Shown here in pieces: positions 1 through 64,000 of a stretch of DNA of 64,000 nt (position 1 is the first letter of the stretch; every line of letters begins with the position of its first letter). The notes below the pieces were generated by a model. It had not been told where the DNA came from. It searched no databases and saw only the letters and a program-made list of their open reading frames with translations. A program made the position numbers and the translations under genes. Where the stretch lies: IMG/VR virus record IMGVR_UViG_3300028608_000006, positions 167,789 to 231,788 of that record. One strand, given 5' to 3'.

Positions 1-563
1 TCGATGTCAACACCCCGCCACTTATCACCCCCTGTCAAAGTCAGTTGTTCACCGAACTTGGTCAGCTGATAATGCAGGACGTTATCCAAGGTGGCCATCA
101 GCATGTGGTCAGCCACGGTCTCGTTCTTCAACAGAGCGTAACCGATGTCCAGCAACTGGAATTCCACGGACACCATGTTCAGTGAGTCCTTGGTCGACAA
201 ATCCGCCAGAGCGGTGTTGTTCGCCGCCATAGGCGCGCTGGAGTCATGGAGTGGGATAGCCCTGAACCGATACATGGTCTGAGTGTAGCCCTGACGCTCT
301 GTGACCTCGATGTAGAGGTTATCCTTCACCGGCAGTACGTTGTTCTGGTATACACCCGGTTGCAGCTGAGCTTTGATCCGGCAGTCATCAGAGTGGTTCA
401 CCCCAAACAACGCCAAACGAGCAAACCCAGTCGGAACAATCAACGGAATCTGCTCAGTGGGGGTAATGACCATCGCGGACATGGTAAAGATTCGTTCGCC
501 ACCACCCTGGTCGATCGTGTTGGCATACGCGACCAGGTTGGCTAACGGCTTTGGTACATCCAT
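1..563 (-). CDS. Virion structural protein, phiKZ gp101-like position, partial (runs off the window)
   Basis: Manual translation: ATG at 563, MDVPKPLANLVAYANTIDQGGGERIFTMSAMVITP..., open to position 1. Absent from the ORF track. Identity from synteny only. Confidence 0.6.
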   Translation of the reverse strand, partial: MDVPKPLANLVAYANTIDQGGGERIFTMSAMVITPTEQIPLIVPTGFARLALFGVNHSDDCRIKAQLQPGVYQNNVLPVKDNLYIEVTERQGYTQTMYRFRAIPLHDSSAPMAANNTALADLSTKDSLNMVSVEFQLLDIGYALLKNETVADHMLMATLDNVLHYQLTKFGEQLTLTGGDKWRGVDI

Positions 564-566
564 GAC

Positions 567-1283
567 TTATCCTCTAAAGAGCCATTCGGACGTCTCAGTC
601 GCGTTCGACTCCAGATTCACCAGACTGTCCATTACGGCCGTAGAAGGCTGCACGGGGCGATCAGCGGTTGCCAGCATGCTGTCTGAGGTCACGAAGTCCT
701 GTTCTTGCAATGCATCAAGGTGACTGACGAAACTGATCTCGCCTTTCTCCTTGTTGTGGCTGAACAACATCGACAGGCCCATCAGACCGACCCTGTTCAA
801 TGCCTTGTCGGTAATCATCTGCTTCTCGATATCGTTATCGATCACAAACGGCTTGAGACGCTTGTAGATGGGGAACAGATACCAAGCCAGGGATTCCAAC
901 CAACGCAGCTCCTGAATCGGCGGTGTGCTGAACTCAGGAGCGTTGTTCTTGATCTCACACCAGAGCATGATGTATTCCTGGATCGATTCATAGATCTCAG
1001 GTACGACATGGTTAGCGTTGTTGAACCCCAGATCTTCATGCCCTGTCAAGTTCGGCAGGATGTCGATCATCTGACAGCAGTTCATCTTCCTGACTTGGTG
1101 GTTATCGAAGTAACCCGCGTCGTTGGCGTACCCTTCCTGCTTGGATTCGTAACGCGTACGCAGCTGGTCGATGTCCATCAAGGTCTTCGGAGCAATCCAC
1201 ACCGGGTAGGCACGGTTGTTCAGAATGTTGAACAGAAAGAAGACCCGATCTCGGATCTGGTTGTACCGCGAATGAGACATCAT
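567..1283 (-). CDS. Conserved jumbo-phage hypothetical protein (gp100-like position)
   Basis: 238-aa ORF tightly coupled to both neighbours; operon context. Confidence 0.6.
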   Translation of the reverse strand: MMSHSRYNQIRDRVFFLFNILNNRAYPVWIAPKTLMDIDQLRTRYESKQEGYANDAGYFDNHQVRKMNCCQMIDILPNLTGHEDLGFNNANHVVPEIYESIQEYIMLWCEIKNNAPEFSTPPIQELRWLESLAWYLFPIYKRLKPFVIDNDIEKQMITDKALNRVGLMGLSMLFSHNKEKGEISFVSHLDALQEQDFVTSDSMLATADRPVQPSTAVMDSLVNLESNATETSEWLFRG

Positions 1284-2569
1284 AGAGGATCACCTAATTT
1301 GCGGCTGACCTCCAACAAGAGCATCAGGATCGCACCGTGGTAAAGTTGTTTGTTCTTGTCGAGGTCGAAGTAACCCTCGCAATAAGCAAGCAGCTTCTTC
1401 TTGTCCACGACTTTATCCCGAAGGATGGTGAGTACCAGTTGTTCAAACGTATCTTCCGGAGTGCCCTCAAAGAACAGTTCGGAGAACACGTAATTCGAGA
1501 AGTTCTTTTCAGTCGACGGCAACAGGATAGGGAACCCGTCCATGTTGAAGTAGGCTTTGTACTCCTTGTAGTCCTCTGGGTTGGTGCAGATGAACCACAT
1601 GAACTTGCTGGAACGCAGGTTACCGTAGAGCCGGGTATTCGCCAGACGCGTGGTCTGGATCATGGCAGCCTTATCGGAACAGATCCGCAGCAGGTTGAAA
1701 TCACCCCGCAGCAAGACTTCCCAGATGTTGATGGTGCCGTGATAACCCTTGTCCAAGCCGCCGTACTGTACGGAGAACTCGTTGATGAACGGGTACGTGG
1801 TTTGCAGCTCAGGAGGCAACACCGACCGGATAAAGCTAACCAGGTACTGGTCGTACACCTTCTCCCCGTTGGACGCATCGTAAGCAATGGTCTTCTCGGG
1901 GTTCCAGTAGAACTCACGCATCACGTAGTTAGCGATGGTGGCTTTCCAGTGTGACAGCTTTTGACCGATGTCGTAGGCTTCTGGACTGATAACGTCAGCA
2001 CCACTGTGCAGTGCTGCGTCACGGTCGTAAACCTGTTCATCCACCACACGGCCGTTCAGGATGTCGTACCATTCCTTGGTCAGAATCCCGAGGAACTGAA
2101 AGGTCAGGTAAAACATCTTGTTTGCGGTGACGTTACGAGGCTCAGGCTGTTCGGTTACCGTGAACAGGCCCGCGTTGCCATCGCCGATGTCCATGATCAT
2201 CACGTCATAGCGCACAGGTGCCAGCTTGCTGATCGACCAACCATTGAACGTTTCGGTGCTTTCGCCGTTCTCCGGGTTGAAGTTAAACGCCCCGTCACCT
2301 TCCTGCTTGATGATGGTTCGCTTGATTCGGGTGTAGCTTTGATACGTCCCGGTGTTCCCTGGAGAAAACGGGGTGGGTTCTTCATCAGCACCCAAGAAGC
2401 AACGGTAGTACTCGCACAGACGCGGAGCGCCATCCACCATACTCAGCAGACTGGTTTCAGGCTGATAAGAAGAGTCCACGATGGAGTGTTTGAAACTGTC
2501 ACTGTAAATCTTGGGGACATCCGGCGTAGGCGGAGTCTCTTTCCCCAGCGGAGTAATCGCAAAGGACAT
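1280..2569 (-). CDS. Putative virion structural (neck/tail) protein
   Basis: 429-aa ORF with a 4-nt overlap downstream and a 1-nt overlap upstream, in the structural cluster. Confidence 0.55.
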   Translation of the reverse strand: MSFAITPLGKETPPTPDVPKIYSDSFKHSIVDSSYQPETSLLSMVDGAPRLCEYYRCFLGADEEPTPFSPGNTGTYQSYTRIKRTIIKQEGDGAFNFNPENGESTETFNGWSISKLAPVRYDVMIMDIGDGNAGLFTVTEQPEPRNVTANKMFYLTFQFLGILTKEWYDILNGRVVDEQVYDRDAALHSGADVISPEAYDIGQKLSHWKATIANYVMREFYWNPEKTIAYDASNGEKVYDQYLVSFIRSVLPPELQTTYPFINEFSVQYGGLDKGYHGTINIWEVLLRGDFNLLRICSDKAAMIQTTRLANTRLYGNLRSSKFMWFICTNPEDYKEYKAYFNMDGFPILLPSTEKNFSNYVFSELFFEGTPEDTFEQLVLTILRDKVVDKKKLLAYCEGYFDLDKNKQLYHGAILMLLLEVSRKLGDPL

Positions 2570-4092
2570 TATCTTCTCTCCTGGATGATGTTCCAGGCAA
2601 TCAGCCCGGCATTCGAGGTGTAGGTGTTAATTGGACGCGTCGGGAACTTACCCCAGCCTTTAGCGATGTCTTGACGGACTTCGAACAGGTGGTTGATCCA
2701 GTGACTGTCAAACTGGTTCCAGTCGTATTCGTTCCAGAACGACTCAATGATCAAACGATCATCAGGATGATTGCGCATATCATCCCAGAAGGCGTCTGTG
2801 TAGTCGCGTATGGCCCAATCGATGCAAATGACGACCCGATATGTGTTACGCATCTCAGGCAGCCCAGAGAGCCAGATAGTACCCGTCTCGTCCAACGACA
2901 TCCGAGGAATGTGTACGCGCTGGTCATTACTGAACACTTGAATGGTGAAACAGCTCTCGTTATCACGGAAAGCAAACTCACGACGACGCAGGATGTAGTT
3001 CTTAACCCGTTCGTTCCATTCGTAGCCCGGGATCTCGAAGATGTTACCCAGCGCTTGGTTCTCGACATTCTGAACAGAACAGCGAACCTGGATAACCGGT
3101 TGCATCCACGCACGGAACTTCCAACGCCATGGATCGTGCAACGGTAGGCGGAGGTAGTACGGTGCTTGAATGTGACGGTCAGGGAAACCTAGGTCACGAG
3201 CAAACGCCACTTCAGGAGCCACACGCTTGTTGAACTGTTCTACGTGTTTTTCCTGAGGAGCCGGAATAAAGGCTTCAGGGATTTGGCTTTGGTAAACCAT
3301 CAGCGGGTACTGCAACTCCCAACCAATGAACTCTTGGAAGAAGAAGTTGTAGTTCATCGTGACTTCGTACTTACCAAAGGTTTCTGCTTTACGAGCCAGA
3401 GCGGTTTGCGGTTCGTCGAAGTAGATGCCGATGTTGTCCAGCTTCAGTGGGGCTACCATGCGCTTGAGGTTGCCCGCCACGTTACTGATCGTGGTGACCG
3501 GGGACTTGCAGCCAGCATCGAACCAATCCGGCAGCTCAGGAGTCGTAGGTTCGTTCGCCACTAGCAAACCGTGGATCGCTTTCATGAACTCGATAATCTG
3601 TGGGTTGATCACCAAGTGAATGTTGGCACTGAAGTTAAAGGCGGCGATCTGGTTGGCTTGCAAACGGTTGATGCGGTTAACAAAGGTCTTGGCAGAAGTC
3701 CGGCTATTAAAGTAAGCCGTGACCGCTACCTTGATGCGACGCCCTTCAAAGCTAGGCGTAAGAATCAGCGGCAACGCACCCCCGTCGGACCAAACCGGTA
3801 GTTCAGTCTCCATGCGGCGGGAGTTGCTGAAACCAGAGTTGAACTCATGCTGTTCAACTTCGGTAGCGATGAAAATCTTGTTACGGAATACACCGTCGGT
3901 ATAACGGACAGAGCGGTCGTCGTCAGTGGCGTTGTTGCCAACTAACTTAGCGATCTCGTTCTCACCGTTGAAGTAAATCTGGTTACCACTGTCCAGTCCG
4001 TAGAACTTGAGTACTTGACGGATGGAATCCATAATAGCTGGTCTGAAGAAAGCATTGTAGTCTTCCTCCGACTCAATAAAGGTGTTGAACAT
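2569..4092 (-). CDS. Putative virion structural (neck/tail completion) protein
   Basis: 507-aa ORF; beta-rich N-terminal half; structural cluster. Confidence 0.55.
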   Translation of the reverse strand: MFNTFIESEEDYNAFFRPAIMDSIRQVLKFYGLDSGNQIYFNGENEIAKLVGNNATDDDRSVRYTDGVFRNKIFIATEVEQHEFNSGFSNSRRMETELPVWSDGGALPLILTPSFEGRRIKVAVTAYFNSRTSAKTFVNRINRLQANQIAAFNFSANIHLVINPQIIEFMKAIHGLLVANEPTTPELPDWFDAGCKSPVTTISNVAGNLKRMVAPLKLDNIGIYFDEPQTALARKAETFGKYEVTMNYNFFFQEFIGWELQYPLMVYQSQIPEAFIPAPQEKHVEQFNKRVAPEVAFARDLGFPDRHIQAPYYLRLPLHDPWRWKFRAWMQPVIQVRCSVQNVENQALGNIFEIPGYEWNERVKNYILRRREFAFRDNESCFTIQVFSNDQRVHIPRMSLDETGTIWLSGLPEMRNTYRVVICIDWAIRDYTDAFWDDMRNHPDDRLIIESFWNEYDWNQFDSHWINHLFEVRQDIAKGWGKFPTRPINTYTSNAGLIAWNIIQERR

Positions 4093-4122
4093 GTCGAATA
4101 CTCGTTGTACGAATGAACAAAT

Positions 4123-4153
4123 CCGGTATGGAAGGGGCCACCCTCCATACCGG
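4123..4153 (-). terminator. Intrinsic terminator-like hairpin
   Basis: ccggtatgga(a)ggg / ccctccataccgg stem in the gap after the 242-aa gene. Confidence 0.55.
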
Positions 4154-4165
4154 CATTATGCCTGC

Positions 4166-4894
4166 TTAACCGGCTTTGTCTTTATCACTGGCATCGAGAA
4201 GGCGATAGCGTACGAACCACAGACGATCATCGGGAGTCCTGAAGACAGCGAGATCGGAAACCCCGTCGTTCATCAGGTCAACCACTTCGGCTTCCAGCAT
4301 GTCCGCCACCGAAGGAGCGCACTCGATCGTGTGGTGAATCAGCTCAGCGGCCAAAGATTGAACGAAGCCCTTTCCCAGACCACCACCGCCAACCACGATC
4401 ACGTCGTAAGCCGGGAAGACCTTGCTGACCAAAGCCAGTTGAGCCTTCTGTTCACCCAACGAGCAGCACACGGCGATCTTCGGACGATCGAACTTGGCCT
4501 TGTCCTTCACGGTGATGGCGAGAGAGCCTTTAACGTGGATGGACGTCTCGAGGATGTAAACCCCGGAAGAGAGTGTCCCCTCAACACCGAACCGCACAGT
4601 ACCCTCATCGGCCTCGTAATCAACGCCAGGGGTCAGATACAAACGGTACTTAGCGGAAACAGCCGCCATCACGTCTTCCCAGCTGTCGCCTTCGCTTGCC
4701 ATGACTTCAGCACGCTGACCAGACAGGTAACGAGTGACGTCAACCTTTGGCATGGTAACCCGTTTGGTTTCCTCACCGATCTGGACAACGAAGACTGCCT
4801 TCTCTGGAGACTCAGCAGCGCCGGACTGAATGACCGCGCCAACCGGCAAACTTGCAAGCACAAGTTCCAGCACGCGAGGATTAACGTTACTCAT
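4166..4894 (-). CDS. Putative virion protein with a jumbo-phage repeat-type domain
   Basis: 242 aa; segment PKVDVTRYL...VMAAVSAKYRLYL resembles a segment of the 162-aa ORF at 6308. Confidence 0.5.
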   Translation of the reverse strand: MSNVNPRVLELVLASLPVGAVIQSGAAESPEKAVFVVQIGEETKRVTMPKVDVTRYLSGQRAEVMASEGDSWEDVMAAVSAKYRLYLTPGVDYEADEGTVRFGVEGTLSSGVYILETSIHVKGSLAITVKDKAKFDRPKIAVCCSLGEQKAQLALVSKVFPAYDVIVVGGGGLGKGFVQSLAAELIHHTIECAPSVADMLEAEVVDLMNDGVSDLAVFRTPDDRLWFVRYRLLDASDKDKAG

Positions 4895-6296
4895 CCTTCT
4901 TCCCCTTCTTATCGGTATCAGCGATGAAGATCTTTGGACTGATACCGGAGATAGCCTTTTGGATACCGGCCATCAGTTTGGTGTGAGCAGCCAGTTCGAA
5001 CTTAACGTCCTTCAGCTTCTCTTTACCGGTTTTGACCTTGTCTTGGACTTTGGCCTTTTTAGCCTTCGCCACGTCCTTGTTGCTTTCGTCACCGGTGGTA
5101 TCGCTGGACGCGGTCTTGATCTCAGCCACAGCCTTTTGAGCGTCGGTGATCTCAGCGTTCAGTTTACCGCCAGACGTAGCCTCTTTGGACATGAACCCCA
5201 TCAGGGCGTCGATGACCTTAGGGGCGTCGCTTGGGGTACGCAGCTGACTGACCAACCCTTTCAGCTTACCCGAAGGATCAACTTCAGCCATCAGGTTGGT
5301 AATACCTTCCCGGGCTTTGTCGTTGATCACCGCGGCCGTGTCCTTCATCGACTGCAAGGCCTTCTTGTTGTTATCAGCCATCAACTCAGCCGACTTAACC
5401 TTTTCTTCAGGCTTGCTGGTGGTGAAGAGGTCTTTGATAGCACCCAAGGATGCTGTCAGTGCGCTCCAAGCTTTCTCGCCCATGTCTTTGATCGCGTCAA
5501 AGATAGGACCTTCCTGACCGGCATAACCTTCCAGACGAATGTTGTTAGCATTCGCCACGCCAATGAAGTATTCCTTAGCAGGACTCTCGGTCCCGTTCAG
5601 GAAGTGCTCCATCCCCTCGATAATCATGAGGGGGTGTTCCAGCGCGCAGCCGCACAGACAGTCGGTGTCTTTACGACATTCCAACCCGTCCACATCGAAG
5701 TCAGGATCAGGGATCTCTTCCAGATCATCGGGGTCAACCTCTGGGTACTCTGGCAACCCAGCCTCGGCGCCGATCCGGCAGGCCACGAAGCAATCCGTCA
5801 ATTCAAAGACCTTTTGAATGTACTCGAGTTGGCGGACATAACCACGCAGGATGGCAACCGGGAACTCTTCCTCCCCGGCATTAAGCTGTGCCAGTTTACC
5901 CAGATTGAAACGCACGTCATCCATGAAGAGTGCGAGCGAACTGGTCTGGTCCATGGGACCGCCTTTGTTCCCCATTCCACTGATGGTCATCGCCAATGTC
6001 GTTGGGCGTTCGTAGTAAGCGTTATGCATGTCATTAAAGACATCTAAGAGGTAAAGGTTCAGCGCACTGTTAACCTTCATCTCCGCCGCATCGTAATACG
6101 AGAAGTTCTTCTCGATACAAGCCAGAACATTGTTGAGAAGCGAGCGAACCTTCTTCTCATCCATAGGCTCGTCACCACTGTAACTACCCAGAGACTCGAT
6201 GATCCGTTTCAGGATCGGGTGATCGTCCTTGGAGAACTCGAACATCTTGGTGATCAACATCATCCCCAAGAGAGACAACTGGAGGTAAAGACTCAT
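4887..6296 (-). CDS. Head (internal/ejected) protein with acidic propeptide
   Basis: Several G-x-E sites (GAE, GLE, GME, GTE, GQE) followed by the helix GPIFDAIKDMGEKAW and a basic coiled coil. Confidence 0.6.
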   Translation of the reverse strand: MSLYLQLSLLGMMLITKMFEFSKDDHPILKRIIESLGSYSGDEPMDEKKVRSLLNNVLACIEKNFSYYDAAEMKVNSALNLYLLDVFNDMHNAYYERPTTLAMTISGMGNKGGPMDQTSSLALFMDDVRFNLGKLAQLNAGEEEFPVAILRGYVRQLEYIQKVFELTDCFVACRIGAEAGLPEYPEVDPDDLEEIPDPDFDVDGLECRKDTDCLCGCALEHPLMIIEGMEHFLNGTESPAKEYFIGVANANNIRLEGYAGQEGPIFDAIKDMGEKAWSALTASLGAIKDLFTTSKPEEKVKSAELMADNNKKALQSMKDTAAVINDKAREGITNLMAEVDPSGKLKGLVSQLRTPSDAPKVIDALMGFMSKEATSGGKLNAEITDAQKAVAEIKTASSDTTGDESNKDVAKAKKAKVQDKVKTGKEKLKDVKFELAAHTKLMAGIQKAISGISPKIFIADTDKKGKKDE

Positions 6297-6307
6297 GCCG
6301 AGGCTCC

Positions 6308-6796
6308 CTATTTGATTTTGACTTGAACTGTGCCTTTAAAGAGCACAGCGTTGCGAGCGTCGATGGTCATGTAGTCCTCAAACGAGCTGAGATCCACTTC
6401 GCTGAGCGACAGGCCGTTCAGACCTACCACGCGCTTCCACTGCGAGAACAACAGCCCCAGCGAGTCCCCAGGGCTCAGCTGGTCGGCCTCCTGAGCGATA
6501 ACCGGATACTCTTGGGTCAGCAGGTCGATGCTCAGTTTTTCATTCAAAGCGTCAGGAGTGGTGAGTGAGTCCTTGAACTCAAAGCCGGTAATGTCCTGAG
6601 GGATGGTTGCGAACAACTCGCCCAAGTCCACACGCTCAACCAACACAGCGTTCAGAGCATCGCCGCTCACAGCGTACTTGAACGACTTATCGTTGATCGG
6701 GTGAACCGTGCCGAAGCGAGGGTTCAGGTTAGTCAAGCCAGCCTGATGAACGGCCGACGAAACAATGACCGTTTGGTTAAACAGATTAAGCCGCAT
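6308..6796 (-). CDS. Putative small virion protein
   Basis: 162 aa; overlaps the stop of the upstream gene; ERVDLGELF motif. Confidence 0.5.
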   Translation of the reverse strand: MRLNLFNQTVIVSSAVHQAGLTNLNPRFGTVHPINDKSFKYAVSGDALNAVLVERVDLGELFATIPQDITGFEFKDSLTTPDALNEKLSIDLLTQEYPVIAQEADQLSPGDSLGLLFSQWKRVVGLNGLSLSEVDLSSFEDYMTIDARNAVLFKGTVQVKIK

Positions 6797-7844
6797 GAGA
6801 CTTACCCTTGTTGACAGTGGCGTTCAGGATGGACAACGAAGCGAAAAGACCTTTGAAGATGGTCAGCTCCAGCAACTTAATGTTGGCCATGCCGTTACGC
6901 ATGATGGTTTGAAGGTCACTGATCGTGCTAACGTAGTGAGAGTTCTTGTCGGAGTCAGCCTTCTTGGTCTTCTCCAGCTCTTTGTTCAGAGCCTTAATGA
7001 AATCCTTTTCCAGCTTGACGGTGAACTCCATCAGGTCATCAGCGTTGTTCATCAACGCCTTGTGTTCCTTGAACAACCGCAAGACTTCCGTTTGGTTGGT
7101 ACGGAAGGTTGGGTTTTTAGACTGGTTAGGTGGGGACGGTACTTCGTGCAACTTACCGTTCTGATCCATCTTGAAGTCGTGGGAAGCAAAGAACGGAGTG
7201 GAGACGTTGAACCCTTTAATGCTCAGAGTCCCCATCCCCAAAGAGACAATCTTGTTGATCGTTTCTTTGAGTTGTGCAGGACCGTTGTTGGTAGGGGCGG
7301 TCATGTCGGTCAGAGACTTACACGCACCCTGAAGGATACCGACGTACAGAGCCACGCGCTTCATGGCTTCACCGCAATCGTGGAACGCCGAGGACATCCA
7401 AGACAGACTAGCTTCCGGTTTGGTCAGCTTATCGTAGATGTCCATGTAGTCGAGGGGATAATGGATCTCCCCGGTGTTGATGCCGTTCTTCTCGATGTCG
7501 AGTTCCAGGGACTTGGTCTTGCGGCTGACCGCTTCTTTCTTACCGGTAAAGAAAGAGAACAGCCACTTGAAGAAATCTTTGACGGCCTGGATAACAACCT
7601 CAACGCCCTTCTTAACTTTGTCGAGGAAACCCTCGTTGCCCGATACAACAGAAACTTCTGGCAGGGAGACGTGAGAGAAGATCGCTTGATAGAACTCTTC
7701 GTTACCACTTACGCGGTCGTACTCTTTGGAGAGTTCAAACTTGGTGTCTTCGTCGATCACATCGCTGTAACCTTTTTGGTCCGCGTTGTATTCTTCCAAC
7801 AACGTCGGGGTGTTGATAAAACGTGGACTATCAGTAATGGACAT
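6786..7844 (-). CDS. Head protein, phiKZ gp93-type paralog family
   Basis: SGNE/GFLDKVKKGVEVVIQAVKDFFKWLFSFF: cleavage site followed by an amphipathic helix. Confidence 0.7.
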   Translation of the reverse strand: MSITDSPRFINTPTLLEEYNADQKGYSDVIDEDTKFELSKEYDRVSGNEEFYQAIFSHVSLPEVSVVSGNEGFLDKVKKGVEVVIQAVKDFFKWLFSFFTGKKEAVSRKTKSLELDIEKNGINTGEIHYPLDYMDIYDKLTKPEASLSWMSSAFHDCGEAMKRVALYVGILQGACKSLTDMTAPTNNGPAQLKETINKIVSLGMGTLSIKGFNVSTPFFASHDFKMDQNGKLHEVPSPPNQSKNPTFRTNQTEVLRLFKEHKALMNNADDLMEFTVKLEKDFIKALNKELEKTKKADSDKNSHYVSTISDLQTIMRNGMANIKLLELTIFKGLFASLSILNATVNKGKSHAA

Positions 7845-7916
7845 AAGGAAGCCCCTTGTCAGTGGTTAATAGAACGTGCCTATAGCATCCCCTAAATATC
7901 AAAATGCAGACATAAG

Positions 7917-7947
7917 GCTATCGCCCGGGATTGCCCCGGGCGATAGC
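7917..7947 (-). terminator. Intrinsic terminator-like hairpin
   Basis: Perfect 13-bp stem gctatcgcccggg / cccgggcgatagc just after the 415-aa gene. Confidence 0.75.
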
Positions 7948-7978
7948 ACTCATTTACGTCGTGCGCTAACCGCGAGGG

Positions 7979-9226
7979 TTAGACGTGAGCTGCAACGGCG
8001 TCCAGGGTCCAGCCGGCGCTACGGATCACTTGCTTGTTGACGGCCTGAGCGATCGACGACGAAGTCGCGAACACGGAACGTACAACCTGGATCTGAGCGT
8101 TGACTTCTTCAGCCTTTTCCTTGTCGTCCGCTTTCAGGACGTTCAGGGAGCCGATGACCTGGTCACGCTGCGACTTCGAGAAGGCAGCTGCGACTTTGTC
8201 GTTGCGGATGGCGGTAACGGTTGCTTTGACTTTGCCCAGGGCAGCAGTCAGAGCGCCTTTGTCAGCCTTGGCAGCAACTTCGCCGCTGGTCAGCTTGGAG
8301 GTGTCGCCGGTGCCGAAGAAGATCTTGATCGAGCGAGCCATTTCAGCTGCTTCTTTCAGATCTTTCGCCAGGCCGTCTTTCATCTCGGCGTGAACGCGAA
8401 CGCCAGCCGACATGCCGATCAGGGTCTTCTTGTCGCCTTCGCTCTTCTCGCCGGCGTTCACGTCGGACTTGGCGTCCTTCTTGAGTGCGGCCAGCAGGGA
8501 AGCGTAAGCGCTGTTGAAGGACGACAGATCGACCTTGGCAGCCGACTTGGCGATACCAGCGAAAGTAGCCAGGGCGCCTTTGGTGGCAGTCCAGCCTTCA
8601 GGGTCTTTGTTCAGACCGCCTTTCTCGTAGTCGAACAGGACGTTCCAGCCGCCCAGCTTGATCTTTTCCTTGACCTTCTCGGCCGCGGTGACGCGAGTGA
8701 CCAGTTGGTCATGGCGACGGCTCAGCTTTTCAGCGGCGTTGAACAGGCCGACGAAGAAGTTGATCACGGTGTTGAAGATGTGCTTGATGACTTCGATGGC
8801 TTTCTTGGCGTAACCTTTCACGGTTTCCATGAAGCCTTCCATGCCGCTGCGAGCCATGATCTGAGCGGTGGCCGCATCGGACATGGATTCAACGCCGCAA
8901 CGCTCGATGGAAGCGCCGCCCAGCTTGGTGTTCAGCTTGGCCGCACGGTTGTACATGCTGGCGAAAGCGGTGGAGTTGAACTGGCCGGAGCTGATCAGGC
9001 ATTCGAGGCCTTCAACCACTTCCTGGATTTCTTCGACGGCTTCGTCCTGCTGCTTGACTTCTTCACGCAGCTCTTCGATTTCCTGGCCTTGTTGCTCCAG
9101 GACTACCTGAACTTCGGCGACTTCAGCGCGAACCGAATCTTCAGCACCGGCTTCGATAACTACGTTGTCGGCAGCGCCGCCCATTTCCAGTTCTTCGAAA
9201 CCCTTGTAGCGATCAAGAATGTTCAT
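7979..9226 (-). CDS. Abundant head (inner body/ejected) protein, gp93-type family
   Basis: Glu-rich propeptide, GME/GFMETVKGYAKKAIEVIKHIFNTVINFF, strong codon bias. Confidence 0.75.
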   Translation of the reverse strand: MNILDRYKGFEELEMGGAADNVVIEAGAEDSVRAEVAEVQVVLEQQGQEIEELREEVKQQDEAVEEIQEVVEGLECLISSGQFNSTAFASMYNRAAKLNTKLGGASIERCGVESMSDAATAQIMARSGMEGFMETVKGYAKKAIEVIKHIFNTVINFFVGLFNAAEKLSRRHDQLVTRVTAAEKVKEKIKLGGWNVLFDYEKGGLNKDPEGWTATKGALATFAGIAKSAAKVDLSSFNSAYASLLAALKKDAKSDVNAGEKSEGDKKTLIGMSAGVRVHAEMKDGLAKDLKEAAEMARSIKIFFGTGDTSKLTSGEVAAKADKGALTAALGKVKATVTAIRNDKVAAAFSKSQRDQVIGSLNVLKADDKEKAEEVNAQIQVVRSVFATSSSIAQAVNKQVIRSAGWTLDAVAAHV

Positions 9227-9273
9227 GCGGTATATCCTTCGTTAACGAATTGAGTTTGGTTGTTTATAAACAG

Positions 9274-10257
9274 TTAAGCGAAAACACCCAGTACACCATG
9301 AATGTACCGGTCGGTGTATCCGACCACACGCGGAGTGAATCCACTATAAAATGCAAGCGCTCCACTGTTCCCTTCCAGAAGCTTCTCAGCTTCTTTCAAC
9401 GCAGACTTGCTGACTCGGTATTCCAGCTTGGTCAAGTTCTCGTCAACACCCTTGACCATTTCGGACCAAGACTTGATGAATGCGAGGTAGCCATCGTAGG
9501 CCGCCTTGACGCGCTGGTGCAGGTTGTTCACCTTGTCCAACTTGTTCAGCAGTTCGCTGACGTTGGATTTGGAGAATGAAACATTTCCACCTTCGCCAGC
9601 AGGAGTATCCCCCGACATAGAATATTTCGGAGCATTTCCGTCTGCATTGTTGAACTCCCATTCCTTACCGCCTGGGAGAACACCCGATGCTTCGAACGCA
9701 GGGTACTTCAACTTCTCGCACGCATCGATAACCTTAAAGACGTCATCCGTGTGTTTGGCGTCTTTCAGTTTCCGCACGGCAATCAGCTGGGCGTCGAGGT
9801 GATCCAGGACGGCCTTGCTGTGTTTGTCCAGAAGCTCTAGGTGAGCGATGAGAGTGTCCATGTCGTGAGAGATGGTACTCGGGTCGCCCTTGGAGGTGAT
9901 CATCGCTACCTGAGTCGCTGTGAGCTTCAGGTTGTGCTCGTCTTCTTTCGCCGTCGCCGCCAGCAAGCGCTTGATGTAAGACTTGTTGTCGTCGAAAGCT
10001 TTAGACAGCTGGTTACCCGCAGCGCTAATGCCAGCAGTAAAGGCACTCAGTGCTTTACCACCGACCCACATCGTGACGCTCAACAACCCTGTTCCGAGTT
10101 GCTGCATGCTGTCACCGAAGGCTTCGTTCCCCGCTACAGAATAGGGATCGGTTGCCATCAGCTGACCCAGCAGGTTCAGATCGTGGTTCGCTTGCATCAG
10201 CTTGATGTGCTGTTCCAGACCCGATGTGAGGTCCTGTTGAAGCTGTGACATATCCAC
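9274..10257 (-). CDS. Head protein, gp93-type family
   Basis: AGNE/AFGD site; C-terminal half resembles the 415-aa and 439-aa neighbours in layout. Confidence 0.6.
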   Translation of the reverse strand: MDMSQLQQDLTSGLEQHIKLMQANHDLNLLGQLMATDPYSVAGNEAFGDSMQQLGTGLLSVTMWVGGKALSAFTAGISAAGNQLSKAFDDNKSYIKRLLAATAKEDEHNLKLTATQVAMITSKGDPSTISHDMDTLIAHLELLDKHSKAVLDHLDAQLIAVRKLKDAKHTDDVFKVIDACEKLKYPAFEASGVLPGGKEWEFNNADGNAPKYSMSGDTPAGEGGNVSFSKSNVSELLNKLDKVNNLHQRVKAAYDGYLAFIKSWSEMVKGVDENLTKLEYRVSKSALKEAEKLLEGNSGALAFYSGFTPRVVGYTDRYIHGVLGVFA

Positions 10258-10269
10258 CTCGTCCTTGGT

Positions 10270-11589
10270 TTAAGGCGTGTTAACCTTGATGGAAGTATGG
10301 CAGAGTTCGATCAGGCCAGCGATGATCAGAACCAGATAGCTGTTCACCGCAACGCGGATGTCCAGCAGCTCCATTTGGTTCTTCCGCACGATGGCAGAGA
10401 AAGTAACCAGGAGTTTGTGTTTCAGTTCTTCGCTGATGTCCGACTCGAAGAAGCCTTTGGTGATGTCGTCGCAATCGGCACCGGACAGCTTGAATTTCTC
10501 GCCGCCCTCGAAAACCTTGTTCCATTCCTTCAACACATCGCGCAGGTTTTTGACGACTGCTTTGATCTGTTGCGAAGACAGGGACATGATCTCCAGATCC
10601 AACTTCGAGTACATCAGCGGGGCCGTGTTGTCGAAGAAGGTTGTGTCGATGTCGATATAACGCTGAACGAAGTCTTCAGCCGCACCCAGGGACTTGTTGT
10701 TCCGGCCGTTGTCGTTCTGGCGAACGTCTACGAAGTAGGCACCACCCATCAGTTCAACGGATTGCTTGGCAGTGATGCCACCGGTCGAATGCTGAGGGCA
10801 CGGGTAGGTGCATTCCTTGAAGCGTTCCGAAGGAATGGAGATCGGCAACAGCGCAAAACGCTCTTCAGCTTGGGCTTGGCTCAGACCAGAGAAACCGCCG
10901 AAGAAGGCCAGCGTCGAGTTGAGGCTGTTGCGGTTGTTGAGGTAGTAGTTCTGGCTCAAGCCGGACAGGGAGCGGCTCAGCTTGGTCAGATCTTCAGACC
11001 AGTTCTCGCTGACCTTGCCATTCACCTTGAACAGGTTGAACAGACGGTTGCCCAGGAGAATCTTTTCACGGTCCTTTTCGAACGGTGGGGAAGAGTTGAT
11101 CGAGTTTTCCAGCAAGTCCACCGAACCAGCCAGAGAGTCCTGACTTTGGGTGAACAGGATGTAAGCCTCTTTAAAGCTAATCCCCATCTGCGAAACGATC
11201 GAACGGGACTTCTTGAAGAAATCCTCCATGAAGCTCTCACAGCCTACCAGGCGCGTGAAAAGGTAATCTTTGGGCATCAGGGTAAACCCCAGTGCTTCAG
11301 AGCCTTCTACGGCGCTCATACCGTCTGCTGGAGGGATGTCCACTTCGGAACGCGCCAGCTGGGCATCCATGACTTGTGCCAGGGTGGGAGACACTTCGTG
11401 GGCCTTGAGGGCTTGCAGGGTATCTTTCACGGACTGAACACGATCACGCGAGTTGTCCAGTTCGTTCTGGTAACGGCTGAGGTCACCCGTTTCCGTGGCG
11501 CTGGCTACGAGTTCCGCAGACGTCACCACGTTAATGGCGGCCATCTCAGCCGCCAGCTTTTCGTTTGCAAGTACCTCAGGACTAGCCAT
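10270..11589 (-). CDS. Head protein, gp92/93-type family
   Basis: GSE/A and GCE/SFMEDFFKK sites after an acidic propeptide. Confidence 0.6.
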   Translation of the reverse strand: MASPEVLANEKLAAEMAAINVVTSAELVASATETGDLSRYQNELDNSRDRVQSVKDTLQALKAHEVSPTLAQVMDAQLARSEVDIPPADGMSAVEGSEALGFTLMPKDYLFTRLVGCESFMEDFFKKSRSIVSQMGISFKEAYILFTQSQDSLAGSVDLLENSINSSPPFEKDREKILLGNRLFNLFKVNGKVSENWSEDLTKLSRSLSGLSQNYYLNNRNSLNSTLAFFGGFSGLSQAQAEERFALLPISIPSERFKECTYPCPQHSTGGITAKQSVELMGGAYFVDVRQNDNGRNNKSLGAAEDFVQRYIDIDTTFFDNTAPLMYSKLDLEIMSLSSQQIKAVVKNLRDVLKEWNKVFEGGEKFKLSGADCDDITKGFFESDISEELKHKLLVTFSAIVRKNQMELLDIRVAVNSYLVLIIAGLIELCHTSIKVNTP

Positions 11590-12094
11590 AGTAATTTTCC
11601 CCGCCCAGGAGTAGAAGGATACGTCCTACAGCGGCTGGACCGACGCCCGCGGCAAGACGATAAAGGTCGTAGTCTTCCAGACGGTAGCCGTCCTTCAGAA
11701 ACGGTTCTGTGGTGCCAGGCCGGTGACGGGTCTGGTACGTAGCAGATCGGGCGCGGGCAGAGGCTTCAAGAGCGTGTTCTTCCATGCGCAGCGAAGTCAA
11801 GATCGTTTGGTGACCTTGCTTGCCGTTGAGGTAATGCACGATATCGCGAATCAGGTTCGCCAGAGGCCCACGGCCGCCATCGAAGTTGATCTCGAGGAAC
11901 TGAGCGAAGTTGTTACCGGTCAGGCGCTTTGCTTCCCGCAGTGTTTCCACGGCAACGTAGCCTTTGATAACCAACTCGAAGTCGTTGTAGGAATCCTGCC
12001 GCAGAAGGCGCAGGTTCCTGAACGAGCCACTCAGATCCTGATCGGACAACGACGCTTCCACGTAGCCGTTTTTGATCAGTCTGTAATCAGGCAT
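11582..12094 (-). CDS. Conserved head-cluster hypothetical protein
   Basis: Start revised to ATG at 12094 (MPDYRL...), which overlaps the upstream stop by 8 nt; 170 aa. Confidence 0.6.
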   Translation of the reverse strand: MPDYRLIKNGYVEASLSDQDLSGSFRNLRLLRQDSYNDFELVIKGYVAVETLREAKRLTGNNFAQFLEINFDGGRGPLANLIRDIVHYLNGKQGHQTILTSLRMEEHALEASARARSATYQTRHRPGTTEPFLKDGYRLEDYDLYRLAAGVGPAAVGRILLLLGGENYYG

Positions 12095-12968
12095 ATTTCT
12101 TCTCGATCTGTTCGATGGCAACAGTGTTCTTGATGATCTCGTCTTGGTAGATTTCGATCTGACGTTCGAGCTGTGGATCTTCACCGCCACCTTTCTTGTT
12201 GATGGCTTGCGAGATCTTCATCGCGAACAGTTCGTTATCACGACGCATGTTTTCGATGCGCATGATGTTGATCTTGGCCCAGGCCAGGTGGAACCAGAAC
12301 ACTGGGTTGACCATGTGCACGCCGAAGCCTTGCTTGAGCAGGTCGACCTTGGCATCGCCCTCCATGCTTTCCAGCACGTCCAGGGAGTTCTGGCTGACTT
12401 CCACATCCGGCACGCTGTTGAGGCGCAGGAGGATGCCACGGGAGCCCTTGAGCAGCTCGACGGTCAGGGTACGGAAGAACAACTCGGTACCATTGATCCA
12501 GCGCGTGTCATACTTCGACAGGTACTGGTCAGGCTGGATGTCCTTGTTGTTCATGGTCAGCAATACATCGAAGACCATACGCACGTACTTGATCCAGAAG
12601 GTCAGGTGCTCGATCAGGTTGAGGATGTTCACCTGTTTAAGGGTGATCAACTTACCGTCCCAGATCTTTTCGTTGTAGCCCTTGATCAACTTGATCGTTT
12701 CAGGTACCAACGCCTGGATGCAGGCAAGACCAGCGGAAATGGTTTCCGGCAGCTCACCCATGTGCACACCATTGGCACGCAGAGCTTTTTCCAGACCCTT
12801 GGTGATGATCCAGTGGCCGGCCACGGCGCTCAGGTCCACATTGCTGTTCTTGATACGAGCAATGTTGGATTCGAGATCAGTGGCGGCAACAGTGATGTTC
12901 AGCAAGGAGGAGATGATGTCTTCTTGCTTGAACGTCTGTACGCCAGCACTATATTCAACTGCGTTCAT
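12087..12968 (-). CDS. Head protein (phiKZ gp90-like position)
   Basis: 293-aa helical ORF adjacent to the gp89-like gene; C-terminal coiled coil. Confidence 0.55.
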   Translation of the reverse strand: MNAVEYSAGVQTFKQEDIISSLLNITVAATDLESNIARIKNSNVDLSAVAGHWIITKGLEKALRANGVHMGELPETISAGLACIQALVPETIKLIKGYNEKIWDGKLITLKQVNILNLIEHLTFWIKYVRMVFDVLLTMNNKDIQPDQYLSKYDTRWINGTELFFRTLTVELLKGSRGILLRLNSVPDVEVSQNSLDVLESMEGDAKVDLLKQGFGVHMVNPVFWFHLAWAKINIMRIENMRRDNELFAMKISQAINKKGGGEDPQLERQIEIYQDEIIKNTVAIEQIEKKYA

Positions 12969-14081
12969 TTACGCACCCCCGTTCAACAGTTTGACCAGAT
13001 CAGCCAGCGTGTTGCTGCCGGTGTCTTTCTTGGATTTGGACGACAGATCCTTACGGGTGTAAGTCTCCGCCATGTTCGCGCCGTGCGTGTAGAACGTGTA
13101 GATACCACGGTCTTCGTTGCACACGACGATGGTGTTGGCCTTGACCGCCGAGAAGATCGACTCACGGGACTTCGCATCGTCAAAGCGCTTACCGATATCC
13201 AGCTCGAGCTGGTTAGCAGTGTCCTTGGTGAAGACGAAGGTGTTGGCCAGGTTGTTGAAACTGACCAGACCGGTACGGATCGCCGCCATGCGGTTGCCGG
13301 TTTCGCGGTTCAGGGCTTCTTTGTAGTAGCCGGACATGTCTTCGTTCTTGAGGCGGAAGCGCTCTTTCACGATGTCCAGACCGCTGACGAATTCCGGGGA
13401 GGTGATCTCACCAGTCTTGACCATCAGCATGCGAGCCCAGAAACCGTCGTCGCCTTTGGCAGCCGAGAAGACACGAGCCAAGTCTTTCGGTTGAGTCGGA
13501 ACTGGGATCTGACGGAAGGTCAGCGGGAATTCGATCTTGGCACCGTTGTCACCGTAGATAGTCGCGTTGACTACCTTGCCGATGGCCAGCGGAGCGAACT
13601 CGTGGATGTCCGGGAAGGTCTTGCCGCCAACCTGTACATAGTTGGTCTTGCCTTCGTCGTCGTCCTTCTTGTCGTCTTCATTGCCGACGATGTTGTCGTT
13701 CAACGCCTCAGCACCCAGGATCGACAGCATGCCGCCGCGATTTGGGTTGATGGTGCCGACGATGTCACGGACCTTGACACCCATGCCAGCAGAGTTCTGC
13801 AAAGCCAGGTGAGTCAGGGTGGCCACGACGTCACGCAACATGATGATTTGGATCAAGTCGGACATGAATTCTTGGTGCAGCAGCGAGCCTTCAATCACGC
13901 ACATTGGGGCAATGATTGCTTGGTTCGCGGACTGTGTCACCGACGTGGTGGAAACCACATTGTATGAATGTTTTGCCCGCTCGGCTACCTGAGCAGCCGA
14001 CCCGATATCTTTGCTGTCTGGGTAGATCTTAGACGCGAAGTCGAGAAAGAACGACCCCAGATTAAGTACACTTCCGATCAT
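12969..14081 (-). CDS. Head protein (phiKZ gp89-like position)
   Basis: 370 aa with internal GAE and GNE sites; divergent from the + strand baseplate pair. Confidence 0.55.
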   Translation of the reverse strand: MIGSVLNLGSFFLDFASKIYPDSKDIGSAAQVAERAKHSYNVVSTTSVTQSANQAIIAPMCVIEGSLLHQEFMSDLIQIIMLRDVVATLTHLALQNSAGMGVKVRDIVGTINPNRGGMLSILGAEALNDNIVGNEDDKKDDDEGKTNYVQVGGKTFPDIHEFAPLAIGKVVNATIYGDNGAKIEFPLTFRQIPVPTQPKDLARVFSAAKGDDGFWARMLMVKTGEITSPEFVSGLDIVKERFRLKNEDMSGYYKEALNRETGNRMAAIRTGLVSFNNLANTFVFTKDTANQLELDIGKRFDDAKSRESIFSAVKANTIVVCNEDRGIYTFYTHGANMAETYTRKDLSSKSKKDTGSNTLADLVKLLNGGA

Positions 14082-14108
14082 GTTAACCTCTCCAAGAAGG
14101 AATAATTT

Positions 14109-15182
14109 ATGGCTGATAGCCCAAGTTCTAATGAGGGATGGTTTGACGGGACACCAGGAAACGAGAAACCTACTGTCGCGCTTGATTCACATAGCGTCCC
14201 CGAATACCTAGATTATGCGTTCAGAGAAAATGGTGGACCTGGTTACCAGAGTGCGTTGGTTAACATGCTCCGAGGCATCAGAATTCTCGGTCCAGGGAAC
14301 CAGCTAGCGCCCATCCCCGACGACACCATAGGATTAGCGTTTGTTAGCCGTCCGATGTTGAACCTGTCTGACGAAAACGTCATTAAACACCCGCAGTTGG
14401 CTCCTTTGTACAAGCCTCAGAAAAACACGCTGATGGCTTACATTAAAGGTTTGCTGGATCCGACGTGGGGACGTGGTAACAGTGGGCTCACCGACATCCT
14501 TGATCCGTTGTATCCCTGGATCCCACCGTGCTCCAACTTCCTCAAGGTTAGCTCGGGCTTTCCTGACCTGCAATTGACCATGGGTAAGTCGACTCCTGGT
14601 TTCCGTAAAGAAGTTTACCAGTACGTGAACAGCGTGCTTAAAGTGAACTACGATTACGACATGCGTCAGTCCTACCACACGTCCAAGCCTAGCGTGCTTC
14701 CTTATATGTTTGAAGCTTGGGTCCACTACATCGAAGCGGTGAAGTTGGGCGATGAAGGGATGGAGCCTTATCCCGAGGCATTGATCGAGAACTACGTCGA
14801 TTACGACTGCCGCATCTACCACATGATCTTGAACAAGGACATGCGGAGTATCGAGTGGTTGTTCTGTAGCGGTAGTTCCGTGCCTACGACGTTCCCATCG
14901 GGTGCCTTCAGTACCATCGACCGGACACAGAATACGTTGCGTGGTCAAGGGCAGGATGAGCTGGAGATTAACTTCTCCTCCGTGGGATTCCGTTTCGGTA
15001 ACATTCAAATTGCCGACATGTTCAACCGCACCACCGTCAAGTTCAACCCAGGTATGTTGCCTGCGGTGCGTGAGCAAAATTACCGTCTGTTGTCCATGTC
15101 CGAGTATTTCTCTGGTGGGTATGAAGTGTACCCGTGGATCAACATTGACACCATGAAGTTAGAATACTGGAGTCGGCTCTAA
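14109..15182 (+). CDS. Putative tail-tube-fold baseplate protein (T4 gp48/gp54-like; gp88 position)
   Basis: Pattern FEAWVHYI...YDCRIYHMIL...PTTFP...ELEINF resembles tube-fold proteins; inference. Confidence 0.45.
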   Translation: MADSPSSNEGWFDGTPGNEKPTVALDSHSVPEYLDYAFRENGGPGYQSALVNMLRGIRILGPGNQLAPIPDDTIGLAFVSRPMLNLSDENVIKHPQLAPLYKPQKNTLMAYIKGLLDPTWGRGNSGLTDILDPLYPWIPPCSNFLKVSSGFPDLQLTMGKSTPGFRKEVYQYVNSVLKVNYDYDMRQSYHTSKPSVLPYMFEAWVHYIEAVKLGDEGMEPYPEALIENYVDYDCRIYHMILNKDMRSIEWLFCSGSSVPTTFPSGAFSTIDRTQNTLRGQGQDELEINFSSVGFRFGNIQIADMFNRTTVKFNPGMLPAVREQNYRLLSMSEYFSGGYEVYPWINIDTMKLEYWSRL

Positions 15183-18109
15183 TGGCTATGTCCCAAGATG
15201 ACCTGGAACGGTTGGCGAATAACCCACAGCGTGGGATCAACCTGATCATTGACGAAGTCGAACGCAACTGGTTTAACGGCACCGTCAAGCTGAACAGCAA
15301 AGCTCACCCCGCTGTACTCTGCATGGACCTGATCCTGGGTACCTCGCATGGCTTCCTGAACCGTTTGAGTGATGCCACCAGTAAGGTGGCCTTGAAGCAC
15401 GCTCGTAACGTCAGCGACCTCAGCCGCAACATGGGTGACGACGAACGCTTTGGTCTGTTCGCCATGCCGTCGGAATCCACCATGCAGTGGGCGATCTCCG
15501 AAGATGCTTTCAAAGAGATCTCGAAAGAAGTCACGGTCGTTCAGGGTAAGACCACCTTTACCTACCAAGCGATCCTGATTCCTAAGGACTCGACCTTCGA
15601 CGTTAACGGTTATTCCTTTGCTGTTAACAACGGTGTTGAAATCCGCTGGAGTGAGAAGGCTGGTTGGCAGGCTGTGTACGACGAGCAGACCAATAACCCG
15701 TTCCAACCGATCGGCACTAACCTGATCGACAAGGACAAGAAGATTGTTAACGGTACGGTTTACCGACTGTTCAACATTCCGGTGACTCAGCTGGCTATTA
15801 AGTCGGTCGAGAACATCACGTCCAACGAAGGCTCGGGTTGCCGCGGCACTGTTGAGTATCCGGACTACCTGTTCGGTGTGCGTGCGTTCTTGGTCAAGGA
15901 CAACGTCCTGAAGGAGATTGCGGTCAGTTACGATCAGGATGTATTCGATCCACTGACGGTGACGCTGGCGCTGGACATCGACACAGTGAACAACCTGTTC
16001 AACTACGAGATCCCGGACGTCTACATCACCAACAAGCTGGGTACGGGCTCCATTCGCATTTACGCTTACACCACCAAAGGGGAACTGACCAAGAACCTCA
16101 CCCTGACCCCTTCGCAGGTGATCATCCCGAACTACCAGGACTTCCGTTACGGTGCAGGTAAGCTGGGTGATACCTCGGCCATGCTGCGTAACGCCAAGGG
16201 TGCTGCGTGGGCCATGACCACGGTTACCACTGGTGGTAGCAACCCGATCCCGTTCAACCAGATGAAGCAAGCCCTCATCGATGATCGTCGTCAACGTAAC
16301 ACCCCGATTACTCAGAGCAACCTGAAAGGCAAGGTTGAGAACTACGGTTACGGTTCTGTGAAGACCATCGACTACCTGACCGGTCGCGCATACTCCCTGA
16401 GCAAGGAACTCCCTATTCAGGACAACAAGGGCTTCTACGCTCCGATGTCTTGCTACGTGGGCAGTCACTTGGCTTCGGCGAACGATCTGGTGGGCGCAGG
16501 TGTGGTGCTGGACAACGGTAAGCGCATTACCATCCCGCACAACGTCTTGTTCGATATCACCTCGCCTACGTCTAAGTTGGTTAACCAAATCAACAAAGAT
16601 CGCTACTTGGGGATGTCGAGTGAACAGCTGGTTGACTTGACCGCTGATAGCACTCTGGTCTACACGCCGTTCTACTACGTGCTGGACATGACCAACAACC
16701 AAGCTGTGCTGCGCACTTATCACCTTGATGCACCGGTGGTTCGTAACCAGACCTTCGTGGCGGAGAACTCTACCCTGGGCTTTGAACTGGGTGTGGGTTC
16801 GATTGCGATTGACCACATCGACACGGGTTACCTGATCACAGTCGTGACCAAGTCTAACGATGCGTATAAACAGCTGGACAACAACCAGCTGGGTCTGCAA
16901 CTGTCGATCAACCCACAAGACTCCAGTAGCCTGGCCAGTATTGCGGGTGTGTTGGTGGGCGTGACTGAAGACAACGAACGTATTTGGGAATTCCGTATGG
17001 AGACCAAGTTCGATGTGGACGTCAACGATATCATCTACTTCACCAACCTGCATCAGTTCGGTACGGTTCAGCCAAGCACTGGCTCGACACTGGCCATCGA
17101 CATGACCTTCATCTTCTGCTTCGTAGGGGACATGGAGTTCAGTAAGTCGGACTCTGATGCGAAGATCGATCAAACCATCTTCCCTGAAGACATGGTGGCG
17201 ATCATCGAAACCAGCTACGGTATTACCTTCGGGAAACTGATGGGTAACCTGTACAGCCGGATTCGTCCGTTGGTGGGTGAGGCGCAGTACCTGCGTTACG
17301 CGGCTGACGTTCCTGAGACTTATCAGGACAACAAGCTGAAGCGTGAGAACGGTGAGTTGGTGTTCGATCCTGAAACTGGACTGCCTATCCTGGAGCACAA
17401 GATCGGGGATGTGGTGTACAACGACAATGGCACCCCTCGTCTATTGTACCGCGCTGGCGTGGACGTGGTGGTGGATGCACAAGGCAAGCCGGTTGAGGTA
17501 GCGCCTCGTGACTTGAAGTACCATTGGGACTTCATTGCTTTCGACGGTAACTACTTCTTCTCTGACGACCCGTATGACATCCAGTTTGCTCTGGATACGA
17601 AGAACTACTTCGTTAACGTCATCACCAAAGACATGGAAGCCTTTACCTCGGAAGCGCTGGACCGTACTGACTTGTTCTACCAGCCGCGCAGTAAGCTGGG
17701 GTACCAAAAGGTTGTGGTCAACAGCAACTACGAGTCGTTCCTCAAGCAGGACCTGGAATTCACCATTACGTATTACCTGACGGCCGCTGGTTATCGCAAC
17801 CAGAACCTGAAGGATGCGTTGACCGACAGCACGCCACGGGTTATCAACATGGCGCTGTACGGGGCTACCACAATCGCTATCACCAGTTTCGTTACCAGTC
17901 TGATGCAGGATGCTGGCGACCAAGTGGTGAGCGTGAAGCTGAGTGCCTTGTCGGGTGACACCACTGTTGACGTTATCAGTAACGCCGACACACTCACTGG
18001 CTTCTGCGTTCGCAAGATGCTGAAGTTGTCGGGTGATGGTGGTGTGGGTGTTAAGGAGGCGATTGACGTCATCTTCTTGCCGCACGATGCCAGTACCGCA
18101 AATATCTAA
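15182..18109 (+). CDS. Putative baseplate wedge protein (T4 gp6/P2 gpJ-like; gp87 position)
   Basis: 975 aa; TTGGSNPIPFNQMKQALIDDRRQRNTPITQSNL resembles the GG-x-D-x-E...R-A-V-T wedge motif. Confidence 0.5.
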   Translation: MAMSQDDLERLANNPQRGINLIIDEVERNWFNGTVKLNSKAHPAVLCMDLILGTSHGFLNRLSDATSKVALKHARNVSDLSRNMGDDERFGLFAMPSESTMQWAISEDAFKEISKEVTVVQGKTTFTYQAILIPKDSTFDVNGYSFAVNNGVEIRWSEKAGWQAVYDEQTNNPFQPIGTNLIDKDKKIVNGTVYRLFNIPVTQLAIKSVENITSNEGSGCRGTVEYPDYLFGVRAFLVKDNVLKEIAVSYDQDVFDPLTVTLALDIDTVNNLFNYEIPDVYITNKLGTGSIRIYAYTTKGELTKNLTLTPSQVIIPNYQDFRYGAGKLGDTSAMLRNAKGAAWAMTTVTTGGSNPIPFNQMKQALIDDRRQRNTPITQSNLKGKVENYGYGSVKTIDYLTGRAYSLSKELPIQDNKGFYAPMSCYVGSHLASANDLVGAGVVLDNGKRITIPHNVLFDITSPTSKLVNQINKDRYLGMSSEQLVDLTADSTLVYTPFYYVLDMTNNQAVLRTYHLDAPVVRNQTFVAENSTLGFELGVGSIAIDHIDTGYLITVVTKSNDAYKQLDNNQLGLQLSINPQDSSSLASIAGVLVGVTEDNERIWEFRMETKFDVDVNDIIYFTNLHQFGTVQPSTGSTLAIDMTFIFCFVGDMEFSKSDSDAKIDQTIFPEDMVAIIETSYGITFGKLMGNLYSRIRPLVGEAQYLRYAADVPETYQDNKLKRENGELVFDPETGLPILEHKIGDVVYNDNGTPRLLYRAGVDVVVDAQGKPVEVAPRDLKYHWDFIAFDGNYFFSDDPYDIQFALDTKNYFVNVITKDMEAFTSEALDRTDLFYQPRSKLGYQKVVVNSNYESFLKQDLEFTITYYLTAAGYRNQNLKDALTDSTPRVINMALYGATTIAITSFVTSLMQDAGDQVVSVKLSALSGDTTVDVISNADTLTGFCVRKMLKLSGDGGVGVKEAIDVIFLPHDASTANI

Positions 18110-18117
18110 AGGCAAAC

Positions 18118-18158
18118 ATAACCCCTACCCCAGCCAGCAACGGCGGGGTAGGGGTTAT
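18118..18158. terminator. Hairpin between convergent genes (probably bidirectional terminator)
   Basis: Perfect 14-bp stem ataacccctacccc / ggggtaggggttat. Confidence 0.75.
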
Positions 18159-18170
18159 TCACGCTTGCGC

Positions 18171-18887
18171 TCAGTCCGGATCAGTGAAGGAGTGCAGGTA
18201 GCCCGCAAACAACAGCGAGAGTTCCATGACTGCATCCAGCGAACCAAACCGCCAGTCCACATCAGACAGGCTCACGCTGTAGGACGTCGGGAAGTTTTCC
18301 TCGATGAACTTGTCGTGAGCTTTGCCGATCAGGTCGGGGATGTTTTCCAGGAACAGGTAGTCACCGTTTTCAACGGATTCCACGGTAGTGGTCAAGTCGA
18401 CCCACTTCTTTGGACCCGAAGCCAACAGCTGAGCTTTGATCTCGTACACACCCCAGTTAACGAAGTTGATGTAACGAGACACCTGAGCCTTAACAACGTT
18501 GAGCATCCGGGCCGTGTCAGGACAGTCCAGAGGGCGTGCGTTGATGTTGTCCAGGATCACCTGCACTTCGCTTTGGATGTAAACACCCATCCCGTTGAAG
18601 TACTGACGAGTCTTGTCCGTGCTGATGGAATCGCTGATGCGCTTGTCCAGCCCCATGTTGAGGATGATCTGACCATTCTCCTTAGGGAACGTGCTGTACA
18701 TGCGAACCTTCAGGTCGTTCGCTTCACGGGTTGGCCAGAAGCGGTTGATGATCTCGTTGGCTTCCTTCAGGCTGACACCCTCACGAAGTTGTTCCGCCAA
18801 GGTCTTCAACGCATCAGTATGCGCAACCATCTCTTCGCGTGCCGCATTACGGAACTCGACAAGACGATCGTAGGTAACGTCGGTCAT
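18171..18887 (-). CDS. Head-cluster hypothetical/structural protein
   Basis: 238 aa; 4-nt overlap with the upstream gene. Confidence 0.55.
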   Translation of the reverse strand: MTDVTYDRLVEFRNAAREEMVAHTDALKTLAEQLREGVSLKEANEIINRFWPTREANDLKVRMYSTFPKENGQIILNMGLDKRISDSISTDKTRQYFNGMGVYIQSEVQVILDNINARPLDCPDTARMLNVVKAQVSRYINFVNWGVYEIKAQLLASGPKKWVDLTTTVESVENGDYLFLENIPDLIGKAHDKFIEENFPTSYSVSLSDVDWRFGSLDAVMELSLLFAGYLHSFTDPD

Positions 18888-20413
18888 ACCAATTTCCCCC
18901 AGCCAGTTTGTTTGGCGAAGTTGTTGAACGAGGTTTTCACGCCGGCCAAGTCTTGGACGATGATCTCGTTCACGACCTTGCTGTTGCGTTCGTAGAAGGT
19001 CTTCGCGTCTGCGTCCTTAATAACGACCAAATCGGCCTCATAAGGGTAACCTTCCACATCGGCCGACGGACTATGGCCTTTGCTGCGCGCGTCTTGGTTG
19101 ATCTTGGCGATGGTGTCCATATCGTCAAGCAAGGCGTGGTAGTAGTAGGCGTGCGCACGGTTGTACCAGTCAACCAAGTTCGACGCCTGACGTTCTACCA
19201 GCATCAACGAGTTCGACACGCTGAAGCAGAACTGGGTGTAGCTCCGCACGTTGACACACAGTTGCTGATAAGCCGCCAGCAGGTGTGGTTGATTGTAGTA
19301 CCCAGCGATCTGCTCGATCTTGTCCGCTTCACCGCGTTCGACGATATCACCCAGTTTCCGGAAGTCGGTCTTCTGGATGTCAACGGTGTTCTCGGTGATC
19401 TCAATGTAACGCGCATTGAGGAACTGGATCTGATTGAGCAACAGCGGAACGTCCTGCTTCTGGATCTTGACGCTTTCAGTCACCAGAGTTTCCTGGATCT
19501 TCTTGCGGCATTCGCTGAAACCGTTCTGAAGCTCTTCGTTGCTGAACTTCAGGCTGTACAGAACTTCGTACAGCTTGGAGACCTGGTCCGAGATCGCATC
19601 GACGTTGAGGGCGGTGGATACTTCCAAGATCTCTTTGAGCAGGCGGTTGATTTCAGGTGAAGTTTCTGCCGTCCGTCCCAGCGAAGGGGTGCTTGCCCGA
19701 ACACGAGTCTTGGTGTACTCCTTACCGATGCTAGTCCGCAGCGCTTGGTTAGCACGGGTAATCTTGTCAGCGGACTGGTTCAGCTTAACCATGGCTTGTT
19801 GCAGCAACGGCATGGCTTCAACCAACGAGTCGATCGTACCCTGATCGGTTTCGAACTTGCTCTTCATCAGAGTCAGTTGAGCAACCCGATCCTGGTTAGG
19901 CGGCAGGTTCATCAGGAAGTTCTCGACGTTGTAGTCGGCTGCCGGGAAACCCAGACCGCTCAGCGTCGTAACGAATTCCTGTTTCATCTTGCCCAGGTTG
20001 TCGTTGATTTCCTTGTTGATGCGTGCGCTCTTACGGAAACCGAAGATACCCTTAACCGTATCCACCACCCAGTTCACCGCCATGCGGATATACTTGATGA
20101 TGTTCTCGATGAACTTCTTGAAACCTTCCACGATGGCGCCGAAGAAACCCTCAGCACCAACCCGGGCATTGCGCTCAGACGGGAACGGGTCGTAATGCTC
20201 GTGACCCACCAGTTTGAAGTGGGCGGCGACGCGCTTGGAGAACTTACCCAGTTGCAACGACTCGGCACCAGTAACCATCATGGTGGCTTCGTCTTGCTGG
20301 GTTTCCTTCCACATCTCGGTCAGATCAACACGTTGTTTCTCGGTTCCAGGCTCGTACGAATCGTCCGGGTGACCGCTGGCGACTTGTTTGTACGCGTCCA
20401 GGAATTCATTCAT
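18884..20413 (-). CDS. Processed head protein with gp93-type helix
   Basis: GAE/S and GAE/GFFGAIVEGFKKFIENIIKYI; long coiled coil. Confidence 0.65.
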   Translation of the reverse strand: MNEFLDAYKQVASGHPDDSYEPGTEKQRVDLTEMWKETQQDEATMMVTGAESLQLGKFSKRVAAHFKLVGHEHYDPFPSERNARVGAEGFFGAIVEGFKKFIENIIKYIRMAVNWVVDTVKGIFGFRKSARINKEINDNLGKMKQEFVTTLSGLGFPAADYNVENFLMNLPPNQDRVAQLTLMKSKFETDQGTIDSLVEAMPLLQQAMVKLNQSADKITRANQALRTSIGKEYTKTRVRASTPSLGRTAETSPEINRLLKEILEVSTALNVDAISDQVSKLYEVLYSLKFSNEELQNGFSECRKKIQETLVTESVKIQKQDVPLLLNQIQFLNARYIEITENTVDIQKTDFRKLGDIVERGEADKIEQIAGYYNQPHLLAAYQQLCVNVRSYTQFCFSVSNSLMLVERQASNLVDWYNRAHAYYYHALLDDMDTIAKINQDARSKGHSPSADVEGYPYEADLVVIKDADAKTFYERNSKVVNEIIVQDLAGVKTSFNNFAKQTGWGKLV

Positions 20414-20819
20414 GGCCGTTATCCAGCTCGGACATCAGGTAGTCCACCAGCACGCGGAACTGCTCGCACTGAGTGATGTCAACGCCTTCGGTGCCTTCAA
20501 CCACCACAACCACGGTGAAAGGCTCAGGCAGCTTACCTTGCAGGATCAGGGAAGCGCGCAGGCGGTTCATGCGGTCTTTAACGGTGGCGTGGACAAACGA
20601 ACCGTTGATTGGGGAGATCTTGTTCCAGCGATCCAGTTGAGCCCAGACGCGCTCTTCTTCGTTTTCGCTCAGACCGATGCTGCACGAGGATTTGAAGTGG
20701 CTGCGGATGATCGCAGTGGCGTAGGCTTCCAGCGCGAACTTGGCGCACTGCTCAGGGCAAGTGATACCCAGCTCTACCAGTTTGGCTTTGTAGTCGAGTA
20801 CGTGAGGCAAATGGGACAT
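20406..20819 (-). CDS. Small hypothetical protein
   Basis: Start revised to ATG at 20819 (SD AGGAG); 137 aa. Confidence 0.55.
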   Translation of the reverse strand: MSHLPHVLDYKAKLVELGITCPEQCAKFALEAYATAIIRSHFKSSCSIGLSENEEERVWAQLDRWNKISPINGSFVHATVKDRMNRLRASLILQGKLPEPFTVVVVVEGTEGVDITQCEQFRVLVDYLMSELDNGHE

Positions 20820-20858
20820 GGTAATGCTCCTGTTCATTAAGGGTGGCAAACTGGTGGA

Positions 20859-22289
20859 TTAGAACTCGAAGGTTTTGTTTTCTTCTCGTTCCTGGATGTT
20901 GTCTGGATCACGGCGGGCTTTCAACGCAGCCAACTTGTGAGAGAAGTTGTTAATCTCGTGGTTGGCAAGAACTTGGGTGTAGTGCTCGATCTCTTGCAGC
21001 TTGAAATCACCGCCATTGAAGACCCAACCCATGGCACGCTTGATAACAGTATCTTCGTACCACGGTTTGAATTTCTTACTCAGCTCGAGCATTTTGTCGA
21101 CAGACTTAACCAGTTCGGCTTTATCAGTCGGGCTAACGTTCTTGTCTTCACGGATCTTGGCGATCATCTGACGCAATGCATCTTCGAAACGACGGTGGTC
21201 GGCGTTGTACACACCCGAGTAACCACGACCGAAGTAAGCACAAACAAACGACACAGTGAACACTGCGCCGCTGAAAACGATGAACGGCACCAAGGTGGTG
21301 CTCGCCGCAACGAACAGCGTGATTGGTGTCAGCAAGATCAGCTCGAGGATGATCGTGGTCAGGGCTGCGGTGATCAGACTGTTGATCACGATGGTGATAG
21401 CACCGACATCAGCAAAGGCGGAGATAGCAGCGATGATGCCTTTATCACAACCCATACGAAGGGCGTACATGTCAGCAATTACTTCTGACGACATCTGTTC
21501 AACACCCACGGACAAACTACGACGGCTGTTACGCTGTACGGTCAACTTGTTCCAGTAGAGGACGAACGCCTCATCGGTAGGGTTCTGTGCAATGGCTTGC
21601 AGTTCAGCGATCTTGGCTGGATCGAGTTCGAGGATCGACGCAGCATCCTTGAGAACCACCACACGGTCTTCTTCACGCTCAGCCTTGCGGTAGTGCATCA
21701 GTGCGGCCTTGGCAACCAGGTTGTCCGAAGCAGCGGTGTAGATCATCATGCAACCACCGAACACATGTCCGAGTTCGTGAGCAACAGCACCCGCCATGAT
21801 GCCGTGGATAGGAACGCCGTACTTGGCGATCTTGGCTGGTTCAAACGTATCGTTCAGGTTGACGTTGATGTACAAGTTAACTGGAACCGATTTGAAGCTA
21901 CCGCCGACCTTACCAGTCTTGTAGTCAATAGTCCCCTTGAACATCTTGACCTTGTTCTCGGCAAACCAACGGTACAGGGTGGTCTTGGTGATACCCATCA
22001 ACTGGTCTACACCGTCGTTGTTGAGAACGTGATGCGGCGAAAAGTAACCGGTGTCAACCGCGAGGTTGCCTTTCTTTTCGTAGTTGATGTTGATGTTGTT
22101 GAAGCCAGTGAACTCTTCGATGATCGGGAGGATCTCGTCACCGATGTTTTCGCTCAGGACAGCCTTACCGGACTCCGTCGAGATATTTCTCTCGAAGGCA
22201 GCACTCAGGACGTCGTAGAACCGGGTGGATTGGAAGTCAATGAATTCATTACCAGCACGGTCGGATTTAAGAAAATCAATAGAGATCAT
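20859..22289 (-). CDS. Head-cluster protein with M48/HtpX-like zinc metalloprotease motifs and a membrane segment
   Basis: Start revised to ATG at 22289 (SD AAAGGAG). HELGH at 21765-21779, EVIAD at 21471-21485, then a long hydrophobic stretch. N-terminal AGNE site. Confidence 0.6.
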   Translation of the reverse strand: MISIDFLKSDRAGNEFIDFQSTRFYDVLSAAFERNISTESGKAVLSENIGDEILPIIEEFTGFNNININYEKKGNLAVDTGYFSPHHVLNNDGVDQLMGITKTTLYRWFAENKVKMFKGTIDYKTGKVGGSFKSVPVNLYINVNLNDTFEPAKIAKYGVPIHGIMAGAVAHELGHVFGGCMMIYTAASDNLVAKAALMHYRKAEREEDRVVVLKDAASILELDPAKIAELQAIAQNPTDEAFVLYWNKLTVQRNSRRSLSVGVEQMSSEVIADMYALRMGCDKGIIAAISAFADVGAITIVINSLITAALTTIILELILLTPITLFVAASTTLVPFIVFSGAVFTVSFVCAYFGRGYSGVYNADHRRFEDALRQMIAKIREDKNVSPTDKAELVKSVDKMLELSKKFKPWYEDTVIKRAMGWVFNGGDFKLQEIEHYTQVLANHEINNFSHKLAALKARRDPDNIQEREENKTFEF

Positions 22290-22320
22290 GCGCGGACGCT
22301 CCTTTAAGTTATACACAGAC

Positions 22321-22334
22321 CCTATTAATATAGT
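22321..22334 (-). promoter_or_regulatory. Possible early-type promoter
   Basis: Minus strand reads ACTATATTAATAGG, similar to the other four copies of the motif. Confidence 0.3.
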
Positions 22335-22366
22335 GTCAAAAGCAGGCATAAAATGCAGGGTACTCC

Positions 22367-24148
22367 ATGGAACCAAATAGCTCCCCCATAATTGCCAAAG
22401 TGTGCAAACATGCCGCTCAGTCGATTAATCGTTTTGACAAGAACAAAGATTTGCTGTGCGCCAAGATCACCAATATTCATGAAGATGGTTCACGTTCGAA
22501 TTCCCTGATCTCGCTGGAGAACTACAAGCAGCCGATCTGGATCGTTAAAGAAGACAAACGCAAGTTCAAGCAGCACAAAGATTACATCGAAGAGTCCATG
22601 TGCAAAGAGTACAAGGTACCTCGGTGTTCGTTGGCAGCTGCGGTCAACAAGTATTACTACGGGCGCTCTGACAGCTCGTATGACCTTCGTCAGGCAAAGA
22701 ACAACCCTCACGTATTCGGATTGGATCAAACCCCTCCAGTTCACTTCAAGCGACGCTTCTTCGAGAAGTACGGCGACTATCAAGAAACCGAGTCTTACAC
22801 CTTAGCGGCTTATGACGTTGAGGGCGACATGTTCAAGAAGGGCGTGCCGATCATGATGGCCTCGGTGACCTTCAAGACCAAAGCGTACTTCGCGGCATGT
22901 CGTGGCTGGTATTCCGAGAAGGCCGGCAAACATCTCGAAGACCACGAGATCATCAAGAACTTGAAGGAAGCTGAGTACAAGTACCTCAGTGACCACGTCA
23001 AGCGTCGTAACTGCACGATCGAGTATGAGTTGTTCGATACTCCGGGGCAGGTGGTTAATGCGTGTATTCAGAAGATGCACGAATGGGAACCGGACTGGGT
23101 AGCTGCTTGGAACGCGGCTTACGACATGGAGGCTAACGAGAAAGCTTTGTTGGCCGACGGCTATGACTTGGCTCAGGTGTATTCTGATCCTCGCATTCCT
23201 CGTGAGTACAAGTCCTACAAGTATCACCCGGGTCGTACGCACAAGCATAAAGAAGATGGCACGAAGATGCCGTTGGAATGGCAAGAGCGTTTCCCAACCA
23301 TTCGCACCATGGCCACCTTTCAGTTTGCGGATGCGGGTTCGTTCTACGCGATCAAGCGCCAACCAGTTGAAGGTAAGCTCCAGGACACCTCTCTGCAAGG
23401 CATTGCGACCAAAGAGGAAGTACCGGGTAAGTTGTACACCGTAGAGGGCGCAGAGCACGGCGTAGGCTCTCCTCAGTGGCATCGTTACATGCAGCAGTAT
23501 CACCCGTACCTGTACTCCATGTACAACATCTGCGACAACTTCGTTATTGAAGAGATTAACGAGAAGACCAGTGACTTCAGTCTCTCGTTGCCGATGTTGT
23601 TGAAATACTCGGAATACTTCAACTACGTGTCTCAGCCAAGCATGATCTCGGACACCCTGTCCTTCATGGCGCGTGAGCGTGGTTACGTATGGGGTTCAAC
23701 TCCAAGCAACCGGGATAAACAGTTCTCTGAGAAGTTGCCGACTCTGGGTGATTGGATTGCGTTGCTCGATACTGAGAAGAACGCTTCCTTCGGTAAGTTA
23801 CTCTTTGCCGGGCTGGAGGACGTCTACAGTAACGGTCGTACGGATACTTCTGACATCGACGTGGAAGGTGCTTACCCAACAGCAACCCTTGCGCTCAATG
23901 CCGGTGGTAAAACGACCATGGCGGAGGTCTACGGTATTCAAGGGGCTGACCCTATGAAGTTCCGAGAGATCGCGGTTAACTACGCCAGCAGTACACAGGC
24001 TAACGCATTCGGGTTGTGTCATGACCTGTTCCGTTTCCCTGCTCCTCGTGATCTGAAGAAGATCTTCGAAGAAGCGTTGATCGCACAAGGTAAAGAAGCT
24101 GAACTGAAGAAACTGCAAGAAAATGAAGCAATGAAAAGAGCCGCCTAG
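22367..24148 (+). CDS. Split family-B DNA polymerase, exonuclease plus motif A half (phiKZ gp82-like)
   Basis: ExoI YDVEGD, ExoII WNAAYD, ExoIII YNICD; motif A DIDVEGAYP near the C-terminus; no DTDS. Confidence 0.85.
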   Translation: MEPNSSPIIAKVCKHAAQSINRFDKNKDLLCAKITNIHEDGSRSNSLISLENYKQPIWIVKEDKRKFKQHKDYIEESMCKEYKVPRCSLAAAVNKYYYGRSDSSYDLRQAKNNPHVFGLDQTPPVHFKRRFFEKYGDYQETESYTLAAYDVEGDMFKKGVPIMMASVTFKTKAYFAACRGWYSEKAGKHLEDHEIIKNLKEAEYKYLSDHVKRRNCTIEYELFDTPGQVVNACIQKMHEWEPDWVAAWNAAYDMEANEKALLADGYDLAQVYSDPRIPREYKSYKYHPGRTHKHKEDGTKMPLEWQERFPTIRTMATFQFADAGSFYAIKRQPVEGKLQDTSLQGIATKEEVPGKLYTVEGAEHGVGSPQWHRYMQQYHPYLYSMYNICDNFVIEEINEKTSDFSLSLPMLLKYSEYFNYVSQPSMISDTLSFMARERGYVWGSTPSNRDKQFSEKLPTLGDWIALLDTEKNASFGKLLFAGLEDVYSNGRTDTSDIDVEGAYPTATLALNAGGKTTMAEVYGIQGADPMKFREIAVNYASSTQANAFGLCHDLFRFPAPRDLKKIFEEALIAQGKEAELKKLQENEAMKRAA

Positions 24149-24155
24149 CAACCAT

Positions 24156-24192
24156 ACCCTACCCATTCCCCGACAAAGGGAATGGGTAGGGT
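24156..24192. terminator. Hairpin between convergent genes
   Basis: Perfect 15-bp stem accctacccattccc / gggaatgggtagggt. Confidence 0.75.
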
Positions 24193-24208
24193 TATTCACG
24201 CTTGGGTG

Positions 24209-25276
24209 TTACTTAAGGCCGAAGATACGACGCACGGTGTCGCACAGGCTTTGGATGGTCAGGCAAGTGGTGTGGACGTAGCTGACGGTGCTGTTGATCG
24301 CAATCATCATGTCCTTCGCCACAGCCAGCTCGGCACGGGCGCCGGCTTTACGTTCAGCATGCTTATCCGACCAGCTCAAAGCCTTTTCGCACTCGGTGAT
24401 ACGATGCTCCAGGTTGTGCTTGTTGGCTTTGATGAAACCGTTAATGCTGTCGATGGTTTTCATCTGATGCTGAAGCACTTCGAGCACACGAGCACCCTGA
24501 CCCATATCGCTCACGATCATTGCGCCGTCGATGTGGTTGATGGCGGAACGGATGGCCGAGATATCATTGTTGTAGATCTCGGTGATCAGGTGCTTGTAGA
24601 AGTTGTAGCTTTCATTCGCACCCACATGGATTTCCACATCAGTGTGGAGCTTGGTAATGTGAGCAACCAAGCCGGCACCTTTCTCTTTCACGAGCTTAAG
24701 GCCAGTTTGCAACTTCTTTTGCTGCTTGTGGTTAAGCTTGGCGAACTTCTCGGCGACCTTCTTGGTTTCAGCAGGAGAAGGAGCCGGGGTGGCTTGGATG
24801 ACCTGGATGAGTTCCTGGACTTCCTTAACTTCGGCAGGGGTGGTCACTGGATCAGCAACAACCTTCTGCATGCTTTCCACCAGCTTGTGTTGAACGGCTT
24901 TCGTGTCCCCCGATGGCTTTTCGAGCGCAACCTTCGCCACAGTCAGCGCTTCTTTGGTGTTATCGATCTCAGCCTGAGCACCACCTTCCTTCTTACCGAA
25001 GAAGAAACCCCAGATAGACTTGAACAACTTCTGGACGTATTCCCAGACAGCTTTAAGGCCATCGCCGATAGAACCGAAGAAGCTTTCGTTACCATCAACC
25101 TTCTGCTGACGGGTCAGGCTGTCGTTTGCACCCAACACCGCGTAGGTGTATTCCTGAGCACGGGTCAAGCCAAAGCCTTCGCTACCAGTAACGCCACCCA
25201 TGGTGTCGTCCATTGCAACAAAGATGGTTTCCAGGTGGTCGTTATCAATCTGACCGTAATCTTCGCTAGCTTCCAT
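24209..25276 (-). CDS. Head cargo protein, paralog B
   Basis: GSE/GFGLT...DGNE/SFFGSIGDGLKAVWEYVQKLFKSIWGFFF. Confidence 0.65.
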   Translation of the reverse strand: MEASEDYGQIDNDHLETIFVAMDDTMGGVTGSEGFGLTRAQEYTYAVLGANDSLTRQQKVDGNESFFGSIGDGLKAVWEYVQKLFKSIWGFFFGKKEGGAQAEIDNTKEALTVAKVALEKPSGDTKAVQHKLVESMQKVVADPVTTPAEVKEVQELIQVIQATPAPSPAETKKVAEKFAKLNHKQQKKLQTGLKLVKEKGAGLVAHITKLHTDVEIHVGANESYNFYKHLITEIYNNDISAIRSAINHIDGAMIVSDMGQGARVLEVLQHQMKTIDSINGFIKANKHNLEHRITECEKALSWSDKHAERKAGARAELAVAKDMMIAINSTVSYVHTTCLTIQSLCDTVRRIFGLK

Positions 25277-25312
25277 GTCGTATTCCCCAAATAAGCAAAT
25301 ATAGGTTAAAGG

Positions 25313-25342
25313 GCCAGAGCAACCGATTAAAGTTGCTCTGGC
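25313..25342 (-). terminator. Intrinsic terminator-like hairpin
   Basis: 11-bp stem gccagagcaac / gttgctctggc between the paralogs. Confidence 0.6.
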
Positions 25343-25358
25343 TCAGTTTGCCGACGCC

Positions 25359-26432
25359 TTACAGGCCGAAGACCTTATTGGTGCGGTGTTGCAGATCAAC
25401 CTGGACGGAGATCGTCTTCTTCATCGACTGCGCAATGGCGGTGGTGAAGGAGAGAATGCCGCGCAGCATGCCCAGCTCGGTGTTCTTGTGCTTGGCAACC
25501 CAGTCGCCCTTGTCGTCCTTGTCGGTCTTGGCCAGGAACGCTTGGCATTCCTTGATCTTCGTGCTGACCTGAGGAGCGTGTTTGGAGAAGCTGGCGGCCA
25601 GGGTTTTAACGCCGTTCAGGTTGTCGATGATCAGCTTGGCCAGTACAGCGGCGTCAGACTGGGACTTGACTTCTTCGCGGTTTTTCAGCGCGGTGATGAC
25701 GGCCTGTTCTTTCGGCACGATGGACTTGGCTTCGCCAACGATGTCCTTGGCCAGGTCTTCGGTGAGTTCGAACTTGCCGCCTTCGTCGCCTTCAGCTTTC
25801 TCGACTACGCCGATGTACTTGCCTTTGGCGTCGATCACGGCCATGGCCGCCAGCTTGAAGCGGTTCTGGGCGTCTTTGTTGACTTTCGGCAACTCATTCG
25901 CCATCTCTTTCACGAGTGCTTTCTTCTCGGTGAGATCCAGGCCGGCTTCTTTCAATCGACCGATGAAAGCGTTCTTGTCGGATTCGGCAGCAGCCGCGAT
26001 CGATGCTTTGCGCATCTTGTCGAACTGGTCTTCGATCTGCTTGTCGTTACCGGTGCCAACCGCCGCTACTTCAGCAGCCAGTTCCTTGACTTCGGCAACA
26101 GCCGCGTCAACTTCTTTGCCCACGTCGCGCTTGAAGAAGAACTCCCAGACCGACTTGAACATCTTGACGATGTAGTCGTAGGTAGCCTTCAAGCCGCCGC
26201 CAACAGCGCTGAAGAAGCTTTCGTTGCCGTCGATGGAGCTGGCGCGCAGAGTACCGCTGGCCATCAGAACGCCTTCAGCATAACGCTGGGCTTCAGTCAG
26301 ACCGAAACCTTCAGCGCCGGTCACGCCGCCGATAGTGTCGTCCATGGCGTCGAACATGATTTCGACATGAGGGATATCCGGGATCGACGAAACTTCGTTT
26401 TCTTCACCGGGTACAAGAGCAAGAGGATCCAT
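25359..26432 (-). CDS. Head cargo protein, paralog A
   Basis: GAE/GFGLT...DGNE/SFFSAVGGGLKATYDYIVKMFKSVWEFFF; strong codon bias. Confidence 0.65.
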   Translation of the reverse strand: MDPLALVPGEENEVSSIPDIPHVEIMFDAMDDTIGGVTGAEGFGLTEAQRYAEGVLMASGTLRASSIDGNESFFSAVGGGLKATYDYIVKMFKSVWEFFFKRDVGKEVDAAVAEVKELAAEVAAVGTGNDKQIEDQFDKMRKASIAAAAESDKNAFIGRLKEAGLDLTEKKALVKEMANELPKVNKDAQNRFKLAAMAVIDAKGKYIGVVEKAEGDEGGKFELTEDLAKDIVGEAKSIVPKEQAVITALKNREEVKSQSDAAVLAKLIIDNLNGVKTLAASFSKHAPQVSTKIKECQAFLAKTDKDDKGDWVAKHKNTELGMLRGILSFTTAIAQSMKKTISVQVDLQHRTNKVFGL

Positions 26433-26471
26433 ATGCAGCTTCCTTGATTCTTAAGAGTTGGAGGAGGGCGA

Positions 26472-27125
26472 TTAAACGCTGGCGAGTTTGTTGAAGTACT
26501 GGGTCAGGTTCACTTGCCCCTGACGCGGCAACGTCCGTACAGCATAGGTGATGTCGACCAGCTTCTTCAGCTTGTAGCGAACGTTCCAGTTCACCGCAAA
26601 CTTGGTCAGCAGTTCAACGTAAGACTGGTAGGCCGCAACGTTGTCACGGTAGGCGCCTTTGCTGATGCCCTGGAGGAAACGGAAAGCAGTGCCACCGGTG
26701 AAGACTTTCTGGTTGTCGCGGATTTGTTGCAGCAGGTGGTCGGTCACAACCACATACGCTTCGAAGTCCTGCTTCAGGGTGTTGCCGATGGTTTCGATGA
26801 AGCTAACCATCTCGTCGTCACGTTCCTTGGTGCTGGCGAAACCTTCATCGCCACGCAGGAACTTCATGTGCCGATCGATACGAGCGATCATGTCGGCAGT
26901 GACCAGGGTGCCTTTGGCGTTGAGCATTTTGCCCACACCGATGACATCAGGGATCGGAGCCAGGGTAGGCTCGGCGGCTTTTGGTGCTTCAGCAGGTTTG
27001 TTAACAGGCGCTGCTGGAGCTTGCTTGGTAACCACGGCAGTAGAAACAACCGGGGATTTATCAGCGACACTACCCACCTCGTCAACAGCCGGAGGGGTGT
27101 ACTCTTTGGAATCGTTGGTGCTCAT
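26472..27125 (-). CDS. Conserved jumbo-phage protein with Pro/Ala-rich N-terminus (putative virion protein)
   Basis: Likely start ATG at 27125 (MSTND...); disordered N-terminus and helical C-terminal domain. Confidence 0.5.
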   Translation of the reverse strand: MSTNDSKEYTPPAVDEVGSVADKSPVVSTAVVTKQAPAAPVNKPAEAPKAAEPTLAPIPDVIGVGKMLNAKGTLVTADMIARIDRHMKFLRGDEGFASTKERDDEMVSFIETIGNTLKQDFEAYVVVTDHLLQQIRDNQKVFTGGTAFRFLQGISKGAYRDNVAAYQSYVELLTKFAVNWNVRYKLKKLVDITYAVRTLPRQGQVNLTQYFNKLASV

Positions 27126-27224
27126 TGAAAGGGCCCTTTCGTCTGAGTAATAAGGCAAAAATAGAGACGTGATGTCATAGAATATCCCTAAGGAGTCGCC
27201 CCCTTAGAGATATTCTTAGATGGT

Positions 27225-27743
27225 TTACGGTTTGCTGATATTAAGCTTTTTAGCCAACGCCAACAGTTCTCGGTCTTCTTTAGAAAGCCCGTCCGTTGGT
27301 GGTGCCGCAGCGGCATCAGCCTTAGCCCGCTGCTCATCCCCTTTGGTAATCCCCTTAACTAAACTCTCCACTAAGAAAGCTGGCAGGTTAAGGTAATCAT
27401 TGAGTGGGATGATGTCTTTCAATTTACCCCAACCGTATTGATGACCAATAGCGTCAATCGACCACGGGTGGTAGTACTCATTCTCCTTTTCAATGAATGC
27501 AACAGAGGAATGAGGCTTCAGGGTAGAACGGTCGTAATACCCCATGTTGAAGTCGTGCAGTATGCCTTCCTGAAAGTCCAGCTTCTCTCGACTGGTGTCT
27601 TTGAGATTCAGTCCAAACAGGTTAGCTACTACTGCACGATACTCATCGCTGAACTCTCTCTCGAACTCTATTCGGAGATGGCTTCTTTGGTGGCGGCTGC
27701 CGCTTCTGCCGCTTGAGTCATCAGCTTCAACTGGGTGAGGGTA
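27225..27743 (-). CDS. -1-frame ORF, probably the C-terminal extension of a frameshift product (tail chaperone T-like part)
   Basis: Frame open from 27788 to the stop at 27225. No ATG/GTG/TTG before 27545, and that ATG has no well-spaced SD. It is the -1 frame relative to the upstream gene. Confidence 0.6.
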   Translation of the reverse strand, partial: YPHPVEADDSSGRSGSRHQRSHLRIEFEREFSDEYRAVVANLFGLNLKDTSREKLDFQEGILHDFNMGYYDRSTLKPHSSVAFIEKENEYYHPWSIDAIGHQYGWGKLKDIIPLNDYLNLPAFLVESLVKGITKGDEQRAKADAAAAPPTDGLSKEDRELLALAKKLNISKP

Positions 27744-29392
27744 AAAAAAGCCATGAATGGGTCGATAGGGGTGTAACCATAACGACGTTCAGGATCCTGG
27801 AACTCTTCGGTACGACGCTTGCACGCCGGGCAGTGGTAGTTAGCCACAGCGACGAAGGTGCGAGCCATCATAGGCGATTTGTTCAGGATGAAGGCAGAGA
27901 GTTTCTTGTTCAGCTCTTTGCTGTCCAGGATAACTTCCATGCAACCCTTGTTGAACTCGGACGCATCACATTCCGAACGCTTCAACACCACGTCTTCGTC
28001 ATCGCTACCAGGAGCGGCCACGGACACGAAGGATTGGATCCAGTGCAGGAACTCGGTCGAGCCCAGAGTGGTCAGCAACAGACCCACTTGAGTTTGGAAC
28101 TCGGCTTCGTTAACCACCTGCCCACGGATTTCCTGGAGCTGTGGATTGATACGACCGGCGTAGTAGTCGAAGGTTTCGAAAGCTTCGGCCAGCGACGCAG
28201 GACCCACGGTGAAGTAGATCGACTTGTCGGCGTTGTAGACGCGGTTGCTGTCCAGACCGTAAGTGGTCTTTTCGATCATGGCCAGCGTCTCTTCGATGCT
28301 GTACTTGATCTTGGAGTTGAAGATGTTGGCGTAGATAGCCGCTTCTTCATCGGTTTCGATGGAGTGACGAACACGAACCAACTTGTCCGGGTCTGCCACT
28401 TCGAACGCCGACCAGTCGCACATCTCGTTCAGACAACGCAGCTGGAGGTTCACACCATTGCTGTGGGTGGAGCGCAGCAGTGCCATGCAGATCGTACCGA
28501 AGTCACTGAAACGGATAACCCGTACCAGGTCCTTGAAGTCGACAATGCCAGTCACCGAACTGTTGACGATACGAGCCGCCAAGAAGTCCCAGACCACACG
28601 CATGCCAGCGATCACCGACAGACTCACAGTGTTACCGCCTACGGTGCGAACGTAGCCTTTAACAGTGCGGTTGATGTCGTTGACCAGACCAGCCAATTCC
28701 AGCTTGCTTGGACGGGTGAAAGTCAGCGAGCAGAACGAATCACGCAACAGCACGTCGAACTGGAACTCACCGTCTTCCGCACGCATCGCCGAGCGACGCA
28801 TTACTTCCGATACGCTGAAGCCCTTAGTGGCACGACCCGGCTTCTTGCCCAGGATGTCACCGGTGACGATGTCGCTGCCACGATCGCTGACGTTGGAGAT
28901 GCCGTCTTCGTTCATGACCTTGGAACGGATCTTGATGCTGTCGACATGCTCTTCCATGAAACGGTAGAGGTCGGCGCACAGTCTGTTCATTTCTTCACGA
29001 GTTTTGCTCGGGAAGTTGGCTTCGATGTACTGAGCCCAGTCAGCATTAGTAGAAGCAACCATGCCCTCAGTTGCTTCACCGCGTTCGTGCAACGACTGCA
29101 TCGCCGTCACAGACAGCCACTTCGAAAGCAGGGTGTTAGCCTTTTCGTTGTTGGCGCGGGAGTTGCCCAGGAAGATCGGCAGGTAACCGAGTTCACGATC
29201 TTCTTCAGTACCGCTACGGGTAACTTCAGACACCGAAGGCAGGACTTTCTTCATCGGGGTGTTTTCAGCGGTATGCACATCGGCATACGCAGCTTCGGCT
29301 ACCGGAGGAGATGCAACAGCACCACCTACGTTATTGACCGCACCGCCCACATTGTTGACTTCACCAACTGGGCCAGTTTCAGATTCACTCAT
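27668..29392 (-). CDS. Putative tail/baseplate assembly chaperone (G-like; T4 gp26-like features)
   Basis: 574 aa from ATG at 29392; C-terminal CPAC knuckle followed by IDPFMAFF; function inferred. Confidence 0.5.
   Translation of the reverse strand: MSESETGPVGEVNNVGGAVNNVGGAVASPPVAEAAYADVHTAENTPMKKVLPSVSEVTRSGTEEDRELGYLPIFLGNSRANNEKANTLLSKWLSVTAMQSLHERGEATEGMVASTNADWAQYIEANFPSKTREEMNRLCADLYRFMEEHVDSIKIRSKVMNEDGISNVSDRGSDIVTGDILGKKPGRATKGFSVSEVMRRSAMRAEDGEFQFDVLLRDSFCSLTFTRPSKLELAGLVNDINRTVKGYVRTVGGNTVSLSVIAGMRVVWDFLAARIVNSSVTGIVDFKDLVRVIRFSDFGTICMALLRSTHSNGVNLQLRCLNEMCDWSAFEVADPDKLVRVRHSIETDEEAAIYANIFNSKIKYSIEETLAMIEKTTYGLDSNRVYNADKSIYFTVGPASLAEAFETFDYYAGRINPQLQEIRGQVVNEAEFQTQVGLLLTTLGSTEFLHWIQSFVSVAAPGSDDEDVVLKRSECDASEFNKGCMEVILDSKELNKKLSAFILNKSPMMARTFVAVANYHCPACKRRTEEFQDPERRYGYTPIDPFMAFFTLTQLKLMTQAAEAAAATKEAISE
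27743..27749 (-). promoter_or_regulatory. -1 frameshift slippery heptamer T-TTT-TTT
   Basis: Codons GCT TTT TTT ACC fit X-XXY-YYZ in the correct phase, 24 codons before the stop. Confidence 0.65.
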
Positions 29393-29419
29393 GTTCAACG
29401 TTTCCTTGAAGCGTGGAAG

Positions 29420-30373
29420 TTAAGCAACAGGTTGTTCGATAACGTCGCCGGCCTGGAGCTGGGCGATGGATTCGCGCAGGCGTTCGGCATTCGCATCGGT
29501 GGACAGAAGATGTTCAGTGTCATCGCCCACGACATCTTTCTCGACATCAGGAGCTTCGAGCAGAACCGCGTCAGCGACATCAGCGTCGATCACAGGGTCG
29601 GAAGGCATTGGGTTTTCCGGGGTGTAGCTGTGCAGCACGTCAGCCGCGTCGCCTTCAGCGGAAACCTGGGTGTGGTACAGGGGGAAAACCTTTTCCATAC
29701 GCTCGCAGTGCAGGGTGCGCATGTATTCGAAGATCGGGGTGGTTTCCTTGTTGTGGTGCTCGTCAGCGTAACCGTCGATTTCCGGCTTACGTGGGGTGAG
29801 CATCAACATGATGTCCGGGATGGTACCGTCAAACAGACGCGCCAGCATCTCGGTGTAGTGCATGAAGATGTCCATGTAATCTTCAGGCTCTTTCTTGCCA
29901 TCGACGAATGCCACGATTGCGTTGATGTCTTCAGTCACCTTGGTGATCTGTTCATCGCAACGGTTGATCAGCGCTTGTTCTTCAGGAGTGATCTCGAAGC
30001 GCTTCTCGTCAGCCAGACGGCAGAACACTTCAACGCCGGAGTGCACACGGATGATCGCAGGGATCACGTCGTTGATGTTCTGCATGACGATGACGTTGGT
30101 CAGCTTGTCTTCCATACTGGTGGCTTCGTCGAACTGAGCCTTGGTCATCTTGCCCTGACGAACCTTCTTCTTCAGCTGCTTCAGACGACGATTGGCCTGA
30201 TCGGCAATGCTTTCGTCGGTGGCCTGTTCGGAGTACAGCTTGGCCATTTCACGGCGACCAATGATCTTCTTGCTGAACGCCTCTTCTTTACGGGCGTGTA
30301 CTTGCTTTTGCTTAGCGCGCTTCTGACGTTTGGCTTGTTTGTTTGCGCGCAGCGAAGTTTGTTTGGTAGCCAT
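29420..30373 (-). CDS. Hypothetical protein with basic N-terminus and acidic C-terminus
   Basis: 317 aa; KQAKRQKRAKQKQ at the N-terminus. Confidence 0.6.
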   Translation of the reverse strand: MATKQTSLRANKQAKRQKRAKQKQVHARKEEAFSKKIIGRREMAKLYSEQATDESIADQANRRLKQLKKKVRQGKMTKAQFDEATSMEDKLTNVIVMQNINDVIPAIIRVHSGVEVFCRLADEKRFEITPEEQALINRCDEQITKVTEDINAIVAFVDGKKEPEDYMDIFMHYTEMLARLFDGTIPDIMLMLTPRKPEIDGYADEHHNKETTPIFEYMRTLHCERMEKVFPLYHTQVSAEGDAADVLHSYTPENPMPSDPVIDADVADAVLLEAPDVEKDVVGDDTEHLLSTDANAERLRESIAQLQAGDVIEQPVA

Positions 30374-30415
30374 ATGCTATGTTCCTTTTAATTAACAGCC
30401 AATGGTAAAGCCCCA

Positions 30416-31381
30416 ATGATTATTGAGAGCCAAGATGCGGTAGTGATGCATGAGGATGAAGATCTTGCCGCCACCCTCATCGGCGGGATCTGGACTGACT
30501 TTAAGGCTTCTATTCCCGAGCCCCAAGCTAGAATATTAACCGAGGGGTTCAATTTAATTCTCCTCGGAATGCCAGCAGGTGAATCATCTGTCGGTGACCT
30601 CGAAGACGACGAGAGCTACGACGGTGATCGCGTTGACTCCCTGCTGCCGAACGTGGTTTTGGGTATGTTGGTCGATGACACTGTCCATACCGCTGAAAAG
30701 AAAAATAACCTGTTTCAGCTCATAACCGGCAATATAATCGAAACGCTGGTGAAGATGGGCTTCACGCTCAACGAAGACGAAGTCAGTCAAGAGCGTCTGA
30801 CCGAACTGTGTCAATTGGTCTCCCTGTTCTACGACCTGCACAACTACCAAGACCTCATTGGTCTGGCTGACGTTCTGGACTCGGCGGACATCCCACCGAA
30901 AGAACGTTACCTGATGGTAATGCAGAAATACCTGGGTATGAACTTCGACATTGATGTCTACGAGCTCATGGTAGACGATGTGAGCGAGGTTACGCTCAAA
31001 GCCATCCGTGACGCTCTGTTGCAAGAGGACATCACTGAGATGCCCCCACAGATGATCGTAAAGCGGGTCATCCAGAACAAAGAGCTGCTGGACGGAACGC
31101 TGGCTTACAAACACATCCGTAACAACGGTTCTGTGGGTGGGTCTGTTCAAAGCTTCCTGAACTTCTACCGCCGTGAGCTGGAACGCCTCACTGACGAACC
31201 TACTTCGGACAACATGATCCAGTACGGTAAAGAAGTCATGGCGATCTTCCTGGCCAGTGAGCTGAACACACCGGTATTGAAAGACAAGCTGATCCGTTAT
31301 CTCGCCGACATCGTCACTGACTACCAAGCGATGATGCAGGTTGAATCACTCATTAACCGGTTGGTACTCACCGATGACTAA
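30416..31381 (+). CDS. Conserved virion-associated protein (phiKZ gp79-like position)
   Basis: 321-aa acidic helical ORF coupled to the vRNAP gene. Confidence 0.5.
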   Translation: MIIESQDAVVMHEDEDLAATLIGGIWTDFKASIPEPQARILTEGFNLILLGMPAGESSVGDLEDDESYDGDRVDSLLPNVVLGMLVDDTVHTAEKKNNLFQLITGNIIETLVKMGFTLNEDEVSQERLTELCQLVSLFYDLHNYQDLIGLADVLDSADIPPKERYLMVMQKYLGMNFDIDVYELMVDDVSEVTLKAIRDALLQEDITEMPPQMIVKRVIQNKELLDGTLAYKHIRNNGSVGGSVQSFLNFYRRELERLTDEPTSDNMIQYGKEVMAIFLASELNTPVLKDKLIRYLADIVTDYQAMMQVESLINRLVLTDD

Positions 31382-32672
31382 ACTCGAGTTTCTCAAGCAC
31401 TGCTTTGATAACAAGGGTTACGGGCTGAAAGCAGCACTTCAGTCCATGATCACCATTCAGTTTGAAGACGAAGACTCGTCGGGGGCTTTCAAGAAGATCC
31501 CGTTTGCGGTCTTCGTGGAAGGGGGTAAGTACCACACCCTCGTAGGTGATGAAGTCGTAGTGGTTGAAGGGGATGCCAAGGTACCTCTCTTCCACATGGA
31601 CTTCCTGATGGATCTCCCTGCTGACTTCCACCCCTGCCTGAAGAACACTGCGGTCAAGACCACCTTCGGGTTGTTCCTATTCAACGTGATCCTCTTCTGG
31701 GAACCCTTCCAAGGTAAGGTGGACTACGTCAACAAGGAATTCACCAAGGGCCTGATTGAAGGCCTGCTGAGCCGCTTGATGGTGGACAACCCTAAGCCGG
31801 GTGAAGAAGTTCCTGAAGGCAAGGCCAGTGTTGATGACTGCCTGAAGTTCAGCGAGAACTGCAACTTCCTCGAAGGGTTGGGGAGTCACTTCATTAAACC
31901 GGGTGGCGTGGACATTCTGGTGGTTGATCCGTCGATCACTAAGTTCCTCAATGAACAGTTCGAACTGCACAAGCACGAGCTGAACAACCCGGTTGTCTTT
32001 ACCGAGATCGTTGACAAAGCGGTAAAGATGGACGAAGAGATCCAGCGTAAGGGTCCGAGTAAGAACTTCTTCATTAACAAGAAGTTTATTCACACGGCTC
32101 GTAAGCGGATGTTCTTGGCGTTTGGTATTGAACCGAATGCCACGGGTGATGGTTGGGTGGCTTTGCCTCAGTCGCTGAACACCGGTATTGACCCTAAGCA
32201 CATCGTTGACTACATCAATACCTCGGTAGCGGGTTCGTACTCCCGTTCCATGGCAACAGGTGACGGTGGCGCTCAGGTAAAAGAAACCCTGCGTCTGGTG
32301 GGTCGTTCCTCTGTCGCAATGGAAGACTGCGGTAGCCCGGTGGGCGAGTTGATCCGTATCGACGACAAGAACAAGAAAGGTTGGATCGGTGGCTATCAGA
32401 TTGTTGACGGTAAGGCTGTACTGCTTACTGAAGAAAGCATCAACAAACTGATCGGCAAGAAGATCTCCATCCGTGTAACCGAGTATTGCACCACGCCTGA
32501 CGGCAACTACTGTCGTGTTTGCTGTGGTGAGAGTCTGGGTATGCTGGCAACTCGTATCAGTGCTGAGGTAGTGCTTATCCCGACTACGTCCATGTTGACA
32601 CGAATGAAGGCAGCTCACACCGCGGGTGGTACGGTTGTGCGTCTGGATCTGAAGACAGCGATTCGTGGTTGA
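31374..32672 (+). CDS. Virion RNA polymerase beta' middle subunit (phiKZ gp80-like)
   Basis: Bridge-helix-like SYSRSMATGDGGAQVKETLR followed by EDCG; zinc site RVTEYC...CRVCCG. Start at ATG 31374. Confidence 0.85.
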   Translation: MTKLEFLKHCFDNKGYGLKAALQSMITIQFEDEDSSGAFKKIPFAVFVEGGKYHTLVGDEVVVVEGDAKVPLFHMDFLMDLPADFHPCLKNTAVKTTFGLFLFNVILFWEPFQGKVDYVNKEFTKGLIEGLLSRLMVDNPKPGEEVPEGKASVDDCLKFSENCNFLEGLGSHFIKPGGVDILVVDPSITKFLNEQFELHKHELNNPVVFTEIVDKAVKMDEEIQRKGPSKNFFINKKFIHTARKRMFLAFGIEPNATGDGWVALPQSLNTGIDPKHIVDYINTSVAGSYSRSMATGDGGAQVKETLRLVGRSSVAMEDCGSPVGELIRIDDKNKKGWIGGYQIVDGKAVLLTEESINKLIGKKISIRVTEYCTTPDGNYCRVCCGESLGMLATRISAEVVLIPTTSMLTRMKAAHTAGGTVVRLDLKTAIRG

Positions 32673-32696
32673 AGCAAAAAAAATAAACAAGCTATA

Positions 32697-32725
32697 CCTC
32701 TCCTCCCCGTAATGGGGAGGAGAGG
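32697..32725 (-). terminator. Intrinsic terminator
   Basis: 12-bp stem cctctcctcccc / ggggaggagagg with a T-tract on the minus strand. Confidence 0.75.
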
Positions 32726-32732
32726 CTATGCC

Positions 32733-33236
32733 TTATGCGTGGAGTTTCTCAGGTGGGATGACCCATTGGAGGTTGCCCATATCGAAGTTGGCCTTGTCGT
32801 TGTCTTTATGACTGACGATCAAGTCCTTTGGATGGTGCCCTGCCAAATGGTCAGGGACTGGTAAGAAGGCACACGCTATTGCCCGGTGAATAGTCAGGGG
32901 TTCAGGCTTCTTCTTAATGTTCGTCACGATGTGCGGGTAACCGCTGGAATCGAGGTTCCAATCAACAAACTTTGGATCCGTGGAATTTCGTAGGTTGGCG
33001 ATGCGACCTTTGTTGCTAATGAAGTACAGGTACGGGGCCACTCTAACGTTCGCTCCAGGCACCGTTAACGCTGCTTCGTGCCGGAAGTACACCAACGGCA
33101 TGAAGACCTCGTAGTCGGGGTCGTGAGCAACCTTAGAGCGCAGCGTGTCATTAATGATACCAAGCGTGAACGGGTATTCGAACTCGCGATACAGTTTCAT
33201 TTCTGGGGTGCTGAGCATCGTCTCTAGAAATTCCAT
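32733..33236 (-). CDS. Free-standing NUMOD4/HNH homing endonuclease-like protein, C-terminally truncated
   Basis: YFISNKGRI, GYP, IHRAIACAF, VSHKDNDKANFDMGNLQWV; stop follows 8 residues later. Confidence 0.75.
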   Translation of the reverse strand: MEFLETMLSTPEMKLYREFEYPFTLGIINDTLRSKVAHDPDYEVFMPLVYFRHEAALTVPGANVRVAPYLYFISNKGRIANLRNSTDPKFVDWNLDSSGYPHIVTNIKKKPEPLTIHRAIACAFLPVPDHLAGHHPKDLIVSHKDNDKANFDMGNLQWVIPPEKLHA

Positions 33237-33326
33237 AATGCGTATACCTCGAAGTGTAGGGACAGGCAAGCATATCCCTAACGGATCCCGGAAGGACCGT
33301 TAGGAACATTAACAGGAACGTGTTGC

Positions 33327-33812
33327 TTACAGATCTATTGCGCCACTCAGGAGGAACATGACTTTGTCCCCTAAGTGGGTGGTGGAGAAGTTCAGTTTAG
33401 CCATGAACTCCGGCAACCGTAACATGTCCCCCAGGACCATTAACGTTGCCAGATCGTTGAACTGCGAGACGGTTTCTATCGCTAGACACAGCTTGGTAGT
33501 AACCCAGGCGGTGTGCACAGTGGCGATGTCGTTGAGGTACACCTCATTCGTCACATCGACACCCGTCTTCGCATCCATCTCCTTCATGACTTCCATGAGG
33601 AACTCCAGCGACGCCATGACGTTGCTTTCTGGATCGTCCATGTAGACTTCGGGATCATCCACCACCGGCATGTACACCGCCATGGCGTTGGGCAGATCCT
33701 TCACGACGTTGAATAGCGCTTCCATCAGGATAAACGCTAGGAAGTCAGGACTGACGTCTGCGTAGAGCTCTTCCCGTGTTGCAGGGTTTAAGTTGATGGT
33801 TAGGCTTTTCAT
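33327..33812 (-). CDS. Small hypothetical protein
   Basis: 161 aa; ATGA-coupled to the upstream gene. Confidence 0.6.
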   Translation of the reverse strand: MKSLTINLNPATREELYADVSPDFLAFILMEALFNVVKDLPNAMAVYMPVVDDPEVYMDDPESNVMASLEFLMEVMKEMDAKTGVDVTNEVYLNDIATVHTAWVTTKLCLAIETVSQFNDLATLMVLGDMLRLPEFMAKLNFSTTHLGDKVMFLLSGAIDL

Positions 33813-34183
33813 GCGACCGCCGGTTCAGGAACCTCGATCAACACGACGATGCCGGCTGCGGTAACGTTCGTGATTTCGAACTTGTTGTTGGCGTAGGGCT
33901 TCAGGTTCTGGATCGCTTCAGCGTACAGCGGCGTTTTCTCGAAACGCTCGAACGACTGCAAGATAACCTTGCCTTCGGACTTGCAGTACTTCTGGATATC
34001 TTCCTGGCGAACCAGCTTCGGAGGGATTTCCAGATAGCGCTCAACCAACGCACCGCTGATGTCGTTGAACTGATCGCCTTCCATGATGCAGCGAATACGC
34101 TCTTTTGCCAGCAACTGCACCAGGTAGTAGTTGCTGTATTGCTCTACTTCGGGTGTAGGGACGAACAGGGAACGAATGCTCAT
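33809..34183 (-). CDS. Small hypothetical protein
   Basis: Start revised to ATG at 34183 (ATGA overlap). Confidence 0.6.
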   Translation of the reverse strand: MSIRSLFVPTPEVEQYSNYYLVQLLAKERIRCIMEGDQFNDISGALVERYLEIPPKLVRQEDIQKYCKSEGKVILQSFERFEKTPLYAEAIQNLKPYANNKFEITNVTAAGIVVLIEVPEPAVA

Positions 34184-34614
34184 AATCTGACTCCTTCGGC
34201 CAACAGCAGCCATTGGTTTTTGTAGGCACGAGCCACCTTGATGGATTTAATGTCGTACCCGTTGTATGCCGCGTTGATCACGTCTTCGTTATGGGTATAA
34301 AAAGCCGTAATCAAATCGTCTACTTGGTTGCAGTAGTTGATGAACCCGATTTCAGGATTGCTCATGAAGTTCCAGAGTTCTTCACCATGTGCCGCCAAGA
34401 TGATGTTGCCGTGACCATCCCACAGACGGTCCTTGAGATGACCATAATACCAGCCATCGTCAAACCAATCATCAGCAGCCCCACTATCCATCATCATTTC
34501 GATGAGGCCTTCCTCAACCACCGCTGTAACAACATGCGATGCATTGTGAATGCCGGGGCACTTTAGTAGGAGTGGTATTAACTTGACGCGGTCGTCTTTT
34601 TCAAACAACGCCAT
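34180..34614 (-). CDS. Small hypothetical protein, paralog of 34616-35029
   Basis: LLKCP...FINYC...NQWLLLAEG. Confidence 0.65.
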   Translation of the reverse strand: MALFEKDDRVKLIPLLLKCPGIHNASHVVTAVVEEGLIEMMMDSGAADDWFDDGWYYGHLKDRLWDGHGNIILAAHGEELWNFMSNPEIGFINYCNQVDDLITAFYTHNEDVINAAYNGYDIKSIKVARAYKNQWLLLAEGVRL

Positions 34615-34615
34615 G

Positions 34616-35029
34616 TCATCCTCCCTTTACAGCAATTATCCAGTGGTTGGGAAGTTTCTTGAGTAGTAGCATGTCGCCATTGGAATGGTGGCGCTGTACT
34701 AAATCAATCACAGTTCGATTTTCCAAAGCAAATGTTTCCAACGCTTTGGTCAGTTCATCGCAGTAACCAAGGAACGTGGAGTAGGGATCACGCCTGAAAC
34801 TAATGTGCTCTTCCTCACTCCCATTGAACGTAACGTCCCCGTCGATCTCGTAGAACTGATCTTCGAGGCAACGCTGGTAGACACCTAGGTAGGTGCCCTC
34901 CAGAATCTCATCCCCATACGACAGGGCTGAGAACATCGCGTCTTCCAAGGCGTCTTCGACAACCTGACTGAGCAACCCTACCTTAGGACAGCGTAGGATC
35001 ACCGTCCGGTAAGTATCCTTCTTATTCAT
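34616..35029 (-). CDS. Small hypothetical protein, paralog of 34180-34614
   Basis: ILRCP...FLGYC...NHWIIAVKG. Confidence 0.65.
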   Translation of the reverse strand: MNKKDTYRTVILRCPKVGLLSQVVEDALEDAMFSALSYGDEILEGTYLGVYQRCLEDQFYEIDGDVTFNGSEEEHISFRRDPYSTFLGYCDELTKALETFALENRTVIDLVQRHHSNGDMLLLKKLPNHWIIAVKGG

Positions 35030-35056
35030 AACGGTAACTCATGAAGGTACCGCGCA

Positions 35057-37360
35057 CTACTGGAGTGCGCAGTTAGAGTCAATCACCTTAAACGTTTTCT
35101 TCTTCGCCTCAAAGGCGACTTCACGTTTGCGGAAGTACTCTTTATGCTTAGGCTGGCTAGCACACACCCCGAATACGAACCGTGGGGTGATGCGGTTGTC
35201 GAATGTCTTCAACGCCTTGTCACGTAAACGCCCAATCATTTGTTTGTTGCGTTGAGTCGAACCGACCGTATGCATACAGAGCACAGTTACTAAACCATCA
35301 ATGTCCTTACCCGTTCCGCAACTACCAGGTGTCGTAATGACCACCTCGTGTTTCATGTACTTCAACTTATCGGCGTCTTTACCTTTGGTATCCTCGCCGT
35401 GGAAGGTGACGATGTCCATGCCGGGGTATTCCTTAAGGAACATCTCGAGCATAGCCTCGCACATGCTGACCCTGGAGAAGAAGAACAGACACTTAGTGCC
35501 CTCCTCTCGGCATTCGAGGTAATACTCCTCGAACATCTTCTTGGCCACTTCAAAGTAGAAGTTGGTGACCGTCCGATTGTTCAGAATGCTCTGTTCCCAG
35601 GTTAGGTCATTGTAACTACCGAACTGCTGGGTCTTCAGGTTATAACGTCGCGGGTTGATGTCGTACAGATAAGCGACAATGTCGATGTAGTTCTCAGGCT
35701 CCGGTTCCTTAAGCCGGATGTGAATTGGGAAGAGGATCCGATAGATCTTGTTAATGAACGGATCATCGCCAGACAGAGTTGCAGACAACACAACCAGCTT
35801 GGGGAAGTTACCATACATCAACGAAATGCAGACCTGGTGAATCGCCTCGTGACCTTCGTCAATGATCCTGAGACCGCACTGGAGGCTCTCAAAGATCTTG
35901 TCTAGGCTCGGAGTCTTGGGATCCTTCTTCTCGTTCCTGAAGTGCACGTCAATGCGTGTCATCGGCACAATGATGACCTTCGGATCGATCTCACCCCTCA
36001 GCATCACTTCCTGCAACAAGCACAGGTCCTGTTCCCACACCAAGACATCGGCAGGTTGCAGGTCGATGATGTCACCCAAGGCTTTAATCCAAGTGGTGAT
36101 GTACCGAGGTTGAATCGTAATCAGGGTTCGCTTGCCCATCAACAACATTGTCCGAAGGCCCATGTAGGTGTTGTGCGTAACGAGGTAGTCCTTGATCACA
36201 AAGCACTTTGATTCGTGCTCCACCGAGATGCAGGTGGTTTCAACTGGTCGATCGATCTCAATCCGATTAATCCGCAACGCCAGATCACGGTTGTCGTGTT
36301 CCCACATCGCTTCCACCTTTTCTTGAAAGGTGAACAAGACATGTGGGGTCCGGTGGGTAATCACAACGTAATTATCACCATCAGAGTAATGGGCTTTTGC
36401 AACACCCCCTACACTCCACACCAGATCACGAACCATCTTGGCGCTAGTACCGTAGTCGGAGCGATAGATGATTGACCCATCGGCCTGTGGCTCACCTGTA
36501 GCGTCCAACAACCCACGAAGCAACCCCATGCGCTGAGAGTGAGAACCCTCGAGGTACTTCTCGGTCAGGAACCGATCTGTTTGCCCGATCAGGTAGGCGT
36601 CGATAATGTCGCCGCGATCAGGATTGCGTTCACTGGCCGTTAAAGGAATGCGCCAGACTTTCTCTGGGCTGTCCACTAACTCTTGGGTGGTCTTAACCTC
36701 CCATTTTGACCAGCCATCCGCTCTGACTTCCCACTGGTGCTCAGGACACGCCACAACCGTCCTGCCGTCCTCGAAGGTCAGCTTGTACGTTGGTGTCACG
36801 CCTTGAGGGAAAACCCCTGTGACGTACGTGTGAGAGCCGTCAGGTGCCATGACCAGATCGTTCATCTTGACCTGTCCGATGGGCTTCCAACCTTTAGCTG
36901 TTCTGACCGGAGTACTGTTGGCCAGCGCTTTACCGTAACCTGTGGAGGCGTTGTTAACCTTCACAGCACCCGGAGCCAATTGGTAGTTAACCCACTCATC
37001 CTGACCGGGACGGGTGTTCTCGTAACCAGGACGAAACTTAAATCGAACGTCCTTGCCAACCAATTCCGGTTCAGTTACCAGCTCAACCCGAGACGGGTTA
37101 TAGCCTTTATACTGAGCGAACGCGATGAACTCTTTTAACAAACTTGCGGGGAGACGGTATTCACTCTTGTCAAAGTTCGACCGAGCAAACACATGAGTCA
37201 CTTCCATCTTTGTTCTACCGGTACCAGGAATTGGCACTTTCCCCATTTTGTAAAGGTTGGCCCGGCAGAAAGGCAGTATTACTTGTGCGGCGAACTCACC
37301 GTAGAACCCAAAGATTCGGAGGTAGTTATGCGCTCGCGAGATAGTGGCAACGTGGCGCAT
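35057..37360 (-). CDS. SF2 DExH helicase (phiKZ gp75-like), intein-containing
   Basis: Walker A STGYGK/T split by the intein; IIDEGHE, LSAT, TPGSCGTGKDI, QMIGRLR. Confidence 0.9.
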   Translation of the reverse strand: MRHVATISRAHNYLRIFGFYGEFAAQVILPFCRANLYKMGKVPIPGTGRTKMEVTHVFARSNFDKSEYRLPASLLKEFIAFAQYKGYNPSRVELVTEPELVGKDVRFKFRPGYENTRPGQDEWVNYQLAPGAVKVNNASTGYGKALANSTPVRTAKGWKPIGQVKMNDLVMAPDGSHTYVTGVFPQGVTPTYKLTFEDGRTVVACPEHQWEVRADGWSKWEVKTTQELVDSPEKVWRIPLTASERNPDRGDIIDAYLIGQTDRFLTEKYLEGSHSQRMGLLRGLLDATGEPQADGSIIYRSDYGTSAKMVRDLVWSVGGVAKAHYSDGDNYVVITHRTPHVLFTFQEKVEAMWEHDNRDLALRINRIEIDRPVETTCISVEHESKCFVIKDYLVTHNTYMGLRTMLLMGKRTLITIQPRYITTWIKALGDIIDLQPADVLVWEQDLCLLQEVMLRGEIDPKVIIVPMTRIDVHFRNEKKDPKTPSLDKIFESLQCGLRIIDEGHEAIHQVCISLMYGNFPKLVVLSATLSGDDPFINKIYRILFPIHIRLKEPEPENYIDIVAYLYDINPRRYNLKTQQFGSYNDLTWEQSILNNRTVTNFYFEVAKKMFEEYYLECREEGTKCLFFFSRVSMCEAMLEMFLKEYPGMDIVTFHGEDTKGKDADKLKYMKHEVVITTPGSCGTGKDIDGLVTVLCMHTVGSTQRNKQMIGRLRDKALKTFDNRITPRFVFGVCASQPKHKEYFRKREVAFEAKKKTFKVIDSNCALQ
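36170..36928 (-). mobile_element. 253-aa class 3 intein with degenerate LAGLIDADG domain
   Basis: Starts with Ala (ALANSTPV); block B CPEHQW, block F TTCISV, block G LVTHN with +1 Thr; one LLRGLLDATG motif. Confidence 0.9.
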
Positions 37361-37385
37361 TGTAGCAGCCTCTTAACAAAATAAA

Positions 37386-37407
37386 CGAGAACCCCGAAGG
37401 GTTCCCG
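37386..37407 (-). terminator. Intrinsic terminator with cUUCGg tetraloop
   Basis: Minus strand cgggaaccc-TTCG-gggttctcg followed by tttattttg. Confidence 0.8.
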
Positions 37408-37419
37408 CTATCGGGTGTG

Positions 37420-39435
37420 TTAAGACGCACCTAACGCCCAGAAGCTCTCAAGTACGGAACCTTGACGGTCCATGGTCATGAAAGTACGCGGGTCGTTAAG
37501 AACGTTCTGTTGTTTCTCAAAGATTAACAAACCGCCTCCGCCCCGGCTGGTGATGCAGTTAATGAAACTGGAGAAGTACTTATCCCCAGAACCGTTAGCC
37601 ATTGCGAAGGACAGGTTGTTTGGATCTCTGGCCAGACAGCAATACAGTAGAGCTTCTACGTGCACTGCGTTAATACCTTTGATCTCCTGGTTAATAAGTG
37701 TCCAGAACTCAGACAATACTTCACCAAAGATCTTCGGCGTTACCACTTGGTTCCGCCATGCGGTATTGCGCTTGTTGAAGGTCATGAAGTTTTCCACACG
37801 AGCCCGGTGCATGTCCAAATCCTCACGAGTATAAGGAAGGGCAAACATCGGAGCCAGCGTGTTCCAATCAGACAGGTCGATGGAGATGAAGCGCTTATCC
37901 ACCGTGTTCCAACCTTTATCCAGCACGAAGCGCAGGAAGTCCAAGGAGAAACGAGCATTACGCGACGACACCGACGTGATAGCCGAATGCTGCTGCGTGG
38001 TCTTGCCACCCATCATGATGTCTTCCACTTGGTAGCGGAAGGTAACGTCAGAGAAGTACGGGAGCTTATCCAGCCCAACGTCGTCCAATACATCGAGCGA
38101 CTTCAGGTCAGACAGGTCCTTAACAATCGACGACTTCAGAATCAGCTCGGAACCCGGTACGCAGATCTCAGCCTTCAGGAAGATTTCATCCCCGTTGGTA
38201 TAAATGATATCTTTGTCCCGGACGTGAGGCACAAACTTCCGCGAGGTTGCGTTGCGGATGTAGTGCTTAGTACTGAGCATTTTCTGCCCCATCGGGTTAC
38301 ATAAGGTAGTACCCGAGTACATTCCCACGTTCGCGTCTTTCATCATCATGACGTTAAACGGGATGGTCGACTTCATTTTGCCGTAGCAGCGACCGCACGG
38401 CTGGCCAGGGTTGTGAGAGTTACAGAACGCCATGCTGCGGAAGGTAACGACGTCACCGGTCTTGATCGTGTCGACGTTGCGTTGATCAATCAGAACCGAT
38501 GAACCGTCCGCTAGGATGATGTACTTGCCCATCAAGGACAAAGCCATCTCCATGTTGAGGATCTTCATAGGAACGCCCACAGTCGTCCCACAGTCGTTCA
38601 TGTGCAAGATGCTGTGTAACGGCGCCGACAGCAAGTGAATCTTGCGGTGGAACCACTCAGCGTCCTTCAGACCCTTACCGTTGTTGATCAGCGACTTACC
38701 GGATGAGTTACGTTCACCCAAGGAGTCAGCCAGGTTGGTGATGCCGTGAGCATACGGCACGTTAACCGAGTTCGGGAAGATGGTGTTGTTCAAGTCAAAC
38801 ACCGAACCACGAATGATCGTCGTCTGGAATGCTTGGTTGATACTCACGCCACCTGTCCGCGCCAGCAGTGCCATGGTGTTGGTATTCAGACTCTCGGCTT
38901 CACGCAGATAGTTACTGAACACTTTCTCGCCATCGTCAATGCTGATCTCGTGCGCCAAGATACGGTCACGGATATCCATGATGCCGACGTCTTCCATCAG
39001 CTCGGCCACAGACTCAGCCGTCGCCGAAATTACCGACGCCTCACTCATCACCACAATCATGTTGTTGAGTTTGGTTTGCCAGATGTGGATCAGTCGCTTG
39101 ATACTGTCAGTCTCAACAGGATCATCGATCTCCGGCATAACGCTTTCCAGAATCCAGTTCACCGGAATGGCCAGAGTATCGTCGCTGTACACCACCTCCT
39201 TATGTTCTGGATTCTTGTTGGACGGGACCAGCTCGTCAATCGAGTAAGCCACGTTGTTGTACTTGCGGTGAACGATCAAGCCTTGCCATGTCAGCATCAT
39301 CGCGAACAGGCAGGACATTGTCTTCTTACCTTCGTCGTCCACCACCTCTACTGCTTGGCGGTGACCACGACAACGAAGGATATCCGCTTCAGTGAGGTTG
39401 GCCCATTCACGCAGGCTAATTTGCATCATGCCCAT
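37420..39435 (-). CDS. Non-virion RNA polymerase beta' C-terminal subunit (phiKZ gp74-like)
   Basis: EWFHRKIHLL...NDCGT; zinc site RSMAFC...CGRCYG. Confidence 0.85.
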   Translation of the reverse strand: MGMMQISLREWANLTEADILRCRGHRQAVEVVDDEGKKTMSCLFAMMLTWQGLIVHRKYNNVAYSIDELVPSNKNPEHKEVVYSDDTLAIPVNWILESVMPEIDDPVETDSIKRLIHIWQTKLNNMIVVMSEASVISATAESVAELMEDVGIMDIRDRILAHEISIDDGEKVFSNYLREAESLNTNTMALLARTGGVSINQAFQTTIIRGSVFDLNNTIFPNSVNVPYAHGITNLADSLGERNSSGKSLINNGKGLKDAEWFHRKIHLLSAPLHSILHMNDCGTTVGVPMKILNMEMALSLMGKYIILADGSSVLIDQRNVDTIKTGDVVTFRSMAFCNSHNPGQPCGRCYGKMKSTIPFNVMMMKDANVGMYSGTTLCNPMGQKMLSTKHYIRNATSRKFVPHVRDKDIIYTNGDEIFLKAEICVPGSELILKSSIVKDLSDLKSLDVLDDVGLDKLPYFSDVTFRYQVEDIMMGGKTTQQHSAITSVSSRNARFSLDFLRFVLDKGWNTVDKRFISIDLSDWNTLAPMFALPYTREDLDMHRARVENFMTFNKRNTAWRNQVVTPKIFGEVLSEFWTLINQEIKGINAVHVEALLYCCLARDPNNLSFAMANGSGDKYFSSFINCITSRGGGGLLIFEKQQNVLNDPRTFMTMDRQGSVLESFWALGAS

Positions 39436-41780
39436 TACAAGCCCCCGTAAATATTGTCAGTACCGCCGGTAACCCCGGTCATGTGCAGGTCTTCACCGAA
39501 TGCTACCGGATTAGGCAAGCGCTTACCCGAGTAACGTGGTTCGGCAGGTGGAGCTGGTTCCGGTTCAGGCTTATTAAGACCGCTCTCAGCCAACTCGAGT
39601 GCCACGCCGCTCAACTGGCTCATATCGAGCAGGTTGTTGATTGGCTCCATGGTTCGGTCAGTCGGGAGTTCATGACGGATGGTGTAACCCGAGTCAGACA
39701 ACATACTTGCAGCCATCTTCACGGCCCGGTTGTTCTGATACTCGTCTGGCTTCACAATCTGATCGATGTTAAACGGATCGTCTGCCCGGATAATACGGCG
39801 CACCATCACTTTACGCAGATCCGGTGAATACGCCATGGCCAATTGCTTAGCCGTTTCCTGACCACCGTGTTGGCTGGTGCGCAGACGACCTTCCGTTTCA
39901 CCCGTGTTACGGTTGCCCTGATCTCGCAGCCAGCTGGAGTACTTGCTGCTGTCGTTCAGTTTAGCCGGCATACCGAACAGGTTGGACTTAGGCAATGCCT
40001 GAGCCGACATATCCGTACCGAACTTATCCAGCATCATGAAGTGCTGGTTACTGATCAGGATTGGGTTCACGGTCTCCACGTACTCACCCAGCGAGTTCAT
40101 GAAGGTTGCCTTCTGCGGTTTGAAGGGATACTTCGCGCGCAGGGCGTTGATGATCGCCACACCATACAACCGGGTGTTACTGCGAACATGGATAGAGATC
40201 ATCTTGTCGCAGCAGTGGTCGACGTAATCCTTAATGTCGTCCGCATTGGTGTAGGTCGCCCGAACGATCTCACCGAACTCCGGGAACCCAGTTTCGCAGA
40301 ACTCGAGGATCATTGCGTAAGCTTCAGCGTACTGACCCAGGTTACGAAGCAACCGCGCTTCTTTCTGGATGTTAACGTTGATGTAGTTGATACTGAGCTC
40401 CATCAACATCGAGTAGATCTGACGACGGAACGCTGGCGTGTTGTTGATGATGACTTCCGCACGAGTACCGTCCGCATAGGTCGGCGCCATGTGGTCCTCG
40501 ATGATGCTCACCGCAACACCTTTGTCGCCGTTCAACCCTGCGAACTTGAACTTGATCTTGCCAGGCACGATTTCGCGCAGCAGGATATTAATGTTCCAGT
40601 CCTTCAACTTGACCCGCTTGATCCCCCGGCTGAGTGGGTTGATCTTGCCAGTGTTGGTATTACGGGTGTAGTTGCCGTATGCCGAGTTAATGAAGGTATC
40701 CAGTTCCAGCGTGATCGGGATGTCATTACCACGGTTGTTCGCGATACGACGTTCGTACCAACGAATCACGTTGTTGTGCATCTCGTTCTGCTTCTTCTCA
40801 TAACGCTCGAGAAGAATGTTGTGTGGCTGCTCGATGTAATCCGTACCGCGATTGTTAGCGCGGTTCTTCATGCGGTCACTCAACACTTCGACCGACATTA
40901 CTTCCGAGTTGATCGGAGCGTAAAACAGTTGATCGTAGGTCAGGTCCGGGATACGCAAAGCTTTACGTGTCAACGACACCAAGGAGTTCTCGGTGATGCG
41001 ACGACGGAAGCCCATGACGATGCCGTCTTCACGAATGCGCTGACCCGATTGTGGGAACGGGCAGTCATTACCTTGTGCATCTTTGTAAAGCATCAACGGA
41101 ACGAATTCTTCCTCGTTCCACTGGAAACCACGTTCGTGCTTGAACATGCACTTCAAACGTTCTTCAGCGTACGATCGAGTCAGCTGAATTGCATCCTCCT
41201 CGGTAACGTGGCTGGAGATCGCTGCAACGCGGGTGTTCATGCCGAAGCACCATTCGCCGCTTTCGCTGATCCGTGGGGACTTGGCGAAGACCGTGCCTTT
41301 CGGGAAGGTGGCCAGTGGCGACATCAGCTTGCGCATCACGTCTTTGTCGTAGACAAACTCGAACCCCACATATGTGTTCTGTGTGTTGTACCGGGGGAGT
41401 TCAAGAATGTCGTACATGTTCTTTTCGTCATTCTTATAAATGACGTACACTTTGTTCCAGGCGTCAGTCATCTCACGCGGGTCTTGGCTCCCCACGAAGA
41501 ACACTTCTTCCACTTGCATGTTGGCTGGCGCTACAATCTGGCGAGCAGTTTGAGCGTAACCTTGTTTCCACTCAAAGCCAGTCACCATCATGCGCTCATC
41601 GGCACCCGAGGTAACTACCGACTTCGGAATCATGTTGCCGGCCATGTACAGACGACCAGCAGAAGCCGACCACGGGAACAGAATCAGGTTGTTACTGACA
41701 CCCACCAGCGCAGGATGGATTTGGTTCGGTCCGCAGATGTATTTATATTTAACATCTTGCTGAGTCTCGTTGTCACTCAT
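39435..41780 (-). CDS. Non-virion RNA polymerase beta C-terminal subunit (phiKZ gp71-73-like)
   Basis: KFAGLNGDKG (GDK...KG motif), EVIINNTPAFRR, MMLDK, DQGNRNTGETE; uninterrupted 781 aa. Confidence 0.85.
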   Translation of the reverse strand: MSDNETQQDVKYKYICGPNQIHPALVGVSNNLILFPWSASAGRLYMAGNMIPKSVVTSGADERMMVTGFEWKQGYAQTARQIVAPANMQVEEVFFVGSQDPREMTDAWNKVYVIYKNDEKNMYDILELPRYNTQNTYVGFEFVYDKDVMRKLMSPLATFPKGTVFAKSPRISESGEWCFGMNTRVAAISSHVTEEDAIQLTRSYAEERLKCMFKHERGFQWNEEEFVPLMLYKDAQGNDCPFPQSGQRIREDGIVMGFRRRITENSLVSLTRKALRIPDLTYDQLFYAPINSEVMSVEVLSDRMKNRANNRGTDYIEQPHNILLERYEKKQNEMHNNVIRWYERRIANNRGNDIPITLELDTFINSAYGNYTRNTNTGKINPLSRGIKRVKLKDWNINILLREIVPGKIKFKFAGLNGDKGVAVSIIEDHMAPTYADGTRAEVIINNTPAFRRQIYSMLMELSINYINVNIQKEARLLRNLGQYAEAYAMILEFCETGFPEFGEIVRATYTNADDIKDYVDHCCDKMISIHVRSNTRLYGVAIINALRAKYPFKPQKATFMNSLGEYVETVNPILISNQHFMMLDKFGTDMSAQALPKSNLFGMPAKLNDSSKYSSWLRDQGNRNTGETEGRLRTSQHGGQETAKQLAMAYSPDLRKVMVRRIIRADDPFNIDQIVKPDEYQNNRAVKMAASMLSDSGYTIRHELPTDRTMEPINNLLDMSQLSGVALELAESGLNKPEPEPAPPAEPRYSGKRLPNPVAFGEDLHMTGVTGGTDNIYGGL

Positions 41781-41837
41781 TACAATCTCCTACCCACAAA
41801 TGCTCTGTTACAAAAAGAAATTGTTACCATATCTAAA

Positions 41838-41850
41838 CTAATGATATAGG
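41838..41850 (-). promoter_or_regulatory. Early (vRNAP) promoter-like motif
   Basis: Minus strand CCTATATCATTAG, 58 nt upstream of the RNAP beta start. Confidence 0.6.
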
Positions 41851-41887
41851 TTTAAAATCGGTTAACCCCATCTTTGCAGGTAGCTTT

Positions 41888-42217
41888 ATGCCAATTCCCA
41901 ATAACGAAATCAATGCCGACAAGGATGTGTTCTTTACTGAACGCTTTAAGACCCTTGTCCGGTCTGAAAAGGAGTTGTTGAAACGCACAGCTCACCAGAA
42001 GCCCATCATTGAAAAGAACGTGTTGTACGCCTACCGTAACGACATCTACCGTCTGCTGCGGCATTTCGAGATCCCGTCGTATATGTGGTGGGCAACAGCT
42101 TACATCAACGGTGTTGAAAACCCCACACAGGACATCACCCATCTGGAATACATCCTCATGATGGATGAGAGCATTCTTGCTTCGGCAATCTCCCGCAGTA
42201 ATACGGTTCAGGGATAA
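41888..42217 (+). CDS. Small LysM-like baseplate protein (T4 gp53/P2 gpX-like)
   Basis: YRLL...MWWATAYINGVENP resembles the lWW-Ia-xN-I-xP pattern; inference. Confidence 0.45.
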   Translation: MPIPNNEINADKDVFFTERFKTLVRSEKELLKRTAHQKPIIEKNVLYAYRNDIYRLLRHFEIPSYMWWATAYINGVENPTQDITHLEYILMMDESILASAISRSNTVQG

Positions 42218-42241
42218 AAAATAAATGAGTGCGAAGAAATG

Positions 42242-42266
42242 GGTAGGGGAGCACTGCTCCCCTACC
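42242..42266 (-). terminator. Intrinsic terminator-like hairpin
   Basis: ggtaggggagc / gctcccctacc stem. Confidence 0.7.
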
Positions 42267-42286
42267 TATGACTTATAGCCGCTTAC

Positions 42287-43738
42287 TTACCAGGATGCTG
42301 GACCAGCGCCGCCACCGTTGTCCGGGTAGACGCTAGGTGCGATGCCGCCGGCGGTGATTGGCTGGTTCATCATTGCCATCATCGGGTTCTGCATCATCAT
42401 CGGATTCATCATCATCATGGGGTTCATGTTCATCATGTTCTGACCCCCCATCATGTTGTTCATCAGAGCCTGGTTCTGCATTTGCATTGGGTTCAGCTCA
42501 ACGCGTTGCAGGAAGTTACCACGACGGGTGCAGTGGTACATCACAGGACCGCCGGTCATGCCGTTTACCGCATGGTGCAGCACACGACCCAGGTTCTGGT
42601 CGATCTCGGTACGAACATAACGATCGCCCGCTTGCATTGGTGGAGGAGTGAGGTCGTAATCACCTACCATCATGCTTTGGTTGTTGTTACCCTGGTTGTT
42701 GTTTTGCTGTTGATTGGTTTGTTGCATCTGCTGACCACCTTGATTGGTGGACGAGGAGACAGACAACAGGCCAGCCATGTCATTGCGACCCATGGCTTGG
42801 TTGCTGGTTTCTTCCATTGTGTTGTGGCTGTTGTAGTCCATGATCGGGACCTGACGATAAGTTTCTGGCAATTCCTCCAGATACTCATTCCAGTTCATGT
42901 CGATCATGTACACGCCGGCCTTGTCGAAGTCGCCGCGGAAGGTATTTTGTACCTTGTTCAGTTGATCCGCGATTTCGCTGTAGCAGCCCAGGTACGAGAT
43001 CAAACGTGCAGCCACCGGAGTGGTCGACTCGAACTCGTAGTCACCCGGGTTGTTGACCGCCGGCAGGATGGACTGGAACAGATGACGCGCCAGCTTGAGA
43101 GCAGCAATCGACACGCTGTGGTTGTTGAGCTCCACAGTTTGGTTGTCGCTGATGCCTTCCGAGCGAGCCAGGCGTTTAACGATCTCGTTGTAGAACGGGA
43201 ACGAAGGACGAGTCTTGTAGTAGACACGTTCGCCAGTGGCTTTGCTGCGACCGCCGCCTTTGGTCACGGTGAAGTGAATGAAGCGGTTGTCGAGGCCGTC
43301 TTCTTCCAGCTCGATGTGCATACGGGCGAACAGTTGGTTCAGTTCGTCACGCACAGAACGCTTGGCTTCTTTCAGGGGCTCCATCATGTCGATGATGTCC
43401 TGACGCCATGCTTTCTTTGGACGCGCCGCCGAAGCAATGCTGAACAGCACGATCGGGTACGCACGGAAGACCGACAGCAGTTTCATGCAGGTCATCTTGC
43501 GGATGATCTTGAAGACCTCAGTCTCCTTGCTGGTGATGTTCTCGCAGGCTGGGTGGAAGAACACCTTGTTGACCACGTTGCCGTCGAGGATGTTGCTCAG
43601 TGGCAGGTACATGTCCATCTCGTCAATACGGATGGGGAACTCTTCGCCGTTGATCACGAACATGATGCGACCGTCGTCCTTGACAGCGCAGTTCCAGGAT
43701 TTCAACATTGCAGCGTACAGCTTGTTCAATTCGTTCAT
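42287..43738 (-). CDS. Conserved nucleus-module protein (phiKZ gp70-like position) with Q/N/M-rich tail
   Basis: Lies between the PicA-like gene and RNAP beta; low-complexity C-terminus. Confidence 0.6.
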   Translation of the reverse strand: MNELNKLYAAMLKSWNCAVKDDGRIMFVINGEEFPIRIDEMDMYLPLSNILDGNVVNKVFFHPACENITSKETEVFKIIRKMTCMKLLSVFRAYPIVLFSIASAARPKKAWRQDIIDMMEPLKEAKRSVRDELNQLFARMHIELEEDGLDNRFIHFTVTKGGGRSKATGERVYYKTRPSFPFYNEIVKRLARSEGISDNQTVELNNHSVSIAALKLARHLFQSILPAVNNPGDYEFESTTPVAARLISYLGCYSEIADQLNKVQNTFRGDFDKAGVYMIDMNWNEYLEELPETYRQVPIMDYNSHNTMEETSNQAMGRNDMAGLLSVSSSTNQGGQQMQQTNQQQNNNQGNNNQSMMVGDYDLTPPPMQAGDRYVRTEIDQNLGRVLHHAVNGMTGGPVMYHCTRRGNFLQRVELNPMQMQNQALMNNMMGGQNMMNMNPMMMMNPMMMQNPMMAMMNQPITAGGIAPSVYPDNGGGAGPASW

Positions 43739-43755
43739 GAGTCGTTAACTCCTTA

Positions 43756-45195
43756 TCAGTAGCCGAAGTGTTCTTTGATGTTGGTGAGGTAGTTCTTCGC
43801 CGAACTCAGACCCACGTCATTACCAGCAATGTTGGTGCTGGTGCGGTTGATGCAGTACGTGGCGTTGGTGAACTGCTTGGTCAAAGCCAACTCACCGTTG
43901 AAGGCGATTGCCACCGTGGTCTCACCGAACATGTAGGAGTCAACTTCCACGTTCATGATGGTTTTCTGGTGGGCGTAAACCGAAGTGTACTTCTGGAAGA
44001 AGTGAGACTTCAGCAGTTCCTTGAATTTCTCCACGCGGTTGATCACGTAGTCATCGTGGTTGAGTACCGACATGGCCTCACCCGGAATGATTACGACGCC
44101 GTCTTCGTCACCGGCCATCCCGTTGAAATCCATCGGGTTGTTGGTGGCGCTGAAGTGGAAACTGGCCAGACCGCTTTGCAGCAACAGGTGAACCGTCAGG
44201 AACGCCAGCTCGGACGCCATCAGTTCGTGCGGGTTAGCACTGCCGTAAGCGGTGCTGGTGGCCAGCGTGTTGTCAGCCGCGAAGTTGCTCGACTGCAACA
44301 TGTTCAGGTTGAGTACGTCAGGGAAGTTGTTGAAGACCGTGTGGATCTCGCCAATCGAGAAACCCTGGAACCCCATCATGCTGTAGCCACCGGTGTTGAA
44401 CATCATGGTGGCGAAGAATGGGTTCTCGGTTACACCGATCTCGCCCAGACCCTGACTGCTCAGGTTATCAGCGATACCCATTTCCAAACCACCGAACTCG
44501 GCTTCTGTACCGGCGTTAGTCGCCAGACGCAGCAGCTCACGGGTGTGGTGAGTTGGGTTCAGGTTCTGGGTCTTCGAGACCACCATGGTCGTCTTGAGGT
44601 CAGTACCCACAGTGCCGTCGTAACGATCAGCACGACCTTCGTTCTCGCAAGCCAGGAAGCCCAGTGCTTCGTTGCCCACATCGATCGGACGCAGAGAGCG
44701 CAGGTTCTTGATCTGGTTAGGATCACCCATCAGGAATTGGTGGGAGGATTCCACAACCGTTTTGGTCATTGGGAAGCCGGAACTGTCTGCCACGTTCTGG
44801 GTCAGTGTATTCCACGCACGGACTGGAACGAATGTGACATCATTACTGATACCTTCGACCGACGCGGTACCGCCCACCAAGTAACCCACAACCGACAGCT
44901 CTTGTTGCACCAAAGCATTCGACTGCACCATGAAGCGCAGCATACCGATACCCCGGCGAACGTTCCAGCCGTCTTCTACTGTTACCATGCCCTGAGGCTG
45001 AGGCGACAGACCACCGGACATGGCGGCAACGTTGTTCAGTGTCGTTGCGGTAATGCCGCCTTGGTGTTGTTCCATCATCAGCTTGTCGAGTGCCATGCTG
45101 TCGATGTTCATGGTGTTGTGGCGGTGTACGTGATCGTGGTTCTGGTTACCCATGCCGAAGACTGCTTGGGTAAGGGTAATCGTTTGTTCGCTCAT
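43756..45195 (-). CDS. picA: Phage-nucleus protein importer PicA/Imp1 (phiKZ gp69-like)
   Basis: 479 aa directly downstream of the sigma-like subunit; assigned mainly by synteny and size. Confidence 0.6.
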   Translation of the reverse strand: MSEQTITLTQAVFGMGNQNHDHVHRHNTMNIDSMALDKLMMEQHQGGITATTLNNVAAMSGGLSPQPQGMVTVEDGWNVRRGIGMLRFMVQSNALVQQELSVVGYLVGGTASVEGISNDVTFVPVRAWNTLTQNVADSSGFPMTKTVVESSHQFLMGDPNQIKNLRSLRPIDVGNEALGFLACENEGRADRYDGTVGTDLKTTMVVSKTQNLNPTHHTRELLRLATNAGTEAEFGGLEMGIADNLSSQGLGEIGVTENPFFATMMFNTGGYSMMGFQGFSIGEIHTVFNNFPDVLNLNMLQSSNFAADNTLATSTAYGSANPHELMASELAFLTVHLLLQSGLASFHFSATNNPMDFNGMAGDEDGVVIIPGEAMSVLNHDDYVINRVEKFKELLKSHFFQKYTSVYAHQKTIMNVEVDSYMFGETTVAIAFNGELALTKQFTNATYCINRTSTNIAGNDVGLSSAKNYLTNIKEHFGY

Positions 45196-45219
45196 TGGAT
45201 GCCTCTGGTTACAAGGTTA

Positions 45220-46776
45220 TTAAGAGTTGTTGTGGCGGATCAGTGCGATGAGCTCGTTCTTGATTTCGACTTCAATCTCCATCGGGAACATAGCTCCTTT
45301 TGCGACGCGGTTGTAAATGTCCGGATCGTCCAGTACCCCATACTCGAGGTTGGAGGTCCAGATACCGTTCCCCAGTTTCTCCAGGAAATCGGTGGCAGAC
45401 ACGATGGCTTCGTTAAACGAGCGCCCTTCATTGTTGCGGGACTGAATGTCACAGATCGACGTGAGGAACTCTTTGTCTTCTGTGTTCAGTTTCAGTCCTT
45501 CCGACAAGCTTCGCAGACCGTCCGGGTTATGGATCGCACCCAGAACAGACGGCAGGTACTTAAAGCCGAGCTCAGCCAACCGAACTTGCCCCAGTGCAAT
45601 CGCGGCCATCAGCTGAGTGTAGTTGAAAGTCCAGAACACCATCGGAGAAACTTCGAAAGCGTAAGTGAGCTGCAATACCTTAAGAATATGGTCGTGCAGT
45701 TCAAAATCCCAGTTTGGAGGTAGGCGGTCATAGACAGCTTCCACCAACTCTACCTGTTTAATGCCTAGGCCCATGCACTGGAACTTGAAGCGATCTTTCA
45801 CACGCTCCTTGTCAGTCTCATCGAACAGGCCAAAGGTAAAGTACTCGGCTTGCTTTTCTTCGTTGGCTGTCTTGGTAGACTCTGCAACTTGATAGCGTTC
45901 ATAGATCGAGCGCTTATCGTCGTCGTCGCCTTCGGAGAAGTCTTTCTTGTTCAGCTTGCTGCCGCTGGTCTCGTGTTGCTTAACCGAGGCGTTGATTGCG
46001 GTGGCCAGGTTCTTGCCGTCTTCCGTTTCCGGGATGACCGCGCAGCACAGGCGGCTGAAGATGGTGTTGTACAGAACCTTCTCGGTAAAGTACTCGTTAC
46101 TGGCAACCGCGTCGACCTGAGACGGGATACCACGTTTGTTGAAGGCAAACTGCACGTAAGTGTACAGCTTGTGCCAGCCCGGCATTTGGTTGATGCGTGG
46201 GTTGTTCTTGATCAACTCGCCGCACACCAGTTCACTGTGACCTGTACCCATGGTCATGTCAAAGCGACTGAGCAGGGAGAAGATGATCGGGAACGCTGCA
46301 CGGCACACAAATGCAAACTTGACCATCTCAACGTAGTCAACGTCGGTGATGGTGGTTTCTGCTGGGTAGTCACCTTTGCTGGCGGCCACACTCAGGTCCG
46401 GCGGGATGGCCAGATGTCGCGAGTACTGAATGAACGCACAGTACTTTGGAATATCGATGAACTCGAACAGGTTGTTAACGATTGGCAGCACTCGAGAGAT
46501 TTCGATGTTGTAGTCAAGAAATTTACCACTCTCAACGATTGCATGTGCCTTCTCGAACAACTTGAACAGTTCGATTTTCTTTTCCGTGGAGAATGTCGCT
46601 TCCACGTATTCATTGAAGCAGTCGAACAGGTTGGTTTCTTTGTCGTCTTTTTCCTTCAATACCTTTTCCAACCGGACGGTGGCTTTACCGTTGAAGCGGA
46701 GGGTCTTATCGTTGAGCGTCACGATAATAGCTTCTATCGTCTTCTTACTGCTCCGGCGGACCTCAACATTAAACAT
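45220..46776 (-). CDS. nvRNAP promoter-specificity (sigma-like) subunit (phiKZ gp68-like)
   Basis: 518-aa helical ORF in the conserved position; synteny and size. Confidence 0.65.
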   Translation of the reverse strand: MFNVEVRRSSKKTIEAIIVTLNDKTLRFNGKATVRLEKVLKEKDDKETNLFDCFNEYVEATFSTEKKIELFKLFEKAHAIVESGKFLDYNIEISRVLPIVNNLFEFIDIPKYCAFIQYSRHLAIPPDLSVAASKGDYPAETTITDVDYVEMVKFAFVCRAAFPIIFSLLSRFDMTMGTGHSELVCGELIKNNPRINQMPGWHKLYTYVQFAFNKRGIPSQVDAVASNEYFTEKVLYNTIFSRLCCAVIPETEDGKNLATAINASVKQHETSGSKLNKKDFSEGDDDDKRSIYERYQVAESTKTANEEKQAEYFTFGLFDETDKERVKDRFKFQCMGLGIKQVELVEAVYDRLPPNWDFELHDHILKVLQLTYAFEVSPMVFWTFNYTQLMAAIALGQVRLAELGFKYLPSVLGAIHNPDGLRSLSEGLKLNTEDKEFLTSICDIQSRNNEGRSFNEAIVSATDFLEKLGNGIWTSNLEYGVLDDPDIYNRVAKGAMFPMEIEVEIKNELIALIRHNNS

Positions 46777-46810
46777 GGGAATACTCCAGATGGAAAATTA
46801 CTATTATTGC

Positions 46811-46838
46811 TTTACCTACTAATAATGTAGGCTCAAAA
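46811..46838 (-). promoter_or_regulatory. Early promoter-like motif
   Basis: tttacctactaataatgtaggctcaaaa, nearly identical to 55548-55575. Confidence 0.7.
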
Positions 46839-46866
46839 ATATCCAACGAGCCATAAGTCCGTTAAT

Positions 46867-46893
46867 CGAACGCAGGGGAATCCCCTGCGTTCG
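46867..46893 (-). terminator. Intrinsic terminator-like hairpin
   Basis: Perfect 12-bp stem cgaacgcagggg / cccctgcgttcg. Confidence 0.75.
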
Positions 46894-46910
46894 TTATTAA
46901 AGGCTATGCC

Positions 46911-47648
46911 TTAGAAGTCGACATCTTCGTCGAACGAATTACCGCCGCTATCGAAGTCGTTACCGCCACCCGAGTTACCGCCGCCACCGCCATTGCCACC
47001 ACGGTTACCGCCAGCCGCCGGAGCGCCATCTTTAGGCTTGGCCGGTTCCCAGCTGGTGGTGTCCATGTTGTCGAGGATCGGACGGTGGAAGTTGACCCAG
47101 GCACGAACAGCCCAACGCGACATCACGCCTTCGTCGATGTAACGCTCGCCAGCATCGTTCTTCATGTAGACGACGGTGTCTTTCGGACCCTTGAACTTGA
47201 ACTGGACTTTGTAGTCGCCCTTGCTGTAGCCCAAGGTGATGCAACCGTCTTTGTCGCGGGTGATGGTCAGGAACACTTGCAGGACTGGCTGGTCGGACAT
47301 GCGACCGCTACCGCCGGCGAATACGAACTGCTTCCACTGCACCGCGATCTGGCGGGTCTTGAAGTCCGGGTTAGTGGTCGCTTCAATCAGTGCATCGAAC
47401 AACACGCCACGGTGCATGTAGTCCATTTCCACTTCTTTGTGGTTGGTCTTAGCGCCTTCTTTATAGACACCGTCGTTGACCTTGAGCATCAGCTTGCCGT
47501 TGTTGGCTTGCTCCCACATCAACTGTGCAGGATACTTCGCACCGGCAACCGGCTCGATGGAAGTTGGGTGCGGCTGACGGTAGTCGTTCAGCAGGATTTT
47601 CTTACGAGGTGTGAAGGCAGGGCGTTGACCGTTGTTGTTACCATTCAT
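46911..47648 (-). CDS. chmC: ChmC-like nucleic-acid-binding nucleus-associated protein (phiKZ gp67-like)
   Basis: Beta-rich core with a Gly/Asn-rich RGG tail ending FDEDVDF; directly upstream of the gp68-like gene. Confidence 0.55.
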   Translation of the reverse strand: MNGNNNGQRPAFTPRKKILLNDYRQPHPTSIEPVAGAKYPAQLMWEQANNGKLMLKVNDGVYKEGAKTNHKEVEMDYMHRGVLFDALIEATTNPDFKTRQIAVQWKQFVFAGGSGRMSDQPVLQVFLTITRDKDGCITLGYSKGDYKVQFKFKGPKDTVVYMKNDAGERYIDEGVMSRWAVRAWVNFHRPILDNMDTTSWEPAKPKDGAPAAGGNRGGNGGGGGNSGGGNDFDSGGNSFDEDVDF

Positions 47649-47712
47649 GATTGATGACCTTGGATAAGGAAATGAAGAAGTTTTTGTCTATATACATTGG
47701 GTTGCGGTGAGA

Positions 47713-48519
47713 TTAAAGCATTAACAGTAACCCAGCTTTATCCACACCTGAAGGCAGGCTGTTGATGGTGCCCCTTATACGACCAATGGTCGTAGCGGAT
47801 GTCCAGTGATTGTCCGTGGCGAGCTTCTTGACCAGTTCTCGGATGCCATGAGAGGAAGCCTTGAAGTTGGTAGACTTGTCGCCAAAGATCTGAATAGTGA
47901 GGCGGTTGAACGGGATGTAATGCAGTTCTTTACCGCCAGTCAGCTTGGTGTACCAAAGCGTGAACGGCTTGAGAATCCCGGTATGGGACTCCAGTAGCCA
48001 TAACCGCGCAATACCCGCGGCAGTGGTTAGATCGACGACATGGTGCGTCAATACAATCCCTTTGCCATTGAACGGGGGTAGCTTAGCTTTGGTTTCAACA
48101 ATCATCTTGCCATACTGCTTGATCAACTTCTCCACCACCACATTAACCAATGCAGCAGTGACCTTTTGCTTCTCAGTCGCGTTCTTCGAGTTCTTCGAAT
48201 GGTCCACGAGATCAGCTTTAGGGAAGTCGCTTTTCAATCCGCTGTAGTCAGGGCAGTACACCACCATTTGAATAGGTTTGTGTTTACGGGCTTGATCCAA
48301 CCACCCGCCAATAAGACGCAAGTCACTGGAGACATCTTCCGCCAACTGAACAGCATCGTGGGCTTCTTTGTCAGCTGTCTCGTAGGACTGCATGGCATTA
48401 CGGATCAGCGTACGCAGGTTGAACATCACCGTGTCCGCCGAGCGTATACCATTAGCGCCTTCGCCTTCGAAAGCAAGGGAAGTCCCGACGGACATCCCCA
48501 GTGTACCGGTGGATCTCAT
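47713..48519 (-). CDS. Conserved protein, possible degenerate FEN/PIN 5' nuclease fold
   Basis: DTVMFNLRTL, YCPDY, QIFGDKSTNF (H3TH-like); ATGA-coupled to the nuclease gene. Confidence 0.4.
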   Translation of the reverse strand: MRSTGTLGMSVGTSLAFEGEGANGIRSADTVMFNLRTLIRNAMQSYETADKEAHDAVQLAEDVSSDLRLIGGWLDQARKHKPIQMVVYCPDYSGLKSDFPKADLVDHSKNSKNATEKQKVTAALVNVVVEKLIKQYGKMIVETKAKLPPFNGKGIVLTHHVVDLTTAAGIARLWLLESHTGILKPFTLWYTKLTGGKELHYIPFNRLTIQIFGDKSTNFKASSHGIRELVKKLATDNHWTSATTIGRIRGTINSLPSGVDKAGLLLML

Positions 48520-49631
48520 AGGAACTCCCTGAGCACCGACATGGCCTCGTCTTCTGATATGTCATGCTTTTCCAGATCTGCTTTGATCTCTGGAAGTAAC
48601 GCAGATTCAATGTTGTCTTTGTTGATCGTCACACCCTCGTAGACCGTGCTGTCAAATAACTCTTCATCCAACAAGACACCTTCGGCCATCTCGTTTTCAG
48701 CTTTGATCCGCAGGTCAGGGTATTCCCGACTCAACACCGACACAACCGGGTTCACAATCTCAGCCAAGCCACCCATGATGCGAAGGTTACTGTGCTTAGG
48801 GAAATTGCGATCCCGTATAAAGGTGTGAATGTCCGCTACCAGTCGTTCAGGAGTAATATCCTTTTCGACATTCATCGTGACGTAAGGCAGCGCATTCTTG
48901 TTTTCCCAGAAGACCGGCTTAAAGTCTCCCGTCTTCAAATTCAAATCAATGCAGTAGCCGCCCTTCGGATGTTCCTCACCGTGTTTATCACGATCGAACG
49001 AACCCGAGGTATACAACTTGCCAATCTGAACAGGTTTGTGGATATGACCTGCGAAGATGGCGTACTTAACGATACTTTCCCAGCGCTCCAAGTTGTGTGC
49101 CTTGTGACGGGCCTTGGGATGCAGCTGGAACTCGAAAGCACCGTGAAAGGCAATCATGTCAACCTTATCAAGGTTGGCCGCTCTGAGGACCTGTAGGGCC
49201 TTCTCCCAGATATCGTCTGGAGTCATGGTTCCCATGTTGTCCGGAACATACATGACGGTTAAGCCATCCTGATCCGGGTAGGTCTCAATGCACAAGGTAT
49301 CAATGTAGCGGAAATCTAAACCTTCCGGTGCAATGAACTGGAAGTGTGCCGGCTGACCCATGTCGTGAGACTCAGTACCAGCCAGAAAGATCACTCTGAC
49401 ATTGTGCTTCTTGCAACGGAGGAAGAACTGTTTAGCCCACTCCTCAACACGAAACATGTCAGGGTTAGGGCGTTCCACCATGCGTTCAAAGAAGTCGCCA
49501 CCAAAGAAGATCGTATCCACCTTGTCCAAGTCGTGGTCCTTATAAAGGAAGGTCGACAAGTTACCCAAGATGTGTTTCGTTGGTGTGTTGCTGTGTAGCG
49601 TGTGGTGATCTGAACTCCAGAGCATCCGCAT
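48516..49631 (-). CDS. Mre11/SbcD-like metallophosphoesterase nuclease
   Basis: SSDHH, GGDFFE, GTESHD, FHG and GHIH motifs. Confidence 0.9.
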   Translation of the reverse strand: MRMLWSSDHHTLHSNTPTKHILGNLSTFLYKDHDLDKVDTIFFGGDFFERMVERPNPDMFRVEEWAKQFFLRCKKHNVRVIFLAGTESHDMGQPAHFQFIAPEGLDFRYIDTLCIETYPDQDGLTVMYVPDNMGTMTPDDIWEKALQVLRAANLDKVDMIAFHGAFEFQLHPKARHKAHNLERWESIVKYAIFAGHIHKPVQIGKLYTSGSFDRDKHGEEHPKGGYCIDLNLKTGDFKPVFWENKNALPYVTMNVEKDITPERLVADIHTFIRDRNFPKHSNLRIMGGLAEIVNPVVSVLSREYPDLRIKAENEMAEGVLLDEELFDSTVYEGVTINKDNIESALLPEIKADLEKHDISEDEAMSVLREFL

Positions 49632-49645
49632 GTGGAACTTCCCCT

Positions 49646-49798
49646 TTACACTTTACGCGATACCGCCACAGTTACCAGTGTCTTGGACTTACTGAGTCGG
49701 GTCATCAACCGATATGCGGCGATTGCTTGTTTGCCCGGGACCAGCTTATCGAAAGTGTAGTAATTCGTACCGATCAAGACTAATGGATGAACTGTCAT
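49646..49798 (-). CDS. 50-aa basic ORF absent from the ORF track
   Basis: SD TAAGGA; MTVHPLVLIGTNYYTFDKLVPGKQAIAAYRLMTRLSKSKTLVTVAVSRKV; fills the operon gap. Confidence 0.6.
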   Translation of the reverse strand: MTVHPLVLIGTNYYTFDKLVPGKQAIAAYRLMTRLSKSKTLVTVAVSRKV

Positions 49799-49807
49799 GT
49801 TGCTTCC

Positions 49808-50566
49808 TTAGCATTCCAGTGGATTGGCTGGGGCTTCACGCTCTGCGGCAGCGGTGGTGGTCGGTGCAGCTTCAACCTTGCCTTCGATGATGAACTGATT
49901 CAGGCTCAGCTCGGCGAGGAACTTGTACTCTTCAGCACTCACCAGTTCTTTACGGTGGTCGCGGTAGAGAATGTCACGCGACTTGGTGATGTCTTCGATC
50001 GGCGCTTTGCCACGACGGATGAAGTCCTTGATGTAGTAGACCTTGCGCTCTACCTCAGGGATGATGCCGTACTTGGTGTAGAACTCAGGCGACACCAAGT
50101 CGGTGATGGTCAGACGCTCGGCCTGGAGGTGCTTCTTCACCATGCTGGCCACGCCCATGCTGGCGTTTGGATCCTGGCTGCGAGTGGTGTCGGCCTGAAC
50201 CTGCTGGATGTGACGGCTCACGGCACGCATCATCTCGAAGTCGTGCGGGGTCATGTTGTGTGCGATCAGCGGCTTCACCAGCAATACCGGTTGGTCGTTG
50301 TCGTCCACTACCAGCACCGACTGAGTACCACGGTTGCTCATGGTGTGCCACTTCGGTGCGTTGAAGTAGTTGACGCCCAGATCGTTACCCAACGCAAAGC
50401 CCATCAGCCATTCTTTTACGAAGTCCGCTTCACGCAAAACCGCCGCTACGTTGAACGGCATGTCGTCGTTGCCCAGCATGAGTTTGCCGTCGACGTTGAT
50501 AACCTGAATATCCTTGAGCCAGCCGAAATCTTCCGCGATAATGGCCTGACGTTGTTCTTTGTTCAT
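49808..50566 (-). CDS. Conserved core hypothetical protein (gp62-like position)
   Basis: Likely start at 50566 via ATGA overlap. Confidence 0.55.
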   Translation of the reverse strand: MNKEQRQAIIAEDFGWLKDIQVINVDGKLMLGNDDMPFNVAAVLREADFVKEWLMGFALGNDLGVNYFNAPKWHTMSNRGTQSVLVVDDNDQPVLLVKPLIAHNMTPHDFEMMRAVSRHIQQVQADTTRSQDPNASMGVASMVKKHLQAERLTITDLVSPEFYTKYGIIPEVERKVYYIKDFIRRGKAPIEDITKSRDILYRDHRKELVSAEEYKFLAELSLNQFIIEGKVEAAPTTTAAAEREAPANPLEC

Positions 50567-50967
50567 CCCAATCTCCATGTGTCAATGAGTTTATATTGTT
50601 CGCCGGTGATCAACACCGCATTAGCCAGATCGTAAGCCACGCCGTCACTGATGACCTTAACGGCGATGATGAGTCTGTATTGATTGACCTGCCCAGTAAG
50701 ATTTTCCCTGCTGACCGACACCGAGCAATCAGAGAACAGTTCCTTGATGTAACGCTCCAGCTCATCACGGGCTTGTTCTATCAGTTTGTCAGGATCCTGC
50801 CCGTACTGCTTAATGAGGAAGTAAAAGCTTGGGACTTTGCCCATGACCTTGCCCTGGTTCCGACGACTTGTGAACCAGTACGTAATGTGCTTAGACAACG
50901 CGTCAACAACGGAGTTAAATTCCCATCCGTTTGACGTGGTCATCGTTCCAACCAAAAATGTTCCCAT
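50563..50967 (-). CDS. Putative gp25-like baseplate/sheath-initiator protein
   Basis: Start revised to ATG at 50967; ELERYIKELFSDCSVSV...YRLIIAVKV resembles the gp25 fold; inference. Confidence 0.4.
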   Translation of the reverse strand: MGTFLVGTMTTSNGWEFNSVVDALSKHITYWFTSRRNQGKVMGKVPSFYFLIKQYGQDPDKLIEQARDELERYIKELFSDCSVSVSRENLTGQVNQYRLIIAVKVISDGVAYDLANAVLITGEQYKLIDTWRLG

Positions 50968-51031
50968 AAATGTGGCCTTCCGTTGAAATATAGAGACTGT
51001 TGCCTTCGTAATATCAAACAAAAAAATAAAC

Positions 51032-51060
51032 TAAACAGGAAGGGGTTACCCTCCTGTTTA
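51032..51060 (-). terminator. Intrinsic terminator
   Basis: taaacagga / tcctgttta stem with a TTTATTTTTTT tract on the minus strand. Confidence 0.7.
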
Positions 51061-51072
51061 GCTCATCGTCTA

Positions 51073-51711
51073 TTACTCGGCTTCAGGCTCTACATACGAC
51101 TTCAGCTTGGCACCTTCCTCACTGGTCAAGTCAAACATCTTCTTGGCCCTGTGATGGTCGATAGCCACCCACGTCTTATGAGAGTCTACCCGCTCACGGA
51201 ACGACAACTGTCCGCCAACGGTATCGAAGTAATGAGTGTGGCGAAGCTGGGCTTTGTCATCGACAGTTTCCAGATTCAGCACGCCGTTCATTACCCGACG
51301 GTAGAACAAGTTGTCTGCACCTACACCGGTGTTCCAGTTACTGAAGTCACCACCGTAGCCGGAGATTTCTTCATCGAGGTACATTTGCATCATCGCAGGG
51401 TGAGCCATGATGATGTCACGCATGTGGCCTTGAGCGCCTTGGAGCGCTTCGATGCTCCCCAAGTAACCGATCTCATAGCGACCTACGTAATCACCATCCG
51501 ACGTACCCAGCAGACGTTTACCCATTTCCCAAGCACGCGAGTTCACGAACTTGTCGAATGTTTCCAACGTCTTATTCGCTTGCTGAGCCAGCCAACCTCC
51601 TGCCCCCTGCAAGAGTGAAGCGCTCTGGTTTACATAGTCGCCGTACTTGGCGATTTGGTTCTCGGTAAAGCTACCCGAGATTGCGTAACTAAAAGCGTTT
51701 GCGCTGTTCAT
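51073..51711 (-). CDS. Conserved core protein (phiKZ gp59/Imp3-like position)
   Basis: 212 aa, 1 nt downstream of the RNAP beta' gene; identity from synteny only. Confidence 0.45.
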   Translation of the reverse strand: MNSANAFSYAISGSFTENQIAKYGDYVNQSASLLQGAGGWLAQQANKTLETFDKFVNSRAWEMGKRLLGTSDGDYVGRYEIGYLGSIEALQGAQGHMRDIIMAHPAMMQMYLDEEISGYGGDFSNWNTGVGADNLFYRRVMNGVLNLETVDDKAQLRHTHYFDTVGGQLSFRERVDSHKTWVAIDHHRAKKMFDLTSEEGAKLKSYVEPEAE

Positions 51712-51712
51712 A

Positions 51713-53350
51713 TCACTCCTGGATAAGATCAGTCTGTGCCATGAGCGTGTTGAGGTTCATCAAGTTTGTTGCAGCTTGACCAGCGTAGCCACCCACCCGG
51801 AACGGAATGTTCTTGTCGAGTACTTGGTGGTGACCGAAACCGCCGTACGCTTTGGCCTTGGACTCGTTATCGAAAATAGCGACGATATACATCTGGTCGC
51901 CGTCGAAGTCAGCGTTGAAAGTTTTGACCCCCAGGATTGGGAGTTTGATGCTTTCGTCTGACAGATCACGGTTGGCCTTGAGGAAGAACGAACGCAGACT
52001 GAGGAATTCGATCGAAGGATTTCGACCGGTCTCAATCAAGCACTTGCGATTAACTTCCATGTCCGTGAAGAAGTCATCGATCTCCGGAACAATCTCAAAC
52101 GCCGCTTTGTTAATGAGCGCCTGCGATTTCCAAGGAGTCATGCCCAGCCGGTATAGATAGCTGGTGATGTGATATTCCAAAATGGCAATACACATCTTCC
52201 ACGGTACAATCAACACATCGGTATCAATGATGCCGGTCTGCGAGGTGATCACAGAACGACCCGTGAACGGAATGGAACCCGCACACACATGCTTCCGGGA
52301 AATCGCTGGTTTGTTAAACAACGCTTTCGGGTTGTTCACCTGACGGTACTGGTCTGCCAGCAACACCAAGTTCTTGCCGACAATGTCGACGTTCCGGCGA
52401 TGGTCCTTGCTATCCAACTGATAACAGGTGTTGGACTTCAGGGTGTCAGCAATCGCGTTATACAGCTGCGCGGTTTCAGGATGGTGAGAGTAGCTGTACA
52501 CATCCTTGCCGGTTCGCTCAAACACTGTGGAGTAGCGCTTGGGAACCTTGATGTACTGACAGAATGCGAGGTGCTTGTACTTGTGGTAGAACGCCAGGAA
52601 CTTGTGACCTTCCTGCGGGTGTTTGCTGTAACGCTTACCCGGTCCCACCAGAATGTATTCCATGATCTGATCAGCGTTCTCAAAGAACGTGTTCAGGTTC
52701 GGATCCCGGATACCCAATGCTTCGAGCATCTGGAACAGAATGATCATGGTGCCGTTCTTTTTCTTCTTCTCAGCCTTTTGATAGGTTGGGTCGATGAAGT
52801 AACGCGGAACGGATACTTTGGGGCTCGGGTTCCCGATTGAAATGTTGCTAAAGAATGTAGTGAAGAACCCGATGTTGACAAAGCTCTTGACACCTTCTGG
52901 ACATTTGAGCCAGAGGTTAGTGTCATCACCCTTGTCGAGGAACTGCTGGGCTTCGTCACCACACTTGGTGCAAACGCGCCCACTACCCAGTAGGTAGTTA
53001 CCCACCAACCCGCCGGTGCCTGGAGCACAGCTACAACGCGCGACAGTGTCGAACGAGTTGCTGTCAAACTCCAACCGAGTCATACGAGCGAGTGCTTCGC
53101 GGTCGTCTTCTAGGTTGAAGTCGAAATCGTTGAGGTATACCTGATTCAACCGACTGGTATCGTGCAGGTAGTTAAAGTCCTCGAATTCCGGGTACAGCGG
53201 TAAAGAGAATTTCGGATCGTCATACAGCGGACCAGGAAACTTCTTCGCGTACCCATGGAAGTGCATAATGGGGTCGAGTTGGTCTGGTCGCTTTACAGTT
53301 AACGCCGCAATTGCTCGTTCGTTGGAAGGAGTTAATTCTGGCAACTTCAT
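51713..53350 (-). CDS. Non-virion RNA polymerase beta' N-terminal/catalytic subunit (phiKZ gp55-like)
   Basis: Catalytic FNADFDGDQM; zinc finger CSC...CTKCG; GRSVIT; GRNPS. Confidence 0.95.
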   Translation of the reverse strand: MKLPELTPSNERAIAALTVKRPDQLDPIMHFHGYAKKFPGPLYDDPKFSLPLYPEFEDFNYLHDTSRLNQVYLNDFDFNLEDDREALARMTRLEFDSNSFDTVARCSCAPGTGGLVGNYLLGSGRVCTKCGDEAQQFLDKGDDTNLWLKCPEGVKSFVNIGFFTTFFSNISIGNPSPKVSVPRYFIDPTYQKAEKKKKNGTMIILFQMLEALGIRDPNLNTFFENADQIMEYILVGPGKRYSKHPQEGHKFLAFYHKYKHLAFCQYIKVPKRYSTVFERTGKDVYSYSHHPETAQLYNAIADTLKSNTCYQLDSKDHRRNVDIVGKNLVLLADQYRQVNNPKALFNKPAISRKHVCAGSIPFTGRSVITSQTGIIDTDVLIVPWKMCIAILEYHITSYLYRLGMTPWKSQALINKAAFEIVPEIDDFFTDMEVNRKCLIETGRNPSIEFLSLRSFFLKANRDLSDESIKLPILGVKTFNADFDGDQMYIVAIFDNESKAKAYGGFGHHQVLDKNIPFRVGGYAGQAATNLMNLNTLMAQTDLIQE

Positions 53351-53387
53351 TTACAATAACTCCAAAAATATAAGAAGGCGTAGATAA

Positions 53388-53417
53388 GGGTTAGGAAGAC
53401 CGAAGCCTCCCTAACCC
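53388..53417 (-). terminator. Terminator-like hairpin after chmA
   Basis: gggttaggaag / ctccctaaccc stem (G-U pair on the minus strand). Confidence 0.6.
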
Positions 53418-53446
53418 CATCCATGTTTACTTAACCTTGGTTAGAA

Positions 53447-55462
53447 TCAACCGAAGGCTTGACCCATGCCGTAGCCTGCACCGATGCCGGCACCGCTTGG
53501 GTTGTTGCTGCCAACCGAGGTGTAGGTAGCCAGACCAGCGCCCGGTGCGAACACCAGAGTGTTGGAACGGAACGAACCCAGGTTGTTGGCGACGTTCAGA
53601 GTACCGATGCCGTCCATTGCTTCGCCGATAACGGCCATCAGCTGCGGATCCCAGATGTGAGTCTGAGCGAACGAGTTGATGTGGACTGCGCCGTCGAAGA
53701 TCGACTGGTTCAGTTCCAGACGCAGTTTCTGGCAACGAGCTTTGAAGTCCTCGTTGGTCATGCCGTACTGGGTAGCCAGGTACTGCTGGATCGACGCGGT
53801 GCCGCCTTTGCCCTTGAGGTGACCGAGCATCATCTCGTCCAGCTCTTGGGTGTTCAGCTTCTTGCCGCCGATTTCCGCCAGGCCGTTGACAGTGATGACC
53901 GGAGTACGGTGCAGCACAGGCATGCTTGGGTTCCAGCCGGTGGTGGCCTTGATGTTGCGATCAACCAGAGTCGAGAACGCACCATTCGACAGCGCATCCA
54001 GGATGGCGATCATGGTTTGTACTTCTTCCTTGCGGTTCTTGCTCGCCAGGCGAACCAGGAAGTTCTGGATCGAGGCGTGCGGGCCGCATGGGTTGATGTT
54101 GACCTGGAACGTAGCGTGCGGGCTGACGTTCTGACGGATCCAGGAGTTAACCAGGTCGGTGTCAGAAACAGTCTTCTCGGTCAGCACGATGCGGTTAGGC
54201 ACGGTACCAACTTGAGCCAGCATTTCGTCGATACGGACTTCCAGGGAAGCCAGGTTACCGCGAGCGCCAACGCTGTGCTTACGCAGAGCTTCAGCGAACA
54301 CGAAGTTGTTGTTGGTTGCCATCAACAGGTACAGGCCGAAGAAGAACGGCGCCAGACCTTGGTTGTAGCTCATCATCTCGCCAGCTTGCGCTTCTTCGAT
54401 GGTGATCACCGGTGCCAGAGGACGGTAGCCCTGTGGGTAGATGCCGCCGCCCAGGTTCATCATGCGTTGCAGGGCTTCTTGCTGCTGACGACCGGAAGCG
54501 GCTGCCAGTTGAGCGGTGTAGGCCTGGAACGATTGTGCGTTCAGAGCGACCGTTGCGGTAACGCGAGCGATCTCCTTGCTGTTCGCAGCGTAGGCGTTCG
54601 GGTTGTTGATGTTGTTCATGGTGGAAGCGATCACTTCCATGTTGGCCGCCGACAGAGTCTTGCCGGCGGTTACACGACCGCTGATAGCCGAGACGCGGGC
54701 TTCAGCATGACCGTCCTTGCCGTAAGGCGAGGTCTTGTTGGCGAAAGGCGAAGGCAGTTTCTGACCAGCGATGGCCATTTCCTGCGGAACCTTGACCAGC
54801 AGTGCTTCTTCCCATGCACCGGTGAGGTACTGAGACAGAGCGTGCGGACGATCTTTCGGATCACCAGCTTCTGGGTGGTCCAGCATTTCCAGGTCGACAA
54901 CCACCATGTTGATGATGGTAACGGCCTTGACGCCTTTGGATTCGCCGACGCGGGTGTAGTGAGCACGCAGGTTGTCGACGACGTTCTTGTCGGCGTAGCT
55001 GGCCGGGGTCAGTGGCGCCGATACCGATTGCGAAACGCCGGTGCCGAAGCCCATCGGGGTGTTCATGCGGATGTATTCGGAGCTGATGGTCAGGTGCTTG
55101 TTGGAGAACAGAGCGCCCATGACGTACAGCACGCCGCCGATTTCGCGGTAGAAGCAGATGCCAGGCAGAACAGGCGAGATCGACGGAGTCATGGATTCGA
55201 CGTCCGGGATGATGCTCAGTTGCAGCTCGGTCGTGGTGGACGACTTGATGCGCTTGTAGGTTTCGATGATCGCTTCGGTGGTGTCCGCTACTTCTTTCAG
55301 GTTGCGGTTGTCCGAGGTCATCGAGACCAGACCGAACAGACCAGCGAGGCCGCCTTTAGCCAGACCGGAAGTGGTGGTCAGGATTGCTGCGTCATCGGCA
55401 GCATCTTTACCTGCTGCGTTGTTGCCGTCTTCCCAGGAAGATTTGCCAGTGTTAACGCTCAT
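53447..55462 (-). CDS. chmA: Chimallin, major phage-nucleus shell protein
   Basis: 671 aa from ATG at 55462 (SD GGAG); directly upstream of the nvRNAP beta' gene; strong codon bias; Gly/aromatic C-terminal tail. Confidence 0.85.
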   Translation of the reverse strand: MSVNTGKSSWEDGNNAAGKDAADDAAILTTTSGLAKGGLAGLFGLVSMTSDNRNLKEVADTTEAIIETYKRIKSSTTTELQLSIIPDVESMTPSISPVLPGICFYREIGGVLYVMGALFSNKHLTISSEYIRMNTPMGFGTGVSQSVSAPLTPASYADKNVVDNLRAHYTRVGESKGVKAVTIINMVVVDLEMLDHPEAGDPKDRPHALSQYLTGAWEEALLVKVPQEMAIAGQKLPSPFANKTSPYGKDGHAEARVSAISGRVTAGKTLSAANMEVIASTMNNINNPNAYAANSKEIARVTATVALNAQSFQAYTAQLAAASGRQQQEALQRMMNLGGGIYPQGYRPLAPVITIEEAQAGEMMSYNQGLAPFFFGLYLLMATNNNFVFAEALRKHSVGARGNLASLEVRIDEMLAQVGTVPNRIVLTEKTVSDTDLVNSWIRQNVSPHATFQVNINPCGPHASIQNFLVRLASKNRKEEVQTMIAILDALSNGAFSTLVDRNIKATTGWNPSMPVLHRTPVITVNGLAEIGGKKLNTQELDEMMLGHLKGKGGTASIQQYLATQYGMTNEDFKARCQKLRLELNQSIFDGAVHINSFAQTHIWDPQLMAVIGEAMDGIGTLNVANNLGSFRSNTLVFAPGAGLATYTSVGSNNPSGAGIGAGYGMGQAFG

Positions 55463-55547
55463 GTTGTAACTCCATTGCTCTGAAGAATTAGTGGGGTATA
55501 TCGTAATCGCTGTTTTTAACAGTATTGCTAATAGATCTTCTAGCGAT

Positions 55548-55575
55548 TTACCTACTAATGATATGGGTCTCAAAT
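55548..55575 (-). promoter_or_regulatory. Early promoter-like motif upstream of chmA
   Basis: tttacctactaatgatatgggtctcaaa; minus-strand core CCCATATCATTAG. Confidence 0.7.
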
Positions 55576-55680
55576 ATTCTAGCCCCACACCAAATCGGTC
55601 AAAATGCGCTATCGACCCTCCCGGATTTCTCCAGGAGTCTTAACGGTGTATACAATAGGAACATAATTAGGATTTAATTT

Positions 55681-56778
55681 ATGCTCACTTTGTCTTTTCC
55701 AAGTCCTACTTCCTTTGTTTACCCGAAAGTCAACTACGGAAGCTTAGGCAATCTACGCCGTCAAACCGAATTTAACCGCAAGGCTTTCCGGGATTACGTG
55801 GCAGTAAACATCTTCAATCTCGAGAACGAACACCTGCTGGTAGGATTGCTACAACAGTTAAGTATTGATCCAGAGTGGACCCTCGAGTACGTTGTGGAGT
55901 ACACTCGGTTCCGTGCCTATTCATTGTGCACGCTGTACAACATTACTTCACTCAGTCATGTGGGCAACGCTATCGATACCGGCTTCTATCGTGAGGCCAC
56001 GCACGAGCACTGGTGTTTGATCGAGGATGACCGCGTCTATAAAGAAGCGACCTTCGATCTGGAGTCTTCTACCCCGATTGTTCCGCTGTACACCACACGG
56101 ACCGACCATGGGTATCGCCACAACGCCATCAAGCTCTGGCGTAACCCAAACCCACCAAAGGACCTTGCCATCATCGGCTTGAACCTTGTAGAGCTTGCTG
56201 TGGGCTGGTGGAAGTACATGCGGGATCCTCAGTTCGATGGCACAGGGATCTCAGCATACGTCTGCCGCTTTGCGTTGGTCAATGCTCAGTTGGTGCACAA
56301 CCAGATGGCGGTCTTCAACTGCCTGTACGAGCACATGGTGAATGGCATTCCTCTGGACGACCTGCTCAAGACTGACATGGTGAGTTTCATCACCCTCAGC
56401 GAGACCAAGTTGCTCAAGGAGTACATTGAGTTCCTCGTGATTCAGTTTACCCACAACCGACTCATGGACCTCAATCACCTGATGGTGCAGCTGCAAAGCA
56501 TTTATAAGCACCCGTACTTCAACTACGTGGATGCGGGTAAGTCAGCGTTGTTCTCACAGACCTGCTGGATCTGGGAGCCGCCTATCCTGAAGCTCTACGC
56601 TCTGTACCTGACGATTGCCAATTCGAAAGGCTATAAGGCAGCGGACATCAACACCCACATCAACCGGTCGCATTCTGGTCGTGTCAACAACTACCAACGC
56701 ATTCCGGAGATGTACTTCCGTAAACACTTCATCGATTTGGCCAATAAAGTCAATGCCTTGAACAAAATAAATGTGTGA
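55681..56778 (+). CDS. Conserved protein divergent from chmA (phiKZ gp52-like position)
   Basis: 365 aa on the opposite strand between the DNA polymerase and chmA. Confidence 0.6.
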   Translation: MLTLSFPSPTSFVYPKVNYGSLGNLRRQTEFNRKAFRDYVAVNIFNLENEHLLVGLLQQLSIDPEWTLEYVVEYTRFRAYSLCTLYNITSLSHVGNAIDTGFYREATHEHWCLIEDDRVYKEATFDLESSTPIVPLYTTRTDHGYRHNAIKLWRNPNPPKDLAIIGLNLVELAVGWWKYMRDPQFDGTGISAYVCRFALVNAQLVHNQMAVFNCLYEHMVNGIPLDDLLKTDMVSFITLSETKLLKEYIEFLVIQFTHNRLMDLNHLMVQLQSIYKHPYFNYVDAGKSALFSQTCWIWEPPILKLYALYLTIANSKGYKAADINTHINRSHSGRVNNYQRIPEMYFRKHFIDLANKVNALNKINV

Positions 56779-56787
56779 AACATATCC

Positions 56788-56823
56788 CCTCTGAGCAGCT
56801 CCTTTCGGGGCTGCTTGGAGAGG
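56788..56823 (+). terminator. Intrinsic terminator
   Basis: GC-rich hairpin (tttc loop) followed by TTATTTATTT. Confidence 0.75.
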
Positions 56824-56967
56824 AGTTATTTATTTACTAAACATTCTGTGGGAAAGACCTTTTCCGGGAGTACCGGGAAACGAATTCCAGATGTTAGATG
56901 AGATGTCATAAAAACCCACTTGGAGAGGCAAGCTTTAGGCTTCCTCTCCGGGTCGGGTTATGGCCGC

Positions 56968-57294
56968 TTAAAGCTTATCGTTGCCCGCCGTAAGGAACCA
57001 GAACCCACTCTCCACATCGATCTCAACTTCCACCAACTGCTTACCCAGATCGGCTGCATCTTCGATCAAGGTAATGATGTTGTTGTCATTGCAGTAGTGG
57101 ACATTCAGCGTACGACCTTGCATGTCCTTTACTGTCATAGGGACAGTGTTGTCGAACCGCACAGTCGCACCTTCGATGGCCGGGGTAACCTGTAACAACC
57201 AGGACTCCTCTGGGCCCGGGATTGGATTCGTCTCAGACTGGTTGCCCTTGACGTAATAACCGCGGTCGCACTTTGCAACAGTAATACTTCCCAT
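56968..57294 (-). CDS. Small all-beta hypothetical protein, paralog of 57307-57654
   Basis: Shared motifs GYYV, WxLQVxP, DxxGRxL and WF. Confidence 0.65.
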   Translation of the reverse strand: MGSITVAKCDRGYYVKGNQSETNPIPGPEESWLLQVTPAIEGATVRFDNTVPMTVKDMQGRTLNVHYCNDNNIITLIEDAADLGKQLVEVEIDVESGFWFLTAGNDKL

Positions 57295-57306
57295 AATACC
57301 CTCCGA

Positions 57307-57654
57307 TTAATCGAGTTTAATCTTCAGCTTACGGACAACGTGGAACCAGAGATGGTTTCCCTCGTTAGCCTTGATCTCCACATCCTCATCCGTGATCTTC
57401 AGGATCTCTCCAATAGTGAAGTGCTGGATAAATCCCTCTTCATCCGTGTGAGCCGTGAGTAGCCGCCCTTTGGCATCGCGGAACTCAAACTCCTTAGACA
57501 GTGGCTTGCGTGGATCCACCTGAAGCACCCAACGTTCCTTAACGGTTTCGTCGAGTACCTCAAGTTGGAAGCTCGGGCTCCTTCTGTCTTGTTCAACACG
57601 GAACGGAAGCACGTAGTAGCCTTCCGGTCCTTTGCTCAGCGTAAACGTTTCCAT
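57307..57654 (-). CDS. Small all-beta hypothetical protein, paralog of 56968-57294
   Basis: Shared motifs GYYV, WxLQVxP, DxxGRxL and WF. Confidence 0.65.
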   Translation of the reverse strand: METFTLSKGPEGYYVLPFRVEQDRRSPSFQLEVLDETVKERWVLQVDPRKPLSKEFEFRDAKGRLLTAHTDEEGFIQHFTIGEILKITDEDVEIKANEGNHLWFHVVRKLKIKLD

Positions 57655-57656
57655 GG

Positions 57657-58022
57657 CTATTCCTTGATGCCATAAACGTGATAGAAGAACTCAGGGGTCG
57701 TAATGATCTCTGGGTTTTCAAAGCACGTGTGGGTCTCAATGAACTCTAACATCTGTTTCATCTGTCCCGGGCATTGCAGGCGAAAGACAAACCGCTCGCG
57801 GTTAAACGTTGTTGCAATTTTGAAATCATCCAGCACCGTCAAGTGATCGGGGTGTTGGATCGGTGTGTCGCCGACCGGATAAATACGAATGCATTCTTCC
57901 AGGAAGTCGGCGGAGTAATGGCTTTCAATCGCGAACTCCAAACGACTTGGAGTGTGGACAAAGATATGAACCCCCTCGTCCGGGTTATGCAGAATTGTGC
58001 GCTTGATGTTTCTCATGTCCAC
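57657..58022 (-). CDS. Small hypothetical protein
   Basis: 121 aa, 1 nt after the DNA polymerase stop. Confidence 0.6.
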   Translation of the reverse strand: MDMRNIKRTILHNPDEGVHIFVHTPSRLEFAIESHYSADFLEECIRIYPVGDTPIQHPDHLTVLDDFKIATTFNRERFVFRLQCPGQMKQMLEFIETHTCFENPEIITTPEFFYHVYGIKE

Positions 58023-58023
58023 C

Positions 58024-60102
58024 TCAGTGTTCGTCGGATACCAAACGAGATGTCTTGGAGTTCATGATGAACAGACCCAAGGTTTCCAGAATGGCGTACA
58101 CAGACTTCAAGTTCTGGCTGATCAACAGACGCACGTCCACGATCGGCATGACCTCTTTCGGGATACCACCCATGCCAGTGATCATGTCCACCGGGATGTA
58201 CAACGAGGTCAAGTTATCACGCCCGCTGATGTACTGCTCCAGATTCGCCACAATGTGGTTAGTCCGGTGCTCATCAAAGAACGCTTTGATCTTGGTCTTG
58301 TTGTTCAGGGCCAAGTTGACCTTGTACGCCTTATAAGGCAGAACCGGTGCTTTACCGTATTTGTCAGCGAAGACCTTTTCCCACATTTCGTGGTAGTAGT
58401 AGATCGAAGAGTCAGGATTGGTGTAGGAGTCCTGATCCTTGATACCGTTCTTCGTCAACCAGCCCCAGCCGCCTTCCTCGATGTCCTTGATGAGGTCGCG
58501 TTCGATGTTCCCTACCTCGTGTAGCAGAGAAGGTGCATCGAGCTGTGAGCGGCCGTACAGGGCGTCCAGGATCTTGCGCATGAGTTTGGTGGTAAAGTCC
58601 CGAACCAACAGGGCAATCTTCACGCCCCGTAAGTGAACCCCTTTCAACTCAAGGTCGGCGTGATCGTTGAGGATGCCTTCCACCATGAGTTGCAGCGCAT
58701 AGTAGTGTTTCGACATCGAAGTCGTCACGTACGAACCGAACAGGTATTCGTTCTTCATGTTCAGACGGTGTAGGTACTTCTTCGCCACGTTCATGTTCTT
58801 GCTGAGACGCGCGTGCTGGTCTACGGCAATCGAACGGATGAAGTAGGTCAGTACCCCGTTGAACTTCAGGCCGGTGTCGGCATCACTGGCGTAATCGTCA
58901 ATGATCAAGTCAACGCTGTAAATCGAGGAGTCAGTGTCGGAAGTCAGTACAGACTCACGCACCATCTCTTTTACATCGAACAGACCAGTCGGCGGAATCT
59001 TCGACTTGAGGAAAGCCCGGATAAAGCTATCCCACTTCACTTCCAAACCAATGTGGTAGTTGTTGAGGTGGTTCATTTGCAGCGGGGTGGCTTTCTTACC
59101 CAGCTTGGTGATGCAGAGGATCTTGTAGTCACCGTTGGCTGGCTTGGGGAAGTCAGCAGCGTCAGCGCCTTCAGGGATCTCTGGGATCAAGCACCATTCA
59201 GCGAAGTACTGTTTCATCAGCAATGGGTTAGTGACGTACAACCCACGCAGGTCCATCGAGCACAACAGGATCGTCAGTTCCAGTGGGTCGAGGTCAGCGA
59301 GAAACATTTCAATCGCGCGCAGGTTTGCCGGGCTATCCCAGTAATACTTGGTGCAACGAATTACCATGTCCATCACTTGCGGGACAGTGGCGTAGGACAT
59401 ACGGTATTCGTCGATTACCGACTGGATCAAATCACGGTCAGCATACCGCAGCTGAGCAATGAAGTACTCCATCGTCTTGTTGTACGTCAACAACAGACGG
59501 TTACCGGTGATCAGTCGTTCGTTGGTCAGGTTCGCTGTCGAGGTTACCGCACGGCAGGTACTGGTCAGCGAGGTGTGACCCGACTTGTTGAACAACGGTG
59601 TACCCGAAGACGACATACCACCCGATTGGGCGTTGTTGAAGATCTTCAGGGCGTTCTGGATTTCGTTGAACGCTTTCCAAGCTTCAGAGCCTTTCGGTAC
59701 TTCACCACGTTTGCCTTTATAAAGACGACGGAATTCGATGAAGATCTCCGTACCCGAGGCGTTAACCGATTGCTCTTCCATCGTGTTCTTGTAAGCAACA
59801 AACGACGGAGACAAATGCCAGTTGTTATCTTCCACAGTCTGGAAGAACTCACGCGCTGGCTGGATGACCGGAACCCGATCCCCATGCTTGTTCTTTTGGA
59901 AGACCTTGAACTTGGCTTCCTTAAACCCGTTTTCATTCGGGATGAAGACTTCTTTAATCAGACCGAGGATATAGTCGTAGTCGTACTTGTAAACAAGCGC
60001 CAGATACATAGCGGCTTGTTCGTGATAATGCCTGACGAGGTTACGATCGGAGCTGTAATTGACTTCGACAAAAGGTGATAGGTGGAGAGCTTGAGCGCCC
60101 AT
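58024..60102 (-). CDS. Split family-B DNA polymerase, motif B/C half (phiKZ gp50-like)
   Basis: Motif B-like LKIFNNAQSG and motif C TSDTDS; no exonuclease motifs. Confidence 0.85.
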   Translation of the reverse strand: MGAQALHLSPFVEVNYSSDRNLVRHYHEQAAMYLALVYKYDYDYILGLIKEVFIPNENGFKEAKFKVFQKNKHGDRVPVIQPAREFFQTVEDNNWHLSPSFVAYKNTMEEQSVNASGTEIFIEFRRLYKGKRGEVPKGSEAWKAFNEIQNALKIFNNAQSGGMSSSGTPLFNKSGHTSLTSTCRAVTSTANLTNERLITGNRLLLTYNKTMEYFIAQLRYADRDLIQSVIDEYRMSYATVPQVMDMVIRCTKYYWDSPANLRAIEMFLADLDPLELTILLCSMDLRGLYVTNPLLMKQYFAEWCLIPEIPEGADAADFPKPANGDYKILCITKLGKKATPLQMNHLNNYHIGLEVKWDSFIRAFLKSKIPPTGLFDVKEMVRESVLTSDTDSSIYSVDLIIDDYASDADTGLKFNGVLTYFIRSIAVDQHARLSKNMNVAKKYLHRLNMKNEYLFGSYVTTSMSKHYYALQLMVEGILNDHADLELKGVHLRGVKIALLVRDFTTKLMRKILDALYGRSQLDAPSLLHEVGNIERDLIKDIEEGGWGWLTKNGIKDQDSYTNPDSSIYYYHEMWEKVFADKYGKAPVLPYKAYKVNLALNNKTKIKAFFDEHRTNHIVANLEQYISGRDNLTSLYIPVDMITGMGGIPKEVMPIVDVRLLISQNLKSVYAILETLGLFIMNSKTSRLVSDEH

Positions 60103-60163
60103 ATCGACTCACTTGATCCGGTAGCGTTAGAAATAAAAGACGCAGGCAAAAAAGAAAAGAAGG

Positions 60164-60195
60164 TACTACGCGTCCTAATAATAGGGCGCGTAGTA
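60164..60195 (-). terminator. Intrinsic terminator
   Basis: 14-bp stem tactacgcgtccta / tagggcgcgtagta with a T-rich tract on the minus strand. Confidence 0.7.
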
Positions 60196-60208
60196 TTTGG
60201 TTAGAACT

Positions 60209-60628
60209 TTACTCGTCTTTCACGTTCAGGGTGTACGTCGCACCGAGGTTGGCCAAGAAGGTCTTGATCGGTGCACGGAATTCTTCACGGAAGTTCGTGA
60301 TCTGGAGCGTGGCAATGCGGCCGTCCACAATCCGCCACGAGGACTCTTGGATCCAAGGGATACCAATGACCTCGATTCTGCCGTTGGCCCACTGGACCGC
60401 CATGTAGTTGTACTTGGACGGATCGTTGACAAAGCCAACCTTCTCATCGAAGTACGGGAACAGGGCAGTGTGCTTGAGAACCAGTTGCGGTTCCATCAAC
60501 ATGGCGGCTTGGTAATTGATGTCGCTGGCAATTACCGTAACCTGTACCCGTTCGTCGCCGTTGACGCCGTTTACCATTAACTGGAAACTGACTTTGTCAC
60601 CGCTCTTGGGGTTAATAATGTCGGGCAT
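60209..60628 (-). CDS. Conserved small protein upstream of the DNA polymerase (gp49-like position)
   Basis: 139 aa, strong codon bias, SH3-like beta N-terminus. Confidence 0.55.
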   Translation of the reverse strand: MPDIINPKSGDKVSFQLMVNGVNGDERVQVTVIASDINYQAAMLMEPQLVLKHTALFPYFDEKVGFVNDPSKYNYMAVQWANGRIEVIGIPWIQESSWRIVDGRIATLQITNFREEFRAPIKTFLANLGATYTLNVKDE

Positions 60629-60641
60629 CGGGGTGGAACTC

Positions 60642-60962
60642 CTAGTAGTCGATTTCGAGAAGGATCAAAGGCAGGATGAAATGCCGCTTACCGTTGTTCA
60701 CTACATGACCTGGAGAACGAGTCACCAGAATGTTGTTGATGTTACCGAACGTGTGGCGGCGTAGCAGGATATCGGTGAGGACAGCGTCCGACGCGTACGA
60801 ATCTGCATCCATCAAGTCTTCAACGTGTTGATCGATCACTTCCCTGAAATACTCAAACGTCATATTGGGAAGTGGACTATCTCTATCGTCTTGACCGTAA
60901 TGGGTGGTCAGGTGTTCGGCCAGCTCATCGTAATCCACGCCCACAATATGTGTTAGTTTCAT
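60642..60962 (-). CDS. Small hypothetical protein (array)
   Basis: 106 aa. Confidence 0.6.
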   Translation of the reverse strand: MKLTHIVGVDYDELAEHLTTHYGQDDRDSPLPNMTFEYFREVIDQHVEDLMDADSYASDAVLTDILLRRHTFGNINNILVTRSPGHVVNNGKRHFILPLILLEIDY

Positions 60963-60966
60963 AGGA

Positions 60967-61263
60967 CTACTCGAAATATTCGAAGATAAACGTAACCGTG
61001 GTGTTTTGCACCCGGGTGGTTCTCAGCACAAACTTTTTGAACTGCATCATGGCGCCTTGCAGAATCATCATCGTCTCAAAGAATTCCTTCTTCAGCCGCT
61101 CGTTCTCTTCCGGGATAGGATGTGTGAACCCCATCGTCGATGCGGGAAAGGGATCATCGATCGGGATGTTCATAGTAGCAAACAGTGAGTGATACTGACT
61201 AACCAGCTCCTGGACATCCGTTACCGGAGGCACCCGCACCGTGTGCGAAAAGAACTTGCTCAT
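60967..61263 (-). CDS. Small hypothetical protein (array)
   Basis: 98 aa. Confidence 0.6.
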   Translation of the reverse strand: MSKFFSHTVRVPPVTDVQELVSQYHSLFATMNIPIDDPFPASTMGFTHPIPEENERLKKEFFETMMILQGAMMQFKKFVLRTTRVQNTTVTFIFEYFE

Positions 61264-61576
61264 CTTCTATCTCCAGTAGAATTACGTAAGGCATGACGTC
61301 CCAGCGGATTAACCGACCGGCAACGACGTAGGCTCTGACTTGGTTTCCGATCTCGGTCATGGCCGCGCTGGCTTCCAGATAAAGCATCTGTGCAATCAGC
61401 GGATCCAAATCCAGTTCGGAGAAAATGTACTCGATGGTCAGATCACCTCGGTAGTCATTCGCCTTCCATACTTGGATAAGCGAGAACAGTACCGTAACAA
61501 ATTCATCGGGACCAAATTCCAGCCGTTTAAAAATCTCCGGCAATTTCCCCAGAGGTATCGATACCATCCTGCTCAT
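61199..61576 (-). CDS. Small hypothetical protein (array)
   Basis: Start revised to ATG at 61576 (SD GGGAG). Confidence 0.6.
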   Translation of the reverse strand: MSRMVSIPLGKLPEIFKRLEFGPDEFVTVLFSLIQVWKANDYRGDLTIEYIFSELDLDPLIAQMLYLEASAAMTEIGNQVRAYVVAGRLIRWDVMPYVILLEIEDEQVLFAHGAGASGNGCPGAG

Positions 61577-62015
61577 GATCAAACTCCCGAGGGTCAAGCC
61601 CAATCAAGACATTACACGTTGGCAAAAGCCGGTAAGCAAAGCGATGTTCAATATTGGATCTCGGCAGTATAGAGATAACTTTGGTGTTGAGTGCCGATAC
61701 AATATCCTGAATGATCTCGTCACGATCTTCAGCTAACGTATACTTCTTAGCCAGGTGAGTAGAGTACCGTGCATCACCCGGCTGGTGGGTTATTCGCGCA
61801 TCCCCCAGAAAGACCCCTTGGCTGCCAGCGAAAGTATCCACTGCCATCTGCAACATACCGACAGCCATTTCGTTGTAGCGATCAAACCCCGGTGGTATAC
61901 CGGTACTAGCGCCGCTGACCTCGGTTCGAATCCGAGACAACAAATCGCCCGCCTCGATCTGAAAGTAACGGAGTTCGGGGCTTAAGTTGGCGAGAAAACT
62001 CTCGATCGAATTCAT
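61527..62015 (-). CDS. Small hypothetical protein (array)
   Basis: 162 aa; SD GGAG 7 nt upstream. Confidence 0.6.
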   Translation of the reverse strand: MNSIESFLANLSPELRYFQIEAGDLLSRIRTEVSGASTGIPPGFDRYNEMAVGMLQMAVDTFAGSQGVFLGDARITHQPGDARYSTHLAKKYTLAEDRDEIIQDIVSALNTKVISILPRSNIEHRFAYRLLPTCNVLIGLDPREFDHEQDGIDTSGEIAGDF

Positions 62016-62460
62016 TCAACAGCTCCGGATTCGGATTATCTGAAACGACGTCAGTAATCTCCGGACGTCTTGCTCTGGTGTGGACCTTCCGCACTGACTT
62101 CGCTTCGGCTAGGACTGTAGCGTCCAGATCCATTTGCACAGTAATACGGTGGAAGGTGTTAGACAGCTTCTTGCTTTCCAGCTTGATCTTCAGCCGAGGA
62201 TCCCAACCCATACGCGCCATGTCTGCCTTGATCTGTTTGACCAAGTTCATGACGGTCTCATCTACGCGTGGCAAACCCATCTCCAACTCGTAGACTTCTG
62301 CCAACCCTTCAAACATTTCCGAATGGGTGGCTTTGGGAAAGTTGATCACCTCAACAGCGGCTTCGATTAAACGTTCGGCAACGACCTCTTTTGCACTGGT
62401 GTGCTGGTCTCCCAGGAAAATCAAATCCCGAGCCATTTGTTTAACGTCAAACACTGACAT
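61906..62460 (-). CDS. Small hypothetical protein (array)
   Basis: 184 aa; strong SD GGAGGAGGT. Confidence 0.65.
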   Translation of the reverse strand: MSVFDVKQMARDLIFLGDQHTSAKEVVAERLIEAAVEVINFPKATHSEMFEGLAEVYELEMGLPRVDETVMNLVKQIKADMARMGWDPRLKIKLESKKLSNTFHRITVQMDLDATVLAEAKSVRKVHTRARRPEITDVVSDNPNPELLNEFDREFSRQLKPRTPLLSDRGGRFVVSDSNRGQRR

Positions 62461-62476
62461 ACCTCCTCCCCTAGCT

Positions 62477-62773
62477 TTAATAAATAAACGTCAACAACAA
62501 CCGTTGCGATTTACCGCCCATGCGTTTCATATCAACACGCGCACTGGCAGGTACACCCAGGGTCGCCTGAGTCAACGTTTCGTTAAGCAATGGGATAGTC
62601 CCAAAGCGGAAAGGCAACACTTCAGAGTACTCGTTCAGGTTGTTATACCCCAAATCGATCAGTACCTGAGAAACCTCGTAAGGTCCTATTGCCCTCTGTA
62701 AGATCTTTTCTCCTCCAGCAATAGGTCTGCATAGGGAGAACGGCGTTAAGTCGATAGAGAAGCTCTTAGACAC
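62477..62773 (-). CDS. Small hypothetical protein (array)
   Basis: Start revised to GTG at 62773 (SD AGAGGG); 98 aa. Confidence 0.55.
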   Translation of the reverse strand: MSKSFSIDLTPFSLCRPIAGGEKILQRAIGPYEVSQVLIDLGYNNLNEYSEVLPFRFGTIPLLNETLTQATLGVPASARVDMKRMGGKSQRLLLTFIY

Positions 62774-62860
62774 GTTGTAGCCCTCTTGTAAGCGGTCATG
62801 GCTATAAATATGTCCTTGGCAGTAAGAAACCAGTCTACAAATAAAGACGGACATAAGGGG

Positions 62861-62898
62861 CTATAAGCAGGGAGAGCATGTGCTCTCCCTGCTTATAG
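62861..62898 (-). terminator. Terminator hairpin after phuZ
   Basis: Perfect 17-bp stem ctataagcagggagagc / gctctccctgcttatag. Confidence 0.8.
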
Positions 62899-62910
62899 TT
62901 AACCTGGGTG

Positions 62911-63906
62911 TTACATGATCATGCCGTTGGCATCAGCGCCGTTCGACACGTCTTTCTGCTTCACGAAGGTAGTCGCTACTTCGGCCTTGTGGTCGTCGAG
63001 CTTCTGCATTTCTTCTTCCAGCTTGGCCAGAGCTTCACCGTGGTCCAGGACCATGTGCAGTTGGGTCATGCCTTTCGGAAGTGGAACGCCTTCCGCGAAG
63101 ACGCCGGTGGTACGGTAGCTGGTGCCTTCGAACACAGGGATAACAGCATCGCTGGATTCGAACAGGCTGGCCACTGCAACCGGGATCTTGCCTTTGTGGT
63201 TCTTGCAGGTGTCCTGGTCGTAGAAGGTCACTTCCGAGAGTGCCGGCGGAATGCTGGAGTGCTCGGAGTAACGCAGGTAGTTGGCGATGTCTGCGTAGTC
63301 CATTTCCTCGTTGGCTTCGGTGAGGAACAGGGACAGCAGGTTCAGGCGCTCAACGACTTCTTCGTTGACTTCGCCACGGGTCTTCTCGGCCGTGTTGATG
63401 TTGTGCAGGTAGATCACCGGCGCATTCAACTGGGACGGCAGGGTTTGGTTGGCCAGGGAGCGCAGGGAGCCGACGGAGTTTTCCTTTTCCTTGGTGGAAG
63501 TGAAGTCCGAGATTTCGCACAGCACAACCGGCAGACCCATCTTGATCAGCGCACGCGCCATCAGGACAGCCATCATGGAACCAGTACCGCCAGCGGTGTT
63601 GCTAACCACAACGTTGAACGAAGTTGGTTTGTGCTTGGCCAGAACGGCGTTGATGAAAGGAACGGCTTTCTCGTAGTTGGTCGCTTTGACCTTACCCGAG
63701 CCACGAGCCATTTCGTCGGCGGAGCCAGCAGCGTGGATACGTTCGATCGGGAACAGGTCGCCAGCGGTGTTAGCGCCGGACGCATCGAGGCCGATCATGA
63801 TGGCGTTTTTGTTGCCAGGAGTACGGGCGTTTGCTTTCAGAGCTTTACCGATGTTGACGCCAGTGCCACCGCAGAGGTAATAAGTAATACCGGAAACAGT
63901 TGTCAT
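62911..63906 (-). CDS. phuZ: PhuZ phage tubulin
   Basis: CGGTGVNIG, GLDAS, GSGK and the AGGTGS tubulin signature; acidic/hydrophobic tail ending DANGMIM. Confidence 0.95.
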   Translation of the reverse strand: MTTVSGITYYLCGGTGVNIGKALKANARTPGNKNAIMIGLDASGANTAGDLFPIERIHAAGSADEMARGSGKVKATNYEKAVPFINAVLAKHKPTSFNVVVSNTAGGTGSMMAVLMARALIKMGLPVVLCEISDFTSTKEKENSVGSLRSLANQTLPSQLNAPVIYLHNINTAEKTRGEVNEEVVERLNLLSLFLTEANEEMDYADIANYLRYSEHSSIPPALSEVTFYDQDTCKNHKGKIPVAVASLFESSDAVIPVFEGTSYRTTGVFAEGVPLPKGMTQLHMVLDHGEALAKLEEEMQKLDDHKAEVATTFVKQKDVSNGADANGMIM

Positions 63907-63962
63907 GTGTTTATCTCTTCAGTGTGGAAAATTTGGAACAACCTTAATTGGTTATCCCACAA

Positions 63963-63970
63963 GTAATATA
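63963..63970 (-). promoter_or_regulatory. phiKZ-type early promoter core TATATTAC
   Basis: Exact match to the phiKZ early consensus, 57 nt upstream of phuZ. Confidence 0.75.
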
Positions 63971-64000
63971 GGGGTGAAATTCTCTTGCCCCCCCCCCTTA

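What the first reader, a model, noticed from the sequence alone, without database searches (positions are those of the whole stretch)
20859..22289. M48/HtpX-like membrane zinc protease encoded in the head cluster, possibly injected
Seen: AHELGH, a downstream SEVIADMYA...G, then about 55 hydrophobic residues, plus an N-terminal AGNE site like the other head cargo. Known: HExxH followed by E-x-x-A-D is the M48 gluzincin signature. Inferred: a virion-packaged, maturation-processed protease delivered to the host inner membrane, which could help form the early infection vesicle or cut membrane defence sensors. I know of no characterised activity for this family.
Basis: partly seen in the sequence, partly recalled or inferred. 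Interest (0 to 1): 0.75.

Follow-up and report, generated by a model that had tools for sequence, protein, structure and literature searches.

The report
Capsid-packaged M48-like zinc protease
This jumbo-phage gene encodes a head-packaged zinc protease, distantly related to HtpX and Ste24 and carrying a greasy helical hairpin; every nucleus-forming jumbo phage has it, and nobody has tested what it does.

Summary
Window 20859..22289 (-) is a real 476-aa gene with HELGH (171-175), E269-VIAD, a hydrophobic helical hairpin (about 283-355) and an N-terminal G-N-E15 site.

It belongs to a large jumbo-phage family: PHROG 2767, EL gp52, phiKZ gp84, SPN3US gp45, Chimalliviridae core gene cg22. Across 135 representatives at 15-56% identity, H171, E172, H175 and E269 are invariant. 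A third M48 motif, [Y/H]-D-x-P-x-x-R, is also conserved.

Profile searches align the first two motifs residue for residue with ZMPSTE24/Ste24p. Of 135 members, 43 touch Pfam Peptidase_M48. A pLDDT-95 model of the catalytic domain finds ZMPSTE24, Ste24p, BepA and minigluzincins first.

Published mass spectrometry shows SPN3US gp45 is a head protein cut by the prohead protease at ASE-20, the site that aligns with E15 here.

So "virion-packaged, maturation-processed M48-like protease" is supported. It is not an HtpX or Ste24 orthologue: the topology differs, and the hairpin is an insertion between motifs 2 and 3 that is only borderline transmembrane.

Ejection into the host and action at the inner membrane or early-infection vesicle remain inference. 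No characterised activity was found in the literature searched.

The parts
20859..22289 (-). CDS, 476 aa plus stop: Chimalliviridae cg22 / phiKZ gp84 / SPN3US gp45 / EL gp52 family, an M48-like zinc metallopeptidase of the phage head
   Evidence: (PHROG 2767, E 3e-84)
22299..22304 (-). Ribosome-binding site AAGGAG, 9 nt upstream of the ATG
22245..22289 (-). Predicted 15-residue N-terminal propeptide (MISIDFLKSDRAGNE), ending in the prohead-protease motif G13-N14-E15. Comparable in length to a T4 capsid-targeting sequence.
   Evidence: P3 is G/A/S in 120/135 and P1 is E in 133/135. It aligns with the MS-verified ASE-20 cleavage of SPN3US gp45.
21402..22244 (-). Catalytic domain, residues 16-296: an alpha/beta N-subdomain plus the active-site helices of the gluzincin/M48 fold
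   Evidence: AF2 domain model pLDDT 95.1. VIA-align top hits are ZMPSTE24 Z 7.7, Ste24p Z 6.9, BepA Z 6.2, abylysin and selecase. PF01435 is hit by 43/135 members.
21765..21779 (-). HELGH (H171, E172, H175): two zinc ligands and the catalytic base
   Evidence: Invariant in 135/135. Aligned to ZMPSTE24 H335-E336-x-x-H339.
21471..21485 (-). E269-V-I-A-D: third zinc ligand in the M48 ExxAD motif
   Evidence: E 135/135, A 122/135, D 134/135. Aligned to E415 of ZMPSTE24. Same motif as HtpX E222 and BepA E201.
21225..21443 (-). Hydrophobic helical hairpin (residues 283-355; helices 297-320 and 333-355 around an L-T-P turn), inserted between M48 motifs 2 and 3
   Evidence: A hydrophobic stretch is present in 131/135 members. 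It is borderline transmembrane here and weaker in phiKZ and SPN3US.
21189..21209 (-). Y361-N-A-D-H-R-R367: family motif [Y/H]-D-x-P-x-x-R, the counterpart of the M48 C-terminal (S/T)-H-P-x-x-x-x-R motif
   Evidence: Y 128/135, H 7/135, R 134/135. HtpX has THPPLDKR at 276-282 and BepA has THPLPESR at 246-252.
20862..21188 (-). C-terminal helical bundle (residues 368-476); no specific fold match
20406..20849 (-). Next gene in the same operon: phiKZ gp85 / EL gp53 homologue (inner vertex-binding complex protein). Its start codon is uncertain.
   Evidence: PHROG 14520, E 2e-31; synteny; role from PMC11297242
18884..20413 (-). Next gene: phiKZ gp86 / EL gp54 homologue (inner vertex-binding complex protein). 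Overlaps its neighbours by 8 and 4 nt.
   Evidence: PHROG 14541, E 7e-125
22367..24148 (+). Divergently transcribed DNA polymerase gene, the conserved left-hand neighbour of this family
   Evidence: PHROG 3011, E 9e-183; the same arrangement is seen in EL, AH04 and SPN3US

Best explanation
The gene encodes a divergent M48-type zinc endopeptidase that is built into the phage head. SHOWN here: (1) It is the orthologue of EL gp52, phiKZ gp84, SPN3US gp45 and Chimalliviridae core gene cg22, and it sits in the conserved operon with the inner vertex-complex proteins. (2) It carries all three M48 sequence blocks under absolute or near-absolute conservation: HExxH, ExxAD and [Y/H]-D-x-P-x-x-R. Its catalytic domain models confidently on the gluzincin/M48 core, so it is almost certainly an active enzyme and not a relic. 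(3) It has a conserved (G/A/S)-x-E site 15 residues from the N-terminus. SHOWN in relatives by others: the protein is in purified heads, and the prohead protease removes the short N-terminal propeptide at exactly this site. INFERRED: the short propeptide acts as a T4-type capsid-targeting signal and may also keep the enzyme quiet until it is inside the prohead. The moderately hydrophobic hairpin, spliced in beside the active site between motifs 2 and 3, is kept shielded in the capsid. When the head contents are ejected with the DNA, the hairpin dips into the host inner membrane or the membrane of the early-infection vesicle. That would place the catalytic cleft at the membrane surface, as in HtpX and Ste24, where it cuts host or co-injected phage proteins. 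I put about 0.85 on 'head-packaged, processed, catalytically competent M48-like peptidase', and about 0.4 on the ejection and membrane step. The overall figure is for the whole chain.
For: Family and synteny. Invariant H171/E172/H175/E269 and near-invariant A272, D273, R278, G280, Y361, R367. Profile against PDB: ZMPSTE24 E 8e-4 and Ste24p E 1.3e-3, with HExxH and the ligand Glu aligned. PF01435 is hit by 43/135 members, best E 5.2e-7; SPN3US gp45 scores 17.7 bits. Models: pLDDT 87.8 for the whole protein and 95.1 for the domain. Fold matches: ZMPSTE24, Ste24p, BepA and minigluzincins are the top specific hits; HtpX and OMA1 appear among Swiss-Prot hits; an AFDB cluster representative named 'Peptidase M48 domain' matches at E 4.5e-11, TM 0.66/0.72. 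Third motif compared with E. coli HtpX and BepA. Head location and cleavage: phiKZ gp84 'structural head protein'; SPN3US gp45 'Head, unknown function', ASE-20 cleavage seen in every MS run, and a propeptide length compared by the authors to the T4 CTS (PMC10052503 and PMC5694885). Aligned sites. Importance: PHIKZ084 has no transposon insertions over 1242 bp in the per-gene insertion table that matches the text's essentiality calls (Supplement 2 of PMC12676376). Hairpin.
Against: No family member has been shown to be ejected, to bind zinc or to cleave anything. This protein itself does not reach any Pfam M48 score. Foldseek E-values against PDB and Swiss-Prot are poor, at 0.4 or worse. VIA Z-scores of 6-8 are in the range where unrelated matches occur. 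I could not read model coordinates, so convergence of the three ligands was not measured; the zinc co-folding job was not run by the tool. The hairpin is sub-threshold for membrane insertion in phiKZ gp84, SPN3US gp45 and 47/135 members, so it may not be a membrane element at all. EL gp52, the nearest cultured relative, is not annotated as a virion protein. The lack of Tn insertions in PHIKZ084 may be a polar effect, as the authors found for orf85-86.
Confidence: 0.45

Rival explanations
1. Late-acting assembly factor. The hairpin anchors the newly made protein in the producer cell's inner membrane, where chimallivirus procapsids assemble. The protein helps nucleate the prohead or release it from the membrane, possibly using its protease. 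It ends up in the head as a passenger with no role in the next infection.
For: Procapsids of these phages assemble on the bacterial inner membrane (review PMC12908238). The gene is co-operonic and translationally coupled with the vertex-complex proteins. Charged residues flank both sides of the hairpin and its turn is uncharged, which fits insertion from the cytoplasmic side.
Against: The mature virion protein keeps the hairpin: SPN3US gp45 is 48.2 of 50.3 kDa after cleavage. It would therefore have to be pulled out of the membrane. The hairpin is too weak to count as a transmembrane segment in many members. No membrane-extracted head protein is known in tailed phages (my own knowledge).
Confidence: 0.2
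2. Intracapsid clean-up peptidase. After activation by the prohead protease, it degrades propeptide and scaffold fragments inside the maturing head so that they can leave. The hydrophobic hairpin is an oligomerisation or shell-binding element, not a membrane element.
For: These heads undergo unusually extensive proteolysis, with long propeptides cut into several pieces (PMC10052503). The protein is inside the head at that time. The hairpin is sub-threshold for membrane insertion in many members.
Against: All mapped cleavages in SPN3US follow the single A-x-E rule of the prohead protease, and recombinant gp245 alone fragments gp53. No cleavages were reported that need a second enzyme. The characterised M48 relatives that match here act on membrane or envelope proteins (their substrates are from my own knowledge). 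A conserved hairpin next to the active site is left unexplained.
Confidence: 0.15
3. Purely structural minor head protein that descends from a protease but no longer cuts anything.
For: It is annotated only as a 'virion structural protein' in most genomes. Tyr replaces the usual His of the third M48 motif in 95% of members.
Against: H, E, H and E are each 135/135 in a family whose mean column identity is 20%. That pattern is not expected without selection on catalysis. Tyr is a competent transition-state stabiliser in other zincins (my own knowledge). The protein is not seen in the ordered capsid density of phiKZ or Goslar, although its operon partners are.
Confidence: 0.05

Closest known systems
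SPN3US gp45 / phiKZ gp84 / EL gp52 / Goslar gp067 / RAY gp286 (Chimalliviridae core gene cg22; PHROG 2767)
   Same: Same family over the full length: EL 48-49% identity, SPN3US 20%, phiKZ 15%, with all motifs aligned. Same operon position next to the gp85/gp86 homologues and the DNA polymerase. Same N-terminal (G/A/S)-x-E site, which is experimentally cleaved in SPN3US. Head location is shown in SPN3US and annotated for phiKZ.
   Different: This copy, like EL's, has a longer and more hydrophobic hairpin of about 70 residues, against about 24 in phiKZ and 36 in SPN3US. It also has a 20-residue C-terminal extension. None of the family has an assigned function: 'Head, unknown function'.
Peptidase family M48: ZMPSTE24/Ste24p (M48A), HtpX, BepA, OMA1
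   Same: HExxH, the third-ligand Glu in ExxAD, and a C-terminal [H/Y]-x5-R block, in the same order. The catalytic core fold matches. The profile-to-sequence alignment puts H171, H175 and E269 on ZMPSTE24 H335, H339 and E415.
   Different: There are no N-terminal transmembrane helices, so it has neither the HtpX layout nor the seven-helix chamber of Ste24. There is no TPR domain or signal peptide as in BepA. A hydrophobic hairpin is inserted between motifs 2 and 3: 92 residues here, median 82 in the family, against 45-54 in BepA and HtpX. Tyr replaces His in motif 3. It has extra N-terminal and C-terminal domains and a capsid-maturation propeptide. It falls below Pfam's threshold.
Minigluzincins (selecase, abylysin/proabylysin, jannalysin)
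   Same: A minimal soluble gluzincin core that structurally resembles M48/M56 catalytic domains. They match the domain model at Z 5.5-6.2, and selecase shares 21% identity over 99 aligned residues.
   Different: They are about 100-residue archaeal stand-alone proteins with no hairpin and no virion context.
T4 capsid-targeting-sequence proteins (Alt, IPI-III)
   Same: A short N-terminal propeptide is removed by the prohead protease and the mature protein is retained in the head. The SPN3US authors make this comparison for gp45.
   Different: There is no sequence relationship. Injection is established for the T4 proteins (my own knowledge) but not for this family.
Bacillus phage AR9 'zincin protease' proteins and metagenomic Myoviridae 'Peptidase M48' / 'beta-barrel assembly-enhancing protease' entries
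   Same: Predicted structures match the whole model at Foldseek E 7e-4 to 5e-3, probability 1.00. This shows that the family, and its protease-like annotation, reach beyond the chimallin-encoding phages.
   Different: The similarity is very distant, TM 0.3-0.4. These are annotation labels only, with no experiments.

Membership tests
Peptidase family M48 (MEROPS M48; Pfam PF01435) | HExxH zinc-binding and catalytic motif | tested here: met
   HELGH at 171-175. H, E and H are 135/135 in the family. Aligned to ZMPSTE24 residues 335-339.
Peptidase family M48 (MEROPS M48; Pfam PF01435) | Third zinc ligand Glu within an ExxAD motif on a downstream helix | tested here: met
   E269-VIAD. E is 135/135 and D is 134/135. 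Aligned to ZMPSTE24 E415 and to the Ste24p ExxAD motif. The same motif occurs in E. coli HtpX at E222 and BepA at E201.
Peptidase family M48 (MEROPS M48; Pfam PF01435) | C-terminal (S/T)-H-P-x-x-x-x-R block | tested here: inconclusive
   The family has [Y/H]-D-x-P-x-x-R with identical spacing: Y 128, H 7 and R 134 of 135. SPN3US reads YDPPQER against HtpX HPPLDKR. His is replaced by Tyr in most members, the block is displaced by the hairpin insertion, and no profile alignment covered it.
Peptidase family M48 (MEROPS M48; Pfam PF01435) | Score above Pfam's gathering threshold (20.3 bits) | tested here: not met
   This protein has no PF01435 hit even at E 10. SPN3US gp45 scores 17.7 bits. At family level, 43/135 members hit at E < 0.1, best 5.2e-7. 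The link is therefore transitive, not direct.
Peptidase family M48 (MEROPS M48; Pfam PF01435) | Gluzincin/M48 catalytic-core fold | tested here: met
   The domain model (pLDDT 95) has ZMPSTE24 (Z 7.7, 156 residues), Ste24p (Z 6.9) and BepA (Z 6.2, rmsd 2.8 over 102 residues) as its best matches. The Z-scores are modest, and Foldseek E-values are not significant.
Peptidase family M48 (MEROPS M48; Pfam PF01435) | The three ligands converge on one zinc site; zinc-dependent proteolysis | not testable with these tools
   Model coordinates are not readable here, and the zinc co-folding job was not folded. No biochemistry exists.
HtpX / Ste24 type integral-membrane M48 proteases | Transmembrane helices N-terminal to HExxH (two in HtpX, six in Ste24), with the active site formed at the ends of membrane helices | tested here: not met
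   There is no hydrophobic segment before residue 283. The only hydrophobic element is a hairpin after the third ligand. It is borderline here (dG about -0.3 to +1.0 kcal/mol) and absent by that measure in 47/135 members.
Chimalliviridae core gene cg22 (phiKZ gp84 family, PHROG 2767) | Full-length sequence homology | tested here: met
   PHROG 2767 at E 3.4e-84 over residues 8-456. tblastn to EL gives 48.5% identity over 96% of the query. There are 267 cluster representatives. phiKZ gp84 aligns with all motifs.
Chimalliviridae core gene cg22 (phiKZ gp84 family, PHROG 2767) | Conserved gene order: DNA polymerase, then this gene, then the gp85-like and gp86-like genes | tested here: met
   Window, EL, AerS_266 (upstream gene annotated ribonuclease), AH04, phiKZ and SPN3US.
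Prohead-protease substrates with short capsid-targeting-type propeptides | An N-terminal (S/A/G)-x-E cleavage motif within about 25 residues of the start | tested here: met
   G13-N14-E15. Conserved in 120/135 (P3) and 133/135 (P1). The homologous site ASE-20 is cleaved in SPN3US.
Prohead-protease substrates with short capsid-targeting-type propeptides | Actual cleavage, packaging and ejection of this protein | not testable with these tools
   The window comes from an uncultured IMG/VR record. Virion MS and imaging are needed.

The most novel reading that the evidence does not exclude
A zinc protease carried inside the capsid is fired into the new host with the DNA. It plants its hairpin in the inner membrane, or in the membrane of the early-infection (EPI) vesicle. 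There it cuts specific host envelope proteins or co-injected phage proteins, making it a phage-encoded factor needed to build, mature or open the vesicle, or to disarm membrane-bound defence sensors. It would be the first enzyme assigned to that step, and an M48 protease used as a viral injected effector against bacteria.
Probability: 0.2. Interest if true: 0.85.

Novelty: new variant of a known kind. Interest (0 to 1): 0.55.

Why it matters
Nucleus-forming jumbo phages inject their DNA into a membrane vesicle. The papers I read here name no phage protein that shapes or opens it. This family is one of the few core head proteins with a recognisable enzymatic domain and a membrane-type element. 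It is present in every chimallivirus examined, and in phiKZ it tolerated no transposon insertions. That makes it a concrete, testable candidate for early-infection membrane biology, or alternatively for the equally unexplained assembly of procapsids on the inner membrane. It also gives a function-level annotation to a gene labelled 'hypothetical' or 'virion structural protein' in most of the roughly 300 jumbo-phage genome records that matched it. Finally, it defines a divergent M48 branch that the current Pfam model mostly misses.

Tried and rejected
- Single-sequence Pfam, NCBIfam and PDB phmmer searches on the protein gave nothing useful. The top PDB hits were Candida aspartic proteinase (E 0.008) and MakB (E 0.26), which I treat as noise.
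- Foldseek of the whole model and the domain model against PDB gave no hit better than E 0.4. 14-3-3, ABC transporters and chaperonins led the lists and were rejected as generic helical matches.
- VIA-align on the whole model was dominated by the helical hairpin matching long helices in ABC transporters and coiled coils. Only the isolated catalytic domain was informative.
- PF01435 searched in six frames over the phage's own 231,788-bp record gave no match, consistent with the divergence.
I re-ran it without that row.
- Literature: the phiKZ head-proteolysis paper (PMC3323674) is not held. Searches for M48, HtpX or metalloprotease together with jumbo phage or Chimalliviridae found nothing relevant. 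'gp84' and 'gp084' searches found no functional study. The EPI-vesicle papers do not mention the family.
- SprT-like (17/135 members, best E 0.002) and other zincin Pfam hits were rejected as the primary assignment. They cover only the HExxH helix, and the invariant downstream Glu in ExxAD fits the M48-type gluzincin signature.
Full report
**1. The observation**

Window 20859..22289 on the minus strand is an open frame of 476 codons plus a stop. It has an AAGGAG ribosome-binding site 9 nt before the ATG. The mechanically longest ORF starts at a TTG at 22376, but that start overlaps the divergent DNA polymerase gene. Homologues align from the ATG, so the ATG is the start.

HELGH lies at residues 171-175, SSEVIADMYALRMG at 267-280, and DRAGNE at 10-15. 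A hydrophobic block spans 283-354. The compound pattern HExxH followed 50-120 residues later by ExxAD in an open frame occurs once in all six frames of the 64-kb window.

**2. What family it is**

The protein matches PHROG 2767 ('unknown function') at E 3e-84 over its full length. tblastn finds it in 73 phage records. All listed hits are jumbo phages of 203-277 kb, and the best cultured relative is Pseudomonas phage EL gp52 at 48.5% identity. An exhaustive search finds 267 cluster representatives, nearly all 420-470 aa long.

The window itself is the last 64 kb of a 231,788-bp IMG/VR virus record, with no near-identical record among cultured phages.

Gene order is conserved in EL, AerS_266, AH04, phiKZ and SPN3US. 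This gene is followed by a roughly 147-aa protein and a 420-570-aa protein. A DNA polymerase gene lies just upstream in four of the five and in the window; in AerS_266 that gene is annotated as a ribonuclease.

In phiKZ the positional and sequence homologue is gp84, annotated as a 'structural head protein'. It has HEIGH and DEQLAD. [quoted passage not shown]

The core-genome table of Prichard et al. lists the family as cg22: gp067 / gp084 (phiKZ) / gp286, 'putative virion structural protein' (PMC10299810 supplement). phiKZ gp84 as query finds 224 further records. These include PhiPA3, 201phi2-1, Goslar, RAY and the SPN3US group, plus Ralstonia, Xanthomonas, Burkholderia and Bacillus phages.

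**3. Is it an M48-type protease?**

The protein alone scores nothing in Pfam. The family-level evidence is consistent:

- **Conservation.** In an alignment of 135 representatives at 15-56% identity to the query, the only invariant residues are G130, H171, E172, G174, H175 and E269. A272, D273, R278, G280, Y361 and R367 are each conserved in more than 90%.
- **Profile against PDB.** A profile of the family searched against all PDB sequences finds human ZMPSTE24 (E 8e-4) and yeast Ste24p (E 1.3e-3) first. The alignment places the family's HExGH on H335-E336-L-G-H339 and its ExxAD Glu on E415 of 'RRFEFQAD'. By my own knowledge these are the zinc ligands of ZMPSTE24.
- **Pfam at family level.** When residues 16-296 of every member are scanned, 43 of 135 hit Peptidase_M48, best E 5.2e-7. 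This is far more than any other family. SPN3US gp45 scores 17.7 bits, just under the 20.3-bit threshold, from HExxH to ExxAD.
- **Third motif.** E. coli HtpX and BepA carry THPPLDKR and THPLPESR 45-54 residues after the ligand Glu. The phage family has [Y/H]-D-x-P-x-x-R with the same spacing: Y 128, H 7 and R 134 of 135. SPN3US reads YDPPQER.
- **Structure.** AlphaFold2 with the family alignment gives pLDDT 87.8 and pTM 0.88 for the whole protein, and pLDDT 95.1 for residues 16-296. A Foldseek-independent search with the domain model ranks ZMPSTE24 (Z 7.7, 156 residues) and Ste24p (Z 6.9) first. BepA follows (Z 6.2, rmsd 2.8 A over 102 residues), then the minigluzincins abylysin, selecase and jannalysin.
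- **Other fold libraries.** HtpX and OMA1 models dominate the meaningful Swiss-Prot hits, at weak E-values. The one strong AFDB-cluster hit (E 4.5e-11, TM 0.66/0.72) is auto-named 'Peptidase M48 domain-containing protein'. BFVD shows the same fold in many jumbo phages and, distantly, in AR9 'zincin protease' entries.

The structural scores are individually modest, and Foldseek against PDB is not significant. I could not measure the ligand geometry, because coordinates are not exposed and the zinc co-fold was not run. The case therefore rests on the convergence of independent lines and not on any single score.

My conclusion is that this is a divergent branch of M48-like gluzincins, very probably catalytically active.

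**4. How it differs from known M48 enzymes**

There is no hydrophobic segment before residue 283. It therefore has neither the HtpX layout nor the Ste24 chamber, and there is no signal peptide or TPR domain as in BepA.

The hydrophobic hairpin is an insertion between motif 2 and motif 3. The Glu-to-Tyr distance is 92 residues here and has a family median of 82, against 45-54 in BepA and HtpX. This places it right beside the active site.

The strength of the hairpin varies. On a translocon free-energy scale (values recalled from Hessa et al. 2005), this protein has segments at -0.3 to +1.0 kcal/mol. phiKZ gp84 and SPN3US gp45 have none below 1.5, and 47 of 135 members have none below 1.0.

That fits a conditional or monotopic membrane element, or a protein-buried one, better than a constitutive transmembrane anchor. 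'HtpX-like membrane protease' is therefore too strong. 'M48-like protease with a hydrophobic hairpin next to the cleft' is what the data show.

**5. Packaging and processing**

Position 13 is G, A or S in 120 of 135 members, and position 15 is Glu in 133 of 135. The next residues follow x-I-x-F-Q.

The SPN3US prohead protease gp245 cuts after A-x-E (PMC10052503). By my recollection the phiKZ enzyme cuts after S/A/G-x-E.

SPN3US gp45 is the family member. Counting annotated genes from the RNA polymerase and DNA polymerase genes makes this 450-aa ORF gene 45, and its predicted mass of 50.3 kDa fits. Table 2 of that paper lists gp45 as 'Head, unknown function', cleaved at ASE-20. The defining semi-tryptic peptide was seen in every virion and purified-head analysis. 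In my alignment ASE|SIGFQ of gp45 sits exactly on GNE|FIDFQ here, GTE|FIEFQ in EL and SNE|VLDVN in phiKZ.

The same group noted that gp45 is the only processed SPN3US head protein whose propeptide is as short as a T4 capsid-targeting sequence (PMC5694885). It has not been shown for this phage. EL gp52 is not flagged as a virion protein in its record.

**6. Importance**

In the phiKZ transposon screen, PHIKZ084 has zero insertions over 1242 bp. That figure is from the per-gene table (Supplement 2) that agrees with the text's essentiality calls: gp87 also has zero insertions there, as the text states. The authors did not discuss orf84. They showed that the equally insertion-free orf85-86 can be deleted, so a polar or indirect effect cannot be excluded. 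The protein is detected in infected-cell proteomics.

**7. Mechanism**

*Shown.* It is a conserved head protein with an intact M48-type active site, a hairpin inserted next to that site, and a short propeptide removed by the prohead protease.

*Inferred (best guess, about 0.4 for this step).* By analogy with T4 CTS-bearing proteins (per my own knowledge, all ejected) and with hydrophobic ejection proteins of other phages, the enzyme leaves the head with the DNA. It then inserts its hairpin into the nearest bilayer and works at the membrane surface. For these phages that bilayer is the inner membrane or the EPI vesicle. Cleavage at E15 may double as zymogen activation, because the new N-terminus (x-I-x-F-Q) is conserved and confidently modelled against the domain.

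*Rivals.*
- A late role anchoring or releasing procapsids at the inner membrane, where they are known to assemble.
- An intracapsid clean-up peptidase.
- A catalytically dead structural protein, which the invariance argues against.

Nothing available here discriminates between the first three readings. The experiments that would do so are listed under next steps.

**8. Novelty**

The catalytic kind is known. The family is known as a core 'virion structural protein'. A few database records already carry protease-like labels:

- 'CAAX prenyl protease' in AerS_266 and 'peptidase' in AH04.
- 'M48 family lipoprotein protease' in Moabite, and 'beta-barrel assembly-enhancing protease' in Proteus phage 7 and AgentSmith.
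- 'Zincin protease' in AR9.

I found no paper that discusses the similarity or any activity.

The architecture has no counterpart among the M48 structures and E. coli M48 proteins compared here. It combines a capsid-targeting propeptide, an M48 core split by a hydrophobic hairpin, Tyr in place of His in motif 3, and a C-terminal helical bundle, all packaged inside a virus head. I therefore class it as a new variant of a known kind, of moderate interest as it stands. Interest would be high if the ejection and membrane hypothesis proves right.

Noticed in passing
window 24209..25276 (-) and 25359..26432 (-): Two tandem paralogous genes of 355 and 357 aa, both PHROG 21850 (unknown function). They share N-terminal motifs GGVTG(S/A)EGFGLT and (V/I)DGNESFF.
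   Followed up: partly
window 18171..22289 (-): The protease gene heads a tightly packed four-gene block: a 9-nt gap to the gp85-like gene, then overlaps of 8 nt and 4 nt with the gp86-like gene and a 238-aa gene that has no PHROG match. This suggests translational coupling of the protease with the inner vertex-complex proteins.
   Followed up: partly
window 22290..22366: A 77-bp divergent intergenic region lies between the protease operon and the DNA polymerase gene. It contains 'ctatattaatagg' on the minus strand, an AT-rich element that may be a phage promoter. It was not compared with known phiKZ or EL promoter consensus sequences.
   Followed up: no
P0001 residues 240-352 (window about 21234..21572): There is weak sequence similarity to the alpha-pore-forming toxin component MakB (PDB 6t8d, E 0.26; 6w1w, E 0.64), and a low-ranked Foldseek match to the SmhB pore (7a0g). 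Both involve the hydrophobic hairpin region. Neither is significant. They are only a lead for a soluble-to-membrane switching hairpin.
   Followed up: no
window 20937..21488 (+), 21597..22307 (+) and many others: Long antisense ORFs of 180-890 aa overlap almost every real gene in this 52% GC window (for example 27713..30391 +, 892 aa). They have no homologues that I looked for and are most likely compositional artefacts.
   Followed up: no
L005:6900-8621 (SPN3US gp47) compared with window 18884..20413: SPN3US gp47 is described in the literature as an essential head protein with a transmembrane helix and a candidate ejection protein. It occupies the position of phiKZ gp86 and the window's 509-aa gene, which in phiKZ and Goslar is an ordered vertex-complex protein. 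Whether these are true homologues with different fates was not examined.
   Followed up: no
BFVD hits A0A172JHV9 and A0A172JI27 (Bacillus phage AR9): AR9 carries two 'zincin protease' proteins whose models match this fold. The family, possibly duplicated, therefore extends to the PBS1/AR9 group of giant Bacillus phages outside the chimallin-encoding core set.
   Followed up: no
whole window / G000: The window is bases 167789-231788 of a 231,788-bp IMG/VR record rated 100% complete by CheckV. For this protein the nearest cultured phage is EL at about 48% identity, while metagenomic relatives reach 92%. The phage therefore appears to represent an uncultured EL-like lineage.
   Followed up: partly

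What the first reader, a model, noticed from the sequence alone, without database searches (positions are those of the whole stretch)
27225..29392. Candidate programmed -1 ribosomal frameshift creating a lambda G/GT-like chaperone pair in a nucleus-forming jumbo phage
Seen: 24 codons before its stop, the 574-aa ORF reads ATG GCT TTT TTT ACC, a correctly phased X-XXY-YYZ heptamer (T-TTT-TTT, 27749-27743). It uses two TTT codons where TTC visibly dominates, and is the only 7-T run I noticed inside a CDS. The -1 frame is open from there to 27225 (172 codons: YPHPVEADDS...IEFEREFSDEYRAVVANLFGLNL...DFNMGYYD...). It has no ATG/GTG/TTG until 27545, where the SD is poorly spaced, leaving an otherwise unexplained 122-nt gap with protein-like sequence. 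The predicted fusion is about 722 aa. Known: lambda G/GT and P2 E/E' (T-run slippage) use this layout for tail assembly chaperones. Inferred: a chaperone pair; the tail LNDYLNLPAFLVESLVKGI resembles T-part or T4 gp51-like segments. I am not aware of this being described in phiKZ-like phages, and no tape-measure gene is adjacent.
Basis: partly seen in the sequence, partly recalled or inferred. Interest (0 to 1): 0.92.

Follow-up and report, generated by a model that had tools for sequence, protein, structure and literature searches.

The report
Conserved -1 frameshift in jumbo-phage core gene
A slippery run of T's near the end of a 574-codon gene lets some ribosomes slip back one base and read on into the next "gene", making a longer second form of the protein; the same signal sits at the same spot in every relative examined, including the model jumbo phage phiKZ, where I found no annotation or paper describing it.

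Summary
On the minus strand, ORF1 (29392-27668, 574 aa) has an in-phase T_TTT_TTT at 27749-27743. The -1 frame is open from there for 172 codons to 27225 and has no ATG/GTG/TTG before 27545.

It is far more than chance. Of 101 homologous loci, 100 were assessable and 86 are non-identical. They include EL, RisingSun, OBP, Miami, SPN3US, PCH45, Goslar, RAY and phiKZ gp77/gp76.4. All 100 have an in-phase N_TTT_TTN, a 0-frame stop 8-44 codons later and a -1 frame open for 150-183 codons. The +1 frame control has a median of 5 codons.

Two -1-frame prolines right after the site are invariant in the window's half of the family while the 0-frame residues vary. Called starts of the downstream ORF scatter, and no in-frame fusion exists anywhere.

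Best reading: programmed -1 ribosomal frameshifting makes a 63.5-kDa short form and an 80.5-kDa long form of Chimalliviridae core protein cg18 (PhiKZ gp77 family).

The lambda G/GT analogy holds for the layout only. Tail-chaperone or T4 gp51 membership is not supported: size, gene context, early expression of a homologue and profile comparisons all argue against it. The protein's role remains unknown. I found no description in the searchable literature, so I rate it a new member of a known kind.

The parts
27668..29392 (-). ORF1, 0-frame product (short form): 574 aa, 63.5 kDa, stop TAG at 27670-27668. It is a member of Chimalliviridae core gene cg18 (PhiKZ gp077 / Goslar gp081 / RAY gp267; PHROG 4585).
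   Evidence: phrog_4585, E 1.3e-106; phiKZ gp77 matches the same PHROG, E 8.7e-196; cg18 table; mass.
27743..27749 (-). Slippery heptamer T_TTT_TTT, in phase: 0-frame codons GCT TTT TTT, Phe549-Phe550.
   Evidence: It is the only TTT-TTT Phe pair among 43 Phe-Phe pairs and the only run of 7 or more T's inside a CDS of the window. An in-phase N_TTT_TTN sits at the homologous place in 100 of 100 assessable loci.
27225..27743 (-). The -1 frame extension: 172 codons plus stop (27227-27225). Joined to ORF1 residues 1-550 it gives the long form of 722 aa and 80.5 kDa.
   Evidence: tblastn aligns it from residue 1 in RisingSun, Joad, the EL-likes and FishSpeaker. Alignment A3. It is homologous to the phiKZ-side extensions: hhalign probability 96.5%, E 9e-10.
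27732..27740 (-). The -1-frame codons 2-4 after the shift (Pro-His-Pro). Both Pro codons are invariant in the 20 EL/OBP/Vibrio-side sequences, while the overlapping 0-frame residues vary.
   Evidence: A3 invariant P2 and P4. A4 invariant C40, C41, C46 and C47, which are the first two bases of those Pro codons, while the 0 frame reads T/I/V/D, L/H/R/Q, T/S/I/V.
27671..27742 (-). The 0-frame C-terminal tail of the short form (24 codons), dual-coding with the first 24 codons of the -1 frame. It is modelled as the end of a long C-terminal helix (residues 545-573).
27546..27667 (-). The apparent 122-nt intergenic gap. It is in fact -1-frame coding sequence (linker plus the first helices of the extension domain).
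   Evidence: It is open in all loci. The -1 frame gives the best cross-species score in 7 of 7 comparisons. The hhalign match to phiKZ-side extensions starts at residue 38, upstream of the ATG. PHROG 19747 aligns from residue 60.
27225..27545 (-). ORF2 as a gene caller would call it (106 aa from ATG 27545; PHROG 19747). It is the C-terminal part of the extension. Independent initiation is not excluded but has no support.
   Evidence: GGAAGG lies 19 nt upstream. Called starts in relatives scatter over profile positions 1-84.
28418..28435 (-). Codons of invariant Cys320 and Cys325, the first half of a putative four-Cys zinc site in ORF1.
   Evidence: Alignments A1, A2, A6 and A7.
27821..27832 (-). 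Codons of invariant Cys521 and Cys524 (a C-P-x-C knuckle), the second half of the putative zinc site, 25 residues before the slip site.
   Evidence: Alignments A1, A2 and A6. It is the only stretch that aligns with T4 gp51.

Best explanation
Programmed -1 ribosomal frameshifting in a core gene of nucleus-forming jumbo phages.

Most ribosomes translating ORF1 decode GCT TTT TTT, continue in the 0 frame for 24 codons and stop at 27668. This gives the 574-aa short form, whose last 30 residues are modelled as a helix.

A fraction of ribosomes slip back one base while the two Phe tRNAs occupy TTT-TTT in the P and A sites, re-pairing with T-TT/T-TT. They then read Tyr-Pro-His-Pro and a further 168 codons in the -1 frame, ending at 27225. 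This gives a 722-aa long form. It shares residues 1-550 with the short form, including the four-Cys site. In place of the terminal helix it carries a proline-started, apparently disordered linker and a roughly 100-135-residue helical domain, the sequence usually annotated as a separate small gene.

Shown here:
- the signal and its phase;
- the open frame;
- family-wide conservation;
- selection on the -1 frame directly after the site;
- the lack of a conserved start for the downstream ORF.

Inferred: that the slip is ribosomal rather than transcriptional, that both forms are made and needed, and their ratio. No conserved stimulatory structure was found, so efficiency is probably set by the heptamer alone, as in lambda G/GT.

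The biological role of the protein (cg18, PhiKZ gp77 family) is unknown. My best guess is a non-virion factor in which a fixed minority of molecules carries an extra C-terminal interaction domain.
For: (1) The sequence facts at the stated coordinates.

(2) Conservation. Twelve isolate phages at 22-44% identity all have ORF2 in the -1 frame, an overlap of 85-133 nt and an in-phase T_TTT_TTT or T_TTT_TTC. The same holds for 26 of 26 IMG/VR loci. It also holds for OBP, pEa_SNUABM_54, phiKZ gp77/gp76.4, Goslar gp81/82, RAY gp267/266, Bacillus phage AgentSmith, PCH45 and SPN3US.

The final tally covers 100 of 100 assessable loci, 86 of them non-identical. The 0-frame stop follows 8-44 codons later. 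The -1 frame stays open for 150-183 codons, against a median of 5 for the +1 frame.

(3) The nucleotide pattern is kept, not the residues:
- the codon before the site encodes A, S, N, T, L, V or G, yet ends in T in 75 of 86 loci;
- the last codon can be TTT or TTC (Phe) or TTG or TTA (Leu);
- this window uses TTT-TTT although TTC is 79% of its Phe codons.

(4) Selection on the -1 frame starts at the site. Pro2 and Pro4 are invariant while the 0-frame residues vary. In many lineages a -1-frame stop lies only a few codons upstream, which bounds the shift window.

(5) The gap is coding.

(6) A profile of the extension, searched against 1.84 billion representative proteins, gave 71 hits. All are 61-172 aa and none is fused in frame. 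Their called starts scatter over profile positions 1-84. All 38 ORF1 homologues are 559-589 aa.

(7) T-runs of only 5-6 in 28 of 86 loci argue against RNA-polymerase stuttering.
Against: There is no direct evidence: no trans-frame peptide, ribosome footprints or reporter data.

No conserved downstream hairpin or pseudoknot and no upstream SD-like element was found. RNAalifold gave 0 consensus pairs, and single-sequence z-scores ran from -2.8 to +1.0.

Eleven of 86 loci have G, not T, at the first heptamer position, which weakens P-site re-pairing.

These phages transcribe with their own multisubunit RNA polymerases, whose slippage behaviour on short T-runs is unknown.

Phe-Phe is itself nearly invariant in the protein, so the phase of the run is partly fixed by protein constraints.

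Codon-position bias of substitutions in the gap is only modest among the closest relatives: 12/11/16 and 11/8/16.
Confidence: 0.77

Rival explanations
1. Transcriptional slippage. The phage RNA polymerase (or the host's) stutters on the T-run and adds one U to a fraction of mRNAs. Standard translation of those mRNAs gives the same long protein.
For: The site is a pure homopolymer run of 7 here and of 8-9 in 24 of 86 loci. No ribosomal stimulatory element is conserved. A T at the position before the run lengthens the homopolymer as well as completing the heptamer. The product would be identical, so comparative data cannot separate the two fully.
Against: In 28 of 86 non-identical loci the run is only 5-6 T's, shorter than the runs of about 8-9 that known bacterial slippage sites use (established knowledge). 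Yet the layout is unchanged. The pattern always fits N_TTT_TTN in phase in all 100 loci.
Confidence: 0.13
2. Two ordinary genes. ORF2 is translated on its own from ATG 27545 (or from an unusual start further upstream), and the open -1 frame across the junction has no function.
For: Every database record annotates two genes. An ATG exists at 27545 and is kept in the closest relatives. Independent initiation in addition to the frameshift cannot be excluded.
Against: - No ATG/GTG/TTG occurs in the first 66 codons here, and the purine-rich stretch is 19 nt from the ATG.
- That Met is not conserved in L028, L029, L034, L036 and L040.
- Called starts scatter over profile positions 1-84.
- Protein-level conservation runs from the first codon after the heptamer.
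- The frame is open in 100 of 100 loci, against a median of 5 codons in the control frame.
Confidence: 0.06
3. Homopolymer sequencing or assembly error. The real genome has one more T and encodes a single 722-aa ORF.
For: T-runs are error-prone on some platforms, and the window comes from a metagenome assembly.
Against: The same frame relation is seen in two independent samples with identical sequence and in 100 loci, including dozens of isolate genomes from many laboratories, with run lengths of 5-9. No in-frame fused homologue exists among 1.84 billion representative proteins or among the 38 ORF1 homologues.
Confidence: 0.01

Closest known systems
Lambda G/GT and the conserved -1 frameshift of tail assembly chaperone genes in long-tailed phages (established knowledge; Xu, Hendrix and Duda 2004)
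   Same: Two products share an N-terminal part and differ at the C-terminus through a -1 slip at a heptamer near the end of the upstream ORF. The arrangement, rather than the sequence, is conserved across very distant phages. No strong stimulatory RNA structure is present. The downstream frame has no start of its own.
   Different: ORF1 is 530-660 aa rather than about 100-150 aa. It is not located between the tail tube and tape-measure genes. It has no sequence or profile similarity to chaperone families. A homologue is reported as early-expressed. Membership is not supported.
Phage P2 E / E+E' (slippery T_TTT_TTG; established knowledge)
   Same: It has the same kind of T-run heptamer. The identical T_TTT_TTG occurs in Erwinia phage pEa_SNUABM_54. 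It is a -1 shift that extends the protein.
   Different: P2 E is a small tail chaperone that sits next to the tape-measure gene, which is a different protein family and gene context.
T7 gene 10A/10B (capsid) and E. coli dnaX tau/gamma (established knowledge)
   Same: A -1 shift near the 3' end of a large ORF gives two isoforms of one protein with different C-termini in a fixed ratio. As in T7 gene 10, the shifted form is the longer one, and the slip takes place on Phe codons in a U-run.
   Different: dnaX has an upstream SD-like element and a downstream stem-loop, and its shifted product is the shorter one. No such elements are conserved here. The proteins are unrelated.
T4 gp51, baseplate hub assembly catalyst (Pfam PF12322)
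   Same: Both are large-myovirus proteins with a conserved C-P-x-C motif. Foldseek links the ORF1 model to a BFVD entry labelled 'Baseplate hub assembly protein, bacteriophage T4-like' (E 6.8e-3, TM 0.49 on the target). Some depositors label homologues 'baseplate (hub assembly) protein'.
   Different: No PF12322 hit in the ORF1 homologues scanned, 21. hhalign gave only 17-33% probability over 12-30 columns around the zinc knuckle. The -1 extension does not match gp51 (probability 0.1%). No frameshift is annotated for T4 gene 51.

Membership tests
Programmed -1 ribosomal frameshift site (X_XXY_YYZ class) | Slippery heptamer in the correct phase of the upstream ORF | tested here: met
   GCT TTT TTT at 27751-27743. 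An in-phase N_TTT_TTN is present in 100 of 100 assessable loci, and it is the canonical T_TTT_TTN in 75 of the 86 non-identical ones.
Programmed -1 ribosomal frameshift site (X_XXY_YYZ class) | An overlapping -1 ORF that is open from the site and lacks its own conserved start | tested here: met
   172 codons here and 150-183 in all loci, against a median of 5 in the +1 frame. No start codon occurs before 27545. Called starts scatter in relatives.
Programmed -1 ribosomal frameshift site (X_XXY_YYZ class) | Site and frame relation conserved in distant homologues, with selection on the trans-frame sequence | tested here: met
   -1-frame Pro2 and Pro4 are invariant while the 0-frame residues vary. 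The extension is homologous across both halves of the family.
Programmed -1 ribosomal frameshift site (X_XXY_YYZ class) | Stimulatory element (upstream SD-like sequence or downstream hairpin/pseudoknot); common but not obligatory | tested here: not met
   RNAalifold on 22 sequences gave 0 consensus pairs. Single folds were not consistently better than shuffles. No GGAGG-like element is seen upstream in alignment A4.
Programmed -1 ribosomal frameshift site (X_XXY_YYZ class) | Direct detection of the trans-frame protein, and dependence on the heptamer | not testable with these tools
   This needs mass spectrometry, western blot, a reporter assay or ribosome profiling.
Lambda G/GT-type tail assembly chaperone pair | Gene pair located between the major tail/tube gene and the tape-measure gene | tested here: not met
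   All neighbours are PHROGs of unknown function, plus an RNA polymerase beta-subunit gene at 31371-32669. In EL, RisingSun and OBP the block abuts DNA polymerase. In phiKZ it lies between gp75 helicase and the gp79/gp80 virion RNA polymerase genes.
Lambda G/GT-type tail assembly chaperone pair | Small upstream protein (about 100-150 aa), with the shift near its end roughly doubling the length | tested here: not met
   ORF1 is 574 aa (about 530-660 aa in relatives). The shift adds a net 148 aa.
Lambda G/GT-type tail assembly chaperone pair | Two products with a common N-terminus made by a -1 slip, in a layout conserved without sequence conservation | tested here: met
Lambda G/GT-type tail assembly chaperone pair | Sequence or profile similarity to known chaperone families | tested here: not met
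   No Pfam, NCBIfam or PDB-sequence hit for ORF1 or the extension. The PHROG matches are all 'unknown function'.
Lambda G/GT-type tail assembly chaperone pair | Late expression and absence from the mature virion | tested here: inconclusive
   From papers only:
- not among proteins detected in a RisingSun lysate (PMC6034870);
- Goslar gp81/gp82 are not mentioned in the Goslar virion cryo-EM preprint;
- the phiKZ gp077 homologue of Churi is listed as early-expressed (PMC11849849).
T4 gp51 baseplate hub assembly catalyst (Pfam PF12322) | Match to PF12322, or profile-profile homology to the gp51 family | tested here: not met
   T4 gp51 itself hits PF12322 at E 3.9e-52, and none of the cg18 homologues scanned does. 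hhalign gave probability 17% and 33% over only 12-30 columns.
T4 gp51 baseplate hub assembly catalyst (Pfam PF12322) | Fold similarity to a family member | tested here: inconclusive
   Foldseek against BFVD: A0A6J5KPC0, labelled T4-like baseplate hub assembly protein, E 6.8e-3, TM 0.29 (query) / 0.49 (target); a Campylobacter phage gp51-like entry, E 4. There is no PDB neighbour.
   hhalign of the extension alignments A3 and A8 against the gp51 family A5 gave probability 0.1%.
Chimalliviridae core gene cg18 (PhiKZ gp077 / Goslar gp081 / RAY gp267; PHROG 4585) | Sequence homology to the named members | tested here: met
   Window ORF1 matches phrog_4585 at E 1.3e-106. phiKZ gp77, RAY gp267, Goslar gp81 and AgentSmith gp11 match the same PHROG at E 8.7e-196 to 3.7e-67. 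A bridging tblastn was run. The cg18 table is in the supplement of PMC10299810.
Chimalliviridae core gene cg18 (PhiKZ gp077 / Goslar gp081 / RAY gp267; PHROG 4585) | Conserved four-Cys pattern and a Phe-Phe (or Phe-Leu) pair near the C-terminus | tested here: met
   C320, C325, C521 and C524 are invariant in A1, A2 and A6. F549 and F550 are invariant or nearly so.

The most novel reading that the evidence does not exclude
An ancient recoding signal, unannotated so far, sits in a core gene of all nucleus-forming jumbo phages and of some relatives (253 phage records hold the gene; the signal is present in all 100 loci checked). These include the model phages phiKZ, Goslar, RAY, PCH45, SPN3US and EL.

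If so, the 'hypothetical' small gene downstream of cg18 (phiKZ gp76.4, Goslar gp82, RAY gp266, SPN3US gp40) is not a gene of its own. It would be the C-terminal domain of a second, frameshift-made isoform of an early, non-virion, zinc-binding protein with a fold that has no PDB neighbour.

Because no RNA stimulator is conserved, the isoform ratio could depend on the state of the host ribosome. These phages are known to modify the ribosome with ribosome-binding proteins such as phiKZ gp014.
Probability: 0.6. Interest if true: 0.78.

Novelty: new member of a known kind. Interest (0 to 1): 0.72.

Why it matters
Programmed frameshifts that stay fixed over such deep divergence (ORF1 identity falls to 13-16%) mark proteins whose two forms are both needed in a set ratio. 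Lambda G/GT and dnaX are the classic cases.

Here the signal lies in one of the roughly 70 core genes that define nucleus-forming jumbo phages. That gene has no known function, and its AF2 model is confident (pTM 0.85) but has no PDB neighbour.

Recognising the frameshift has four practical consequences:
- It corrects the annotation of two genes in the sampled genomes, and probably across the 253 phage records that hold the gene, including phiKZ.
- It explains the odd 40-220-nt 'intergenic gaps' after this gene.
- It adds a conserved domain to the core proteome.
- It gives experimenters a handle: a synonymous TTC-TTC mutant separates the two isoforms.

It would also be, as far as I could find, the first recoding event described for this phage family.

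Tried and rejected
- **Near-identical DNA in isolate phages:** none found (megablast).
- **Function from sequence libraries:** Pfam, NCBIfam, PDB sequence profiles and PHROG labels gave nothing.
- **Function from fold:** the ORF1 model is confident but has no PDB neighbour. The BFVD hits are homologues plus one weakly similar gp51-labelled entry. The model of the extension is poor (pLDDT 62), so its PDB matches are meaningless.
- **T4 gp51 homology:** tested four ways and not established. My own idea that gp51 might span the frameshift junction (C-P-x-C in ORF1 plus the extension) was rejected.
- **Stimulatory RNA:** single folds and RNAalifold found nothing conserved.
- **Codon-position substitution counts in the gap:** among the closest relatives the bias is only weak. 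The cross-species three-frame score test was clearer.
- **Tool problems:** A broad alignment was too diverse for a locus scan. A first tally script had a phase bug, which was fixed.
- **Literature:** ten searches found no report of a programmed frameshift in phiKZ-like phages, and one of them was wasted. The SPN3US essential-gene paper and the PCH45 Tn-seq preprint say nothing usable about this gene.
Full report
**1. The observation**

On the minus strand the window reads ATG GCT TTT TTT ACC. The seven T's at 27749-27743 therefore lie in phase as X_XXY_YYZ in an ORF that runs from ATG 29392 (or TTG 29398) to TAG 27670-27668, 574 aa. From the last T of the run the -1 frame is open for 172 codons to 27225. 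The 0 frame over the same stretch has eight stops.

In the -1 frame, which is open from 27788, the first ATG/GTG/TTG is the ATG at 27545. The only purine-rich stretch before it, GGAAGG, is 19 nt away. The ORF1 stop and that ATG are 122 nt apart.

In 51 long ORFs of the window TTT is used 194 times and TTC 721 times. Of 43 Phe-Phe pairs only this one is TTT-TTT. The two other A/T runs of 7 or more in the window are intergenic.

The predicted products are 574 aa / 63.5 kDa and 722 aa / 80.5 kDa.

**2. Where the window comes from**

It is identical to two IMG/VR contigs. One is 231,788 bp, so this is an uncultivated jumbo phage. No isolate phage has near-identical DNA.

ORF1 matches PHROG 4585 (E 1.3e-106) and the downstream frame matches PHROG 19747; both are of unknown function. 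By tblastn ORF1 has homologues at 24-44% identity in 69 phage records, including EL, RisingSun/Joad, FishSpeaker, Miami and Vibrio and Aeromonas jumbo phages.

A bridging search with the homologue from Erwinia phage pEa_SNUABM_54 reaches 253 records. These include phiKZ gp77, RAY gp267, Goslar gp81, PCH45, the SPN3US-likes, Ralstonia, Xanthomonas and Burkholderia jumbo phages, and Bacillus phage AgentSmith. phiKZ gp77, RAY gp267 and Goslar gp81 match the same PHROG.

They are listed together as core gene cg18, 'hypothetical protein', in the Chimalliviridae core-genome study (supplement of PMC10299810). The downstream small ORF is not listed there beside cg18.

**3. The comparative test**

I ran it in stages.

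- In RisingSun, EL, FishSpeaker and Miami the homologous place reads xxT TTT TTT, and the -1 frame runs open into the downstream ORF.
- In twelve isolate phages at 22-44% identity the downstream ORF is always in the -1 frame. That frame reaches back 85-133 nt into ORF1, and the overlap holds an in-phase T_TTT_TTT or T_TTT_TTC.
- The same is true of 26 of 26 IMG/VR loci.
- It is also true of OBP, pEa_SNUABM_54 with T_TTT_TTG, phiKZ, Goslar, RAY and AgentSmith, PCH45 and SPN3US.
- It holds in 55 further assessable IMG/VR loci on the phiKZ side.

The final tally covers 101 loci, of which 100 are assessable, and all 100 have an in-phase N_TTT_TTN. There are 86 non-identical sequences:

| Heptamer | Loci |
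|---|---|
| T_TTT_TTT | 43 |
| T_TTT_TTC | 30 |
| G_TTT_TTT | 8 |
| G_TTT_TTC | 3 |
| T_TTT_TTG | 1 |
| T_TTT_TTA | 1 |

The 0-frame stop follows 8-44 codons later (median 16). The -1 frame stays open for 150-183 codons (median 169). The +1 frame, as a control, stays open for a median of 5 codons.

**4. Is the conservation at the signal level and in the trans-frame?**

Four lines of evidence say yes.

First, the codon before the run encodes Ala, Ser, Asn, Thr, Leu, Val or Gly, yet it ends in T in 75 of 86 loci. The last codon of the heptamer can be Phe (TTT, TTC) or Leu (TTG, TTA). So the nucleotide pattern is kept, not the residues.

Second, in the DNA alignment of 22 relatives the invariant bases just after the run are the first two bases of the second and fourth -1-frame codons, both Pro. 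The overlapping 0-frame residues vary: T/I/V/D, L/H/R/Q, T/S/I/V. Selection on the -1 frame thus begins at the heptamer. In many lineages a -1-frame stop lies a few codons upstream, which bounds the shift site from the other side.

Third, the 'gap' is coding:
- tblastn aligns the 172-aa piece from its first residue in RisingSun, the EL-likes and FishSpeaker.
- The 135 nt after the 0-frame stop score best in the -1 frame in 7 of 7 cross-species comparisons.
- The extension of the EL side is homologous to that of the phiKZ side (hhalign probability 96.5%, E 9e-10, 112 columns). The match starts at residue 38, well upstream of the window's ATG at residue 67.

Fourth, a profile of the extension searched against 1.84 billion representative proteins finds 71 proteins. 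All are 61-172 aa and none is fused in frame to an ORF1-like body. Their called N-termini scatter over profile positions 1 to 84, which is what gene callers produce when there is no real start. All 38 database homologues of ORF1 are 559-589 aa. A homopolymer sequencing error is thereby excluded.

**5. Mechanism**

No conserved RNA structure follows the site. Eleven single folds give z-scores from -2.8 to +1.0, with different shapes. RNAalifold on 22 sequences finds no consensus pair. No SD-like element is visible upstream. The shift therefore probably rests on the heptamer alone, as in lambda G/GT (established knowledge).

The main rival is transcriptional slippage, which would give the same protein. 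I rate it lower because 28 of 86 loci have runs of only 5-6 T's. Known bacterial slippage sites need longer runs (established knowledge), and the motif is always in phase. The phage's own RNA polymerases have not been tested for this, so I leave it at about 0.13.

Eleven loci on the phiKZ side (phiPA3-like and others) have G at the first heptamer position, so the P-site tRNA would re-pair at two of three positions. This is unexplained, but such sites are known to work at lower efficiency.

**6. What the two products look like**

The AF2 model of ORF1 is confident (pLDDT 85.4, pTM 0.85). Its last element is a helix at residues 545-573 that runs through Phe549-Phe550 into the 0-frame tail.

In the long form that helix would be cut after Phe550 by Tyr-Pro-x-Pro and followed by about 27 residues modelled as disordered. 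A mostly helical region follows, whose first two helices (residues 33-43 and 52-66) lie in the 'gap' (low confidence, pLDDT 62).

Four cysteines (C320, C325, C521, C524) are invariant across the whole family and probably bind zinc.

**7. Function and the G/GT analogy**

The layout is like G/GT, but membership fails on every testable defining feature except the layout itself:
- Size is wrong.
- There is no tail or tape-measure context. The neighbours are of unknown function plus an RNA polymerase beta-subunit gene here, DNA polymerase in EL, RisingSun and OBP, and helicase and virion RNA polymerase genes in phiKZ.
- There is no family match.

Papers add further points:
- The protein was not detected in a RisingSun lysate (PMC6034870).
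- It is not mentioned in the Goslar virion cryo-EM preprint.
- It is not mentioned in the SPN3US virion and essential-gene study.
- The Churi homologue of phiKZ gp077 is listed among early-expressed proteins (PMC11849849). That list may also hold virion-borne proteins.

A link to T4 gp51 is only a lead. In its favour are one Foldseek hit at E 6.8e-3 to an entry labelled T4-like baseplate hub assembly protein and 17-33% hhalign probability around the C-P-x-C knuckle. Against it, there is no PF12322 match. There is no PDB neighbour for either piece.

I therefore commit to the recoding mechanism and to 'two isoforms of a non-virion core protein, the minor one carrying an extra C-terminal domain'. 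The cellular role stays open.

**8. Novelty**

None of the annotated records I opened marks a joined CDS. RAY even annotates the downstream gene as an ORF that starts inside gp267. phiKZ shows a 218-nt 'gap' before gp76.4.

Full-text searches found no description:
- 'phiKZ' or 'Chimalliviridae' combined with 'slippery' or with 'programmed ribosomal frameshift', and 'phi KZ' with 'frameshift' and 'ribosomal', returned no papers.
- The looser 'frameshift' searches returned only unrelated uses of the word, as far as I checked (for the Churi paper).
- The core-genome paper and a 2026 review of jumbo phages do not contain the word.

Subscription-only papers were not searchable. The mechanism is a known kind, so this is a new, deeply conserved member in a new protein family.

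**9. Verdict**

| Reading | Confidence |
|---|---|
| Some recoding event joins the two frames | about 0.9 |
| It is ribosomal -1 frameshifting | about 0.77 |

Interest is 0.72.

Noticed in passing
L046 (phiKZ NC_004629) 3742-4245; record about 71442-71945: In phiKZ itself, gp77 has ACT TTT TTT ACT 11 codons before its stop. The -1 frame then runs about 165 codons through the 218-nt 'intergenic' stretch into PHIKZ076.4. The model phage therefore carries the same unannotated signal.
   Followed up: yes
L053, L055-L059, L061, L103 (IMG/VR relatives on the phiKZ side, including a phiPA3-sized contig): These lineages have G instead of T at the first heptamer position (GTG TTT TTT, ACG TTT TTT, GAG TTT TTC) and T-runs of only 5-6. 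The -1 frame is nevertheless open for 160-180 codons. This is a non-canonical variant of the site.
   Followed up: partly
window about 27671-27685 (-); alignment A4 columns 95-110: In the EL/RisingSun-like clade the bases GAAGCC(C/A)TCTC just before the 0-frame stop are almost invariant, and the stop always falls right after them. The stretch encodes E-A-L/I-S in frame 0 and R-S-P/H-L in frame -1 (Leu23 is invariant). This could be dual coding or an RNA element; it is not resolved.
   Followed up: partly
window 24209-25276 (-) and 25359-26432 (-): Two tandem paralogous genes (355 and 357 aa; 95 identical residues over 350 aligned columns), both matching PHROG 21850 of unknown function. They lie downstream of the frameshift gene block.
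   Followed up: partly
window 32676-32683 and 51020-51026 (+): These are the only other A/T runs of 7 or more in the 64 kb. Both are intergenic, and each is followed within about 20 nt by a G+C-rich inverted repeat, so they look like terminator regions. The first lies just after the stop of the RNA polymerase beta-subunit gene (31371-32672).
   Followed up: partly
L049 (RAY) 3601-4149; proteins P0084, P0067, P0075: Some annotations and gene calls start the downstream ORF inside the upstream gene. RAY gp266 overlaps gp267 by 136 nt, and three database proteins of 166-172 aa begin at profile positions 1-9. This shows how the missing start codon misleads gene callers.
   Followed up: yes
L047 (Bacillus phage vB_BspM_AgentSmith) 2614-4766: A 200-kb Bacillus phage with no family assigned has the same gene pair with GTT TTT TTA and an open -1 frame of 164 codons. 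The signal therefore extends to a phage of a Gram-positive host. I did not check whether that phage encodes chimallin.
   Followed up: no
window 27821-27832 and 28418-28435 (-): Four cysteines (C320, C325, C521, C524) are invariant in every ORF1 alignment, down to 13% identity. They probably form a structural zinc site. The ORF1 fold (pTM 0.85) has no neighbour in the PDB.
   Followed up: partly

What the first reader, a model, noticed from the sequence alone, without database searches (positions are those of the whole stretch)
36170..36928. Ala-start class 3 intein with a decayed endonuclease in the helicase P-loop
Seen: GK|ALANSTPV...HN|T, with Trp in block B (EHQW), Cys at F4 (TTCISV) and Thr in block G (VTHN). 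Known: this WCT triplet with no N-terminal nucleophile defines class 3 splicing through an internal Cys thioester, as in mycobacterial and phage DnaB-type inteins. The first LAGLIDADG block is truncated (DAYLIGQTDRF), so homing is probably lost. Helicase activity strictly requires splicing, so it might be a redox or metal switch.
Basis: partly seen in the sequence, partly recalled or inferred. Interest (0 to 1): 0.65.

Follow-up and report, generated by a model that had tools for sequence, protein, structure and literature searches.

The report
Class 3 intein in phage helicase
A jumbo phage's only copy of a conserved DNA helicase is interrupted, exactly inside its ATP-binding loop, by a 253-residue self-splicing protein element of the rare "class 3" type whose DNA-cutting domain is dead but still kept by selection. 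It is a well-supported new member of a known kind, not a new kind of thing.

Summary
Window 36170..36928 (- strand) encodes a 253-aa intein between Lys144 and Thr398 of a 767-aa SF2 helicase (35057..37360, -) of an uncultivated phiKZ-like jumbo phage. Intein-less alleles read GK|T without a gap.

All sequence signatures of class 3 inteins are met: Ala1, His-B10, Trp-B12, Cys-F4, Thr-G5, His-Asn end and Thr+1. The AlphaFold model (pLDDT 94.6) overlays the class 3 M. smegmatis DnaB intein (Z 20.9, rmsd 1.6 Å) and PI-SceI (Z 21.9).

Compared with full-length relatives, about 75-100 residues were lost right after the start of the first LAGLIDADG motif. The second motif lacks its catalytic Asp. So the endonuclease is dead.

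- The remnant domain is not decaying; its dN/dS is 0.02-0.12.
- Intein and extein trees conflict strongly, so the intein module has moved between phage lineages after the truncation.

The site is an intein hotspot. 54 of 122 homologous helicases carry a WCT intein there, with eight different first residues.

The redox or zinc switch idea is untested. The partner residues of the mycobacterial switch are not conserved. Splicing itself is inferred, not shown.

The parts
35057..37360 (-). Precursor gene: 767-aa SF2 (DEAD/ResIII-type) DNA helicase with the intein, single copy in the phage genome
   Evidence: ORF. It matches phrog_16 DNA helicase at 3.5e-43 and Helicase_C. Intein-less homologs hit PF00270 DEAD above the cut-off from the Walker A motif onward. 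There is only one copy in the 231,788-bp genome.
36929..37360 (-). N-extein, residues 1-144, ending in the first part of Walker A (STGYGK)
36170..36928 (-). Intein, 253 aa (protein residues 145-397)
   Evidence: Boundaries are fixed by intein-less alleles.
35060..36169 (-). C-extein, residues 398-767, starting with Thr398, which is the Walker A Thr and the +1 splice nucleophile (codon 36167-36169). The stop codon is 35057-35059.
36890..36928 (-). Block A; residue 1 is Ala (codon 36926-36928), so there is no N-terminal nucleophile
   Evidence: It aligns with ALALDTP... of the class 3 Msm DnaB intein.
36725..36766 (-). Block B: Cys61 (B7), His64 (B10), Trp66 (B12)
   Evidence: His and Trp are invariant in 54 of 54 inteins at this site. 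Cys at B7 is present in 18 of 18 inteins of the AL-type lineage.
36284..36616 (-). Central domain (about intein residues 105-215): a single alpha-beta-beta-alpha-beta-beta-alpha LAGLIDADG-type half-domain, catalytically dead
   Evidence: Secondary structure and pLDDT of 84-96 are. 251 of the model's 253 residues align to PI-SceI (Z 21.9, rmsd 2.8 Å), so the central domain is included. There was no Pfam LAGLIDADG hit, whereas full-length kin hit PF14528. dN/dS is 0.02-0.12.
36584..36601 (-). Remnant of the first LAGLIDADG motif (block C), DAYLIG, cut off before its acidic residue. The deletion junction lies right after it.
   Evidence: In alignment A3, full-length kin continue as PYLMGVLLGDG plus about 70-95 further residues that are absent here. 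BLASTP alignments to full-length inteins break at residue 115 and resume at about 118-124.
36491..36532 (-). Second LAGLIDADG motif (block E), degenerate: GLLDATG where full-length kin have GL(L/M)DTDG, so the catalytic Asp is replaced by Thr
   Evidence: None of the 18 AL-type mini-inteins keeps the D-x-D-G form.
36392..36445 (-). Block H-like helix and strand of the endonuclease remnant
   Evidence: It is conserved in A2 and A3. Gly174 (intein numbering) is invariant in A3.
36194..36244 (-). Block F with Cys233 at F4 (codon 36230-36232), the predicted class 3 nucleophile; also Cys242 and Phe243
   Evidence: Cys is present in 54 of 54 inteins. It aligns with the catalytic Cys118 of Msm DnaBi1.
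36170..36190 (-). Block G: Thr251 (G5), His252, Asn253
   Evidence: All three are invariant in 54 of 54 inteins.

Best explanation
This is a splicing-competent class 3 intein inside the Walker A motif of the phage's only copy of a conserved SF2 helicase.

Inferred mechanism, by homology with inteins studied at the bench:
1. After translation, Cys233 (block F, position 4) attacks the Lys144-Ala145 peptide bond. His64 and Thr251 activate it and Trp66 packs beside it. The N-extein is carried as an internal thioester branch.
2. The N-extein is passed to the hydroxyl of Thr398 (+1).
3. Asn397 cyclises and releases the intein.
4. An O-to-N shift restores the motif GYGKT, and the helicase can then bind ATP.

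The intein descends from a full-length LAGLIDADG intein. A deletion removed most of the first endonuclease half, starting just after the opening residues of the first LAGLIDADG motif. The second motif lost its catalytic Asp, so the intein cannot cut DNA itself.

The remaining half-domain is kept as a folded unit under purifying selection. The likeliest reason is that the precursor must fold and splice; a second function is not excluded.

The intein spread among related jumbo phages by recombination at a site that many inteins, some with intact endonucleases, compete for.

Shown here: position, boundaries, signatures, fold, endonuclease loss, selection, and discordant history. Inferred: splicing, its chemistry, and the need of splicing for helicase activity.
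For: - **Boundaries.** Intein-less alleles give exact boundaries.
- **Signatures.** All class 3 signatures as defined in PMC3196547 and PMC5222942 are present: Ala1, Trp-B12, Cys-F4, Thr-G5 and Thr+1. Across 54 inteins at this site, Trp, Cys, Thr, His-B10, His and Asn are 54 of 54. Residue 1 is A, G, E, D, F, S, L or M, as expected if residue 1 has no catalytic role.
- **Sequence homology.** The profile matches class 3 Msm DnaBi1 at 3e-17 and MchDnaB-1 at 1e-15, with Cys233 on catalytic Cys118.
- **Structure.** The model has pLDDT 94.6 and pTM 0.90. It matches 6bs8 at Z 20.9, rmsd 1.6 Å over 123 of 125 residues, and PI-SceI at Z 21.9 over 251 of 253 residues.
- **Endonuclease loss.** Full-length kin show what is missing. 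The catalytic Asp is lost. There is no PF14528 hit here, whereas the full-length kin tested hit it.
- **Selection.** dN/dS of the remnant domain is 0.09, 0.07 and 0.02 in the least saturated pairs, similar to the HINT domain and exteins. Amino-acid identity is 58% in the remnant, 67-71% in HINT and 72% in exteins.
- **Single copy.** The helicase occurs once in the genome, and the DEAD domain is recognised only in uninterrupted alleles.
- **Discordant history.** C-extein data reject the pair window+P0002 (AU p 1.6e-4). Intein data reject the pair window+P0006 (AU p 5.7e-11).
- **Turnover.** Intein presence needs at least 32 changes on the extein tree, 25 of them forced by well-supported branches.
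Against: - No experiment or proteomic data show the spliced product.
- Grafting W, C and T onto the class 1 gp41-1 intein did not give splicing (PMC7664689). The triplet is therefore a signature, not proof of activity.
- The best sequence match among solved inteins is gp41-1, which is class 1.
- The clades for the AU tests were chosen after seeing the trees, which inflates their significance.
- The deeper discordance test was borderline (p 0.09 and 0.05).
- dS is near saturation in several pairs.
- Selection on the remnant could reflect only the need to avoid misfolding of an essential precursor.
Confidence: 0.85

Rival explanations
1. The intein is an adaptive conditional switch. Oxidation, or zinc binding at Cys233, stalls splicing and so holds back helicase activity and phage replication until conditions are right, as proposed for the M. 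smegmatis DnaB intein. This rival is compatible with the main explanation.
For: It shares the class, the Walker A Lys|Ser/Thr site and the catalytic Cys with Msm DnaBi1, whose splicing is reversibly blocked by H2O2 and zinc (PMC6195587, PMC7360933). The intein has two further cysteines. Cys61 sits at block B position 7, next to the active site in sequence, and is conserved in 18 of 18 AL-type inteins. Cys242 is present in 11 of 18.
Against: DnaBi1's disulfide partner Cys48 aligns with Thr47 here, and its zinc ligand Tyr128 aligns with Phe243. 68 of 122 homologous helicases work without any intein, and close relatives differ in intein state. That pattern fits a selfish element better than a needed regulator. 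No model coordinates were available, so Cys-Cys distances could not be measured.
Confidence: 0.15
2. The endonuclease-less intein is mobilised in trans. Full-length inteins at the same site, or free-standing homing endonucleases, cut intein-less helicase alleles during co-infection, and the mini-intein allele is copied in as repair template. Plain homologous recombination could do the same. This rival is compatible with the main explanation.
For: Intein and extein trees conflict. P0010 carries a 236-aa AL-type mini-intein and P0051 a 344-aa full-length intein with GLMDTDG, yet their exteins are 94% identical in DNA. All 21 inteins of 300 aa or more at this site keep an intact motif. The phage with the closest intein (88% identity) has an HNH endonuclease gene directly upstream of the helicase.
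Against: No co-conversion tract was evident around the junction. All events are old: flanks are at most 94% identical. Repeated loss from an intein-bearing ancestor explains part of the pattern. No cleavage data exist.
Confidence: 0.3
3. The intein is splicing-dead (an intein pseudogene, as in Arthrobacter Arth_1007). The helicase is then non-functional, or it works as an unspliced precursor.
For: Splicing is not demonstrated. One annotated class 3-like intein turned out to be inactive (PMC3196547).
Against: Arth_1007 lacks Cys-F4. Here every catalytic residue is invariant across orthologs that are 44-88% identical, and across all 54 inteins at the site. Both exteins and intein are under strong purifying selection. 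The gene is single copy and conserved across the phage family. The Walker A loop is split by 253 residues.
Confidence: 0.05
4. It splices by another route. One option is class 2-like direct attack of Thr398 on the N-terminal junction. Another is a class 1-like route with an unrecognised nucleophile.
For: Ala1 also occurs in class 2 inteins (PMC5222942). The nearest solved sequence relative, gp41-1, is class 1. One related intein in IMG/VR starts with Cys while keeping Cys-F4 (L010).
Against: The WCT triplet is complete and invariant. The intein is homologous and superposable on proven class 3 inteins. Residue 1 varies over eight residue types, six of them unable to act as nucleophile.
Confidence: 0.04
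5. The central domain is still an active homing endonuclease, for example by dimerising like single-motif LAGLIDADG enzymes.
For: The domain is well folded and strongly conserved. Single-motif LAGLIDADG enzymes that act as homodimers exist (general knowledge, not tested here).
Against: The metal-binding Asp of the one remaining motif is Thr here, and Gly, Asn, Ser, Arg or His in the orthologs. There is no Pfam LAGLIDADG match. Half of the DNA-binding saddle is deleted.
Confidence: 0.03

Closest known systems
Mycobacterium smegmatis DnaB intein 1 (Msm DnaBi1 / DnaB-1; PDB 6BS8, 6OWN) and M. chimaera DnaB-1 (6RIX)
   Same: It is class 3 (Ala1, Trp-B12, Cys-F4, Thr-G5). It is inserted in a helicase Walker A loop right after the invariant Lys, with a hydroxyl +1 residue. 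The HINT fold superposes at Z 20.9, rmsd 1.6 Å and 30% identity.
   Different: The host protein is an SF2 phage helicase, not hexameric DnaB. The +1 residue is Thr, not Ser. This intein keeps a roughly 110-residue dead LAGLIDADG half-domain, whereas DnaBi1 is a 139-aa mini-intein. The redox partner Cys48 and the zinc ligand Tyr128 are not conserved.
Helicase intein of Pseudomonas phage EL (gene PPEV_gp040, annotated only as 'DNA helicase') and its kin in cultured phiKZ-like phages
   Same: It has the same gene, the same neighbourhood after the split RNA polymerase genes, the same GK|T insertion site, the same WCT signature and a similar size of 248 aa with a degenerate endonuclease.
   Different: It shares only about 35% identity and belongs to another intein lineage, starting with Met and then QPLY.... 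From memory only, and not verified here: the old InBase registry listed EL inteins. I found no paper in the held library that describes them.
Mycobacteriophage Bethlehem DnaB, Deinococcus radiodurans Snf2 and mycobacteriophage TerL1-a inteins
   Same: These are phage or helicase class 3 inteins and 'classic' P-loop insertions between the invariant Lys and the nucleophilic Thr (PMC5050341, PMC3196547).
   Different: The host proteins and phage groups differ. I made no direct sequence comparison because their sequences were not returned by any tool.
gp41-1 split intein (6QAZ; WCT-engineered 6RIZ)
   Same: It is the best sequence match among solved structures (5e-24 and 2e-19) and has the same HINT fold at Z 19.
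   Different: It is class 1 (Cys1), naturally split, and has no endonuclease domain. Grafting WCT onto it did not give splicing (PMC7664689).
PI-SceI (yeast VMA1 intein homing endonuclease)
   Same: It is the best whole-model structural match: Z 21.9, with 251 of the model's 253 residues aligned, so HINT plus LAGLIDADG-type domain.
   Different: PI-SceI is a class 1 intein of 454 aa with two complete, active LAGLIDADG halves. Here only one half survives, and it has no catalytic acid.

Membership tests
Intein (HINT-fold protein-splicing element) | In-frame insertion that is exactly absent from otherwise collinear homologs | tested here: met
   GXNNE2 and 68 other homologs join GK directly to T(Y/F)M.
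Intein (HINT-fold protein-splicing element) | HINT fold with blocks A, B, F and G; C-terminal His-Asn followed by Cys, Ser or Thr | tested here: met
   The model has pLDDT 94.6. It matches many solved inteins at Z 15-22. The junction reads HN|T.
Intein (HINT-fold protein-splicing element) | Protein splicing actually occurs | not testable with these tools
   This needs expression with a Western blot or mass spectrometry.
Class 3 intein | No Cys, Ser or Thr at intein position 1 | tested here: met
   Residue 1 is Ala145. 52 of 54 inteins at this site have a non-nucleophile there.
Class 3 intein | Trp at B12, Cys at F4 and Thr at G5 (the WCT triplet) | tested here: met
   These are Trp66, Cys233 and Thr251. 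The positions were set by profile alignment to Msm DnaBi1. All three are invariant in 54 of 54 inteins. The definition is in PMC3196547 and PMC5222942.
Class 3 intein | Ser or Thr (rarely Cys) at +1 | tested here: met
   The +1 residue is Thr398. The criterion is in PMC5222942.
Class 3 intein | Groups with proven class 3 inteins (the class is reported as monophyletic) | tested here: inconclusive
   Similarity to Msm and Mch DnaB-1 is strong, but class 1 gp41-1 scores higher. I built no tree that includes the reference class 3 set.
Class 3 intein | Branched intermediate on Cys-F4; splicing abolished by mutating Cys-F4 | not testable with these tools
   This is a bench experiment.
Active LAGLIDADG homing endonuclease | Two LAGLIDADG motifs (or one in a homodimer), each ending in a catalytic Asp or Glu, with a complete DNA-binding saddle | tested here: not met
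   The first motif is cut after YLIG, and about 75-100 residues are missing. The second motif reads DATG instead of DTDG. There is no PF14528 hit, whereas the full-length kin tested hit it.
SF2 (DEAD/ResIII-type) helicase host protein, insertion in Walker A | Motif I G-x-G-K-T restored on removal of the insert; RecA-like domains 1 and 2 | tested here: met
   Intein-less alleles hit PF00270 from the motif I region onward, and also Helicase_C. The window protein hits Helicase_C and phrog_16. I did not build or search the joined extein sequence.
Redox- or zinc-responsive conditional intein of the Msm DnaBi1 type | Regulatory partner residues: Cys48 for the disulfide, Tyr128 hydroxyl for zinc | tested here: not met
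   These align with Thr47 and Phe243. The catalytic Cys is present and other cysteines exist, so sensitivity by another route is not excluded.

The most novel reading that the evidence does not exclude
The Walker A site of this helicase in nucleus-forming jumbo phages is a long-running contest between many class 3 intein lineages. In that contest, endonuclease-dead mini-inteins such as this one persist and spread by using the cuts made by full-length inteins or free-standing nucleases at the same site. Their dead LAGLIDADG half-domain is kept because it has taken on a new job, for example timing or conditional control of splicing, or DNA or partner binding in the precursor.
Probability: 0.12. 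Interest if true: 0.6.

Novelty: new member of a known kind. Interest (0 to 1): 0.35.

Why it matters
For annotation, the gene is a helicase with an intein. Related records label it 'terminase' or 'hypothetical', and the DEAD domain is invisible to Pfam until the intein is removed.

For intein biology, the family around it is a natural data set for class 3 chemistry. It holds 54 inteins at one site with Trp, Cys and Thr invariant and eight different first residues. Full-length, half and minimal endonuclease states sit side by side on near-identical exteins.

It also gives a compact, confidently modelled class 3 intein with Thr+1 that could be tried as a protein-engineering tool.

For phage biology, three ATPases of one jumbo phage (two helicases and the terminase) each need class 3 splicing in their P-loops. 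That would make replication and packaging depend on one unusual thiol chemistry. This is worth a simple redox or zinc test, although nothing here shows regulation.

Tried and rejected
- **No close cultured relative.** Megablast of the gene against 50,697 phage records gave no match. Protein-level matches are at most 47% identical over the full-length gene.
- **Spurious PDB hits.** The top PDB sequence hits 'Cake' and 'Scone' are designed beta-propeller repeats that match one strand pair (residues 51-88) many times over. I discarded them as spurious, and the profile search removed them.
- **Pfam and NCBIfam.** On the intein alone they gave only sub-threshold hits.
- **Literature.** Tori & Perler 2011 (J Bacteriol), which lists class 3 inteins, is not held. 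Searches for inteins in phage EL, phiKZ-like or jumbo phages found no description of this helicase intein.
- **Deep discordance test.** The test of whether intein data reject monophyly of the extein clade was borderline (p-AU 0.092, and 0.0498 without outgroups). I do not rely on it.
- **Co-conversion tract.** I looked around the junction in the P0010 / P0050 / P0051 trio and saw none.
- **Split helicase in L090.** The helicase of L090 looked N-terminally cut by the HNH gene. It is intact from base 5779; the gene caller had merely chosen a later start.
- **Cys-Cys distances.** I could not measure Cys61-Cys233 or Cys242-Cys233 distances, because model coordinates are not exposed.
- **Not done.** I did not make or search a joined (spliced) extein sequence. 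Exteins were searched apart, by reference. I did not use the read-mapping tools, the large representative-protein search, or any other genetic code.
Full report
**1. What is in the sequence**

Translation gives ...STGYGK, then a 253-residue block that starts ALANSTPV and ends VTHN, then TYMGL. The block is protein residues 145-397, which is window 36928 down to 36170, exactly as reported.

The gene lies directly downstream of two genes for split RNA polymerase beta-type subunits (phrog_3015, phrog_3295). It matches phage DNA helicase family phrog_16 and Pfam Helicase_C.

The window is the last 64 kb of a 231,788-bp IMG/VR virus record rated complete. The nearest cultured relatives are phiKZ-like, nucleus-forming jumbo phages: Pseudomonas phage EL (genus Elvirus), Erwinia phages RisingSun and Joad, and vibriophages. 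All are below 60% protein identity, and there is no DNA-level match.

**2. Is it an intein, and are the boundaries right?**

Yes. The helicase of Pseudomonas phage GXNNE2 is collinear with the window protein but lacks exactly these 253 residues. It reads GK followed at once by TYM.

A search with the C-extein alone, by reference, with candidate lengths set by the whole protein, gave 122 homologous helicases.
- 68 are about 511 aa and uninterrupted.
- 54 carry an insert at the same point.

The uninterrupted alleles hit Pfam DEAD (PF00270) above its cut-off from the motif I region onward. The window protein does not, because the domain is split. So the insert sits between the Lys and the Thr of Walker A (G-x-G-K-T). 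The helicase is single copy in the genome.

Exteins were handled separately, by reference.

**3. Homology and fold**

- **Single-sequence search.** The intein matches the gp41-1 intein and the M. smegmatis and M. chimaera DnaB-1 inteins. The higher-ranked 'Cake' and 'Scone' designer propellers are repeat artefacts.
- **Profile search.** A profile of 19 related inteins (A3) gives gp41-1 at 5e-24, Msm DnaBi1 (6BS8) at 3e-17 and MchDnaB-1 at 1e-15. Both the N-terminal part and blocks F and G align.
- **Model.** AlphaFold2 on A3 gives mean pLDDT 94.6 and pTM 0.90.
- **Foldseek.** It finds intein homing endonucleases (PI-SceI, TliVMA, PI-PfuI) for the whole model, and class 3 DnaB inteins for the HINT part.
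- **Second aligner.** It gives PI-SceI at Z 21.9, rmsd 2.8 Å, with 251 of the model's 253 residues aligned. It gives Msm DnaBi1 at Z 20.9, rmsd 1.6 Å, 123 of 125 residues and 30% identity.

**4. Class 3 membership**

The defining features, from PMC3196547, PMC5050341 and PMC5222942, are:
- no nucleophile at position 1;
- Trp at B12, Cys at F4 and Thr at G5;
- usually Ser or Thr at +1.

Here these are Ala145, Trp66, Cys233, Thr251 and Thr398. His64 (B10) and His252-Asn253 are also present. Cys233 aligns with the catalytic Cys118 of Msm DnaBi1. That intein sits at the same place of a Walker A loop (FGVGK|S).

Across all 54 inteins at this helicase site, Trp, Cys, Thr, His-B10, His and Asn are invariant. 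Residue 1 is A (32), G (7), E (4), D (3), F (3), S (2), L (2) or M (1). This natural variation is what class 3 chemistry predicts and class 1 chemistry forbids.

Caveats:
- Splicing and the block F thioester are inferred.
- Grafting WCT on gp41-1 did not produce splicing (PMC7664689).
- I did not build a tree with the reference class 3 set.

**5. The endonuclease**

In alignment A3, full-length relatives (335-358 aa, with Pfam LAGLIDADG_3 hits) read as follows. First comes PYLMGVLLGDG, the first LAGLIDADG motif. Then come about 70-95 residues, then a K-F-I-P block, then GL(L/M)DTDG, the second motif.

The window intein keeps only DAYLIG and then jumps to the region just before the second motif. 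BLASTP alignments to full-length inteins break at residue 115 and resume at 118-124. The second motif reads GLLDATG, so the catalytic Asp is gone. None of the 18 inteins of this 'AL-type' lineage has it. All 21 inteins of 300 aa or more at the site keep an intact motif, and 32 of 33 shorter ones do not.

What remains (about residues 105-215) is modelled with confidence as one alpha-beta-beta-alpha-beta-beta-alpha unit.

**6. Not decaying**

Against 15 orthologs, the remnant is 58% identical on average, the HINT parts 67-71% and the exteins 72%. Nei-Gojobori estimates for the remnant domain give dN/dS of:
- 0.09 for window versus L090 (dS 0.71);
- 0.07 for L091 versus L006 (dS 0.65);
- 0.02 for L007 versus L008 (dS 1.09).

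These values are no higher than for HINT or exteins. Only a 19-residue stretch after the domain is relaxed. dS is high, so the values are rough, but neutral decay is excluded.

Relatives with inteins of only about 200 aa at the same site (P0035, P0134, P0139, P0147, L019) show that such a domain is not needed for this intein family in general. So its retention in this lineage calls for an explanation. The simplest is folding of an essential precursor.

**7. History and mobility**

On a tree of the 122 C-exteins, intein presence needs at least 32 changes, 25 of them forced by well-supported branches. The AL-type mini-intein needs 8 changes, 5 of them forced. Identical or near-identical C-exteins carry no intein, a mini-intein or a full-length one (P0068, P0069 and P0070; P0050, P0010 and P0051). 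P0010 and P0051 have exteins 94% identical in DNA but unrelated inteins of 708 and 1032 nt.

For the window itself, the C-extein is closest to P0006 (92%), while the intein is closest to P0002 (88%, against 68% to P0006). C-extein data reject window+P0002 (p-AU 1.6e-4), and intein data reject window+P0006 (p-AU 5.7e-11). These groups were picked after seeing the trees, so the p-values are optimistic, but the likelihood gaps (71 and 139 log units) are large.

A sliding comparison of DNA shows the drop in identity to the P0006-type phages confined to the middle of the intein. So the module was exchanged between lineages after the endonuclease was lost. The route could be ordinary recombination or use of other elements' nucleases. 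I could not tell which.

**8. The 'switch' idea**

Msm DnaBi1 is blocked by a Cys48-Cys118 disulfide, and by zinc bound to Cys118, the Val119 backbone and Tyr128 (PMC6195587, PMC7360933). In the window intein these partners are Thr47 and Phe243.

The intein has its own Cys61 at block B position 7, conserved in 18 of 18 AL-type inteins, and Cys242 in 11 of 18. Any thiol-based catalysis is in principle sensitive to oxidants and thiophilic metals. The idea thus remains a reasonable bench test, but it has no specific support. The patchy distribution of the intein argues for a selfish element rather than a required regulator.

**9. Verdict**

The main interpretation (class 3 intein, dead endonuclease, Walker A site) is supported by every test that computation allows. 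'Decayed', 'homing lost' and 'switch' need the qualifications given above.

It is a new member of a known kind. The same gene in phage EL carries a distantly related intein at the same site, and P-loop class 3 inteins are known in mycobacteria and their phages. What may be worth reporting is the family-level picture (sections 4, 6 and 7), which I did not find described in the held literature.

No reads tools, no large representative search and no alternative genetic code were used.

Noticed in passing
Own genome outside the window: G000:C1:63352-64161 (+), locus L086 ORF 1045-3810: There is a second related intein (32% identity) in the Walker A loop of another helicase (phrog_62). The junctions read GSGK|AMPKST ... 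IVTHN|TFTS. It starts with Ala and has Trp, Cys and Thr in place.
   Followed up: partly
Own genome outside the window: G000:C1:about 7826-8713 (-), locus L087 ORF 1-2493 (-): There is a third related intein, in the terminase large subunit (phrog_2) after RQQGK. It starts with Met and ends IVTHN|TVSV. It is longer, with a block C-like DPYLIGCMINSELTDG. So three P-loop ATPases of this one phage carry class 3-type inteins.
   Followed up: partly
L002:769-3879 (Pseudomonas phage EL, PPEV_gp039): EL's RNA polymerase beta-type subunit gene encodes 1036 aa, against 671 aa for its homolog in the window (37420-39435, -). It contains a stretch homologous to the window intein (tblastn hits at L002 1519-1905 and 2158-2604). 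So EL has an intein in its RNA polymerase that this phage lacks.
   Followed up: partly
L090:4801-5760 (+): The metagenomic phage with the closest intein (88% identity) has a free-standing HNH endonuclease gene (phrog_59) in the gap between the RNA polymerase gene and the helicase gene. That gap is only 60 bp in the window (37361-37419). Weak or faint HNH_3 hits also lie a few genes downstream of the helicase in L091, L094 and L095.
   Followed up: partly
L001, L092 and the records: Public records annotate this helicase inconsistently: 'terminase large subunit, intein-containing' even for an intein-less allele, 'putative terminase', 'DarB-like antirestriction' and 'DOD-type homing endonuclease'.
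   Followed up: no
L010:3076-3804 (+): A related P-loop intein in an IMG/VR contig starts with Cys (CLPLNT...) while keeping Cys at F4 and VTHN|T. It is a possible class 1 / class 3 intermediate form.
   Followed up: no
Window 36203-36205 and 36200-36202 (intein residues 242-243): Across the 54 inteins the pair at F4+9 and F4+10 is Leu-Tyr (35), Cys-Phe (11) or Leu-Phe (7). Where the zinc-binding Tyr of the mycobacterial intein is Phe, the preceding residue is often Cys. The meaning is unknown.
   Followed up: no
Window 39432-39438: The two RNA polymerase subunit ORFs (39435-41780 and 37420-39435, both on the - strand) share base 39435, so the stop and start codons overlap. This fits translational coupling.
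   Followed up: no
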